64,000 bases of DNA, taken from NCBI RefSeq assembly GCF_001194135.2, contig NC_068982.1, positions 41,035,828 to 41,099,827 on the forward strand. The letters run 5' to 3'. Positions 1 through 64,000 of this stretch are shown one piece after another (position 1 is the first letter of the stretch; each line of letters begins with the position of its first letter). A program made the translations under genes and the position numbers. The DNA is from Octopus bimaculoides. Taxonomy: Eukaryota. The notes beneath the pieces were generated by a model, which did no database searches, had not been told where the DNA came from, and saw only the letters and a list, made by a program, of their open reading frames with translations.

Positions 1-494
1 ACTATGTGAATGAGAAGCAAACTTCTTACCACACATCCATATCTGCACTAGTATTTTAATCCTTTGAAGTCAAAAGATAACTGGATGCAACTATTATTCT
101 ATTAGAATATCTCACAAAATAAAATTGAACCCACTCAATTCAACTGTCTCAAAGAGAGTAGTTACGCAATTGCTAAGATGCAAACTAAAGTAACTATTTC
201 AGGCTTTGCCATCTTTGCTTTCTGTGCCTAAGTCATTGTTATTGAAACTATTGTTTTCATTTCAATTGTAGTGTATGTAAAACTATATTAACCAATGTGT
301 ACTTCGTTTACCTTTAGGATGGAAAGGTGCAATGAGAGAGACCTGCAGCTTTTTCTATTAAGTCCAGTGACCTTATAGGGTCTCTCTGTGCAGGAGTAGA
401 TGTGTAAAGCTAAACTGGATGGAAAGTTACAAGGCAATTTGGAAAGTGACTGAGAATTAACTGACCAAAGTGGGCAGGAGAGATAACTATTAAC

Positions 495-810
495 ATAGCT
501 TAGTGGTTAGGGTATTCAGTTGACAATCATAAGGTCATGAGTTCAAATCCCAGCAGCATGTCATGTCCTTGAGCAAGACACTTTATTTCAAGTTGCTCCA
601 ATCCATTCAGCTGGCAAAAGTGAGTGGTACCTGTAATTCAATGGGCCAGTCATGTCACATTCCATTTCACACTGAATCTCCCTGAGAAATATGTAAAGGG
701 CACACGTGTTTGTGGAGTGCTTAGCTATTTGCATTTTAAATTCACAAGCAGATTGTTCCACCGACTGGATCAACTAGAATCCTCATCATTGTAAGCAACA
801 CAGTGCCAGA
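495..810 (+). mobile_element. tRNA-derived SINE family B
   Basis: tagcttagtggttagg...gagttcaaatccc head and tgtccttgagcaagacact core. Related copies at ~5205-5480, 50555-50700, 57095-57370 and 62110-62370. Confidence 0.8.
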
Positions 811-1936
811 CACTCTCATATGGACAAGCAAGATCAAATGGATGAATTCTAGGTGAAGAAAGGCCATGTGGTGTCAGTGAAGTATTTTTATTGCAGACAA
901 CAACAAAGAGGTGAATTAGAAGATAGAATTAAATAGCAATATATTGTATAACAGACCTGTTCAATCTATACTATCATGAAGGAAATATTTCAACATTGAT
1001 AATGAAAGCTGAACACCAGAGGTGTAACGGATGTAATTGTATCATCAATCTTCTCAATCATGTGTCAATCCAACTTCGACACTGGTATGTTTCAGATTTC
1101 TTATGCTGCCAATCAGACAGGTCTTTGAATATACCAAGGAAAGATGCCACCCAACAAACTGAACACTTTTTTTCCCGTTCACTCCCATTCATTCACAACA
1201 TATTGGTTTCAAATTTTGGCACAGGGCCAGCAATTTGGGGGAAAGATGTAAGTCAATTACATTGACCCCAGTATTCAACTGGTACTTATTTTACCAATTC
1301 CTAAAGAATGAAAAGCAAAGTTGACCACAGAATGTAAAGATGGACGAAATGTTACCAAGCATTTTGTCAGGCATGCCAACAATTATGCCAGTCAATGCTT
1401 TATTCATGCACTACATATTACCAAACAGTCATAGACTTCTGTTTCCCAACGTCCTTGACAAACCAGCTTTTAAATGCAGAAAAGCCTACCTGACAGAACT
1501 TCACAGAACAAATCCAGTAAATAACAATTTCTTGAATAGGTACAAGGTCAGGCAGAAGTTTGGTGAAAAAAGTAGTCAGTTAAATCAATAAATACCAAGA
1601 TTATCTTATCAACCCCAGAAGGATGAAAAGCAGGATTTGAACACTGAGTGTTGAGGGCCATAACTAAATACTGAAAGGTATTTTATCGGATGCTCTAATG
1701 ATTTTGCAAAATCATCTAAATCCAGCTAATAATAGCACTGGCATTTTAATTTTCCCCATATTTAAAAATTACTTTTAATGAGTTCTTCAGATTATAAGAT
1801 TTAATTTCATTAAAAATCAAAAACTAGAGCCACACTAATATAAATATAGACAAATACATTTTCTTCTCCATTTTAAAGCAATTTACTTCTTAAGGTATCT
1901 ATAAGAAATTATGGAATTAAGCAATAAAATCAATAC

Positions 1937-2015
1937 CTGAAGAACATGGAGTGTACAAGCTTTATCACATAAATTAGATGTTGTAATTATACTAGTCCAG
2001 AGATGAAGTAGATGC
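1937..2015 (-). CDS. RPP14: RPP14-like internal coding exon (79 nt, phase 2 to 0)
   Basis: Acceptor ttctttctgtttcag| and donor |gtattg. Encodes HLLHLWTSIITTSNLCDKACTLHVLQ, versus recalled human GLVKLWSSLTLLGSYKGKKCAFRVIQ. The last exon was not found and probably lies left of the window. Confidence 0.88.
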
Positions 2016-3140
2016 CTGAAACAGAAAGAAATATCATTAACAATGGATCATCATTTATTCAACCATGTTCAAATTATATTTGAAAACTCAATATATTAAA
2101 AAGCATAGATGTGATCTTGTACTAGGGAGGCTATTATGAACTGCATTAAAATGACTATCATGCACTTAAAGTTAGATTTGTGTCTAACCTAAAGTCAAAG
2201 ACAAACATCTAACATTTTAAACATTACAATTCTCCTTGTAAAAATCTTTACATACTTGATACAAAGATATATCGATTATTCAATGTACTTATCTTTTATA
2301 CAGCTTCTTAAAACTATTGTAAGCTTATTAAATGAAAAAAAAAAAAACATTGTTTTGGGTTCAATAATTAATTTATCAGCAATAGCTTGGTTGTGCAAAT
2401 TTGAAGATTTGCATAAGTTACAAAAGTATCTAATTCGGTTTCAAATTTTGGTACAAAGCCAGCAATTTCATGGAGGGGTTAAGCCAATTACATTGAATCC
2501 AGTGCTCAAATTGTACTTATTTTATAAACCCTAAAAGGATAAAAGGCAAAGTCGACCATGGCAGCATTTGAATTCAGAACAAATGTTGCTAAGCATTTTG
2601 TCTGGTAGCGATTCTGCCAGCTCACCATCTTACAGAAGTATCTAATTTAACACAAGAATGATTCTCCTAACACTAATCACTTAATAAAAGGAATATATAC
2701 TTCACTTACATACCATTTTCATGTCATAATTAAGTCAATATGAAATTGAGATTATTAAATAATGCAAGACTAATCTAGGGATATAGTTATTCTGATAGAT
2801 TTTGAAGCTAATCAATAAGTATAAATCAGGGGTCAGCAACAGATGAGCCACCATGGGTCTCAAGTCTTTTCTAAAATTTTCTCAAATCTAATATATTTGT
2901 GAACCATCGAAAGTTGATGGCTTTTAGTTAGACTTTTCTGTTACAATTTAATTTTTGTCTATTTAAGCATTACCAGTGAGAAATAGGGGATACAAAACGA
3001 TATTTTTATATGTGGGCCATGGACAAATGAAAAAATACCAAGACAGACAATTGCAAGAAGATATTGGCCCCTTGCATACATTCTAACGAAATTTGAAATG
3101 TGCACATAAATGTACATAATATATATATATATATATATAT

Positions 3141-3426
3141 ATTCAGGTGAATATGGTACTTAAGTTTAGGCACTAGAATTTAGTATGGTATTACCCATAC
3201 AATTTCAAAGTAAGGTGATTAAAATCAAAATAAGCAACAAGGATACCCAGAGGTAATGCAGTACGATCGTTTCATGCAACTCCATTTAATTGAACTATGT
3301 AATCAATGCAGAGCAATCTTCAGCTGCACAGAGACATAGAATGATTACATTGTTCAATTAAATGGAGTTGCATGAAACAATCGTACTGCATTACCTCTGG
3401 ATATCGTTGTTGCTTATTTTGATTTT
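3141..3426 (-). mobile_element. Probable Penelope-like terminal repeat with an inverted partial copy
   Basis: A ~200-bp unit carrying the hammerhead plus an 85-bp inverted duplicate (3221-3305 vs 3342-3426, 4 mismatches), flanked by (TA)n on both sides. Confidence 0.45.
3257..3328 (-). ncRNA. Type I hammerhead ribozyme-like motif
   Basis: Minus strand reads tgcag-CTGAAGA-ttgc...gcat-GAAAC-gatc-GTA-ctgca. Stem I is tgcag/ctgca, stem III is the palindrome ACGATCGT, and the cleavage triplet is GUA. The stem II closing pair is U.U (non-canonical). Confidence 0.65.
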
Positions 3427-4718
3427 ATATATATATAAACACACACATATGCACACTTTTCTGTGTACATAACTATTTTACATGCATGTACATGTTAGTA
3501 ACACAAGATTCAACAAACTATTGAAACAATGTTACTTTACAACCAGATACACTTACTGATAACTATTCATTTGAAACCTGTTAATGGAATATGATTTTTG
3601 ACCTAATGAAGCAAGCAGAGTTATGTACCTTCACATAGGCTATAAGTGACGGTTTTTTAAAAAAAAAACACTGATCAATAAAGCCACTGTGGCTCATTTA
3701 TTATTAATTACCAATCAAGTATTATATGACTTTCTGGTGAAAGATCTAATTTAGATGATAGATTGACAACAGTTTCATGTTTCTCACAGTATAAACCATA
3801 AAACAGAGTCATAAGGTGTATGTATTTGAAACAATGTTAAAAGTGACAGAGAAAGGCCACAACAGTTCATGTTAGAAATGAAATCAAAACTCTAAATATG
3901 GACTGTGTATTTTACTATTTCAACTATAAAAGGTTTTATGAATAAGGGTAGATGAAACGTTCTGACTCAAAAGAATGCAGATGATGGATGGTATTACTAA
4001 TATAAAATCTGCTGCACTTATTACTACACTGTACCTACTAGATAGTTCCTCAGGGAAAGTTCAAAAGGAGCAGTTTCTATATCTACTCCATCTCTACGGA
4101 TTATCAAAGCAGACTGCAGCAATAATGCTACTGTCAAAGTGCATCAGCTTTTATGAAGTACTGCAGTTGGAGGGGTTCAGCTTGGCAAGTAGTGTTGTTA
4201 CCAAGTTGTTAACTGGATATACATTATCCTATAGTACTTTTTGAAAGTGCTTTGAGTTGGCAGTTCTATCTTGTTATTTATATAGGTGATCAAGTTCTGA
4301 ATGTATGCAGCCTTGACACTGGTTAGTCAGACTAATCAGCAATGTACACAGAGACGACAACAGATAGCTTTCCTGCAGACGTCAGTGTTAATGACTTTTT
4401 TGTGATTCTGAGTTGAAAATGCAACAGAGGAAATGAATCCATTGTTGGGATATTCCGTGTTGAACCTATATGATCATCAGCGTTGTTTGCCTCTCCACAA
4501 GAATATGAGAGTGTCTATCATATATATTTTCTCTTCTTACTTGTTTCAGTCATGAGACTGCAGCCATGCTGGGGCACCGCCTTGAAGAATTTTAGTTGAA
4601 TGAATCAACACCAGTACTTATTCTACCCAACACTTTTGCCAAACCACTATGTTATGGGGATGTAAACACACAACATCAGTTGCCAAACAGTGGGGAGGGG
4701 ACAAACACAGATGCAAAG

Positions 4719-4751
<33 letters not shown>

Positions 4752-4878
4752 CATACACACGAAGGGCTTCTTTCAGTTTCCATCAACCAAATCAACTCTC
4801 AAGGCTATAATAGAAGACATTTGGCCAAGGTGCCGCACAAAATGGGATTGAACTTGGAACTATATAAATGTATGTATG

Positions 4879-4922
<44 letters not shown>

Positions 4923-5719
4923 CACACAGAGGAAATCATAAAAGTAGCTAGCTGAGGCTCTGCATCCTGATTGGTCCATAAATATGATGGAACATATTTC
5001 ATTTCTATTAAAATCATAACTATTTAGAAGGATCAAAATTTTCAGATATATTTGTATTTATACATGCATATGTGCATGCACATGTGGACGTGCAAAGATA
5101 CCCAACTTTTACTAAATGAAACTAATTATAATTAATATAATGTATGATTTATTACTTTTTATGTAATACTCCACATATATTTCATATAGCCAAATAGTGA
5201 AGGTGTATGGCTCAGCGGTTAGAGCATCAGGTTCACAATCATGAGGTAGTGAGTTTGATTCCCAGACTTGGCAATGTATTGTGTTCTTGAACAAGACACT
5301 ATCTCACGCTGCTGCAGTTCACTCAGCTGTAGAAATAAGTTGCAACATCACTGATGCCAACCTGTATTGGCCTTTGCCTTTCCCTTGGATAATACCAGTA
5401 GCACAGAGAGGGGAGACTGATATGCATGGGCGACTGCTGGTCTTCTGTAAACAACTTTGCCCAGACTTGTACCTCAGAGGGAACTTTCTAGGTCAAAGCA
5501 TAATAGAAGTAAACAAGTGTCACTATCATGTAAGTGGTATCCCTTGTTTCCAATGTCCTGCGAAAAACACGTCTGGTCATGGTGTACTATTTACCTTATA
5601 TGGAAACAGGTGAGGGTAGGTGATGGAAAGGACATTCAACCATAGAAACTCTGCCTCAATAAATTCTGAAGGGGATCTTTACCCTTTTAATATAGAAAAA
5701 AAAAAAAAAATTTTCTTAC

Positions 5720-5796
5720 GAGTGCGGCACCATAAGAATAGTTTCAAGTTTTTGCTCATCAAATTTCCGAATAAAGATATTTGCAGAAGCTGCAAT
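5720..5796 (-). CDS. RPP14: RPP14-like internal coding exon (77 nt, phase 0 to 2)
   Basis: Acceptor ttatttcaaacag| and donor |gtaaga. Encodes IAASANIFIRKFDEQKLETILMVPH(S), versus recalled human VDAALPLDILTYEEKTLSAILRICSS. Phase is compatible with both neighbouring exons. Confidence 0.88.
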
Positions 5797-7907
5797 CTGT
5801 TTGAAATAAGAAAATACAAATAATACTGTTAAGGCAAAACAGAAAGTAGCATAAATCATTCACAACACATTAAGACACACTAGTACATAACAGAACCTTA
5901 TAAACACTATTTCCATATATTGTGACAATGAAACCAAAATCAATAAGCTGGCACTTTCCATCATCATTTTAACATCAACTTTTTCATGCCCTGGGTCAGA
6001 TGAAATTTATTGAGGCAGAGTTTCTATGGCTGGATGTCCTTTCCATCACCTACCCTCACCTGTTTCTATATAAGGTATTAGTTCACCATGACCAGATGTG
6101 TTTTTCGCAGGACATTGGAAACAAGGGATACCACTTACATGACAGTGACACTTGTTTACTATTATGCTATGTCAAGACAAGATGACAGTAACACACAAAC
6201 ACACATACATAGATACATATGTATGGACTTTTTTCAGTTCTTGTCAAACCAAATCCACTCACAAGGTTTTGGTCAACCCATAGATATAGTAGAAGACACT
6301 AGCCCAAGGTGTCATGCATTGAAATTGAAGCCAGAACCATGTGGTTGGTAAGCAAACTTCTTACCACACGCCATGCCTGTGTGCCTGATGTGTACACACA
6401 CACGGCAAGGCTGTGAGAGTATAAAGTTTAGGCCCTATGGTCTCAGGTTGTCTCATTGCATGGTATTTTGAGCATGCATCTTCTATAGCATTTGACAAAC
6501 CGATGCTCTCCGAGTGAATTTGGAACTGTATGGAACCCCATCATCATCATTTAATGTGTTTTCCATGCTGACATTGGCTGAATGGTCTGACAAGAGCTGA
6601 CCAGCTGAAGGACTGTTCAGGCTCCATGTCTGTTTTGGCATAGTTTCTATGGCTGGATACCTTTCCTAATGCTAACCACTTTATAGAGTGCACTGGGTGC
6701 TTTTACGCAGCACCAGCACAGGTGCTTTTTACATGGCACCGCCACCTATGAGCCCACAAGATTAGGAACACTCAGCTGGAGAGGGTTGCATGGGACAAGC
6801 CTGTATGCAAGGACAACCACACTTTTACTTAGCTCAATGTGTCTTTCCAAGCACAGCAAACTGCCAGGAGTCTCAGTCCCGTCATCCACTCTGTGAGTCC
6901 CAACATCTGTAGATTCTTTCTCACCACTTCATCCCTCTTCCTGGGTCTACCCCCTTATATATTCCCCCTACAGTTAGAGATAGGCACTTCTTGATGCAAC
7001 TGTCTTCATTCATATGCATTACACACACACACAGTCCAACCCATGCCAGCATAGAAAGCAGAAACAATGATGATGATGAGGATGTATGTACATATATATA
7101 TATATATTAGATAAATCAAAAATTAAAAATAACAAAACAACAAAAGTCAAAAAGATATACACAGGGAATGTATTAGTTTGATGCTCAGTATAAAATTGAA
7201 AAAAAGAATGGAGATATAACATTTTAAGCATGGTTCTACACACATATCACATTTGTGTGTGTATTTGTATCTGAATTTGTGTTTGGGTGAATGTTTGCAT
7301 TCTATATGCATGTTGCACAAAACCAAGCTTAAAATGGTGTGGTTAATTGACATTCATTGTCACCAAAATTATCCTCCAACATGGAATAATATGAAAAAAA
7401 AAAATGAATTAATAGTACAGAATAGTGACAGGAAGGGCATCCAGAAGTAAAATAATGCTTCAGTGGGTATTTGCTCAACCCTTGCCATCGTGGAAAATGA
7501 ATGTTAAATATTGATATATCATCATACCTTTAATGTCTACTTTTCCATACCTGCCTGTTTCCAAGTAAGGTAATATTTCCTCATGACAGATCAAGTTTTC
7601 ACAGAATATTGAAAATGAATGACACTCATTTACATCTATCAAATGATCTCAAGACAAGGAGACACAAACACACACGACACATCTTTGAGTTTCCATCTAC
7701 CAAATCTACTCACAAGGATTTGGTTGGTGTGGGGCTATAGCAGAAGACATTTGCCCAAGATGTCATGCAGTGAAACTGAACCCAGAACTATGTGGTTAGG
7801 AAACAAACTTTTTACCATACAGTCATACTACATATATATAAGCATTTGTGGATGGGCTGTAACCAGTGATGTTTATTGGCATTTCCTATCAAAAAATTGA
7901 TCACTAG

Positions 7908-7941
<34 letters not shown>

Positions 7942-8003
7942 TAGACACACACACACACACATGGCCCATTGAAAAAAAATAAATAATTTCACAAGGTACA
8001 TAC

Positions 8004-8088
8004 TTCACCATGTAGTGATCTCATAGCCTTGAGGAGCAGAGATTTGAAGTTTGCTGCATTGATGGTGTCATTTTTATCAGCAAATTCT
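8004..8088 (-). CDS. RPP14: RNase P/MRP subunit p14-like, internal coding exon (85 nt, starts phase 2, ends phase 0)
   Basis: Acceptor ttgtag| and donor |gtatgt. Translates to EFADKNDTINAANFKSLLLKAMRSLHGE, colinear with human RPP14 EFQDCGVGLNAAQFKQLLISAVKDLFGE as I recall it. Confidence 0.88.
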
Positions 8089-11000
8089 CTACAATAGAAA
8101 TAAATTACTTAAATAACAAACTATATTCTTGAAGGTATTTTTTTTTTCAACTGATATAATTCAGTTTCTATAATTAAGTAAAAATAAATAAACAAATAAA
8201 TAAAATAAAAAATAAAGGCATGTCGCAAATCCAATTTTGATAAGTTTCATTACCAACACAGTAACCTAAGTACTACCCTGGCACCTTGTTTCAGTCAGTC
8301 CTAAAGTACACTAACCCTTATAACATCTGAACCAGCCATGTACAAGCCAAATGTTCTAGTTTTATGTTCAAACTGGCCAGATCTGGCCTCTCACACTTAC
8401 CTATAATGTCATTCTAATAATATACAACAACATCAAAATCTTGAAGGTATGAGATAATGCATAATTAACTCAAAACAATATGAATAAATAATTAGATTTG
8501 ACAGAGTAAGCTAAATGCCAAAAGGGCTAATACAAAATTTCCGAAATTCCATTATTTTCCCTATATAAGTTCTTTCATAAAAAGAGCAAATACTACGCAA
8601 TGTTCTTGCCCTTTTCAAAAACATTAGCTAAGAAGTGAAGGTAGAAGACCTCAATTCAATTCAATTGCAATTAAAGTCATGAGCCTGGCTCATAAAAAAT
8701 TTAATTAGTTATTTGAATACTGAACTTGTGATCAAACTGTCACAATACAAACCACATTTGTTTGTCAAACTGGAAAAAAAAAATATCATTTCAAATTCAG
8801 TTGAACCTCATTTATGTTAACTTATTTGTTATATTAACTGGCTTCAGTTGATATATAAATCAACACGAAATGAATATTAAAACCAAAGCAATGATTGAAC
8901 ACTGCAAGTACTTGCTGGTGAAAAAAACAATACATTTTCAAACAATATATAAATTCTATCATAACATATAACTAACTTAATTGAAACTAATCTTCTCCAC
9001 TAACCTAAAAAGCAGTCCACAAAGCTTACTAAACACCTTACCTGCACTCATACCAAACTAATACATGACCTACACAGTAAAACAGGAGATATTAAGTACA
9101 GTCTATGTTGCCGACTTCAATTTACACAGTATCTTCCACTGTATGTACAACCAGCCACAAACCTAGAAACACACGAGTACAAATCAACACCATCGTGAAA
9201 CACCTGATACACATCGAAATGAGCTAACCATGTTCAAAATCTGTTAAGTTCTTAACTCCAATGAAGTCATGTGAACTGAATCTGTTAAAATAAGCATAAC
9301 TTGTCTACAGCTAACCATTATGCTGATAAGTACAGACTAGCTATAAAAAAAAAATGAAATACTCTGTTTTTGATTAGCTACCAGTATGCCATAATAATTC
9401 TCACAAGACTTGCTCTGACTTTTCTATGACCCCACTATTTCCTTCAGTACGTGGATAACTAAATTCTTATGGTAGCAGACAGTTAGCTAAGTTAACAGTT
9501 CACTTTCTGTCACCAGCAACTTAGCTCTACCACAAGTGATCATGCAGTGATAGAGACTACCAGTGTTAGCAGTGATAGCATTATAGAATTTAGAAGTAAT
9601 TTGCTGTAATACAATGAGAGAGTTCAATTCAGCCTATGGAAAAACTATCTACACTAAATCAGTCTCTTGGCCAAGATCAGATTTATCTCATTCACTTAAT
9701 GCTATGGAAATGAGAAGCATCATCTTTTATAAATTGTGATTCACGAAAAAAAAAAAAAAAGGGTTACTTCCCTGTCACACATTAGCTTCAACATGAAAAT
9801 TCCATCTATAAACTGAATTAGTTGTCACATAAAAGATCAATAATTTCGCCAACATAATTAGAAGTCAGGCCTCCTCTTCTGTCAGATGGGGCAAAATTTC
9901 TTCTTGGGAATTTGTCGTCTTGGCTTTGAAGGTACCACAAAATTCATTCAGAAAAAACCCCACCCTCATGCACTTTTGAAATTTGGAAAGAAAATTAGTT
10001 CAAAGATATGTACTTAGTCAAAATACCAAGATATTGAACTTTTCAACTCATGTTTTTCGTTTTGGTCTCTAGCTATTTCTAAATCATGAGAATTGTACAT
10101 TGATGTTTCACTATTCACTATAGTTTAATAATGACTAATATGTATGAGTTTTTCTCAATACTATAATTCAATGTAAAAAGACTACATGAAAGACAAAGAC
10201 ACTTCCATACAATATTGCACCAACTATTTTTTCTTTCAAATCCAGACATCAGAACTGACAGATGAGCAAAAGAAATGTTTCCAAGAGGCTCTCCTGCATG
10301 CCACATAGATAATGAATGACTTGCAACCTCATTATCACAAGTGACAAACTGAAATGGATTTGTTAGGCAACACCATGATGGTTACTCGAGTCTACATGGA
10401 AGCTATGGATATGGTAGGAAGATTAATAAAAGGGCCAACAGTCTTAGAATTTTTTTTTTTTTTTTTTACACAAATAACCCAGCCGTTTACAATGCTAACT
10501 TTCGAAAAACCAGCCAACCACCTGATCACCAACCAGTCAAGAAGTTGCAAGCCAGGGAGACTTCATAATCACCAGAAAACTGGATAGGCATACAGTTTTA
10601 AATACTAAGTCTTTTTTCTAGTATATATTACATGTAGAGAATCAGAAAAAAGTTTGCCAATGTTCTGCAATAAAAGGGTCAGAGAGTCAGGGGGTTCCGG
10701 AGTGTAAAACAGTATGGCAGTGTGAATTAATCCTTTGGCATTCAGATTATTCTGTCAAATGTAATGCTTATTCATTCACATTATTTTCACTTCATCCTGC
10801 ATTATTTCAAAGCTTTGAGGTTACAATTATGTGATTTTATATTTTTAGAATAAAATTGTAGGGTAGAGAGGAGAGGCCAGATCTGGCCAGTTTGGATAAT
10901 AAAACAGGTACAATATTTGGGCCAAATATGGCCGGTTTAAATGCTAAAGGGTTAAAACATTATCCTTGAAATGTTTAGTTGAATAAATCAATCAAGTACT

Positions 11001-12825
11001 TATTGAAGTTTAGTACTTATTCTACCAGTCTCTTTTGCTGAACTGCTAAATTACAGGGACATAAACAAACCAACATCAATTGTCAAATAGTGGGTACAAA
11101 CACATACATATATACATAACGGGTTGCCACAGTTTCTGTCTACCAAATTCACTCACAAGGCATTGGCTGGCCCAGAGCTATAACAGAAGACACTTGCCCA
11201 AGTTGACACACCAGTGGATCTAAACCCAAAACCACACGGTTTCAAAGCATGCTTCTGGACCATACAGCAATGCCTGCACTTGTTATGCAACCTTATTTAC
11301 TAAACTTGGATAAGTTTATTTACATTGCCTGACCTTCAACACCAACAAATATCATTTTCACTGTCAGTGTTCTCACCTCAACTAGTGACTATTTTTAACT
11401 ACGTAAGACACAAAGCCATGTATTATTTTTAGAGTGTTCACTAATCACTAGTATACAAACTCTGAAAGAAAATAAATGTTTTGCACCAGTTATTAACAAT
11501 CACTTACTTTCATGTTTCTTACCACTGTCGTAATCTCTCACTTTCTAGGTTACAAGCTAATCACACAGAACATCTTTATTCAATACGATTTTGTCATAAT
11601 GGAGAAAAAAAATTATCATTGTCACTAAAAAATTACTCAGACATGATTGCACAAAAAATAAATAGGATAGGATATACTATTCATTTCAACAGCATAGAAA
11701 ATTAAAAGACAAATTAATACTTATATTGCTATTTTAGATTCTCTATAGTCAACTTATTCAGCTTTTAACCCTTCAGAATTTAAACCGTCCATATCCAGCC
11801 AAAGTCTTCCACCTGTTTTATGTTCAAACCAGCATGATCTAGCCTCTCACACCTATCCTGCAATGTTATTCTAAAAATAGACAATCACATCACCAAAATC
11901 TCATGGTTACGAGATAATGCAGATTAATCCAAAACAATTTGAATAAACAAGTATTATATTTGATAGGGTAATCTGAGTGCCAAAAGACCCTAGAATGAAA
12001 CCATATAATCTGAGAAAACTAGAGTAAGTTTTGCAAATGATATGTATCAAATACACTAACTTTAGGCATTCTCCTGTCCATTTTAGCTGAGGGTCAACAC
12101 AAATTATGGTCAAAACAAAATATAGAAAATTATAAAACATTGTTACCTACATTTTAACTAATAAAAACCAATTCTTCAAGGGAGGTTTTACAACAATTCT
12201 TTGAAGTTTAAGAGTTTTCATTTTCCTAAAAAGAAATAAAATTTTTAAAAATTGAATATAAAACTTTAAAAAAAACAACCTTGCTTCCTAACCAAATGGC
12301 ACCTTGGGCAAGCATCTTCTACTATAACAACAGACCAACCAAAGGCCTTGACAGGTGGATTTGGTAGATGGAAATTGAAAGACAACCGCCGTATATATAT
12401 GTATATATCTATGCATGTGTCTTTGTATCTGTGTTTGTCCCCCTCCCCCATCATCACCTGACAACTGGTGTTGGTGTGTTCCCATAATTTAGCAGTTCGG
12501 CAAAAGAACCAATAGAATAAGTACAAGGCTTAAAAAAAGGTCATGGGGTCGATTTGTTCGACTGAAACTCTTCAAGGCAGTGCTCCAGCATGGCCACAGT
12601 AAAATGAATAAAACAATATCAATCAGAAATTTAAGGTGAATACAATTAATTGCTGTAATGTTTTCATTATTTTGAAGTTGCAGGCATGGCTGTATAGTTA
12701 GATATGAAGTTTGCTCCCCAGCTACATGGTTCCAAGTTCAATCCCACTGCATTGGTACCTTGGGCAAATGTCTTCCACAATAGCTTCTTGACAACCAAAG
12801 CCTTGTGAGTGAATTTAATAGTAGA

Positions 12826-13580
12826 CTAGCAGAGATACCCGGTGTTGCCCGTGTTACATGCAATTGAAGAATGAGACTTTTCTGTTATATTTTCTTTAAT
12901 GAACTGGAATACCTATGATTCGAATTTCATCAAAATTGCACATGAGGGTCCTTTCCCTCTTTACACACCATAAAAAATTCTAATCATGACACATGTATTC
13001 CATACTATTGATCTTTATGCGCATATTCCAAAATTCCAGTCTTCTGGAACCTGTAAAAAGGATTTTGCTCCTGAAAAATGGAGCTCATGAAGCTCTAAAA
13101 TGTGGGAATGAAGGCCCCTATTGGGGGTGGGGGTGTTAATGTCAACCAGAGAAGTTGAATTGTTGGGAATGTTTTTAACTTGGGTTTTATAGTATGCCTG
13201 TATATATGTGAGAGTATAGTTTCAGTATGAAATTGAAAGTATTAAAGTGAAAGTATCTGACATTACAGTAGCGACAGGTTATTGTTTCACTTTTGACACG
13301 TAATACTGAAATAGTGGAATAGTTTCAGTATTAAAGTGAAAGTATCTGACATTACAGTAGTGATGTTATTGTTTCACTTTTGACACGTAATACTGAAATA
13401 GTGGAGGAGATATGATATTGGTGTGGGCTCAAACTATGCAAGAAGTTAAACATTTTTTTAGTCTAAGACAATACACGGACCCTAATTAAGGCATGTGTAA
13501 ATTTGGAATGAAATTGGTTGTGTAGTTCTCAAGTTTTAGGGATTCACACAGACACACATTCTCATCTTTATATATATAGA
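12826..13580 (-). mobile_element. Non-autonomous Helitron (755 bp)
   Basis: Minus strand A|TCTATATATATAAAGATGAG...CACGGGCAACACCGGGTATCTCTGCTAG|T: 5' TC, subterminal GC hairpin, 3' CTAG, A/T target and no TSD. Confidence 0.85.
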
Positions 13581-13693
13581 TATATACACACACCGAAACA
13601 CACATATATATATGTATATCAATATAAATACATGAAAGTCAATGAAGTTTGGTAAAAGAAGGTGATCATGTACATACTTTCTAGCTGTTGTCA

Positions 13694-16600
13694 TTATAAC
13701 ACCACATTGTAATATTCCTTGTGGAGCATATGCAAATAGGTTTGTTTTGCTTCCCACTCTAGAGCAGCCAACATACAGTTGTCCATGTGAGAAGCAGGGC
13801 TCTTCCAAGAGAAGACCAGCTACAGAGAGGGCTTGACCCTAATATTTGTTAATGGACATGGCGAAAGTGACACAAAGGAGGAATTGTAGTCTTCTGAATG
13901 TAAAAGTAATGTCTGCTCCTGATGGAGTAAGAGGAATTCTTGGAATAATGACGTTATCACCTTTTCCACATCCAGAAAGAATGGTAGCCTCGATAACATG
14001 TGACATCATCTTCTTTATCACGAGTCGTGTTCCATTGCAAAGTCTTGGTGGTTCCAGATTGCGGAGTAGCATAACAGGCGTTCCAACTTTAAGTGATATG
14101 TGGGGAGGTAGTCCAGGAGGCTCCAACGAATTGAGAAATTCAGGAGGATAGTTCACCACTTCATTTGTATCTGGAACTGTATCAACAGACTTGTAAGTTC
14201 GAAGATTGCCATGAAGAGAATGCATCAGCTACGTTTTTTTGAGCAAATATTGCTCTTTCACACAGCCAATTGTGATTTAGGTAGTTTTCTTTGAAGTTGG
14301 GAAAGACTTTGTGTTTGAGGTCATCTACAGAATTAACAACAGAGCAAAATGGCCATACTTCCATTTCTCCTGCAGCATCGAGAGGCACCTTGCCATCACC
14401 AATTGTCAAAATGTCCTGTGCAAACTTCTTGGACATTTGGTTGCCGTGTAGCTGAGCTCTCATGCTAGTGTTAAGACTGAGGATGGTAACATGATGCCAC
14501 AGGGTAGAGGACTTTCAGCATGCTTGGACCTCATCTGCTCTAGTGCCTTTCGGAATGACAGGAAGAGTTTGCCTGAAATCACCTGACAACAGAAGCGTAA
14601 CACCTCCCATTGGAGCATGACAGTCTTGGATGTCTTTCAGGGCTCTATCTAATGCTTCCAAAGCTCTCTTGTGAGCCATGGTGCATTCATCCCAGACAAT
14701 TAGATGACACCTTTGAAGCACATGCCCTGATCTGAGCTTTGGGTGATGTTGCATGAAAGCATGTCGGATGCTGCTAAATTGAGAAGGAGTTTGAAAGTAG
14801 AGTGTGCTGTCCTGCCACTGGGTAACAAAGTAGCTGCAATCCCAGAGGAAGCCACAGCTACTGCAATATCCTGATGCTGCCAAATTTGTGCAAGGAGAAG
14901 CTTTATGTTTTTCTTGTCCCTCCAGGAGCATCAAGGAAGAAGATTCGTCCATCACATTGGCGTACACTGTTAATAATAGTTGTGTAGGCCTGCAGCTGGT
15001 CCGGAAGTAATTTATGCTCGTTTTCAGCAATGTACTTTGAAAGTGCTTGAGTGTCGTAAGATGTTTCACGAATGACAGCAGTGGGAAGGCTATTTGACCC
15101 TGACCTGAATGTTTGTGGCAGGCCATAGGTGGACAATTCATTACCACCCAGTGTGGCAATTCTGTCTTCAATGTCAATGAGGGTTTTGTTGTAGACTTCA
15201 TTGCTGATATCCTCCATGTCAGGATAGAGCCATTGAGCTTGCCGCTGAAAGTCTTCAGTCAGGTTGTCCCTGTACTTGAGCCATAGAGTTGCAGGATCAC
15301 ACAGTTCGCATGTCTGTAGTAATACTGCAAATAGTGCCCTGATAAAGCAGCCTCTCCCAAAGTTGCATCCCATTGTGCACCATCTTCCAACAGTCCTTGT
15401 TGATAGCAGGCTTCTCTGTATGTTGTGCAGACATGTTCATGAATGGTTTTTAAGGCCTGGAAAGACGTGGGGCCTCTGACTTCATGCAGTAGTAGGCGGA
15501 GGTAGAAGCACTCTTGTTGAGTGGGATGTACTGTGTATACTCGGCCAAGGCAAGTGTCAAACTTAATGCCAGGGTATCCATGAACATTTTGACCTGCTTT
15601 CCTTGGAGTCCATTGTTTTCCATTCCAAGTGTAGTGCGATGGAATCTGTGGATACAGTAAGGTTTGAGCGAATGGATCCACTTGACAGAGCTTGAAGAAT
15701 GCAGTGAGTGTGCTATCCCTTGGTTGCTCTGCCAACAGAGAAGCATTAGCATTGGTGAAGTACGCTCTTTGACTGTTTTCCAGGTGCACTGCAAGCTGTT
15801 GAATGGCGGGGTGTCGTTGGTGAAGTGGTAAGCCAAAGATGCGCCAGAAAGCCTCGTTGCTACTTATGTAGCGCCCCACCTGATAGTGCGTCACCTCATC
15901 CTGGCAGTATTGTTGTTGAAGTGCAAACATTGCAGCGTCAGAATCCTTGTTCACATACTTGCAAACATATTTGATGGACTTAACGGAGTTGCAAAACTCA
16001 ACGTTAATGTGGGCATTGAAGATCTTTGACAGGAGTGGGCAGTAAGCAACAATCCATCTATTATCAACCTCATGCTGTCCAATAGTTGCTGTGAAACTGC
16101 CGTCTTGTGGTTTTCTCCGTCTGTATGATGAATACCCATCAGTACCTGTCTGAGTTTGTTGTAGGAACTTCCTTGGAAACTTTTTTGAACATACGCTGTC
16201 TTTCAAACATGGTGAGTTAATGTTGAATCCACGCCCACATGGACCATGCACCATGTTTGCTTTAACTAAGTGCGATGGATCAGGAAGTTCTGCAGATATT
16301 ATGTTGCCGATGTCAGTTGATTTGATCTTCGTTGAGAGCCAAAGCAGGATATGAGCATGTGGAAGGCCCCTTTTTTGCCATTCAATTGTGTACATGTCAC
16401 ATTGTATGGGTCCGAAGATTTGCCCTTTTTTTAGGAGGTCCATGAGAGTAATTAATTTCAGATGGATAACTCGGGCGAGGAGGTCATGCCTGTCTTTAGG
16501 CTTTTGACCTAAGAAGTGTTCGGCCTGAATCTCCTTCCACTTGGGATTGCATGTGAAAGTGATGAATAAGTCAGGCCTGCCGTAATGGTCGACAAAGGTC

Positions 16601-17150
16601 ATTGCATCCCGTGTTCTTTCATGCATATATCGGGGACTTCCAGTGAATGTGGAAGGCAAGATGCAAAGTCTTCCTATGCTTGTTGGAGCAGCATCATTGT
16701 TGATGGCATCTCGGAGATGGATGTAGTTGTCAGAGCGCAATCTCTCTGATTCCATTTTTGCGCACATATCAACTGCAAATTGATTAAACAGATCTCGAGA
16801 CTGGTGGAGGTGATTAGAGGAGTTGTCTCGTGTCATAAATCGGTATGAGTAGAAGTCCATGCAGGATACTGGCTTGTTGAGATATTCATTACGATTTTGT
16901 GGATGTTGCTGTGGTATACCGATGTGGTAGCCATCCTCACCATAAACAAACAGAAGTGGATACTGAAGTGTATCGTATGATCGGTGTGTTTCTGTAATTC
17001 GTTGGAGGGTGGTGTCACGTCGCCTAAGGACAATGTCTCTGGGATTGTGCTGTTCACCGTGAAGGAGTACAGCTATTTCATTGCATGTGGGTGCATTGTA
17101 ACGGCTTGCATGTTCTGTAGATGGTCTTTTCTGAGCATCTATGATAACAG
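13694..17150 (-). mobile_element. Decayed autonomous Helitron, Rep (HUH) + PIF1-like helicase, 5'-truncated and frameshifted
   Basis: Rep motifs FITFTCNPKW, IEWQKRGLPHAHILLWL and KYVCKYVNK. Helicase motifs LDAPGGT(R)[44 protein letters not shown] and CFSHGQLYVGCSRV. The terminal YNVVL* ends at 13694. Split over several ORFs. Confidence 0.95.
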
Positions 17151-18074
17151 TAAGAAGTGAAAGAAGTGCAAGTGTTATTGCTCCGTATGAAGTACCCTGT
17201 TAGCCTATTGTTAGTGAAAGAAATGGAAAAGAATAGAAAATGTAAGAAATGAAGTGAATAAATGTAAAAGATTGCTCGGCGCCTGCATTAGGGAAGAAGT
17301 ATGGAATTATTTGGAAAGTAGGAGTCGTGACAGGGAATAGAAAAAGAAGGTATTATTGTAGCATAATTTGAATGTCCGTGATGAAAGACATATGAATGGG
17401 CTGGAAAAGAAAGAAAGAGAATAGTTGGGAGTTGATATGCAGGTGTAGTTTGAGACATTAACAGAATTGTTTTGTATTTGTAAGACGTCATGCCTACAGG
17501 CATTGACAATCAAAGACCTCTGTGCCAAAATCTGAAGATTCCTGTGTTCTTTCTAGGCAAGATAACTGTGCATTCCCATTGTCTTCTATCGGTCTATAGC
17601 AAAAGACACTTGCCCAAGGTGCCATGTAGTGGGACTGAACCCAAAACCACATGGTTGGGAATAAAACTTATTGTCACACAGCCACTCTGCCTATTTGTCT
17701 CCTGAGCTTACCCTTGGGACACATGATTTATTTAATCCTTAAGTAGGGCATGTCTAAGGACCAGCTCAGCTCCAAGTCCTGCATGCCTTAACCACAGAAC
17801 CATCTTCTGCTATCTAACCCATTACTGAAGTCCTTGACTATCACCCTGGGTCAGAACAGATTTAAGAATAATGGTGAGTAAGGTGTAACTGTATACTCCC
17901 TAAGACTCTCTGAACTCTCCAGATGAAGTTTCACAACTTGATTCAATTTAATGTGTTGCTCAGGTCACAGCATATGCTTGATATTTTTTCTTTATCAAGT
18001 AATTTTGGTAAAGCACTATATGGTATTATTCTAAAGAAATTTGGTGTATAAGGCTGGAAAACACAAAGCAGAAC

Positions 18075-18259
18075 AAAGTTGCAGTTTTACTTTGTATTTC
18101 TGTATTACAGAGATATAACCCCCATCTTCCAGGACATTTGGAAAAAGCAAGGGCTGGAAAAGTCATTGCTCAGATGTATGAGTAATGACTTTTCCAGCCC
18201 TTGCTTTCTCAAGGAGTTATAACTTGTAATATATAAATACAAGGTAAAACTGCAACTTT
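18075..18259. repeat. Nested fold-back element (outer ~45-bp IR, inner 29-bp IR)
   Basis: Inner arms 18144-18172 / 18179-18207 (28/29 match, 6-nt loop). Outer arms 18075-18119 / 18216-18259. Confidence 0.9.
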
Positions 18260-18449
18260 TTTTCTTTTTTCGTAGCTTACTTTGTACCTTCTCGCACGTA
18301 CCTTACACAACAAATCTCTTTAAATGGCACCTTAAGTAAGTGCCTTCTACTAGAGCCCCTAGAGCAACCGGAGTTTTGTGAGTGGATTTGAAACAGAAAC
18401 TGAAAGAAGCTTATTGTGTGTGTGTGCGTGAGTCAACTTTGTTTCTTCA

Positions 18450-18890
18450 TAACTTTCAGAAAATAAGTGTGATGATGTGAAGATGGAAACTGAAGTCCCC
18501 CCACACACACACTAGGCACAAACCTGATGGGAAACAACAATACTGCTGAACAACCATGGTTAAATATGGCTGGAGCTGAGAAAACATTTTTGGACATCAG
18601 GGTTATGCATCTCAGCACACCAACATATATAAACAAGAATTTGCCTTGGGTTTATGCAGCACATGAATGGAAGAAGAGATGTTACAATGATCTGGTGCTT
18701 CAAATAGAAAATAGCTCATTCACTCCCATAGTTAGGTCCACATCAGGAGGGACAGAACAGACTAACAAGCACTAAATTGTTAAGAAACGAAACGAAAGAT
18801 ATTCTGATGTTCTAAACTATATAAGAACAAGAATTAAATTCAGTCAACTAAAGAGCATTCTAACTGCAATTCATGGAATAAGACGGAACA
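18450..18890 (+). mobile_element. CRE-clade non-LTR retrotransposon 3' fragment (restriction-like endonuclease region)
   Basis: TFLDIRVMH...HEWKKRCYNDLVLQIENSSFTPIVRSTSGG, then KRNERYSDVLNYIRTRIKFSQLKSILTAIHG, matching the CRE pattern FFDVRV...HE.EKKR.Y...E..SFTPLVFSTTGG...IRTKLSF. Contains stops and frameshifts. Confidence 0.7.
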
Positions 18891-19886
18891 AACTTCACCT
18901 ATTTCCATGCTGTTGTTCAACCTCACTGAATTCACCGAAGACTTCTAGGAAGTTTTATACATAGTCCCTAATCTTTACAGTGCAATTCTCAGCACTATCA
19001 TTCATCGACATATAATTCATTTAATGAAATTTTCTACAAAACGGAATTTGTGAAAATTTTTTTTGAGAGGGATTTTGGAGGATTCAAATGTGCAGTTAGG
19101 TAAAGTAAACCACACAGATGCTTTACCCCAACACAAAAGCTGCAGGAACTACTGAGAAATTTTGCAATCTCTTCTAAATTCATTGCAATACCGGACACCC
19201 ATGTTGTCAGCATGTATCTCAGGTTCACAAGCCCTCCACCTCTTAGCCTGTATGCATCGTCTGAGTGGGGCAGCGATGACTGCTAATTTCTAGTTAATTT
19301 CCACAAAAATGAAAATATTGGCACCGATAGTTGCAAAGGGAGGTAAGCACGTCACTCAAATTCGTAGAATTTTTTTTTTTAATTCTAACAAAGTGTGACA
19401 GTTTACATCTAAAGGTACTCCCCCAAAACACCCCTTTTTTTTTATTTAATTTTTTTTTCTACACAANNNNNNNNNNNNNNNNNNNNNNNNNNNNNNNNNN
19501 NNNNNNNNNNNNNNNNNNNNNNNNNNNNNNNNNNNNNNNNNNNNNNNNNNNNNNNNNNNNNNNNNNNNNNNNNNNNNNNNNNNNNNNNNNNNNNNNNNNN
19601 NNNNNNNNNNNNNNNNNNNNNNNNNNNNNNNNNNNNNNNNNNNNNNNNNNNNNNNNNNNNNNNNNNNNNNNNNNNNNNNNNNNNNNNNNNNNNNNTATGC
19701 AGAAAAATACGGAGATTGTGATTCTGAAAAAAAATTCCAAAACTTTTTCTACTTAGGGTTTCAGGGTTACGGAAAAAAAATGAAAAATGAAGAAATTGGA
19801 GGGGAGGGAGTACGGGGGAGGGGAGATAAAAAAAAATTCAAAATTCCGATTTTTTGCAATTTTCCGGTATCTCTGTATCCAAAAAC

Positions 19887-19980
19887 GGGTAATTTTTCAG
19901 ATTAACACCCGCACGATGACCTAAACATAACCCTAAAACTCTAGTGAAATTCGTGCGGGTGTTAATCTGAAAAATTACCC
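19887..19980. repeat. Perfect 30-bp inverted repeat with 34-nt spacer
   Basis: gggtaatttttcagattaacacccgcacga (19887-19916) and its exact reverse complement (19951-19980). Confidence 0.95.
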
Positions 19981-20532
19981 AAAAACGTGGGTTTTTGGCA
20001 AAAAAAAAATTAAAAAAAAGAAAGTAATTTGCGAGAAAATGGAGTGGGGAGAGTCTTTCCCTGAAATTATCACACGACATTAATAGACTAAATAGACTAG
20101 TTTGCAAAAAGTGCTGAATCAAACGTGTTGGGCCTCTTAGAGTTAGTAACAAACGAAAACATTAGGGAATGCCAACATTAATTGCATAACCATCACTAAT
20201 TTCATCGAATTCAAAACTTCCTAAAAAGTAACATTGCTTTTATTCTGAAGGAGGTCATACCAAACTTCGAATAAACAAATATAGCTGTTGACCACTATAT
20301 AATATCTATAACAGGCATGGGAAATCTTTTATAAGGAGAGTCGCATAAAACATAGCTTATCATCAGGTGAACCGCACAAAAACAAAAATTCCTATCTGTG
20401 ATATTTAAGTTTAAAGACATAAAATCGATGAAATCTGATTCCGAAAATAAATACAAGGCTTAAATGAAATTTAAATGCACTGATGAACAGAGAAAACGAT
20501 GATTATAAGAAATATAAAATATATGGTAATAC

Positions 20533-20638
20533 CTGATTTTTATATATACATAAACTGTATATACATCAAGAAACATGTGTTATTATACAGACTTGCACCA
20601 TGCTGGTGGTGGGTTTCAAATCGGCGCTACAACAGAGG
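20533..20638 (-). CDS. Candidate first coding exon of the RPP14-like gene (uncertain)
   Basis: Good acceptor ttcttttttcccatcag| and donor cag|gtatta. ATG at 20576 gives MFLDVYTVYVYIKI+ag, a phase 2 end that would join the 8088 exon (YVYIKIR-EF versus human YHYMKVCL-EF). The sequence is low complexity, so this may be coincidence. Confidence 0.2.
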
Positions 20639-20839
20639 CTGATGGGAAAAAAGAATCGCCAGTAAAAGTGATAAAATTTCCACGAAAATGTTTCTAGTCT
20701 ACTTTTTAAACAAATTAATATACAAAATCTCTGGTTTAGAATAGGAAATTGAAAATCAATTGAATTATAAATTAAATACTCGTGTTATACGTACTTTTAT
20801 ATCAACGTTCAGGTGTTGTTATCGCAAATAGAGAATATG

Positions 20840-21135
20840 TTTACCTGAGTAAAAAATATTTATAAATATAGAGTTCGTATTATTTTAATTAAAAATAAGT
20901 ATATAAGTACTTTAAGAGAAATATTTTGGTAAAATAAAAAAAAAAAACACTTCTCGTCAAGGTTACATAGTTGTTGTTTATAGGCCGCTCCCCTCATTAA
21001 CATATATGCTATGGAAGCGTTGGCTGTATTGACATTAATTGGCGTTGTTGCCGCTCTCCTATAGCAATGTTAGAGTCATGGCTATAAACATACCTTTGGA
21101 TACACCTGGCAATCGTAACAAACTGTAGGTATTAT
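20840..21135. promoter_or_regulatory. Putative bidirectional promoter / non-coding first exons between the divergent genes
   Basis: Locally CpG-containing motifs (ggccgctcccc, ttggcgttgttgccgctctcc). Outward-facing donors: minus ctcag|gtaaac at 20843-44 and plus tgtag|gtatt at 21129-30. Confidence 0.35.
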
Positions 21136-21667
21136 TTGTTATAAATAATTTAACATATCCCGTAAAAAAAAAAAAAACTATGGAGAGACCTGAAGATTGT
21201 ATTGGGATCTTACCAGTCTTCCGTTTTCTTTAATACACTGTAAACATAGAAACTGGTGTGAAAACAAACACAAAAAGGTTGGAGATTGCATAACTTGACG
21301 GCGATCACCTAAAAGGTTAATGCCTCCGGATATTGTAAAAGATGCCTATAGTGAACTGTTTAATTATCTTTGTGATAAAAGTAGGGATTTTGAAAATTCT
21401 TTCGATAGATTCATTGGTGTCCAGCTTGTGTCTCGCCGTTTCAAATTTCTCCCAGCCTCAGTTACCACAACACCAAAACATTCCGTTTATTATTTCTCTG
21501 TGCTCTCTCATAACAATTGCTCTCCTCCTGTCTCTGTCGGTTCCATTTGTTTTTTGTCCAGCCCTCTTCTTTCTCTTCGCTTTCATCTCCACTTGTTCTT
21601 TAAAAAGCCTCATTACAACGAAAAATCATTTCTTCTCATACCCTTGTCATCTGAATGGTTTTCAACC

Positions 21668-23442
21668 ATGGGAAAGTGTATCGAACCTGAAACTAGAAGA
21701 AAATCGCCCAAAACAACTCATGATGGTGCCAGAATGAAACCGGTCATGAGTGAAGAATTGGATTTTACCGCCCATACACTGTCTTCTGATCGACTGGGCA
21801 AAATTATTGATGAGATAGATGACAAGTGTAATGAAATGAGAGATGAACAAGCAATTCCTGTCGTTAAACTATTCCCCACCAACCTCTATGGTGATATCAA
21901 CCCGATAAAATCTCACATCGAGAACACAACTATAACCACCACCATCACCACAACCACAACAACAACAAGCAGCTCTAACAGCTGCAATACCTCCCCTTTT
22001 GTTACTTCTGCATCCCCCCACTGTTTTACCTCCCTTAAGGAGAGTAATACTTCTACACTTCATTCTAACCAAGAAGAAATAGTAGCATCAAATAACGACA
22101 AATCTTGTGCAGATGTGATCCACACACGAACTCTTATCATTGGCTGTGGTGCTTCAAATAGTAGTAATCAGTGTGGTGATACTATTAGTGCAGCAACTGG
22201 CCGCTCAGTTATTGGTAGCAGTAACTCTAACAGTCACCCTGCTGTTTCTTGTAGCTCTAACAGACAACAAACCGGAGACCCTGTCTCAACAACAATTGAT
22301 AACAACAAGCAATCTTCTGGCGGCATTAGTACAATTAATGTCGAAGATTCTTCGGAAGATACACAACAAAATCGCGAAAATGGTCGCAAGAAAGCAGAAG
22401 GTGCTGCAGTCTCGTATACACTACCACTCGAACGGCTTTCAGTCGTTGATTTAAATTCTGATGAGGATGAGAAATGTTCTGTTCAACAATCTAATGAAGA
22501 TTCGATTAGATTCGGAAATTCCATTCCTAACAATTGTCATCGGGAATCTAAACAGTCAACACAGTATTCCGTTGAGAAGATAAACGATTCTTCCTTGACG
22601 TCGGCTTCTGGTGCTAGCGGTCATCCGAAAGGCAAAAACCAAGATACCAAGTCACATTTATCGAATAACAGGAGTCTTGAATTGCCTTTGACGAATGGAT
22701 TAACTCGAATTGTGGAGAGTAACTTGGCTTCTTGTTGTGATCTTGGCCATAACTTTCTTTGCCAGAATACTACCAGTGGTACAACAACCCCATCCATGTC
22801 TCCGATTGACGATGTCACTGTTATGGTAGGTAAAAACGGAAAGTTATCTACTGTACTTGAAAACATTCCTCTTTTGTACATCCCCACCACCAAACAGTTG
22901 GTGTCTCAGGACTGGAATTCAGTGACCCCTGGTAGTATTGAACATGGCAAACAGAAAGAAATAGAATATGTTCCTATGACTTGTAAATTTAAAAACGAAG
23001 ACAAATCTTCAAATTGTGAAAAAGATTATGTAGAAGTTGATCAGAGTCCTCGGAGCACAAGCTGTTCGTTGAACTGTGTGGATACATCTAGTCTATCTAG
23101 TCTAAGTACCTGTACAGATGTTGCTTGCGGTGTTTCGGTGGCATCAGGGGTCAGTGATGAATTCAGTGACAATTCCGCATCAACGGGAACCCCAGTTAAT
23201 ACTGAAGCAACTACTAGTTGTGCAATTTCTAATGTTTCTTCTACTGGGACCAACTCGCAGAACTCTACATTCGATACTACCAACCCGTTGGAATCGTGTC
23301 TTGTAGAGGTCAACTTACACTCTAGGAATTCTTACGAACCAACACGAAACCAATGGCCACCGTCAACACCTCAGGACCAAAATTTATTCATTCGAGATTG
23401 TACAAAACGGAAAAGTATCGGACTGACAGGATTTCTTGGCAG
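21668..23442 (+). CDS. TBC1D14: First coding exon (591 codons + 2 nt) of a TBC1D12/TBC1D14-family Rab-GAP-domain protein; long S/T/N-rich N-terminus
   Basis: Lies in the 708-aa ORF, starts at accATGG (21668) and ends at a strong donor cag|gtaaga (23443). Four motifs occur in the order I recall for human TBC1D14: LLYIPTTKQL (LYSPTSKAL), DTSSLSSLSTCTD (DDVSVCSVSSLGTE), LVEVNLHS (FTNVTLSS) and KSIGLTGFLGR| (KILGPFSNFFAR|). The TBC domain is not in the window; TBC1D12 and TBC1D14 are probably co-orthologs. Confidence 0.7.
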
Positions 23443-23489
23443 GTAAGATTTAATACATACATGTGTGTGCGTGTGTATGTATGTATATA

Positions 23490-23532
<43 letters not shown>

Positions 23533-24439
23533 GTTGAACCCCCAACCCTCTCACGTTATATATATATATATATACACACATACATACATACATACACAGG
23601 CGAAAGTAAAGAATACACACATATATGTGATATTTTTATAGCTTGTGTTTATTATTCGATAAAAATCTTTGTTAATGTATAAATACTGTTATATCTGTCA
23701 ACACGAGAATAACTGTTTCTTGGTAAAGAATACAAGCAAAGCATAGAAAGTAACTAAATTGGAAGGATAGCGATTTTTTTTTAATGGTTTTCAGTAGTTC
23801 TACACCAATATGTGTTTTCCACAAAACTCGAGATTTAATAAATATTACATTTTGTTTTATTGTAGGATGCTTATTGAAAGTAAAACATGCTTTGAGTGTA
23901 AAATGTTTATTTGTCATTGTAAAACCTGTTACTCTCCCCTCTTGTTCAGAGTTTAAGCTATCTAAACGGAAGAGTGTTGGAAGCTAATTTTATAGCAAGC
24001 ACCTCTACCCTGTTTTCACGAATTCCCATTCTAGATATGTGCCATAAATGTCTTTTTTTTACTACCAGTTTAACACTAACATTAAGCTAATAAAATTCAA
24101 TGGTATGTTTCTACTCGGCAATTTATAACCAGGGAGAGTCAAATACAAATAGACATTATTATTTTGAGAGAACTTATTTAAACAAAGGATGTTTCCTCTA
24201 TAATTTTTTTTTTTTTTATCATTCAGAGCATGACTATATGTTAATGGTATGTAAGCGTGCATGGCGATTTTTTTTTTTTTTAAACAGAAAAAAATTACTA
24301 CCAACTATTTAGGTTTCTTTCTCCATAGCATTGCTTTCCTAATAAAAACTATTTCTCTGAAATACGCCCCGCCTGCTCATATTCCGTACCCATTTAATGC
24401 AACTATGTTTGCAGCTATGGCTTGTTAGGTATTACTCTA

Positions 24440-25300
24440 AAACGATTAATAGTTTTCTGTAGTATCTTTTGTGTAATCAGGTCGATAGTAATGTTCCTCA
24501 TACAAAAACACACACACACTCTCTTCCCCTTTCCTTGCTTTCAGTTCAATGTAACTGCTGTTCATTAAACAGTTTCGTAATGGACCCCCTTGCCCCCGTC
24601 TCGTCTCCCATTCAAACAACTGTCTTGGTATAGTAGTAGTCGAGGATGAATGTCGACCAGATTGAACTTCTGTGAACCCACATGTGACTATGTAGCTCAA
24701 TGCGGGATCCACAAGTCCGAAAGCATACCGGGTATTTATTTGTTTATCTCGCAAAAGATGCACCGAGTCAGTTGCTGTGTTGAAGTGGGCTCCAATTTAT
24801 AGATGAACCATCTCTCTCGTTTCAATTATTTGTCAACGATTCCATGTTGATGCCACACTTTTTATCTCCCACAAAAAAATTTCATTAAAGTATATATTTA
24901 AACGGCTCCTTCGGTCCCCTTCCCGTACACTTTCTTTCATTCAGTTGGAAATGGAGGTAGTTGTTTAGATAACCCGACAGTATGGCATTTGCACGACATG
25001 GTCAGCCCGTCCAAGTTGATGTGTAAACATAGTTTCGATATATCAGATGTTGGCTTGCTTTGAGCACGCTGACATTCCTCTGTTCTGTCACTGGATGGCA
25101 CATTTCATCTGGTGTTGGATTTCCTCACGAATGTCAACGTTCTGCGATATACAGGTGACTACACAGGTACTGGAAGGGCATAGCTACATAAGTGTGATAT
25201 CTATTTTTCCAAAAGTTATGAGGAAACAAAGTCGAGTGGAGGCACACTTTTGTAAGTGTGCCTACTGGAAATACACAACATTTTCCTGTAACAACTATCC
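24440..25300 (-). mobile_element. Possible decayed CACTA/EnSpm transposase
   Basis: LCLHINLDGL...PF, then VDPALSYI...HSS...RG...R..E...YEEH, resembling the animal EnSpm pattern NIDGLP / CDAPAR / GH.GY / YEEHH. Heavily disrupted. Confidence 0.4.
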
Positions 25301-26799
25301 TTATGTAAAAAAAAAAAAAAAAAAGAAATGACAAGACCAGGATCCTGCTTTTTGGGTGCTTGTTGATATCAGACCCTTGTTCTATTTACGTTGATCACTA
25401 GACCTACGTTCTTAGCGAAAATTTTGGTAATTATACTTCTTCTGTTGAAGTGGCACTACCTGCAGCATCAGTTGCACACTGAAGTTTCAAATGCCAGTAT
25501 AGCTATAGGTCTTTGTTCCGGTACGGAGTCTGCCAGGGTTCAATAACCTTTACCATATCTCAGCGGTTTGAAATCTGGGTTTTTGGTGGGTGTTTGCTCA
25601 TTGTCTTAAAAAAAAAAAAAANNNNNNNNNNNNNNNNNNNNNNNNNNNNNNNNNNNNNNNNNNNNNNNNNNNNNNNNNNNNNNNNNNNNNNNNNNNNNNN
25701 NNNNNNNNNNNNNNNNNNNNNNNNNNNNNNNNNNNNNNNNNNNNNNNNNNNNNNNNNNNNNNNNNNNNNNNNNNNNNNNNNNNNNNNNNNNNNNNNNNNN
25801 NNNNNNNNNNNNNNNNNNNNNNNNNNNNNNNNNNNNNNNNNNNNNNNNNNNNNNNNNNNNNNNNNNNNNNNNNNNNNNNNNNNNNNNNNNNNNNNNNNNN
25901 NNNNNNNNNNNNNNNNNNNNNNNNNNNNNNNNNNNNNNNNNNNNNNNNNNNNNNNNNNNNNNNNNNNNNNNNNNNNNNNNNNNNNNNNNNNNNNNNNNNN
26001 NNNNNNNNNNNNNNNNNNNNNNNNNNNNNNNNNNNNNNNNNNNNNNNNNNNNNNNNNNNNNNNNNNNNNNNNNNNNNNNNNNNNNNNNNNNNTTTTTTTT
26101 TTTTTTTTTTTTTTGTGTTAATCGTCTCGGGATAAAATATTTTTAGTGGCTGTTAACAAACATATATTTAGGCTAAATTGTAGAGATAATTTAGTTGGAA
26201 TATTCGGTCTGGATAAGTCGTCACCTCTTGGGAAACTTGAAAGGAGATTTGTCACTAAAGACATTTACACAGCGATTAGAACTACTAGAATTCTTCCTTT
26301 TGGTAAAAATCATGTTTTTATTTTATTTCTATTTTTTACTCCTTCGTCAGCTAATGTCACAAATTCTTTATAGCTACGCTTTTTCTGAAATAGTCATTGA
26401 GTCATTGTACTTTGATGCTAGGGAATCATTAAGTTCTCTCTCACCCACACACACAGAGGAAATTTCTTAAATCTATAATCAGGAGACCAGAAATTCAAAC
26501 TGGGGTCTCTATACGAATTAAAAATAACCCGGAGTCTCTCTGCTAAAATACAAAATCTGTTTATATATATATATATATATATATATATTTAGGAGATTAA
26601 TTTTTGAAAGTTGCATTCCCTCGCTTTCGGTAAATATGTTGCTTATTTTTTGGTAGTTTTTGACTTTTTTAGTCCCTCTAAGCGTGAGGNNNNNNNNNNA
26701 TATATATATATATATATATACACATGTTTGGAGCTGGTAGCTAGGAATCTCCCATTAAAATTAATAATTGTCTTCGCTTTCTTCAATTGAAATTTTATT

Positions 26800-27960
26800 A
26801 AACTTAATTATCTTTCTGTTATTTTTCTCTTATATAAATGTAATTACGGCAAAATTCCATTATGCCGCATATGACGAATCGCTAAACACTGGATGTTTGA
26901 ATTTGCTTTTGCACGTTTCTGGCAATATTGACTTGCCAGTTCCAAGTTTTCAATAGAGGCCCTCTAGAATAAAAGAATACTTAGTTTTGTTTATGTTTTC
27001 TGCCGATATATGAAGGCATTGAGAATGATACGTCAAACCGTCCCAAATGACAGTACAATAAGAATATTACAATTCAGCAATAAGTATGTGTTGTGTATAA
27101 ACATTATAAATGTAAATATTTCAATTTAAGCGTTGAACAGTTCCATGGGATAAGTACGGTCTTTCCTCTTATATAACGTTTAACAATGAACCAACTCCTC
27201 TTCGTGAACAGATTAAAAATATATGTTACTGAGTAATTAAATACAAAAGTTTAATGAGTCCACCTGAAAGTATTGTGAAAATAAAAAGCTTAGATATAAC
27301 GAAAACAATTTCATATTTAGTCTGGGCTGCCTTTATCGAAAATTGAAGACCTGCTCATGACAGCTATTACATTGTTCATTTCCTTCTATTCTGAGAAAGC
27401 AATTTATCTATAATAATTTCGTTTTAACACCCATTTCCCCATGTTGTTTCGACGGGTCACGAATACACATCTTTGTATTCGTTTTGATTTTGCTTCATCT
27501 GGTTTTATGAGACCCAATGCTTACAGATTGACTTTCACCACTTCCAGGACAAATCTCGTTTTGTCTTAAGCTAAGCTCTTCTGTAGATCTTTCTACTGTC
27601 AAAACATTATTTCCGCCCTGTTAAAATATTACATGAATATACCAAATTGTCCCTAGCAGTTTTGCCTAAACATTAAACGTAGCCTTTTCCCATAAATTAG
27701 CCCACACTCATTCCTTTCGATTTGCTGAAGATCTTCCGAATTCAAAGCTCACTATACTTAACAGACCCATTTTATCCTGTCATTATATATGAAAATTTGA
27801 TTTGAAAAATTGTTATATTTTTATAAATGCTTATATAATAATGATGTGTTTCCGATATTGATGTTGTATAATTGCTATTCATCGTCAACATGTTACATTT
27901 TCTCATTTTCCCACCTGTTGTTGATTGTATGTGACATGTCAATTTCGGAGACAATATGTC
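26800..27960 (-). mobile_element. Possible decayed P-element/THAP9-like transposase
   Basis: SPKLTCHIQSTTGGKMR resembles the P-family PKLT..HI....F.KM.V motif; the downstream KYSFIL...IENL has only weak resemblance to Y.LT.R.NQD.LEN. Confidence 0.25.
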
Positions 27961-28499
27961 CGAATAACAAACAGACCCAGTAATTTAAGATATTTGATGT
28001 TACTTTTGTGAAAATGTAAAACAATGTGGAGAATGTTTAAGGAGCAGTGGTGAGGAGAAAATATGAACTGGATAAAGTAGTTGTATGATGATAGTAATTT
28101 TAGATTGAAGAAATTAAGTAGTTATTACAGTTTAGTTGTTTTTTTTTGGGGGGGGGGTTAACATACTGAAATTGTTTATGTATATTCACAGGCTTATATG
28201 ACATTAATATACATTAATATACATTATATACATTAATATGAGGAATCCTTAATATCTTTTCTTTTAACTTTTACTTGTTTCACTCATTGGACTGCGGTCA
28301 TGCTGGGGCACCGCCGTGAAGGGTTTTGGATGACCTTTTTTTAAAGTCTGGTACTTACTTATTTTATCGGTCTCTTTTGCCGAACCGCTAAGTTTCTGGG
28401 CCTTAAACAAACCAACACCTATTGTCAAGTAGGCGGGGAGGGGACAGACACACAAATACATACATATATACATGTGTGTGTTGTGGATTAGGTAGCTTT

Positions 28500-28720
28500 A
28501 TTAAACTAATGTTTTCAATATGGATTCAATTGTTCTGAAGTCGTAACATTTTTTGTAACTCACACACAAGATCTTAACCGAAATATAAAATGTATTTTTG
28601 ATTGGGTGGTATTCATCAAAAAAATTCAAGAAAATATTAATTAAACTTTCTCTGTGTAAATTAAGAGCAATATAACAATATATATATAACAATTTGTTAT
28701 ACCAGTTGTGATATAACAAT
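28500..28720 (-). mobile_element. Possible Penelope-like ORF fragment
   Basis: FLNFFDEYHPIKNTFY.SVKILCVSY...IESILK resembles the PLE post-RT motif FL..IDKHFP..H...KIFN...VK.SY...I.SII. Confidence 0.3.
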
Positions 28721-28929
28721 TTGACTTTTAGAATTGATATTTATATAATGTTTAAAGTAAAAAAAAAAAAAAGGTGAACTGGACCTGTACTTAAATTAAA
28801 GAGATCATTTGGAAACCTTTCTAAAGTGCTGTCATAAAGAAACATATTTTTAATGGTTTTAAACAAGACACCTTTCTTTTTTTATATAAAGAAAATGACT
28901 GAAAGTACAATTTTGTTTATAAATGTTTT

Positions 28930-29805
28930 AGCAAGCATGAAAGGACATCAGGTTTTGACCCTGTGGACCCAATCAGCCAAGAATCTGGTATTTCCAGATT
29001 TTCTAAGAATGGCCGGGTCTAGGTATCCAGTGATTCTTGAAGGATGCCCCCCCCCCTCAAGTGTCACCTGTGCCTGGAGCCTGGCCACATTAAGAAAAAC
29101 TGTCCCCAGGACCAAGGTAAGGTCCTGGAGCAGTTAATAAAAGTAGTGCCCCCCCACTCTCCCATTGGAGGGAGAGACAGAGGAAGTCGAGGAGGTGGAA
29201 ACCTCCTCGAAAAAAGGGAAAAAAGAAAGGTGGTGAGCAACAATGGTTGCCCACTGAAGGATTCAAAGGCTGTGGGAGGGAAGGAAAATCTTCTGGACAA
29301 AACGGAAGAGCTCTGTACTCCCGTGGCCCAAAAGAATAAAAAGAAAAAGAAAAACGGGACACTGCCAGCAGTTAGTAATACTGCTGGCATGTCCCGAAAC
29401 CCCATCAGTGGGAATTGTGCCACCGACGGAGGAAGCTGTGGCCCCTCCCAGTGAAATTAATGAAGAATATGTGGTCTTCTATCTCAAGGGAGGTGCTGTA
29501 GAAAATTTTGTAAGTAGTGTTGTAGATCGGGAACTGATGGTCCCGACCTGCAATAATAGTTCACATTGGCCTCTGGTTGCGGAGGTAATGGAAGAGAGTG
29601 AGTTTTTCAAGATTATGGATTCCTTCTCTAAAGAGGAATATGAATTTCTTTTTCGGGTCCTCAATGTACTGCTGCGGGATTGCCTACAGGCGGCAAGGGA
29701 TTTGATCGAGGATGGTTGATAAGAGGCTTAGCGCCTCAATTTATGTTATTATAAGGAGTTAATACCTCATTTGTGTTTTTTTTTTGTTTGTTAATAAAAA
29801 AAGAA
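28930..29805 (+). mobile_element. Gag/ORF1-like CCHC zinc-knuckle element with no RT, 5'-truncated
   Basis: VILEGCPP-(frameshift in C10 run)-LKCHLCLEPGHIKKNCP (CX2CX4HX4C), a basic linker and an acidic C-terminus ending at TGA 29719. This is followed by the gaggc-ttagc-gcctc stem-loop and AATAAAAAAAG. GC-rich relative to flanks. Confidence 0.65.
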
Positions 29806-30088
29806 CAGTGTTCTCGTGGGGTAATCGATCGACGGGTGCCATCGCCCCTCTCATCTATATCATTTTGTCTATCATTCCATCTCATTTGTATTGCTATCCA
29901 GCCCGCATTGCTACTGCAACACTCTTTGTAATGCCCTTGTGGCAAATTTCATGAAATAATCTAAGTGTAAGCACATCTTCTCCATATTTGATTAAGTAAT
30001 GGTTAGGTCTGATTGGAATTTCATATATNNNNNNNNNNNNNNNNNNNNNNNNNNNNNNNNNNNNNNNATATATATATATATATATATA

Positions 30089-30250
30089 CTCTGAGTGGTT
30101 GGCGTTAGGAAGGGCATCCAGCTGTAGAAACTCTGCCAAATCAGACTGGAGCCTGGTGTTGCCATCCGGTTTCACCAGTCCTCAGTCAAATCGTCCAACC
30201 CATGCTAGCATGGAAAGCGGACGTTAAACGATGATGATGATGATGATGAT
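30089..30250 (+). mobile_element. RTE 3'-end fragment
   Basis: Identical to the reverse complement of the 53.39-53.54 kb 3' UTR. Related copies at ~62385-62570 (+) and 61903-61952 (+). Older relatives at ~6538-7020 (-), 35000-35190 (-), 39625-39830 (-) and 51900-52160 (+). Confidence 0.85.
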
Positions 30251-31028
30251 ATATAGGTAACTTAAACACAATGTTTTCTTTTATCTAAATACAAGGTTAT
30301 ATTTTGCAGAGGGAAGTAACCAATTTAATTGAATCCTCATTATTGCTGTCTATGTTATCAATATTTAGAAAGATGAAAGGCAAATTTGAACTCAGAACCT
30401 AGAGGAACAACACTAAACAAAGCAATTAGTCCAGCATCCTGTTATTTCTGTCATTTTCACCAAACTAAATTTAAATATATTGAAGAATATATATGACATG
30501 CCTGACATTGATAGGTGAATAATTTAGGTTAATATGTAGAAATGAATTTAGGGCCACTTAAGCTTAATAATGACGGTGTATAGGAGAGCAGTAGGTAGAC
30601 AATAGTGTAAGCAATTTAAACATCTAGATACTAAGCAATACATTCTACTTGAGTCTTGAGACCATGAACATCTGCAGTGATTCACTTAGAGCTCTAATAT
30701 TCTGTTATTTGATTGAATAAATCAGTGAAGGTATTGTTAGTGACGAGAGATCATATTAGTTCCAAGGAAGAGAACTTTTAATGACAACAGATTCATTTTG
30801 CTGAAAGCATGTGTTAGTGAATTATAATCAGACTTGAAAATAAACCTTCAAACGATAGAGGAAAATTGTGTACTGTGTCTTAATATGAATCAGAGAAAAC
30901 TGAAAGCAAGTTGTTTAGGAATTAGTAAACATTGTTTACAAAAGGTAAAAAAAAAAAAATGAAGATGAAGTAGACACATGGTGATAATCTTTATTGCTAC
31001 AAGGGTGAAGGATGATGGGCTGCATTAA

Positions 31029-31243
31029 CCCTTTCTTTACCGTATTTATTTTAAGATGCACTGTATTTCTTTCAATTATTTTAAATATAAAAAAGAATTT
31101 AGTAAAATAACTTGGTTATCATTAAGCTAGGAACATAAATTGTGACTAAGTTTTGGTGAAAGATTTTAATTCAAAACTTATTAAAACAAGACATTTGTAC
31201 TACAAAACCAGAGGCGGTTTCAGCTGGGTTCGTATCAAAAGGG
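31029..31243. mobile_element. piggyBac-type MITE, third family
   Basis: TTAA|CCCTTT...AAAGGG|TTAA, with an interior unrelated to the other two families. Confidence 0.65.
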
Positions 31244-32598
31244 TTAAAAGACATGTTACTGAAAGTGTAGGGATTTACTCTGAAATTGAATGAAATGAGA
31301 AAATGGTATGAATAGTATACAAATAGTAAAGTACCTTGGGGGAGGACTACTACCTAGAGGCAGTCAAGGAATCCTACTGACCCATGATTACTCTGACTAC
31401 CACCAGCAATTGCTTTCTTCCTGCTGTCATTTTCTGGCCTATAAGTACATGCTAAGAGCTGACATATTCACTCAGCCATGTTTACAAGAGGGCAGCTGTT
31501 TACATCAAACACCATTTTAAGTTACCCTCAGTTTAAAAAGATTGTCTGTACATTGTGTACCAATCATTTTTGAAACCACACCACCACCATCCTGGCCAGC
31601 CTCCTGATGTGTACACAACCATTGCTATGCAGATCCTGGTTTTGCCAACAGCTACTGCATTTATACCTTGTCACTGAAATCATCGGACAAGTGGCCTTGC
31701 TTCCAAGTCAACTCTTGGCCAGGTGCAGTTATCCATTATATTCTGTTGATCAGAGAAAAGAAAAAGGTCGGCTGCTTTGTTGGTCTTGGAGCAGGATGGG
31801 TGTTTGGCTTTCCCAGCAGCAAAGTGCCTTGGTGGTAAAGTGCTTTGAAAGGTCTCTCTCTAAAATTCCTTTGCTTTCTTATTTATTTGAATGCTACATA
31901 GGTATGTGAGTTTGCTTATGAGTAATTTTTGTTGTTAGTTTGTGCATGAGTTTTTCAAAAATATTATATGGTAGCAGTGAGTTGATCTGTTGTGAGTCAG
32001 TGATGTATGACAGTAAGAACACAATCAAACTAAGAAAAATATAGAGTGAAGTAGATACAGCTGTTTAATATTTGAGTGAATCAAAAGACATAGCAAATGA
32101 GAGAAGCTAATGGCTTATAATTTAGCTGACTTATTTCAACACATGCTATAAAAGAATCGAATAAAAGATTGTATGATAATTTTATTGAATAGAGTATAAA
32201 TTACTTTTGTTTTCATTTTTATACTATCCTGTTATTACTTATGGATCATCTCTTTTAATGATGGTGTATATGAATACATTTACATTTATCATTTCATTTT
32301 TCAGTGATATTCCATACTAATTTTATTTCCTTATTTGACTTTTATTTTATAGTATTTTATTCATGTTCCACATTTTACCTCTCTTTTTCAAGATAATGGA
32401 ATTTCATTGCGTTTTGATTTTTTTAGTTTTGTTTTTGATAATCAAACAACTTTTATCCACTCTAACATCATTATTCTAAATAAACGTTTATAATGTAGCT
32501 CTTTTAATTGATTATATTGAATAAAGAAACAGATTTTACCAAGTTTCGTAGGTCACACAGCAACTGGTCATTATAAATATAAGCAGATAGATATGATA

Positions 32599-33310
32599 CA
32601 TTTAGTAACAGTGTCGTAAGCACCACCCCAGGCATTTTCAAGGTTAGTATATCATTTTATTTGTCTCGACGTCTAGAATCCGAAAAAGTTGGGAGAAAGA
32701 ACCGGTGAGGCTTGCAATAAGGTCGAAAATCCAGCTGAAGAAAATTGTTCCTTGGCGCTATTGACACGACGCTCGCTCACCCAAACTGGGATCAGAGAGT
32801 TTAGTAACACACTATCGTAAGTACACACACTCAATCAATAACACTGGTGTGGTCCCTGTATCGTTTTTTGAGGTGTTATGGCTCATTTTCCAATATTCCT
32901 CGTTACCATCATAACAATAATGGGCTATTATCTTACTATCTTGTCTTACTTACCTCTTAAAGATACTTACCTTGGTATATTAAAACACAAACAATACCTT
33001 TGCGGGGTCTCTGTATGTTTTTTCTAAGTATTTTCTAAGTATTATATGCAATGCGATACACCATTTCGTAGTACCAGTATATTCTACAAAATGAGAAAGA
33101 CGCAGTCATTGTTTCATCTTTCAGATGCATACAGGATTTAAAAATTTTACATAGGTGGAATGATTAGAGGAGGTCTTCACAGTCATTTTAAGACCAAAAC
33201 CAGCTTCCTAACTTCATTCCTTACTAAGATATCGCATTCTAAAAGTTACAAAACTTTACGTTTTTCTCGGTTTTTAAATTGTGGTGCTTACGACTGTCTG
33301 TTACTAAATG
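32599..33310. mobile_element. Unclassified non-autonomous TIR element (712 bp)
   Basis: Left end catttagtaacagtgtcgtaagcaccac; right end reverse complement catttagtaacagacagtcgtaagcaccac. No ORF and no clean TSD. Confidence 0.7.
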
Positions 33311-34100
33311 CCTGATGTAAAGTAATACCATCATTAGTTTTACATCCATTTTCCAATGCCTGCATTTTTAGAATGGATCCTTTCCAATGTAGTATCTTGC
33401 CATTTGTTATATTCTTTTGTCATCTCCTTTGTGAGGTTCAACATCCTGAGATCAGCTTTCACCACTTCTGCCCATGTCTTCATAGGTTTTCCTCTTTCAT
33501 ATTTTCTTTCTCACTGGGGACTTCCTAGTACCTCTTACCTACATGTTATCATCCATGTGCATCACATGTCCATATTCTTGCACAGTACAACTGAGAAGGT
33601 GGCTTCATACCAGGTGTCAAGAGGCTAAAGTATGAAAGAGAGATAAGCACAGGTGTCTTCCTATAAGAGGGGATGCATGGCTACCCAGTATTATAATAAT
33701 GGTGATGTCAAGGTGCCAGAGCAAACTCTTAAGGTAGAAGTGTATCTATTTTAATATTCATTTATCACCTGAAGGCAGCAAACTGGTAGAATCATTAGCA
33801 TGCCAGGTGAAATACATAGCAGCATTTCATCCGTCTTTATGTTTTGAGTTCAAATTCCACCAAGGTTGACTTTGCATTTCATCCTTTCAGGGTTGATAAA
33901 ATAAATATCAGTTGATTCCTGGGGTTGATGTAATTGATTTACACCCTACCTTGAAATTGCTGGCCTTGTGCCAAAATTTGAAACCAATATTTATTTACCA
34001 CATTATAGTTGTTATCTTAACTCAATTTTACTCTAACTTAAATCACAATGTATAACTATCCAGAAATTTATCATTATCTTTTTTGTCAATTGTTCTAGAT

Positions 34101-34421
34101 CAGTGGTTCTCAACCAGGGTCCAGATAAGATTTTTGGGGATCCATGCAACAAATTGGTAAATTTGGGATCCCCAATAGTATTTTAAGGGCTCCTGAAAAA
34201 ATTTTGCTTTAGATGTATATATTGGTGTGTATTGCAAGAAACAGCTAGGTTTCTTTCTTTAACATTCTACATAGTTCAACATACACAAGTTGATGTGTGA
34301 AAATTAAATTAGGAATTTTGAAAGAAGTTTCTGGAAAATAAGTATTTTAAGCAAAGAGGGTCCCCCAGAATAAAATAGTAATCAAAGTGGTCCATAGATA
34401 AAAACTGGTTGAGAACCCCTG
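34101..34421. mobile_element. hAT-Charlie MITE (321 bp)
   Basis: TIRs CAGTGGTTCTCAACCAG / CTGGTTGAGAACCCCTG. The 8-bp TSD ttctagat/atctacat fits the Charlie NTCTAGAN target. Confidence 0.85.
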
Positions 34422-36389
34422 ATCTACATAATGTAAATCAAGTTTTGCACATTATTGTTACATTCCTGGATTTAACATGCACTAGCATGTATGTAAAAAC
34501 AAATTTGCAGGTCTTAATCTTTCTTCCCTAATTTTATAAACATTACCACTCTTCTATAATTAGCTTCATATATCATTGCTCAAATTTCATACCATACACA
34601 ACATCATACTTGTATATTTAGCATTATTTACAGACATTACTGCACCTCACTATAGTAACTGCAATCTGCTATCATACATATGACACTTATTTATAGTAGG
34701 CATTGCTGGATTTTAATCTAACTTGATAGTACTTAAGCTTTTATTCTTCTCACACCTACTCCCCTAATCCCAACCCATAATCCAACTTGCATTGGGATGC
34801 AACTGGAGATTTAACTAACCATGTTACATTTCATAGATAGCCACCAATGCTAATTTAAACTTTCTTCTGTTTATATTGTTCCTTTTGATTGCAATATATT
34901 CATTCCTCGAATTTATGTTGTTCCTTTTTGAAAAAAATTAAGTCTCCCCAAAAGACAACATGTGTATATAGATATGTACACACACACACACTGTTATTAA
35001 TCATCATCATTTACTGTCCGTTTTCCATTCTGACATGGGTTGGATGGTTTGACAGGATCCAGTGATCCCCAGGTCTATGTCAGGCTCCAATGTGGACTCT
35101 GGCATAGTTTCTATGACTGGATGCCCTTCCTAACATCAACTACTTTACAGTGTGTACTGGGTGTTGTTTTTTTTTTCATTCCACCAGCACTAGTGGGTGT
35201 GCGTGCACATGAGCTTTAAGTTCTCAAATCTGAATGTAGTGCATTTCTTCACACATATCAAAGTGTTAGTGTCTGCATGAACCAGTAAGAGAGTTAGTGT
35301 TGTCACTGTGCTTGATCTTTCAAAGAGTCTTTCACCGAGCACAAATGGAAACCATAAAACCATATGCTTTAGGCCCCTAATGTTTGAAACAATATTTTTC
35401 ACAATAAAACATAAAATGCTTCCTTTGAACAACTTACCTCTATACTATCAGGTTGTTCAAGCAGAGATGAAATAGACTAAGCTCATACAATCAACATTAA
35501 TGACAATCTGTTACTAGATGATTTATTTTCCTGCATTGATTTAGTTGTTTTACAGAATTAGCCTCTCAAAGCAAATCTGACTTTACAGTAATGTTTTAAG
35601 TATTTCTTTGTTCTCTCTCCAACAACAACCCCATGTATTTTAAGCAATTAAAGGTCATGTATACTTTGTTTAATGTTAATGACAATTGACAAAAAAAAAT
35701 AAGTTCAGGTGAGCAGCAGTTTTCAAAGCTAGATAACTGCCATTTTTATAAGGTTTTGTTTGTTTTTATATTATGATTTTCTTTTTTTAACTTATAAGCT
35801 TTGTGTATATTTCATCTATTTATTATTAGCACTGTGAGGTGGCTGAAAACAGAGTTTATTCTTCTTTTGCATGTGTCTCATTCTGTGCAATGATAAAGTC
35901 ACTTAAGTCTCTCTCTGAGTATTTCTTTGTTCAACTATTTTTCTGATCAACCCCAGTTCACATAAGACTAAACAGATGATAAAACATAAATGTCCCTTTC
36001 ATTGCTCCCCCCCCCCAATAAATAAATAAACATTCCAATTCAGATGTGACAACTGTCTCAACAAGCTACAGCTGTGTGTATAAATGGATGCTGTGATTAA
36101 TTACTATGGATAATTTTTCAAAGATAAATTAGAATCAGGTCATGGGTTTGGCTCCCTGGTATCTTACACCTCTTGTCTGCGACACATTAAGCTCCGGAAG
36201 TGTTTAATGATAGATCTTTATTGCACAGATTAATAACTATTAATTATATTTCAGAATAATATATTCATACCAAGTGGTCATCTGATTTCTTCCATTTGAC
36301 CAGATAGTAATGAAAAAAGTGCATTTTATTGAACCCAAGTCTATTGAAAGTTTGTTTGTTCTTTACTTATATAAAGGTAATAAGTCATA

Positions 36390-36552
36390 GCACAATTGAT
36401 CTGAAACACAGTCATCCTAGATGATATACTGTTTGGCTTCATGCCCAGCAGATGTACCATGGATGCAATCTTCATAGTGAGACAACTACAGAAGAATTAT
36501 TTGGCTAAAATTAAACCACTCTTCTTTGGCATTTGTTGACTTGGAAAAGGCC
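36390..36552 (+). mobile_element. RTE reverse transcriptase fragment
   Basis: LDDILFGFMPSRCTMDAIFIVRQLQKNYLAK...FVDLEKA motif. Another RTE C-terminal fragment lies at ~33380-33600 (-). Confidence 0.75.
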
Positions 36553-36716
36553 ATGACATGATGCCATATCACAACATATGTATGATATAATGTATATAGA
36601 TATGTATGATATCATCATCATCATCATCACCATTGTCATTTAACGTCCACTTTCCATGCTGGCATGGGTTGCACAGTTTCACTGAAGACTGGCAAGCCGG
36701 AAGGTATATATATTGT

Positions 36717-36876
36717 AGGAGTGGCTGTGTGGTAATTAGCTTGCTTACCAACCACATGGTTCCGAGTTCAGTCCCATTGTGTGGCACCTTCGTCAAGTGT
36801 CTTCTACTATAGCCTCGGGCTGACCAAAGCCTTGTGAGTGGATTTGGTAGACGGAAACTGAAAGAAGTCCGTCGTA

Positions 36877-36914
<38 letters not shown>

Positions 36915-37113
36915 TGTGTGTCTGTGTTTGTCCCCCCTACATTGCTTGACAACCGATGCTGGTGTGTTTACATCCCTGTAACTTAGCGGTTCGGCTAAAG
37001 AGACCGATAGAATAAGTACTAGGCTTACAAAGAATAAGTCCTAGGTCGATTAGCTCGACTAAAAGGCGGTGCTCCAGCATGGTCACAGTCAAATGACTGA
37101 AACAAGTAAAAGA
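36717..37113 (+). mobile_element. tRNA-derived SINE family A with internal (TA/TG)n, full-length exemplar
   Basis: A/B-box-like head (tggctgtgtggt...ggttccgagttcagtccc) and a caccttgggcaagtgtctt core. More than 12 copies or fragments, e.g. ~4535-4860, 6195-6380, 7650-7825, 10985-11280, 12275-12610, 12682-12825, 17590-17690, 18325-18420, 28262-28470, 39960-40130, 48020-48165, 49020-49190. Confidence 0.85.
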
Positions 37114-37134
37114 GTATATTATTATTATTATATA

Positions 37135-38050
37135 CAGGGTGCATAACATATCTGAGGACAGATTTATGTTCATAAAAAAACAGCTATATAATAACAGATA
37201 ATAACTTTATCAAAAAATGCTGTGAGAATAAAAATGAACCTTCTTTTCTAGAATGTTATTCAATAAAGCCACGTTCAGCTTCAACAGCTGCTCCTATATG
37301 AGATCAAAGTTATCTACATGCTCAAATCAAGTGGTCCTGGTTCATTTTAGACATTACTCTATGGCAGCTTTCAAAGAATCTTTGGTGCTGTGGGTGTGTT
37401 CATTGACTTCTCTCTCAACAACGCTCCACATAGAATAGTCCAATGGATTGAGATCAGGAGAATTAGGAGGCCAAATGTTAGGGGTTATGTGATCGTGAAA
37501 ATTTTCAGCCATCCATTCTTGTGTTAATACAGCCATCTGTTATAGTGCAGAGTCTTACTGAAACACATATGGCCTTCCATTGCATACACTGTCTATCCAG
37601 AGCTTAACAATTATTTCCAGAACCTCAACGTAGGCAACAGAGTTAACTCTAAAGCCTTGTGGAAAGAAGTAAGGAGGCATCCCATGTCCTTCATTGCTGA
37701 CAACTCCTAAAACCATGACAGTTACAGGATATTTTGTATGCATAGCACTTGGAACTTCAGAAGGGTCTGCACATAACCATCTGCCATTTCTTCTGTTAAT
37801 TTTTTGATATTGGTCAAAGTTTTAATCATTTGAGAAAAACCAAATCAAATCTTCTGCTGCTAGATTTTTCAGTTTGTTTAAGAGCTTTTAGATCTAATGT
37901 AGTGATTTTCTTTCGCGTTTTATGACAAATTGACCTTTCCTTATCTGAACGAAAATAAATAAACTGTGTCCAGGCTCAATAACAGGAGCCCAAGTTATTG
38001 GCTGCACTGATATGGTTTATGTGTGTGTTGGCAGAAATTAAATCCACTTA
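37135..38050 (-). mobile_element. Tc1/mariner-superfamily transposase relic
   Basis: VMVLGVVSNEG..MPPYFF, RPYVFQ*DSA and WPPNSPDLNPLDY. One end TA|CAGGGTG at 37135; the second TIR was not found, so the right boundary is approximate. Confidence 0.85.
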
Positions 38051-38745
38051 CAAATGCACATTCACTTTACTAAATTTATGCTCAAGCAAAGCCCGAACAG
38101 CCCAGGTGTCAGTCGCCACTGATATATATATATAAAGGCATATAAATATATATGCATTAATGTATCTAGATATATATTTATATTCACATATGCATACATA
38201 CCCACAAAACAATTTCTTGAATTACAACAGCATTAATATTGATTTCTTTAATGGTTTTCTTCTGCATAATGTTGATTTCTTTTGAATTATATTCATAAGA
38301 ATATTTCCTGACTTTGGCACAACATCACAGAATATAAGGGATGGGTTAGACAGCAAAATCAACTCTCACACATGACATGCCAACTGTTGTACCTATTATG
38401 ATATTGGTTTGAAGTCAAAAAAGGCATTGAGTAAACCAGCTAATATGTGACTGGTCCTTTATTTATCACCTCCAGCAGTATGTAAGATGATGTCTGCTGA
38501 CAGCAGGATTTAAAGTCAGACTGTAAAGTAATAATACTAATTACTTATAGACGTATATTTTGTCTGGCCATTGGGAAATAATACATTTCCTTGAACAGGT
38601 TTTTCACTGATGAATGGAAACAAAAGATGCCACTTGTATGACATGGGACTCATTTTTAAAACGATCTAGTCATGGTACACATACACACATGCATGTGTGA
38701 GTGTGTATTATATATATANNNNNNNNNNNNNNNNNNNNNNNNNNN

Positions 38746-38782
<37 letters not shown>

Positions 38783-41238
38783 GTGAGAGAGAGAGAGTGT
38801 GATGCAGGACCCCGAAGTTGGGATAGGCTAGAGTATGGAGTAGGAGCCAAATAATAGGCAGGAAACAGGTGTGGTATTCAAAGCTTTATAGGACATACAC
38901 ACATTTCATCAAAGTGCCAAAATAATTACATAACCAGTAGTTTTTTGCACTCATGCATTTCACCTGTGTCCCTATATATATATATCTATCTATGTATATA
39001 TTTTATATATTTATATATATATATGTCTTGGGTATGACTTTAAACTGCATGTGATAGTGCACCCTAGTTCAGGAATTCCTGGGTTGTGAGGAGTGTGGAA
39101 CTATGTTTTAGCCACTATTGTTTCCTGGTCTATTCTGTATACTCTGACCTGGAGTAGTTACACCTATCAGTGTTCTAGCTTTTGGTTAATTAGCATATGA
39201 ATAAAAACCACCATGAGTGAGGGATCTCCTAGCTGTTGTCACAACAGTCTTCTAGGAGACAGACATTCTGATGTAAAACTTGCAGTTTCACTTGGTTACT
39301 GGTCGGTCATCTCATTTTGGTTTGTTACTAAGTACTAATCACAGAGACTCAGAGTGGTACTCATGTTGTGCAAGCATTTATCACTATAAGCCAATGACAG
39401 TATATGGTGGCCTCATTTGTCATTCCATATACTGAATGTCCTATGGCAATGGAAGAGTGGTGACATGTGCAGACCTGACTCGTTGAAAGTATATAGTTAT
39501 ATAAAACAGCAGGACTGAATTTTCATCTTAGAGGTCATGGCTAGAAAACCATAAATCCATTGAAAGTGAAAGAACACAAAAAGACAGCAGTCACCGTATG
39601 ATACATACACATATGTCATCATCATTTAACATCCATTTTCTATGCTGGCATGGATTGGTAGATTTGACTGGAGCTAGTAAGGCCAGGGGCCACACCAGGC
39701 ACCATTGTCTGTTCTGGCATAGTTTCTACTGATGGATGCCCATTGTAATGCCAACCACTATATATAGTGTACTGGGTGCTTTTAACATGTCACCAGCACC
39801 AGTGACTTTTACATGGCACCAGTACTGATGTGATGTACAGATATTGTATATATTTTTTTGATAAATCCATTAACGGAAGAAGGCGCTAAAAATGTAAAAA
39901 AATATATATATAGTCATCCAACATTCTGACTACCTTGTTATTCTCAATATATATTTATATATACACACATATGATAGGCTTCCACACAGTTTCCATCTAC
40001 CATATTCACTCAGGGCTTTGATCTGCATGGGACTATTGGAGAGGACACTTGCCCAAGGTGTTATGTAGTGGGACTGAACCCAAAACCACATGGTTGGTAA
40101 ACAAACTTCCTAGTCACACAACCATACCTACATATAGGATGTTAAAATACCTTCAAGTTATTTTAATTATTTCTTTTGAGTGCTAAACCTTTATCTAATA
40201 GAAATACTTTCATGAAACTTTATTTTGGTTTCCTTTATTCTGACTAGATTGTTACCCATTGCTATGCTGCTGGTAAAAATATCTGTTAATCATGCACATA
40301 CTTTCATAAGCTGTTCAAAGTGCAAGTCTTTTTTTTTTTAATGTTTGCGTTGCATTGTCTATATATTGAAAGACTTATAAAATCACACGCGCACACACAA
40401 ATAGTCACCACCACCCCAAAAAATAACTCTATGCATTATATATATACATATAGTTTTTTTTAAAGTTTGTGTTGTGTTGTGTTTAGGATTTTGTGTCAAT
40501 TATATTTAGCAGTCTTTTGATGTTGAGGCCAACTTTCATTTGAAAAACAAAAACTTGAAAGCAATTGATCAGAAATGAAAATGTACATATTTATTTCCTT
40601 TTTAATAGAATGTAGGAGTTCATACCAAAACGCTGTTATATGATTTTGCAATGGTTATTTTCTAATATTTGAATTGATGTCTCTTTGCAGAACCTAGATT
40701 TTCTTGAGTTTTGTTTTTTTTTTACATAATTTATTAAATAAGCACCTTAAATTATACTGGCTACCTAATCAATGCAAAGTTTTAGTTGTTTTTGAGTGTC
40801 TCTTTCAGTTGCTTTAATTAGCAATTATAATTTCTCAATTAAAAAAGTTGCTCTACTACCCAAACAGTTCTCATTGAGTGAGTGTGTGTGTGTGTGTGTA
40901 TAGATAAATATACATACACACACACATACACACACGCACACACACATACACACACGCACACACACATATGTATACACACACATGTACATGTATGCAGATA
41001 TTTATAGTTATATCTGTGCATGTATATATATACATATGTATGGATATATGTTTATGTATGCATATATGTATATGTATAAATGTGTATAGATAGATAGATA
41101 TAGATAGGTATAGATAGATATAGATATGTGTATATATGTGTGTATATATATGCTTTATGTATGTGTATATATACATATGTGTATTTCTATGTATGCATAT
41201 GATATGTATGTTTGTATGTATGTGTATATATATTTGTA

Positions 41239-42012
41239 TCTTAATATAAATTTGAGTGCTGTTTCTCTGTCCGTTATGTTTTTATGTTCGTTAACTTCTA
41301 GACCGTTGGTGCTAGGACAACAAAACTTAATCCAACAACTCCCCTAATGTCAGGGAATATCCTAAGGGGAGGGGTCTATTTTTTTAAGAGCCACCTAATT
41401 GGGGCCCCACTGACACCCCTACTTTTACTGCATTTTAAACAAAATGCATGGCATTGGCAACCAAATTGGAGCAATGAGAATGAATTTCATACCATGAACT
41501 CCCAGGGATTATTGTAAGGAGATTCAATTTCTGAAGGGCCAATTAAATGGTGCTCCACTTCCCCCCCCCCCCACACACACACACTCCTATTTTTACTCCT
41601 CAGGAGCTAGCCTGAAGGGCAGCTTCAAGGCTAAAAACTTAGCTGTAAGTCAAACTAGAAACTAGCTGTATGTCTATCAGTAAAGCTGGCCGAAAGTGGT
41701 CCAAGGGTTGATACACCAACACACTGTCACAGAGATGGAATTCATGTTACGTGTTGAATGAACAAGTTAATGGGACATGGGTTTTAGGTATGGGTGTGCA
41801 TGAAATATAGGTGTTGAATGTATGGGTCTGTGAATATATGTTGGGTAGGGAGTTTGGAATGGGGTATTGGATAATTAATACCAGGAGATACATATACAAT
41901 GAATGTGTCCAAGTCCATTACATTACACTAGGGTAGAGGGCCACAAAGGTGCCAAAAGTGCCCACGGCAGAAGTTAACATGAATGCCACCCAAAGGGCAG
42001 CTTCAAGGCTAG
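41239..42012 (+). mobile_element. Non-autonomous Helitron (774 bp), a different family
   Basis: A|TCTTAATATAAATTTGAGTGCTGTTTCTCTGTCCG...GCCACCCAAAGGGCAGCTTCAAGGCTAG|T, with TC/CTAG termini and an A/T target. Confidence 0.7.
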
Positions 42013-42836
42013 TGTGATATAAATATATGTATGTGTATATATATGTATATATTTGTATAAAGAAGCACATTTTAAAACTCTAGAGCAGTAATACTTAAAA
42101 GGTGGTTGGTTATGGCCAGTTAGAGAGTGAACATCAGCTTTGCACTTATAAAGTTTTTAGTGGTATAGATGACTCAGGATACTTGTTGGCCAGGAGCATA
42201 TAGCTTCACTGCAAATGGAGGTAGGAAATTTCTTAGTCTAGAGTTTTAAGCAAAATATCCTAAAACAAAATTCTACTGTTGGACAGTACTTCTGAGCATG
42301 ACAGAGTTATATCCCTGAAATTGGTTCCAGTTGTGTCTGAAAAGGGTTAGCTAGTCGGTAAGCAGGGAATTCCATGTTTCCATCACAAATTTCCTGTGAT
42401 GAGGACAGCAACTAAAATTTTCCTTTTTTTTTTTGAGTTTAAGAAGGTCCCCAGGTCAGGTGAGATCTTTGCTTGTCCCTGTTGTACTTGTATGTATGTG
42501 TGCGTATATATGGGTGTGTGTATGTATGTATGTGTATATATATATATAGGTGTGTGTGTCCATTTAAGTTAGTTTGGGCAAAAGCCTCATAATGTGCTTT
42601 TGAAAGCTTCTATTCTTCTTTTCAGAAACCACATGTTAATTCTATCCTCCAGGATGTGGAACTCCTTTCATCTTTGGATAAATATAATAATAACACAAGG
42701 ATGGAAATTTATAGCAACATGTTTCTCTGATTACTCTCAATATTTATGTATTTGAATATTTTCTTTGCTGCAACTAAGTCTTCAAATACATAAATATTGC
42801 AAGAAATCTTAAGTAATATTATATGTACACGAAAAA

Positions 42837-43410
42837 TTGCAACCTAATGAAGGTGTACAGTGTAGAAATATATGTTGCAGTGCATTAATAAATCCTATGA
42901 ATTTCCATCCTTGTGTTAATATTATTATATACATGTATGTATATGTGTGCGTATGTGTATATATATATATTTATGTGTGTGTGTGTATGTATATGTGCGT
43001 ATGTGTATATATGTGTGTGTATATATATATGTGTGTGTTTGTATGCATGTATGTGTATATATATATATATATGTGTATATATGTGTGTGTACATGTATGT
43101 GTGTATATCTATGTATATATATGTGTGTGTGTACATGTATGTGTGTATATCTGTATGTATATGTGTGTGTCTATGTATGTATATATCTATGTATGTTTGT
43201 GTGTGTATGTATATGTGTGTATACGTATGTATATATATGTGTGTGTAAATATGTGTGTGTTTATGTATGTATGCATGTTTATATGTGTGTGTATATATAC
43301 ATATGTTCTTTTTTGTGTGTATGTGTATGGATATCTATATAGGTAGATAAATATGTACATATTTACATCTATATATGTGCATACATGTAAATCTGTATAC
43401 ACACATATAT
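42837..43410. repeat. Long compound (TG/TA/TATG)n microsatellite
   Basis: Directly visible. Similar tracts at ~40860-41238 and 23455-23600; (CT)n at 60027-60119 and 60950-61105; (GGAT)n at 59098-59135. Confidence 0.95.
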
Positions 43411-44785
43411 ATATATATATTATGTAAGTCCTTGTCAGTATTTTGCTTTTCCCCTATTGTTGTGTTGTTGTGGGTTAGATGGGGTTTTTTTTACAGTTCT
43501 GCCTACACCATGCTGGCTCTCTCAACCTTTACTGGTGGTTTTTCCAGTTGCAGCAAGTTTTTTTGCTGGGATTTCAACGTTTGAATTCTCTTCATATTAT
43601 TAACTTGTGTGATAATGTGGGCCACGTGTGCTTATCATGACATAAAATGAGAAAAAGTTTTCTCACGCTTGAGGTGAGGGTGAAGGGGTCGCTGCTGATG
43701 GTGGTGGTGGGGATCTCCACCCTATATAAACATAAAGTCTCCATAATTAAAACAAGGTGAAACAGATTAGAAGGTTTATCAAAACCCTCAGCACCAGTAA
43801 AGATCTTTACTCAGGCTCTCTGGCACTTACTGGCTTATATTAGCTTCAACGTCCATGGAAACGGAAAAAAAAAAAAAAAGATATAGATGAAACAGGCAAT
43901 ATAGAATAAATCACAGCCAGGTTTCTTCTCCGTCCCTATATCAATTTTTTTCTCGGTGAGCTAACTTTTGATATTTCATCATTTCAAGTTCTGTCTGTGA
44001 GCAGAAAAAAAACAAAAAAAAGCAAAACAAAAAAAAGACCCTAGTTGGGTATTTTTCAGCTTTGGAATAGTCAAAACTATGCATGCTCTCGCTTACTCTC
44101 ATTTTATGAAACAGCTTTGTTTTTATTATTTTGGGGTTTTTTTTTTTTTGCTTTATTTATGGGTTTTCTTGTTTATTAAGCTTTCAGTTTTATTCCTTAA
44201 TATTTATTTTTGCACCTAAATGTTTGTTTATTCACCAGAAATTTGCTACCTATTTCATTCCTACCTTATATCTAACTTTATAGAAACATTTCTATGTGCT
44301 TCCCAGTTTTAGAATAGATAACATTGTGTCCCTGTATTTCATGTTGTAAAGTGCAATTAAAAAGGTTGGCAACAGGAAAGGCATCCCGCAACGAAATACT
44401 ATCACAGAAAAATCAACCAACCCATGCCAGCATGGTAAAATGGGTTTAAAATATGGATGATGATCTTGTTTTGTAAAAGCATGTTTTCACAACTGACAAA
44501 TGCTGGAAAATAAATACAAAATAGCTTGATATGCAAATATATAGTTAGGCATTTATAAATACATACACATATACACACATCACAGCATCAATGTTTTTAA
44601 CACTGTATGTACATATTGATATACAGATGGTGATTATATTACACACACACACACATACATTGTTTTTCAGTGGTGTGTATACATTTAGTATGATTCACAG
44701 ATAGCGATTCACACATACATGCATTTATATCTTCAAGTAATATACTCTTATTCAAAATCTCGCCCCAGTTTACTAGTATCATTAA

Positions 44786-44922
44786 CCCTTTGAGCCCCGA
44801 CCTCCTGAACCTTATTTGACCATATACCAGGCACTCCACCAGTACTCTACCAGTAGAGTAGCGCTACTGTATAGAGAAAAATAAGTCATCCACTGGTAAA
44901 CCAGTGTTATGGGCTCAAAGGG
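44786..44922. mobile_element. piggyBac-type MITE (137 bp), second family
   Basis: TTAA|CCCTTTGAGCCC...GGGCTCAAAGGG|TTAA: perfect 12-bp TIR and TTAA TSD. Confidence 0.85.
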
Positions 44923-45814
44923 TTAAGCAGTGAAGCTGATCGCAAGTCTGAACCTCACAAAAGAGATGACTGGGGATTCCGTTGTAAGGTAATGTGGCTG
45001 GAGAAGACCCATCCAGTCCTTGCCCATGGGAAAACAACAGACAATGATGATGATTAAGTATCCAATTTATTTGTAGGGTAAAACAGTGAGATGGTAAGGG
45101 GGTTTTGTTGTTGTTATTTTTTTTTTTTTTTTTTTTTTTNNNNNNNNNNTTTTTTTTTTTTTTTTTTTTTTTTTACAAGTTTAGTAAATGAATTGGAATG
45201 GTTAGAAATAGAAAGTCCCATTATCAGGCTTCAGTCTAGAGATTTACACCTCTCCTCTGTTTTACTTTAGTATTTCAACTGTTCATATCAGATTCTACTT
45301 CTTTTATGTTCAAACCAGTCAGATCTGACCTCTCAGACCTACCCTCCAATGTCATTCTAAAAAAAATAAACAATCAAATCGTTGAAAACTCAAGCTTATG
45401 AGATAATGCATGATTAATCAAAACAATGTTAATAAATAAGCATTACGTTTGACTGTAACCTGTGTGTTAAGGAGTTAAACTCCCAAAGTTTTTGTTACAT
45501 TTTTCACATGAAACTTCTTTGAATATGATTTAAGTCATATTTTAAAATATTAAATGTGACAATAATCAAATTGTACCTGATACCACAAGGGGCAGTGAAA
45601 TAATCTATTATATGAGAGACAAGTCAGTTAACTGTTTGTTTTTATTCTGTATTTTGTTTTTCCTTGCAAAATACATCTTACTTTATAAAGAAATTATTCA
45701 TGTGTAATTGTAAGTTTATTTCATATGAAAACTATTAGATGCTGTCTACAATGATTTATACAATACAGTCCACCAACTTAAGAAATAGAGCATAACTGAC
45801 TAAAAGTGTATGTG

Positions 45815-45845
<31 letters not shown>

Positions 45846-46253
45846 AATATATATATACTTGGCATATGAATTATACAAGCAGATGTTTCTCTTGTCTGGT
45901 TTGCTGATCCTGGAAAAATATTCATAGCTACCTAAGTTATTTCTTTACAAAAGCAACAAGTTTATTTCCGAAATTGAAGTGTGATTCAGTAAAATGATTT
46001 TAAGTGCAGTTGTTATAGCACCTGTTAGAATAGTTGAATAGTTTTAAGCACACTTTAGCTTTAGTCTTTGACTGATTGAAGTAAGAATTTAGTGAATTAT
46101 CTAAATTGCAGCTAAAGACTATTATTACGTGTTCACCTCAACATGACATTCTCTTCCTTGCTAGTTGGCAATTTCATTTTGTTTTTTATTTTTTATCAAT
46201 TAATTAATTCCATATTATTTAATCCATATTTCCTCATTGCTGGAGCAGCTACT

Positions 46254-46284
<31 letters not shown>

Positions 46285-49200
46285 TGTGTGTGTGTTGTTT
46301 AGATCTAGTAACGTAATATAATTAATGCATTTTACTTTTATTTGTGTTGCAAATTTTAATTGAACTTAAAATTGCTCCTTTGTGCAACCTCTTTTATTAT
46401 TATTATTTTTTTTTTTTTNNNNNNNNNNTTTTTTTTTTTTTGTATTTTTACTTCATTTTCTCTCCAATTAACCCAATCAAGTCTATGTCTGTAATTGCAT
46501 TTACAATATTAGTCTTTCACTCTTTAACTGCAAAATTAAATATCATGGTTACTCCAGTAATGAGTAATGATGTTAAATATCTACCAAAAAAAATTAGAAC
46601 TGGTGCTTTCTGGAAGTCACATTGCTTCAATAAACTTGACAAAAAATAGTTTCAATATTGACATTCCTCGACAAAAACAGACTGGTATATAAAATTACTT
46701 TCAGCAGTAAAAGTATTAATACCATTTTTTTTTAATAATTTTATTTTTGAGATGTGTTTTTCTCATTTAAGAAATTCTTATTTGAATAAAGTTCTGTCAT
46801 ATAAAGTGAAAGAAAATATTATAGCAATGTTGAAGTTTATTATTATATCTTCAGACCATTTCCAAGTGGCAAAATGAATGAACAGTATATCCATAGTTCA
46901 CTATAAGTGGCAAATCTATTGATACAGGGCTTTTCAGGAATATAAACTCGTCAACTACTCCATAGAGATATCATGAGCTGCCATTCATCTTTTTTAGTTA
47001 TCAGCTATGCCTTTCACTTATTTGTTTACTTCATACAATTACTGTTTTAAAATAGCAAAATATCATTACTATTCACAAATGAACATGATTCAATCTTTAC
47101 ACCAACTTTTTTTTTTTCACCCGGTTTGATCTCATTTCAATCAACTTCATATACAATTTACCAACACGAGTAAGACTAGCTTTCATTTCCCATCAGTTAA
47201 AGCATCTGTTTCCTCTTCCGTCTAGATGTATAAGTAATCATTGTCATTGACCTAACCATTAAATACAAAAGACTTGATGTTGACGAGCCTATTTTGTTTT
47301 GCTTCAATGTTATTTTCCTCAAAAACCAGCTATGGTAGAAGTAATTGGCATGCATTATAGTGGCAGTATATTGCTGTAAGTTTATATATTTATATCTATC
47401 CATGCACACATACACACACACACACACACTTTTTGCATGTTTTTGTTGTTGTTTTTCTTTAATTTAAATTTAATTTCCAAGAGACATTGAAGAATAATAT
47501 TTCAATAAAAAAAACTTGGAAACTTTTTTTTTGTTTTTGTATCTATAGCTGAGTTAATTCAACTACTCCTGCTGTCTTTCATTATCATTTACAAATTGCT
47601 CATTATAATTATAATACTACAATTATATATTATGATTTCAATAGGGAAATCTGATCCTAATTTGGCTATGTGATTATCACTTTGAAGAGAATATCTTTTT
47701 AATATTGTATTAATTAATTTACCCACTTTTTGGATAAACAGAAGTTGACCAATTATCTCTAATAAATACAATTTTCGATGAAATAATTCAAAGATGTTTA
47801 TAACATAGCATGCTCAAGCCATCCCACACACACACAAACACACACACACTCTCTCTCTCTCTCTCCATCTTATTAGTCTACTGATAGTTAAGTAATATTT
47901 AGTCATAGGTAAATGAATATCAGGTATTGAATTTATTTCAAAACAAATAATCCCAAAGCAATATTTCTCTCCCCTCCCCCCCTCTCTCTCTATCTATCTA
48001 TCTGCATACATACACTAACACACATATACGTACACAAAAGGCTTCCGCACAGTTTCTGTCTACCAAATTCACTGATAAGGCATTAAGTAAGCTCTAGGCT
48101 ATAATAAACGACACCTGTCCAAAGTGTCATGGTTTCAAAGCAAACTTAACCAAACAGCTATTCCTGCCCTGTTGTTGTTGTTTTTGTTGTTGTTTTTCTC
48201 CCATGCTTACAGTTTTATTCATCATATTGTTTACAAACTTCTCTAAGTCTAGATTTCACCAAACTTTAGTTCTTTTATAAAAGTCATAGAGATGATGTTG
48301 CTCTTAAGTCCCATTTAGTTTGCTGTCAAAACAGGATTGACAACCTGAATGAACTACTTCTGAAACCATGTGACTATCATATGGACAGCAGAGCATTTCA
48401 GGGGGGGGGGGGAAGTGGCTTTCAAATTCATATTTGTTTTTTCAATGCTGTATTTATTTCATTGGTTTCCAAAGATATGTATTTGTTTTTACTATCACTA
48501 CAGAGCCTAAAGCTATATTTTTCAGAACTAACATAAACCAACAAATAAATTAGGAGTGTTCAGTCACTTTTAGATAAAAATTTAGCGCAAACAAAATATA
48601 ATGGCTGTCACTTTGTTAAATATTTAAATAATAATTATTTCAACAAATTATCCTGCTGTTTACTTCTTAATACTCTTTTCTTTATTTTACTTCATATTTA
48701 AACAATAAGTGAGATAATTTATTACTTTGCTCATGAACCTGTTTACATTTAATAATTGTGCTGTATTCGATATGTGGCATACATCATCATTTTAACATTC
48801 TCTTTTCCATGTTTGCATGAGTTGGACTGACTTTATTGAAACATATTTTCTAAGGGACGGGTGCCCTTCCTGTTTCCAAGCAAGTAGGGTTTCCCTAAGA
48901 CCAGACACGTTCTCACAGAACATTGGAAATTAATGACACTGCTTGTATAACAGTGGCAATCATTTTACAACTATCATATATATATATATATATATATATA
49001 TCCACACACACACACACACGTATCTGACAGACTTTTTTCAGTTTCCATCAACTAAGTTCACTCTCACAAGCATCTAGTTGGCCCAGGACTATAATAGAAG
49101 AGACTTGCCTGAGATGTCACACAGTGGGACTGAACCCAGTACCATTGTATATTAAGCAAATTTCTTACTACACAGCCATTCATTCCTGCACCTATACACT

Positions 49201-52200
49201 TATACATATATTATCAAACTAGAATCAAATAGAATGGTTATTGTTCTTTGATATAACTTTTTGTGCTTTTTTTTTATAACATTGACTTCTGGTGGTTGGT
49301 TTAAATTTGTCATTAACTTTGATGTTAGCAGTCATTAGTAAACAATTTGATACTAAAATTTGGTGAATTAATTTATTTCATATTTGCTAATTTATTGTTT
49401 AATTCTAAGGTGAATGACAATTTGTTAATTCTCAAGAAGTCACCAAAAGAGGAAAAAAAACTAAAGTAGAAGTTGAATACTATTGGAGATTTTCTAAGAC
49501 TGTTTCAGTAATAATTTAAGATTCTATATCTAGTTTAAAAATATAAGTAGAAAATAAATTAAGGGCAAGTGAAAACTGGACCACAACTTCAGTTGTGATG
49601 AATAGCTGATATATTTCAACCTCTACACCAGAAATCTCTGTTCTCTTCTTCAGTAAATGCCTTGAACCAGAAACATCAAACCTCTTCCTTTTCTCATAGA
49701 AACTGTGTTTATTTAAGCCAACACACTTTCTCCAGTAATAAATAACTACCATCTTAAAGAAACAACCTGATCATATCTGTATTTTTGCCAAGAAATGCTT
49801 CACCTCTGATTAAGTTGTTACTCTACAAAGTGCTATCACTTCCTATAATAATTTATCAGTAAGCTCCTTTGAAAGATGGATTATTCTCCTTCAGTTATTC
49901 ATTTTCTGGACTACATTTAGTAAAAATGCTATCTGGCTGATTAACAAACCCCTCTCGACTGAAATTTCCACCTTTCTACCTTGCATCATCTGATCGATGA
50001 ACAACCCTTAATGACTTCATTGACAAGCTGTTTGTGATTATTGAAATTTTGCTGGAAAATACCAAGGGAGTTTTCTGTTGCCTTCCTTCAGTTGGTTTTT
50101 TTTTTCTTTCTTTTACAAGATACTTATCAGCTGCATTCAGCTTAGTTCACCTCATTTATCAGGGTTCTCACAATATAGATAATCAGAACAACTATTGCAA
50201 GGCATTTTGTACAATGGTCTAACTGTTCTACTAACTTGCTGCTTTGATCTAGCACTTCATTTTATTAACATCAGTAGTGCAAAATATAAAGTTGGCCATG
50301 GCAGAATTTGAATTCTGTACTTAAAGAACTAGAACAAATAGCATAAGCCATTTTGGTTGAGGATCTAATGATTCTGATAAACCACCACCTTATTCTGATT
50401 CTAGCCTCATCATTATTCAATGTCGTACACTTGACCTCTTTAAAGTATTTTAATACCAACTTACCTGAGAACAACTCGGGTTCCATATGACCAACCTACT
50501 GAAAAATGGGATGTATCAAACTGTTTGTATTGAAATCTTAATCAATCTCTAGTGCTTTGGGTGTTGGGCTCATGATCATAAAGGTTGTTGGATTTAATTC
50601 CTTGACCTACAGCACATTGTGTCTTTGAACAAGGCATATATTTTGGTACTCCAATCTATCCTGCTGAAAATGTGTATCAACCCAGTGCTGGTGCAGCTCT
50701 TTCTCTCCCATCCTTGATGTTCTGCTAGATAAATAAATAGGAGGGCTAAGAGGATGTCTGCTCACAACTACATAGGCCCCTAAAACAACTAGCAAGAGTT
50801 TGATACATGCTACCTGCTCGTAGTGGTTGCCAGTGATGGCTATGATTTTTAGTTTTTACCTTATTACATGAATAGGAATGCGTGTTTCTTTCTGTAAAAT
50901 TCCAGTAGATTTTTAATCTAAGACCCTTTTGTTAAACTGTTCCAAAACTGTCTTAATATAGCAAATAATGAAAAACTTTATCATAATAAATCTTGATTAT
51001 TTGAAAATTAATTGAAACACTGTATTTTTGTTAGAAATTGAGTATTCAAAAGTGTTAATGTTTCTACTAAAAACTGATCTGTTTAACTTGCTGGCTATAC
51101 CCCCACCCCATCTTTATTTTTCCCTACTTGCCTTTCTACGTCATTCTGTTTCTAGTGTATTTCACCAAGCACTGATTACAATCAGTGCTTTATTATGAGA
51201 GCTACATCATTGTGAAATTCTGTTCACTTTCATATATTTCCTATGACTTTTCAAATTCCATTTTAAGCACATATTTTCACTTTCAACATTTTTCAATCTG
51301 ATACAAACTTCACAAGCTACTGAAGTGGTTGTTCTAGAAAATGAGGACCTTTTTTTAACCACGAACAAGGTTTCAAATTTATATGAGGAAATGGAATTCT
51401 ATGACTTTCAGGTCTTCTTTCCAAAAGAATTGATTTAGTGAAGTGACATGGCTTTAAGAAGAACTAAATTTCATTAGTAATTAAATGTTTTATTTAAAAA
51501 CATTATCTATGTTGTCAATCTGTATATTGCTAGTCTCTAGCAGTTGAGTGTCCTTCATTGACAAGACCAAACAGGGTCAAAATCATGTGGTCTCAGCGTA
51601 GGAAGTAATATAAGCAAGAGTGCATTTTGCACTAAAAATATGATGTGAGAGTTTCTCTCATATCAACCACCACAGTAAAGTTTGTTCTAATAGAACGTCT
51701 ACATTATTACCTCTTGGTATTAATACTAATATATATTATCTGTAATATCTGTAATTATCGCTAATATATATTATCTGTGTTTCCAACTCCACTGATTACT
51801 TCCACCCTCTTTTGTGTAATGCATGTAGCCATGTATCTCCTCACCAGCACGAAACCTGTTTTGGCCCCCTTTTTTTCATACTCTAACTTCTCATCACCTA
51901 GCATAAAGCTGCCTCCCCATCTACTGTAGTTTCATTCAGTTGGAAGGGATCTTAGTCCTGCAAGCTACATGAAAACCTCACTAGTTCTGGTGACACAAGA
52001 AGCATCCAGGACATTCTGTTAAGTGGTTGCCATTAGGAAGGGCACCCAGCTGTAAAAATCATATCAAAGCAAACATTGGAGCACATTGCAGTCCCCTGAC
52101 CCATTGGATCCTGTCAAACCCCTGCCAGCATGGAAGACAGGCATTAAAAGATTGTGATGCCATAGGCATATAATAACTTATAAGTTGTGGCATTTGTGTC

Positions 52201-53381
52201 TTTCCCATGAGTATTAGGAATGTAATTGTTGAAATTCAACCTGAAAGTGAAAAATTGTATAGATTATCTAGCTTTCATTGTTGAAGTGATTCTAAAAAGA
52301 GAATTTTATAAAATGTGTTTTGAATCTTACTAAAGGTGAACATGGCAAAAGCAGAGATATTTTTTTCAGCTTGACCTTCACAGAGCAACTGTATTGGAAG
52401 CTAACTTTGATCAGGATGTAAGGAAAAGACTAATTAAAAAGTAATGACTGTACAAATTGTGGGCGTACAGGATGTAGAACAATATTCTTAGATGATGATA
52501 CTTAAGTATCTTATGCTGTACTTAAGGAAAAGTCACATTTAAGAGCTTTTCTTGGTCAGAATCATTGCACTTTTTTTTTCTTTTTTTTTTGATGGATCAC
52601 TTTTTTTTTTTATATAAAAAGAATTATATTATGTGTGATGTTAATGCTAAATATTATAATGTATAGCAGGAAATATAGTTGGAATAAAGGAAGCATTTGT
52701 AGACTGATAAAAGAATGGTGGTCATGATTTTGCTGTGTTAAGTCTGATGTATAATGTGAATGTTACTAAATATCACGTATATGAGAAGAGGTAGTAGTAT
52801 GAACAAAGGTTTCAAAATATGTATGAAGTTCTAGTTCTCTTATGTAGATCTTACATTCATTCATCTTTTAAATTCCACTTTCTGTCCACTGCTTATATCA
52901 GCAGCTTATATCACATATCCATCTTTTAACCATTACCTACATTTTTCACTTAATTTTGAAAATAATCAAGCGTTTAGAGAAATGTTGTAAAATGGCAGAA
53001 TCATCAGAGAAAATGTGATATTTCTTCCTACTCTCCATGTTCTGAGTTCAAATCCTGTCAAGGTTAACATTGCCTTTTATACTTTCAGGGTCAATAGTAC
53101 TTGGGTTGACAGTATCAATTCAAAACTGCAGGCCTTGTGCCTAAATCAGAAAGCACTATTAATCTTGTGTTTAGAATATAGTTTAACAAATTGAGGTTCT
53201 TACAAAAAGTAATGATAGATAGTTTAAATAATGACACTTTGAGACAAGCAATTTTATATCATAGGGCCAGAAGTAGTGTTAGCTATGTTGGTATCAAGAG
53301 AAATTATTTCAGTCCTGAATAGTTCTTGCCTACAAAATCCAAATATTCTTTACAGTGGAGAGTTGCTTTCTGATGACAAAT

Positions 53382-54266
53382 ATCATCATCATCATCATCA
53401 TCGTTTAACGTCCGCTTTCCATGCTAGCATGGGTTGGACGATTTGACTGAGGACTGGTGAAACCGGATGGCAACACCAGGCTCCAGTCTGATTTGGCAGA
53501 GTTTCTACAGCTGGATGCCCTTCCTAACGCCAACCACTCAGAGAGTGTAGTGGGTGCTTTTACGTGTCACCCGCACGAAAACGGCCACGCTCAAAATGGT
53601 GTCTTTTATGTGCCACCCGCACAAGCCANNNNNNNNNNNNNNNNNNNNNNNNNNNNNNNNNNNNNNNNNNNNNNNNNNNNNNNNNNNNNNNNNNNNNNNN
53701 NNNNNNNNNNNNNNNNNNNNNNNNNNNNNNNNNNNNNNNNNNNNNNNNNNNNNNNNNNNNNNNNNNNNNNNNNNNNNNNNNNNNNNNNNNNNNNNNNNNN
53801 NNNNNNNNNNNNNNNNNNNNNNNNNNNNNNNNNNNNNNNNNNNNNNNNNNNNNNNNNNNNNNNNNNNNNNNNNNNNNNNNNNNNNNNCTTGCCTCACCAC
53901 CTCAGCCCAGGTCTTCCTGGGCCTACCTCTTCCACAGGTTCCCTCAACTGTTAGGGTGTGGCACTTTTTCACGCAGCTATCCTCCTCCATTCTCACCACA
54001 TGTCCATACCAGCGCAATCGTCTCTCTTGCACGCCACAACTGATGCTTCTAATGTTCAGCTTTTCTCTCAAGATACTTACACTCTGACGGGTATTCACAT
54101 TGACATTACACATCCAACGGAGCATACTGGCTTCATTCCTTGCGAGCTTACGTATGTCCTCAGCAGTTACAGCCCATGTTTCACTGCCATGTAGCATGGT
54201 TGTTCGTACGCATGCGTCATACAGTCTGCCTTTTACTCTGAGTGAGAGTCCCTTTGTCTTCAGCAA
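53382..54266 (-). mobile_element. 5'-truncated RTE-clade LINE (RT C-terminus + 3' UTR + (GAT)n tail), with an internal gap
   Basis: KGRLYDACVRTTMLHGSETW...RRLRWYGHVVRM...GRGRPRKTW is typical of RTE; the tail (ATC)n starts at 53382. Confidence 0.9.
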
Positions 54267-54680
54267 TATTGAGAAAAAAGCTTTGTCTGATTACTGATCA
54301 GTCATTTTTTTGTTTTCATGCTGTGCACTCTTCCTGTCTTCTCTGGTCTCTTTTTCTCTTCAATTTGTTGGTTACTTTCCACCTCTTCTTAAATCTATTG
54401 CATTTGTTTCTCTGTTTCTTACTACTCTTTTCATATTTCTTCCTCTGACCTGAAAATGAAGGCAATCTTTCATACTGAGAATTGCTGTCCTGAGGTAATC
54501 TTAAATTACTTCAGGGCATCGAATTCCACTCATTCTCTTTATTGTTCTGTTAGAAGTATTCACATATTGATAGTAACCCCCTTTGTGCACTCTGTAGTTA
54601 GTTGGAATAAGTTTAGCTCAGATAGTCTTCTCAAGTGATTGCAAATGAGATGTTCTCCATTAGTTTTGGTAACTCCTTAA

Positions 54681-54897
54681 CCCTTTAGCATACAGATTAC
54701 TGTGTCAAATGCAATGTTTATTTATTTGCATTGTTTTGAATTAATCATGTATTATCTTGTACCTTCAAGATTTCAATGTGAATGTTTATTGTTACAATGA
54801 CTTTATCAGCTAGGTGTGAGAGGCCAGAACTGGCCAGTTTGAACATAAAACAGTTACAATATTTTGGCCAGATATGGCTACTTTAAATGCTAAAGGG
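54681..54897. mobile_element. piggyBac-type MITE family (~215 bp), exemplar
   Basis: TTAA|CCCTTTAGCAT...ATGCTAAAGGG|TTAA. Other copies at 8315-8526, 10731-10951, 11769-~11987, ~45275-45474 and 56848-57051. Confidence 0.85.
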
Positions 54898-57800
54898 TTA
54901 ATTTCATGTTAATTTTATAGACTTATAATGTCTATTTTATGTAGCTGAGTGGCTTTTGTCCTCTAGTAGGGTACAGAAGTCCCCAAAATATAACATCTGA
55001 TAGGACCTGGTGTTCAGCTGTGATGTAAATAAGGATAACCAATTGTTTAGTAATTTTCATGAATAATATTGCATCTTGTTCTCTTTGTTAATTATTGATC
55101 AATAGAACCATTTTATTTGCGTTAATTGTTAATTTTTTTTTACACTAGTGGTAATTTGTAATTATTACTTTAATAAAAGTTCATTAGTTAATGAGCCAAA
55201 CATAATTTTCTTCATGAATGAGATTAACTTGTATTCATTGCATAGTGAACACTATTTTAACTTGTAATGGTATCAATCTCTATGTTTAATAATTATCAAA
55301 ATATATTGCCCAGTGCCAAATCGATTCATAATTCTGCTCTTTGATCAATGATGTCTTACAAACAGATTGATTTTCCTCTCAGTCATGAGGCTTTTGTTTT
55401 AGTTAAATAGGAGAAAGAGGAATGGGTAATATTCATGCCTTTCTCACTTACAGCATGAATGAAGCAAAACTGGGTCACACACTCAGCTCAGTTGAAGCTT
55501 ACTTCCTTCTCGCCTTTGCTACTTGCAATTTTGAAACTATTATGAGAGTTTGTCGAGTAATCCCCTCTAAATATTAAATAACAAGTAGATTATAGCCAGA
55601 TTGATGTTGATATGATAATCCGTAGTGTTTCTTGTTTGTTTGTTTTTTTTTGGTTTTTTTTTTTCTTGGGCTTATATTGAAAAAGTGATGTTAAAAGTAA
55701 TATTGTCTCAGTTATCTTTTCTACTATCAAACTTGACACTCTACTGGTACACTCATGATGATACAGTTTGTTGATTTAAATTAGGCTTTTTACATTATTA
55801 CACCAAACCCTTTGCTCTACACTGTTCAAGTTCTATCATATTTATAAGTGAAGTTGGCTTCAAATTAAGTCCTGGAACAAGGGTAAGTAAAATAAAACAA
55901 ACAGCTATCTATATTTTATGTGTATCATTTGTAGAAATTTGTTTTTCTTTCTTTTACATCTTTACTGAATAGGCATATATTTTCCTTCTTCAATATTGTG
56001 AAGAATATATTATATGTAAGAATATATTGATATTCTTTAGTTAATTTAAGGCAGCCAGCTGGCAAACTAGCAGTACTTCATCCATCTTTACGTTCTGAGG
56101 TCGACTTTGCCTGCCTTTCATCCTTTTGGAGTCAATAAAATAAGTACCAGTTGAGAACTGGGGTTGATGTTATCGACTTAACCCCTCCCTCAAACTTCCT
56201 GGTCTCCAATATTTTCAGTTAATTTTTTTGTTAAAAAATTTTATGAGATTTCTTCATTCTAAAGGTAATTTCGAAGAATTATGTAATTGGTTGCAATGAA
56301 CTTCATAAATAATTTTGTGTAATATCTACTCTTTGAGAACAAGAATGAGATATAATTGTCAGCTGCTAAAAAATGGGCAGAAAATCTGTATAGATGAGTG
56401 TATGTGAACATATTATGCATATAAATGTGTATTATATAATTTTCGTGATTTTTTTTTTTTTTTTCAATTTAGGTTCATTGAAGCTTGAAAAAGCCTAGTA
56501 ATATATATTGCACAAATTAATATATTTCAATTGTTACTGGTTATAGATCTCCTAAATATATAACTTTTTATAGATCACAGAAAACTTCACTTGGAATTTT
56601 TATTCAGTGACTTGCTCAATTTTCACAAAATCATTGCATCTAGCTATTTTTAGTTATCAATATATGGTTTATTTTACACACAGTTATCATTAAATATCNN
56701 NNNNNNNNTATTTTTAGTTATCAATATATGGTTTATTTTACACACAGTTATCATTAAATATCTGTACTGTGTGTGTGTGTGTGTGTGTGTTTTATCAGAG
56801 ATGGAGCTCCAAATAATTATCAGCAATATCCATCACTGGGTGTTTAACCCTTTAGTATTCAGATTATTTTGTCAAGTATAATGCTTATTTATTCACAATG
56901 TTTTGAATTTATCCTACATTATCCTGTGGCTTTGAGATTTTGATGGTGTGAATGCTTATTTCTAGAATGACATTGTAGGGCAGGTGTATGAGGCTAGATC
57001 TGGCCAGTTTGAATATTTTAACCAGATATGACCAGTTTAAATGCCAAATAGTTAATTCTATTGTTTTAGAAAAGAGTGAATAAATAGGTGTCTGAGCACG
57101 TGGCCTAGTGGTTTGGGTGTTGCACTCGTGATTGTGGAATCATGGGTTTAAATCCTAGACTGGGCAGTGCATTGTGTTCTTGAGCAAGATACTTCATCTC
57201 ACATTGCTCTGCAGTCACTTCAGCATCTGGCGTATGGCACATTGTGCACCTGTACACAATATCAATTTGATAGGAGTGAGCTTATGTGCAGCACAAACAC
57301 TTGATCACTATAAATAAATCATCTGTGCAGGTTGTTCAACAAGAAATTGTAGAACCATTTTTCTCAGATCGAGAGACTACCATTATTATTATTATTATTA
57401 TTCAAGGCAGCAAACTGGCAGAAGCATTACTGTGCTGGGCATCCATCTTTACATTCTAAGTTCAAATCCTGCCACGGTTTACTTTGCTTTTCATCCTTTT
57501 GGGGTCAATAAAATAGTACCAGTTGAACACTGGGGTCAATGTAATTGATTCATCTCTATCCCAAAAATTGCTGGCTTGTGCCAAAATTTGAGATGATTAT
57601 TATTATCATTACTATAATAAATGAACAGGTGATGTATGCTTTCACAAGAATAGCAATGATATAATTGAAATGAAATGATTAATACTGTATAATGAAATTG
57701 ATCGACAAAACAGAAAAAAGACAGTTTGCTCGGTACTGTCTATGATAATGAAAGTTCCCTGCCTCTCAAAATAACCATCAGAAAACTGACCCATGAATTA

Positions 57801-58307
57801 GGATACTGTTGATGGAATGGGATGTGTGTCTCATTCATCACAGCCTACATGACACAAGTACAAGCTGATAAGGGAATCTTGAAGTATCTCAAGATGAATC
57901 TAACTGATGTAGTTAAATTAGAAAACTATCCCATCTTTCTCTATGACTAATTCACCCTGTATCTGATCCCATTTAAGTATCTAAACATATACTTCCCTTT
58001 TCTTTTTATGCATAGTATTAGGATTTTAATTCACCATTGATTTCTAATGAGATTATAAGCTGAATACCATTTCCAAACTAAGGAAGCTCTATATTTTATT
58101 TTTCTAATTAATTCTATAATTTCTAATTAATCAGCAGGTCATAGATGTTTATTTCAACTTTCCATTTCCCTTCTAGAGTGTTATTAAAAAAAGTGTCCCT
58201 CCTTCTTTTTTTTCACATTTTCACTCTCTCTGTCTTCCTCTCATTCTCTATTTTTTGTTCTTTTTTCTCTATCTTGGTTCCCTTTCTCTCTCTCTTGCGC
58301 TGTTATA

Positions 58308-58358
<51 letters not shown>

Positions 58359-58865
58359 NNNNNNNNNNNNNNNNNNNNNNNNNNNNNNNNNNNNNNNNNN
58401 NNNNNNNNNNNNNNNNNNNNNNNNNNNNNNNNNNNNNNNNNNNNNNNNNNNNNNNNNNNNNNNNNNNNNNNNNNNNNNNNNNNNNNNNNNNNNNNNNNNN
58501 NNNNNNNNNNNNNNNNNNNNNNNNNNNNNNNNNNNNNNNNNNNNNNNNNNNNNNNNNNNNNNNNNNNNNNNNNNNNNNNNNNNNNNNNNNNNNNNNNNNN
58601 NNNNNNNNNNNNNNNNNNNNNNNNNNNNNNNNNNNNNNNNNNNNNNNNNNNNNNNNNNNNNNNNNNNNNNNNNNNNNNNNNNNNNNNNNNNNNNNNNNNN
58701 ACAATTTTACATTAAACTGAATGATTACTCAACACTTTTTGCAGAGTTCATATTTATTGTATTTTTACAAGAAGTTTAGTGACAGTGACTTCGAAGTTTC
58801 AATTTGCTAGCCTTTATCGGACAGTTTAACGAAAGCTAGTAGGCTGACCACTCTCCTTGTAAATG

Positions 58866-58904
<39 letters not shown>

Positions 58905-59379
58905 CATGCAATTGCCTAAATTAGTAAATTATAATTAATGACTTTAATGCTATATTCTTTAGAGGATCATTTCCCATTAATCCAAATCATTATCTAAAAA
59001 TACATCTGTGTCATCAACTAGTCATAACTGATTCACAGACAAACAAGACAGGGAAAATCTGCTTACAGCATATTAAAAATAATCATTGCTTTATATGATG
59101 GATGGATGGATGGATGGATGGATGGATGGATGGACAGACAGACAGACGGATGGGCAGACGGACACACATTTATATATATTTTATTTATTTCTGTCATTTG
59201 ACTCTAGGCATGATGGGACATCACCTTGATGTTGGCCCAGTAATTGTTTTTTGAAGCCTAGTACTTATTCTATAGCACTCTTTTTGCCAAACTGCTAGGT
59301 TACAGGGACATAAAGAAGCAGGGAACATAGTTTATTCTAACAGAGCATCCACATTTAAGTGGAGATAAATAGTGACTCA

Positions 59380-60045
59380 AAGGTTTGGTTTCTTTTTCGA
59401 GACTAATAATTTCTGCATCCACATTGCATCATTCACAAGTTCTCTCATTTTCCAGACTGCAACTGATCCTTTTGATCCCTTACCAAAAGGATCTCAATCA
59501 ACTTTACCAAATCCTCCTTTCCTTCTCAGCCATGATGGTTCTAGAAACAATATTCCCATAGAGAAAGCCTCCACATATGCTGCTCACTTTGCACACACTT
59601 ATTTCTTTATTGCCCACAAGGCACTAAACATAGAGGGGACAAAGAAGGACAGACAAAGGGTTTAAGTCGATTACATCAACGCCAGTGCATAACTGGTACT
59701 TAATTTATCGGCCCCGAAAGGATGAAAGTAAAGTCAACCTCGGCAGAATTTGAACTCAGAACGTAGCGGCAGGCGAAATACCGCTAAGCATTTCGCCCGG
59801 TGCACTAACGCTTCTGCCAGCTCGCCGCCTTCTTTGCACACACTTGGTAAATCCCCTCCTAAATCATCTCATTCCACCAGGCTTATTGCCATACACATAT
59901 ACATGCTAAGATGTAAAAGTATCTCCAGACAATCCAAATCAACAAGGTCACTGGCTCTGACAGCAATCTCCCTTCTATTTCCTCAGACAACATTCCCTAC
60001 AATTACCCCCCTCCACCACTACCACCCTCTCTCTCTCTCTCTTTT

Positions 60046-60122
<77 letters not shown>

Positions 60123-60930
60123 CCAGATCCACTGTAGTTCAACCTTCCTGTGTCACTCATTTGTTGGCTCTCACCCATGAGAAATTTGGTGAAAACCACA
60201 TTGCTGCCCTCAACATTAAGAAAGCTTTTGACCATATCCGCTTCTCATATCTCCTCACAAAACTTCACACTTATTGGCCCCATTCATCCCTCATCTATTG
60301 AATCAGTAGCTTGTCAAATTGCACTATTGCAACATTTCTAACAGAACTTCTCTCATCCACACTCTGTAAACTCGTGTGTCCCAAAGTTTGGATTTGTTCC
60401 CATCATTTTTCTTGTTATACATCAATGACCTTCTTGCCATCAGCCTCCAACAAAGCTTTTACACACGTGATAATACCATTCATTTCTCTCCAAACTTCTA
60501 CACCAAAGCATCATCTACATGCAACCTAGACACCTTATGCCACATCTTTACTTACTTGATAAACGGAGCCTTGAAAACATCTTCTAATTGGATCGTACCA
60601 ATTTTATTTGCTTAACATCACAAAGATTCAATTGTTATATGTACCAAGGAAACATTATTGTATCTTACCCCACACTAAATATGAACAGCATGCAACTAGA
60701 ACTCTCAAGATCTCTAAAAATAACAGGCCTCACTTGAAAGAACACACATCCTAAACTTAGCTAAAACCATATCTCTGGAGACTGGCCTTACTCTTCAGTA
60801 CTAGAAAACAGTCCAGTACCCAACAACTGCTAACTTTCTACTGAGCTTAGATGAGACCCATAATTGGTTTCTGAGATGGTTCTCTGTTACCCATTGAGAT
60901 GCCTTAGATCACATCCAAAGAAATATTGAT
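59380..60930 (+). mobile_element. Degenerate Jockey/CR1-like LINE RT region, interrupted by a SINE and (CT)n tracts
   Basis: AALNIKKAFDHI (ALDISKAFD-like), VSQSLDLFPSFFLLYINDLL (VPQGSVL.P.LFLLYINDL-like) and upstream PIEKASTYAAHFA. Many frameshifts. Confidence 0.7.
59601..59831 (-). mobile_element. SINE family C, with 14-bp TSD
   Basis: TSD ctttgcacacactt at 59587-59600 and 59832-59845; B-box gagttcaaattc. Copies at 62633-62862 (-), ~33770-33990, 52985-53150, 56048-56200 and 57403-57590 (+), with fragments near 1255-1720, 2520-2620 and 30330-30430. Confidence 0.85.
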
Positions 60931-61004
60931 TGACAATGTAGCTATCTCATGCCTCTCCCCTCTCTCTTTCTCTCCCCTCTCTCTTTCTCTTCCCCCTCTC
61001 TCTA

Positions 61005-61107
<103 letters not shown>

Positions 61108-61952
61108 GCTAGCCCACTCATTTATTCTACTTTTGTCACCCACATTGTGTCCACTCCTACCCTCCCTGGCCTAAATGAACAATTGCTCCCTCTACTCCTA
61201 TCCTAAGCATCTCAGTCCTCAAGAGTTCCTTCTCTGCATATGTTTTGCCTCCTGCCATCAGCTTGTAACTCTTTCAGAGGAATATTAACTGCATTAATGT
61301 CACCGTTCAGCTGAGATTCCTACAAAGGTCACAGGCACAACCTATGTCTCTAAACCAAACCAATCAGTAAAAAAGAGTAACAAAAAGTTCCAACCACCGA
61401 GATTAAATGGAGGTCTGATTTTGCTCAAAACTGTAAGGCGTGTGTTCAGGGAAATGTGTATACTAACTTGACAAAGGAAAGACACATTGGGTAATGTAGT
61501 CTTGTTATACCTTTAAAAAAAAGAGATGGTCATTACTGGAACACATTCCACCATAAATCTGCTCAATTCTAGCCGAATGTGCTGGGATTAAAGAACAATA
61601 ACAACAGCCTACACACACATACACCCCCTCAATATTTTAGTAATGAATATGTCATTGTGAACTTATATTTGTTTCTGTTGTTTAAAATAATTCATCTATG
61701 TTCAGAGTTGACATGATTTTACTTATGACATAATTGTAATGGTATTTGGTTAAATGGTATGCATAGGGGTAGCAGTTAGAGTATACAGTTTACAGCCCAC
61801 ACTCTTGTTTTATATTTTTGTCATAAATGAAGGTGGGATTGTATACATAACACCCTGTGGAGGTGGTCACTCCTCTGTTTATATATACATTTATATATAT
61901 CGTCCATGCTAGCATGGAAAGCGGACGTTAAACGACAATGATGATGATGATG

Positions 61953-61985
<33 letters not shown>

Positions 61986-61994
61986 AATGTATGT

Positions 61995-62042
<48 letters not shown>

Positions 62043-64000
62043 TATTTGGAAACATTTTGATATGATTCTCTACTCTCTGTCTATATGTGTACTGCTTTTC
62101 TGTTTAACACATTGAGCAAGACAGTATTTCATGTTGCACCACTCCACTAAGCTGGCAAAAATGAGTTGTACCTGTAATTCAAAGGGCCAGCCTTGTCACA
62201 TTCTGTGTCACGCTGAATCTTCCTGAGAACTATGTTAAGGGTACACATGTCTGTAGAGTGCTCAGTCACTTACACCATGATTTCACGATTTCATAAGCAG
62301 GCTGTTCCATTGATTGGACCAACTAGAAAGAACCCTCCCTCGTCATCATAACTGATGGAATGCCAGTTTTTGTTTTATTTTAACACATTGGCATGTAAAA
62401 GCACCCACTACACTCTGAGTGGTTGGCATTAGGAAGGGCATCCAGCTGTAGAAACTCTGCCAAATCAGATTGGAGCCTGGTGTAGCTATCTGGTTCACCA
62501 GTTCTCAGTCAAATCGTCCAACCCATGCTAGCATGGAAAGCGGACGTTAAACGATGATGATGATGATGATATCAGTGTAAAACAGATTTGAAATTGAACT
62601 ATAAGTGAAAAATGAAATTATTTTTACTCTTATTTCTTTATTGCCCACAAGGGGCTAAACATAGAGGGGACAAACAAGGACAGATAAAAGGATTAAATCA
62701 ATTACATCGACCCCAGTGCATAACTGGTACTTAATTTATCGACCCTGAAAGGATGAAAGGCTAAGTCGACCTCGGCGGAATTTGAACTCAAAACATAATG
62801 GCAGACGAAATACCACTAAGCATTTCACTTGGCATGCTAACGTTTCTGCCAGCTCGCCGCCTTTTAACTCTTATTATCCAACTTCAGTTTAAATGTGACA
62901 AGGAGGTTTCCTAAAAATATATCTTTTGGCATGGTATTTTTCAAATTAGATTTCTCAATGATTTTCAACAAGATCCAGTAACTAAACAGCTTAGCTTGTG
63001 TTTGTTTACTATATTCATACAATACATCCATGTATACACAACTTTATAGTATACATTACAGTCGACATACAAAAGATATTTTTATATACCACAATCTTAA
63101 AGCATGTGCACTATTATACTATACACATTGATTACACATTCCAATATTACATACACACAGTCACTCCATACACAATGTACATGGGTACTGTCTGTACAAT
63201 CTCAGCTCACAGAGTCATCTCTGGAGCCTTTGTGTGGGCAGTTGATATGCTGGAAACAACAGCAAACCACATCCCACTATGTTAGAAACAAGAAGGACAC
63301 ATTAGATAATGTAGTTTTAGATACTTGAAAAATGGGATTGCCATTGCTGAAATGTTCTTGATCATGGATTTTGCTGGCTCAGGGCTAAACTGTGGCCAAA
63401 CAACAACAGTTCTTTTGCATTATAAAATGCCTGTCAAGTACTTTTAGTAATTGTGAGGTCAGCTCTGATTGAAAAGACCCACAATCAAAGACATTCCAGC
63501 ATTGACCATCCACTGTGTGTGTGTGTTTTTTTTTCTCCCTTGGCACAGTATATGTAGGACTACATTATCCATTGTGTCCTCTTTTTTGAAGAGGAGGGTG
63601 TAATTTGAAGGAGATTTGACTGCTATTTCTAGCAGCTTGAACAACCATTCAGAGGCCCTCACATTGTCTCATAAGTCATTAGTACTTTTAAAAGGAAGCA
63701 CTTCTTTAGCTGTTTTGTAGTGTGTGTGTGCGCGCACGCGTATTTTCAGCATAATTCATACACCAAACACTATGAATTATGTTGATAATACCACTTATTC
63801 AGTTTTTAAGGAATTTTGCTGACTTTTCTACATTCCATGTGACAAAAATACCCCATTTAGTATTAGCTGCCTGAAGAGAATGGGGGTGGAAAATATGAAA
63901 GATATATCTGATATCCCACATTTTTACTATTCCGCTTTCCAGCAGTCAGTTTTCAAACACATTCAGTTTTTTTCAACTTTTATTATGTTCACTATATATA

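What the first reader, a model, noticed from the sequence alone, without database searches (positions are those of the whole stretch)
3257..3328. Hammerhead ribozyme-like motif, sense to an RNase P subunit (RPP14) intron
Seen: the minus strand carries all type I hammerhead parts in order: stem I 5' arm tgcag, core CUGAAGA, stem II (tgc/gca), GAAAC, the palindromic stem III ACGAUCGU, a GUA cleavage triplet and stem I 3' arm ctgca. Predicted cut is between plus positions 3262 and 3261. Established: minimal type I hammerheads with a palindromic stem III occur in Penelope-like retroelements and metazoan retrozymes and can act as dimers. Inference: this is an octopod Penelope/retrozyme-type ribozyme repeat, transcribed as part of RPP14 pre-mRNA ~1.25 kb upstream of the 2016 acceptor. 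Caveat: the 10.1-11.1 position is U.U.
Basis: partly seen in the sequence, partly recalled or inferred. Interest (0 to 1): 0.85.

Follow-up and report, generated by a model that had tools for sequence, protein, structure and literature searches.

The report
Hammerhead-like motif locked in a palindrome
The hammerhead-ribozyme-like string is really there, but it sits inside a young, Octopus bimaculoides-specific 285-bp mobile-element insertion whose 86-bp hairpin prevents the ribozyme fold. It is best read as an ordinary intronic repeat, carrying either a dead relic of a hammerhead or a chance look-alike.

Summary
A descriptor relaxed just enough to admit it expects about 3e-4 matches per 64-kb window, or about 10 per octopus genome. 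The gene context is also right: a sense-strand intron of the RPP14-family gene LOC106884227, 1.25 kb upstream of the acceptor.

The motif lies in a 208-bp near-perfect palindrome (arms 3220-3305 and 3342-3427). With a 77-nt tail, this forms a 285-bp insertion in a (TA)n microsatellite. The insertion is absent from the orthologous intron of O. vulgaris and O. sinensis.

The upstream arm pairs with the helix II 3' strand, GAAA, helix III, the cleavage site and the helix I 3' strand. Forcing the hammerhead fold costs about +70 kcal/mol. No Rfam hammerhead model scores the region even at E<=10. Helix II is 3 bp between two U.U mismatches, with a 43-nt unstructured insert, and G10.1-C11.1 is missing. 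I found no second copy, tandem array or nearby PLE ORF in about 270 kb of octopod DNA.

The insertion architecture resembles Penelope-like element (PLE) insertions, so a decayed PLE-type hammerhead remains possible. A working ribozyme in this pre-mRNA is very unlikely.

The parts
3143..3427 (-). Whole O. bimaculoides-specific insertion (285 bp) in a (TG)n(TA)n microsatellite
   Evidence: Flanks align at 92-95% to O. sinensis (L004) and O. vulgaris (L003), but this stretch is absent there. nhmmer and blastn find no other copy in the DNA held.
3342..3427 (-). Upstream arm, transcribed first in the gene sense: an inverted partial copy of 3220-3305
   Evidence: the repeat finder I1: 86 nt, 95% complementary. 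The four mismatches include CGATCG versus CAATCG.
3306..3341 (-). 36-nt loop of the palindrome. It carries UGCAG-CUGAAGA and a competing local CUGCA (3311-3307).
   Evidence: The local hairpin UGCAG/CUGCA appears in the MFE folds.
3220..3305 (-). Downstream arm. It carries the helix II 3' strand, GAAA, helix III, the cleavage site and the helix I 3' strand.
3143..3219 (-). 77-nt unique tail between the palindrome and the (TA)n tract
   Evidence: Absent from L003 and L004. It has no inverted counterpart.
3257..3328 (-). Hammerhead-like motif, type I topology, with predicted cleavage between 3262 and 3261
   Evidence: Sequence; the only descriptor match
3317..3323 (-). CUGAAGA box (positions 3-9)
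3274..3316 (-). Helix II region: a 43-nt insert with 3 WC pairs between two U.U mismatches
   Evidence: MFE -6.4 kcal/mol, z = -0.7 against shuffles
3262..3273 (-). GAAA plus helix III (C-GAUC-G) plus U16.1 and A17
   Evidence: The palindrome ACGAUCGU gives a -10 kcal/mol self-duplex.
3119..3142 (.). (TA)12 microsatellite flank
3428..3450 (.). (TA)n(CA)n microsatellite flank
5719..5796 (-). Upstream exon of LOC106884227 (IAASANIFIRKFDEQKLETILMVPHS), donor TC|GTAAGA
   Evidence: tblastn with P0001/P0005
1937..2015 (-). Downstream exon (HLLHLWTSIITTSNLCDKACTLHVLQ), acceptor AG at 2017-2016

Best explanation
The site is a young, lineage-specific mobile-element insertion. It is not a working ribozyme.

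A 285-bp element landed in a (TG)n(TA)n microsatellite of a 3.7-kb intron of the O. bimaculoides RPP14-family gene, after the split from the O. vulgaris/O. sinensis lineage. In gene sense it consists of an 86-nt inverted partial copy (3427->3342) followed by a 199-nt unit (3341->3143). Together the first 208 nt form a near-perfect palindrome.

In the pre-mRNA the upstream arm is made first. It zips up with the downstream arm as that arm emerges, giving an 86-bp duplex (shown by folding). That duplex contains the helix II 3' strand, GAAA, helix III, the scissile bond and the helix I 3' strand of the hammerhead-like motif. The catalytic fold cannot form, and there is no second copy in cis to build the dimeric helix III.

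The RNA therefore behaves as a long intronic dsRNA hairpin that is removed with the intron. It is a plausible ADAR or Dicer substrate, but that is inference and was not tested.

The hammerhead resemblance has two possible sources. One is a decayed remnant of a PLE-type minimal hammerhead carried by the source element. The other is coincidence inside a palindromic MITE-like element. These two origins are about equally likely on present evidence.
For: - Palindrome: 86-nt arms, 95% complementary, 36-nt loop.
- The transcript folds to -142 kcal/mol, z = -21.
- Cost of forcing the hammerhead fold: +70.7 kcal/mol in the full insert, +8.7 in the 199-nt unit alone, and a 3e-4 ensemble fraction in the isolated 76-mer.
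- The isolated motif is no more stable than shuffles, z = +0.68, and its MFE is not the hammerhead.
- Rfam: no family at gathering score in the window. No hammerhead family at E<=10 in 3050-3550; the only strong sub-threshold matches there are to MIR2863 and mir-5014, which I read as generic long-hairpin matches.
- Presence/absence: O. sinensis and O. vulgaris flanks align at 92-95%, but 3143-3427 is missing. An unrelated SINE-like insert sits in the same microsatellite there.
- Single copy in the window plus 142 kb of loci.
- Intron and strand assignment.
Against: - The full core and a palindromic helix III are improbable by chance in one window (about 3e-4; 0 of 7 simulated matches were palindromic).
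- Two isolated 76-mers cofold into exactly the double-hammerhead as their MFE, -36.0 versus 2 x -14.7 kcal/mol.
- The insertion architecture matches published PLE insertion features ((TA)n target, adjacent inverted 5'-truncated copy, one-sided tail; PMC8557442), and PLEs normally carry hammerheads.
- Secondary-structure energies ignore tertiary contacts, helicases and RNA-binding proteins.
- ADAR or Dicer processing of the hairpin was not tested.
Confidence: 0.75

Rival explanations
1. Relic of a genuine PLE/retrozyme-type minimal hammerhead. The 199-nt unit would be the 5'-truncated 3' end of a Penelope-like element (or its non-autonomous derivative) whose RNA self-cleaves as a dimer. This copy would be a dead-on-arrival insertion with the typical inverted 5'-truncated partner.
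For: - All 11 invariant core positions, A15.1-U16.1 and H17 are present.
- Helix III is 2 bp with a palindromic tetraloop, a hallmark of metazoan type I and PLE hammerheads (PMC4209133).
- The dimer MFE is the double-hammerhead.
- The (TA)n target, the inverted 5'-truncated copy at the 5' end and the one-sided tail fit PLE insertions (PMC8557442).
- A U.U pair at the base of helix II occurs in active axolotl HHR_Amex2 (PMC7229834).
- Cephalopod genomes hold Rfam Hammerhead_1 hits (235 in giant squid, PMC6962438), and PLEs are still active in O. vulgaris (PMC13282606).
- Chance expectation is only about 3e-4 per window.
Against: - No Rfam hammerhead match even at E<=10.
- G10.1-C11.1, described as highly conserved in PLE hammerheads, is missing.
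- Helix II should be 4-8 bp with a short loop. Here it is 3 bp plus a 43-nt insert with z = -0.7.
- No family copy, tandem repeat, RT or GIY-YIG ORF was found near it or anywhere in about 270 kb of octopod DNA.
- The tail is 77 nt, against the published 30-40 nt.
Confidence: 0.35
2. Coincidental motif in a palindromic DNA-transposon derivative: a Tc1/mariner-type MITE or foldback element with a TA target. The 208-bp palindrome TA|AAATC...GATTT|TA would have inserted at a TA next to a pre-existing 77-nt segment, and the hammerhead boxes are chance.
For: - Near-perfect 86-bp terminal inverted repeats, small size and no ORF.
- TA at both ends, within a (TA)n tract.
- The best Rfam matches are to MIR2863 and mir-5014, which I read as generic long-hairpin matches.
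- About 10 chance descriptor matches are expected per genome.
- A weak internal direct repeat (TGCAGCTGAA--GATTGCTCTGCATT / TGCA--TGAAACGATCGTACTGCATT) could supply helix I and part of both boxes at once.
- TIR elements expanded in Octopus about 25 My ago (PMC13282606).
Against: - It needs a second event to explain the 77-nt tail, which is also absent from O. vulgaris and O. sinensis.
- The termini do not resemble those I recall for Tc1/mariner elements. This rests on memory, not on a test.
- The TA 'duplication' cannot be told apart from the palindrome or the microsatellite.
- The internal repeat is not significant (p = 0.09).
- The palindromic helix III is an extra roughly 14-fold improbability under chance.
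- No second copy was found.
Confidence: 0.35
3. Active self-cleaving hammerhead in the RPP14 pre-mRNA. This is the functional implication of the reader's title.
For: The motif is on the sense strand of the intron, and the core is intact.
Against: - The upstream arm sequesters 52 of the 72 nt, and the hammerhead-constrained ensemble is 70.7 kcal/mol less favourable.
- There is no dimer partner in cis.
- Single PLE-type motifs were inactive in vitro, and dimers only weakly active (PMC4209133).
- The insertion is absent in sister species, so it is not a conserved feature of the gene.
Confidence: 0.03
4. The hairpin is a selected small-RNA precursor (miRNA or hairpin-RNA gene).
For: Perfect long hairpin. 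Sub-threshold matches to MIR2863 and mir-5014 (62.6 and 48.6 bits).
Against: - The scores are far below the gathering thresholds (94 and 101).
- From memory, MIR2863 is a plant family. From general knowledge, an 86-bp near-perfect stem is atypical for animal miRNA precursors.
- The hairpin is lineage-specific and shows no conservation.
Confidence: 0.05

Closest known systems
Minimal type I hammerheads of Penelope-like elements and metazoan non-LTR retrozymes (Cervera & de la Pena 2014, PMC4209133; 2020, PMC7229834)
   Same: - Type I topology and an intact CUGANGA/GAAA/UH core.
- Short helix I (5-6 bp).
- A 2-bp helix III with a palindromic tetraloop that can extend to 8 bp in a dimer.
- Host insertion in (TA)n with an adjacent inverted 5'-truncated copy and a one-sided tail, as described for PLE insertions (PMC8557442).
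   Different: - No G10.1-C11.1 pair.
- No compact 4-8 bp helix II. Here it is 3 bp plus a 43-nt insert.
- No tandem arrangement, no pLTR/RT-EN context and no family with covariation could be demonstrated.
- Not detected by any Rfam hammerhead model.
Naiad 'HHR_half_core' cases (Craig et al. 2021, PMC8557442)
   Same: CUGANGA and GAAA boxes are separated by 35-50 nt and do not fit stem/loop descriptors, in (TA)n-targeting PLEs that also occur in Octopus.
   Different: The authors do not regard those cases as canonical hammerheads. Cephalopod Naiads are reported as anciently inactivated, whereas this insertion is younger than the O. bimaculoides / O. vulgaris split. No sequence comparison was possible.
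Palindromic MITEs / foldback elements that form long intronic hairpins
   Same: 208-bp near-perfect inverted repeat, non-coding, TA-flanked, intronic, giving a -142 kcal/mol RNA hairpin and generic hits to the MIR2863 and mir-5014 hairpin models.
   Different: There is an asymmetric 77-nt tail. No recognisable superfamily termini, no unambiguous target-site duplication and no second copy were found.
Twin-priming-type inverted insertions of retroelements
   Same: The 5' part is inverted relative to the 3' part, and the 5' end is truncated, all in one insertion event.
   Different: The inverted segment duplicates part of the direct segment rather than continuing upstream of it. There is no poly(A), and the element family is unknown.

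Membership tests
Hammerhead ribozyme, type I | Conserved core C3 U4 G5 A6 N7 G8 A9 ... G12 A13 A14 A15.1-U16.1 H17, in type I order | tested here: met
   Sequence reading; descriptor match
Hammerhead ribozyme, type I | Helix I and helix III flanking the core | tested here: met
   UGCAG/CUGCA gives 5 WC pairs plus a G.U. Helix III is A-U and C-G with the loop GAUC.
Hammerhead ribozyme, type I | A stable helix II starting with G10.1-C11.1 | tested here: not met
   Position 10.1-11.1 is U.U. Only 3 WC pairs follow, then another U.U. The 43-nt insert has an MFE of -6.4 kcal/mol, z = -0.7. A U.U precedent exists in axolotl HHR_Amex2, but with an otherwise compact helix II.
Hammerhead ribozyme, type I | Match to the curated covariance models (Rfam hammerhead families) | tested here: not met
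   No hit at gathering score in the window. No hammerhead family at E<=10 in 3050-3550 with lax filters.
Hammerhead ribozyme, type I | The catalytic fold is accessible in the native transcript | tested here: not met
   Cost of the hammerhead-constrained fold: +70.7 kcal/mol (285-nt insert) and +8.7 kcal/mol (199-nt unit). Ensemble fraction 3e-4 in the isolated 76-mer. Only the artificial dimer of isolated 76-mers prefers the double-hammerhead.
Hammerhead ribozyme, type I | Site-specific self-cleavage | not testable with these tools
   Needs in vitro transcription or end-specific RNA-seq.
PLE min-HHR / metazoan retrozyme hammerhead | Palindromic 15.2-16.2 and loop 3, allowing a dimeric helix III | tested here: met
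   ACGAUCGU is self-complementary, with a duplex energy of -10 kcal/mol. The other arm reads ACAAUCGU, a CpG-type change.
PLE min-HHR / metazoan retrozyme hammerhead | Membership of a multi-copy consensus family with covariation in helices I and II | tested here: inconclusive
   No other copy in the window, L001-L004 (142 kb), JGI metagenomes, GTDB genomes or the protein collection via translated peptides. The octopus genome itself could not be searched.
PLE min-HHR / metazoan retrozyme hammerhead | Location in a pLTR next to an RT/GIY-YIG ORF, or in 170-400-nt tandem repeats | tested here: not met
   No tandem copy. The window ORFs that were examined are a Helitron (Pfam), a LINE-like RT tail (by eye only) and host exons. 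Solo 5'-truncated fragments are common for PLEs, however.
PLE min-HHR / metazoan retrozyme hammerhead | [quoted passage not shown] | tested here: inconclusive
   U3316 could be read as that nucleotide, but then position 10.1-11.1 is still U.U.
PLE-type insertion architecture | Microsatellite (TA)n target, 5' truncation, adjacent inverted 5'-truncated copy, one-sided tail | tested here: met
   Empty-site comparison with L003 and L004, repeat anatomy and the published description. The tail is 77 nt against the published 30-40 nt. This is resemblance only.
MITE (TA-targeting, Tc1/mariner-like) | Terminal inverted repeats, small size, non-coding | tested here: met
MITE (TA-targeting, Tc1/mariner-like) | Unambiguous TA target-site duplication and a multi-copy family with identical termini | tested here: inconclusive
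   TA is present at both ends, but it is itself palindromic and part of (TA)n. No second copy was found.
MIR2863 / mir-5014 miRNA precursors | Score at or above the Rfam gathering threshold | tested here: not met
   62.6 versus 94 bits and 48.6 versus 101 bits. Both strands score alike, so this looks like a generic long-hairpin match.

The most novel reading that the evidence does not exclude
The 199-nt unit is the 3' end of an undescribed, recently active octopod PLE or retrozyme lineage. Its hammerhead would have an expanded, loosely paired helix II (43 nt, U.U at 10.1-11.1) and would cleave only as a dimer. That would extend the known structural range of PLE hammerheads and link the Naiad 'half-core' cases to real catalysis.
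Probability: 0.12. Interest if true: 0.45.

Novelty: new member of a known kind. Interest (0 to 1): 0.2.

Why it matters
If the motif were an active ribozyme inside an RNase P subunit pre-mRNA, it would be a curiosity with possible regulatory meaning. The evidence says it is not active there.

What remains is an ordinary case. A young repeat insertion in a microsatellite hot spot creates an 86-bp intronic dsRNA in a cephalopod, a group known for heavy A-to-I editing. The case also shows that string-level hammerhead matches need a check of local competing structure and of family copies. Only if genome-wide copies showed conserved cores with covarying helices would it add a modest new variant to PLE and retrozyme hammerheads.

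Tried and rejected
1. Rfam scans at gathering score (window; L001-L004) and in E-value mode on 3050-3550, on L003 31400-33000 and on L005/L006. No hammerhead anywhere.
2. Search for family copies. All of the following returned nothing:
   - blastn and nhmmer against the window and all loci;
   - an exact 21-mer from the arm against JGI metagenome contigs and GTDB genomes;
   - a chimeric query of the element's six-frame peptides against the 5.8-billion protein collection, hoping for ORFs called on other copies.
3. The PLE route. An ORF in L003/L004 looked to me (from memory) like the N-terminal region of a PLE RT. I used it to fetch relatives, and only two short contigs came back (L005, L006). 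They have no hammerhead and no similarity to the element, and Pfam gives no family for the ORF.
4. Helitron hypothesis, prompted by a Helitron in the same gene. The insertion ends lack the 5'-TC / 3'-CTRR termini and a subterminal 3' hairpin in either orientation. Rejected from the sequence.
5. An internal direct repeat as the source of both boxes. The alignment is not significant, p = 0.09.
6. Supplementary TE libraries of the PLE and O. vulgaris repeat papers. None is held as text.
7. A min-HHR-style descriptor (helix II >=4 bp, short loop, optional bulge) on about 270 kb of octopod DNA. No hits, so I have no local example of a bona fide octopus PLE hammerhead to compare with.
8. Assembly artefact. 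Rejected because the arms differ at 4 positions and the window is 100% identical to the deposited chromosome record over the stretch compared (window 2900-3800 against L002).

Full report
**Observation**

- UGCAG, 3328-3324
- CUGAAGA, 3323-3317
- a short UGC/GCA pairing, 3315-3313 with 3277-3275
- GAAA, 3273-3270
- C-GAUC-G closed by A3270-U3263
- A17 at 3262
- CUGCA, 3261-3257

A second U.U follows the three pairs of helix II.

I wrote a descriptor just loose enough to admit this candidate:
- helix I of 5 WC pairs
- CUGANGA
- at least 3 WC pairs at the base of helix II, with or without the first pair
- a helix II insert of up to 60 nt
- GAAA
- a closed helix III insert of 4-12 nt
- U, then H

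It finds only this site in the window and in 142 kb of orthologous octopod DNA. In 1.5 Gb of first-order Markov sequence with the window's composition it found 7 matches. That is about 3e-4 per 64-kb window and about 10 per 2.3-Gb genome. None of the 7 had a palindromic helix III. The string is therefore unusual for one window, but it is the kind of thing a genome-wide scan will meet a few times by chance.

**What surrounds it**

The motif is not free-standing. The repeat finder reports an inverted repeat with arms 3220-3305 and 3342-3427: 86 nt, 95% complementary, 36 nt between the arms.
- The loop carries UGCAG-CUGAAGA.
- The downstream arm (in the gene sense) carries everything from the middle of the 'helix II' insert through GAAA, helix III, the scissile bond and the 3' strand of helix I.
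- The loop also holds a nearer CUGCA (3311-3307) that competes for the UGCAG.

Folding results:
- The 251-nt transcript folds into a single hairpin of -142.3 kcal/mol, z = -21.
- The isolated motif folds at -14.7 kcal/mol, z = +0.68, into a non-hammerhead structure.
- Forcing the hammerhead pairs with an unpaired core costs +70.7 kcal/mol in the complete insert and +8.7 kcal/mol in the 199-nt unit without the upstream arm. In the isolated 76-mer the hammerhead-like ensemble is 3e-4 of the total.
- The 43-nt helix II insert has an MFE of -6.4 kcal/mol, no better than shuffles, z = -0.7.
- The one result in favour: two isolated 76-mers cofold into exactly the double-hammerhead with an 8-bp helix III as their MFE, -36.0 against 2 x -14.7 kcal/mol.

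Rfam gives no match at gathering score in the window. In E-value mode on 3050-3550 no hammerhead family appears even at E<=10. The best hits are MIR2863 (62.6 bits, gathering 94, both strands alike) and mir-5014. I read these as generic long-hairpin matches.

**Gene and species context**

Exon peptides retrieved Octopus bimaculoides LOC106884227, which carries PF01900 (RNase P Rpp14 family), together with its O. vulgaris, O. sinensis and Argonauta hians orthologues.

Over the 901-bp stretch compared (window 2900-3800), the window is 100% identical to O. bimaculoides chromosome CM046602.1 (L002).

The exons on the minus strand map to 20576-20532, 12221-12150, 8087-~8004, ~5796-5719 and 2015-1937. 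The donor is TC|GTAAGA and the acceptor AG is at 2017-2016.

**Presence/absence**

In O. sinensis (L004) and O. vulgaris (L003) the sequences on both sides align at 92-95%, but window 3143-3427 has no counterpart. At the same (TG)n(TA)n microsatellite those species carry an unrelated SINE-like insert of about 300 bp that ends in (GAT)n.

The O. bimaculoides insert is therefore 285 bp: the 208-bp palindrome plus a 77-nt tail (3219-3143), bounded by (TA)n on both sides. It is younger than the species split, which is put at 13-33 My in PMC13282606. The four arm differences (4.7%) are consistent with that age. One of them turns CGATCG into CAATCG in the upstream arm, a CpG-type change, so the palindromic helix III was probably ancestral. 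The feature is not a conserved part of the RPP14 gene.

**What kind of element**

No second copy exists in the window, in the four loci, in JGI metagenomes or GTDB genomes, or as translated ORFs in the protein collection. The octopus genome itself could not be searched with these tools, so the family question stays open. Two readings fit.

(a) A retroelement tail of PLE type. Craig et al. [quoted passage not shown] The insert has all four traits, although its tail is 77 nt. PLEs carry hammerheads in their pLTRs. Cervera & de la Pena (PMC4209133) list the hallmarks as:
- families with covariation;
- an extra nucleotide before 10.1;
- a highly conserved G10.1-C11.1;
- palindromic 15.2-16.2 and loop 3.

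Only the last is met here. G10.1-C11.1 is not met. The first could not be tested. The same paper reports that single min-HHRs are inactive and dimers only weakly active in vitro.

(b) A palindromic TA-flanked MITE or foldback element next to a separate 77-nt piece, with a coincidental motif. This needs two events and has no recognisable superfamily termini. It is otherwise unremarkable, and about 10 such motifs per genome are expected by chance.

Helitron termini are absent in both orientations. A weak internal direct repeat that could generate helix I and parts of both boxes is not significant, p = 0.09.

**Mechanism**

Shown by computation:
- In the pre-mRNA the upstream arm is transcribed before the motif and is perfectly placed to capture it.
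- The hammerhead fold is excluded.
- No second copy exists in cis for a dimeric helix III.

Inferred:
- The RNA is a long intronic dsRNA hairpin that leaves with the intron.
- It is a plausible ADAR or Dicer substrate.
- The insertion is probably neutral.

Undecided: whether the source element's RNA, without the inverted arm and in tandem or in trans, ever cleaved.

**Comparison and novelty**

The site works like, and most probably is, an ordinary young repeat insertion. As a hammerhead it passes the core, helix I and helix III tests. It fails the helix II / G10.1-C11.1 test, the covariance-model test and the accessibility test. It cannot be filed as a member of the PLE or retrozyme hammerhead families without family copies.

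The closest literature parallel for the long box spacing is the Naiad 'HHR_half_core' class (35-50 nt, PMC8557442), which its authors do not treat as canonical hammerheads. The U.U at the base of helix II has an active precedent in axolotl HHR_Amex2, 22% cleavage per hour as a monomer (PMC7229834), so that caveat alone is not fatal.

**Verdict**

| Question | Result |
|---|---|
| Observation | confirmed |
| Interpretation | partly supported (context right, PLE link possible but unproven, functional ribozyme very unlikely) |
| Interest | low |

The decisive step is a whole-genome search for copies of the 199-nt unit, followed by a cleavage assay of the unit with and without the upstream arm.

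Noticed in passing
L003 24809-25127 and L004 19158-19482 (orthologous to the window 3143-3427 site): O. vulgaris and O. sinensis carry a different, SINE-like insert of about 300 bp, ending in (GAT)n, in the very same (TG)n(TA)n microsatellite. This microsatellite has been hit independently in two lineages.
   Followed up: partly
window 13842-17199, minus strand: Frameshifted Helitron coding region in three pieces: Helitron_like_N (E 1.6e-46), PIF1 helicase (E 1.1e-21) and Pif1_2B (E 2.6e-15). It lies inside the RPP14-family gene, between the exons at 12.2 kb and 20.5 kb.
   Followed up: partly
L003 32185-32867 and L004 26520-27201: An ORF just downstream of the last RPP14 exon in O. vulgaris and O. 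sinensis has motifs (SDKTGNLYKL; LKDCKQNF...RLICP) that I recall from the N-terminal region of Penelope-like RTs. Pfam gives no family. The only relatives found are P0007 and P0008, on short contigs. tblastn found no counterpart in the window or in L002 (O. bimaculoides).
   Followed up: partly
window 53538-54266 minus; L003 22754-23383 and 36696-38114 minus: Non-LTR (LINE-like) reverse-transcriptase fragments. The L003 36696-38114 ORF has RVT_1 plus a PHD-like finger. The window fragment, which resembles it by eye only, is interrupted by an assembly gap.
   Followed up: partly
L001 7905-8020 minus and 14203-14266 plus (Argonauta hians): A 5S rRNA match above gathering score (45.8 bits) lies between the RabGAP-TBC gene and the RPP14 gene. 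A tRNA-like match (33.6 bits) lies just downstream of the RPP14 gene (gene at L001 10001-13300). Either could be a small-RNA-derived SINE or a real gene.
   Followed up: no
window 3115-3195 plus: Sub-threshold 'Purine riboswitch' hit (25.7 bits, E 0.1) driven by the (TA)n tract. I read this as a low-complexity artefact.
   Followed up: no
window 21299-23443 plus: A 715-codon open frame that is an exon of the neighbouring, divergently oriented RabGAP-TBC gene (1150-aa product in L002-L004). It is conserved in all four species.
   Followed up: no
window 19467-19695, 25622-26092, 53629-53887, 58359-58700 and six shorter runs: Assembly gaps (N runs, 1407 N in total). None is near the finding.
   Followed up: yes
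window 3330-3255 minus (two copies in silico): Two isolated copies of the motif cofold into the textbook double-hammerhead as the minimum-energy structure. This is the single computational result that favours a real hammerhead ancestry.
   Followed up: partly
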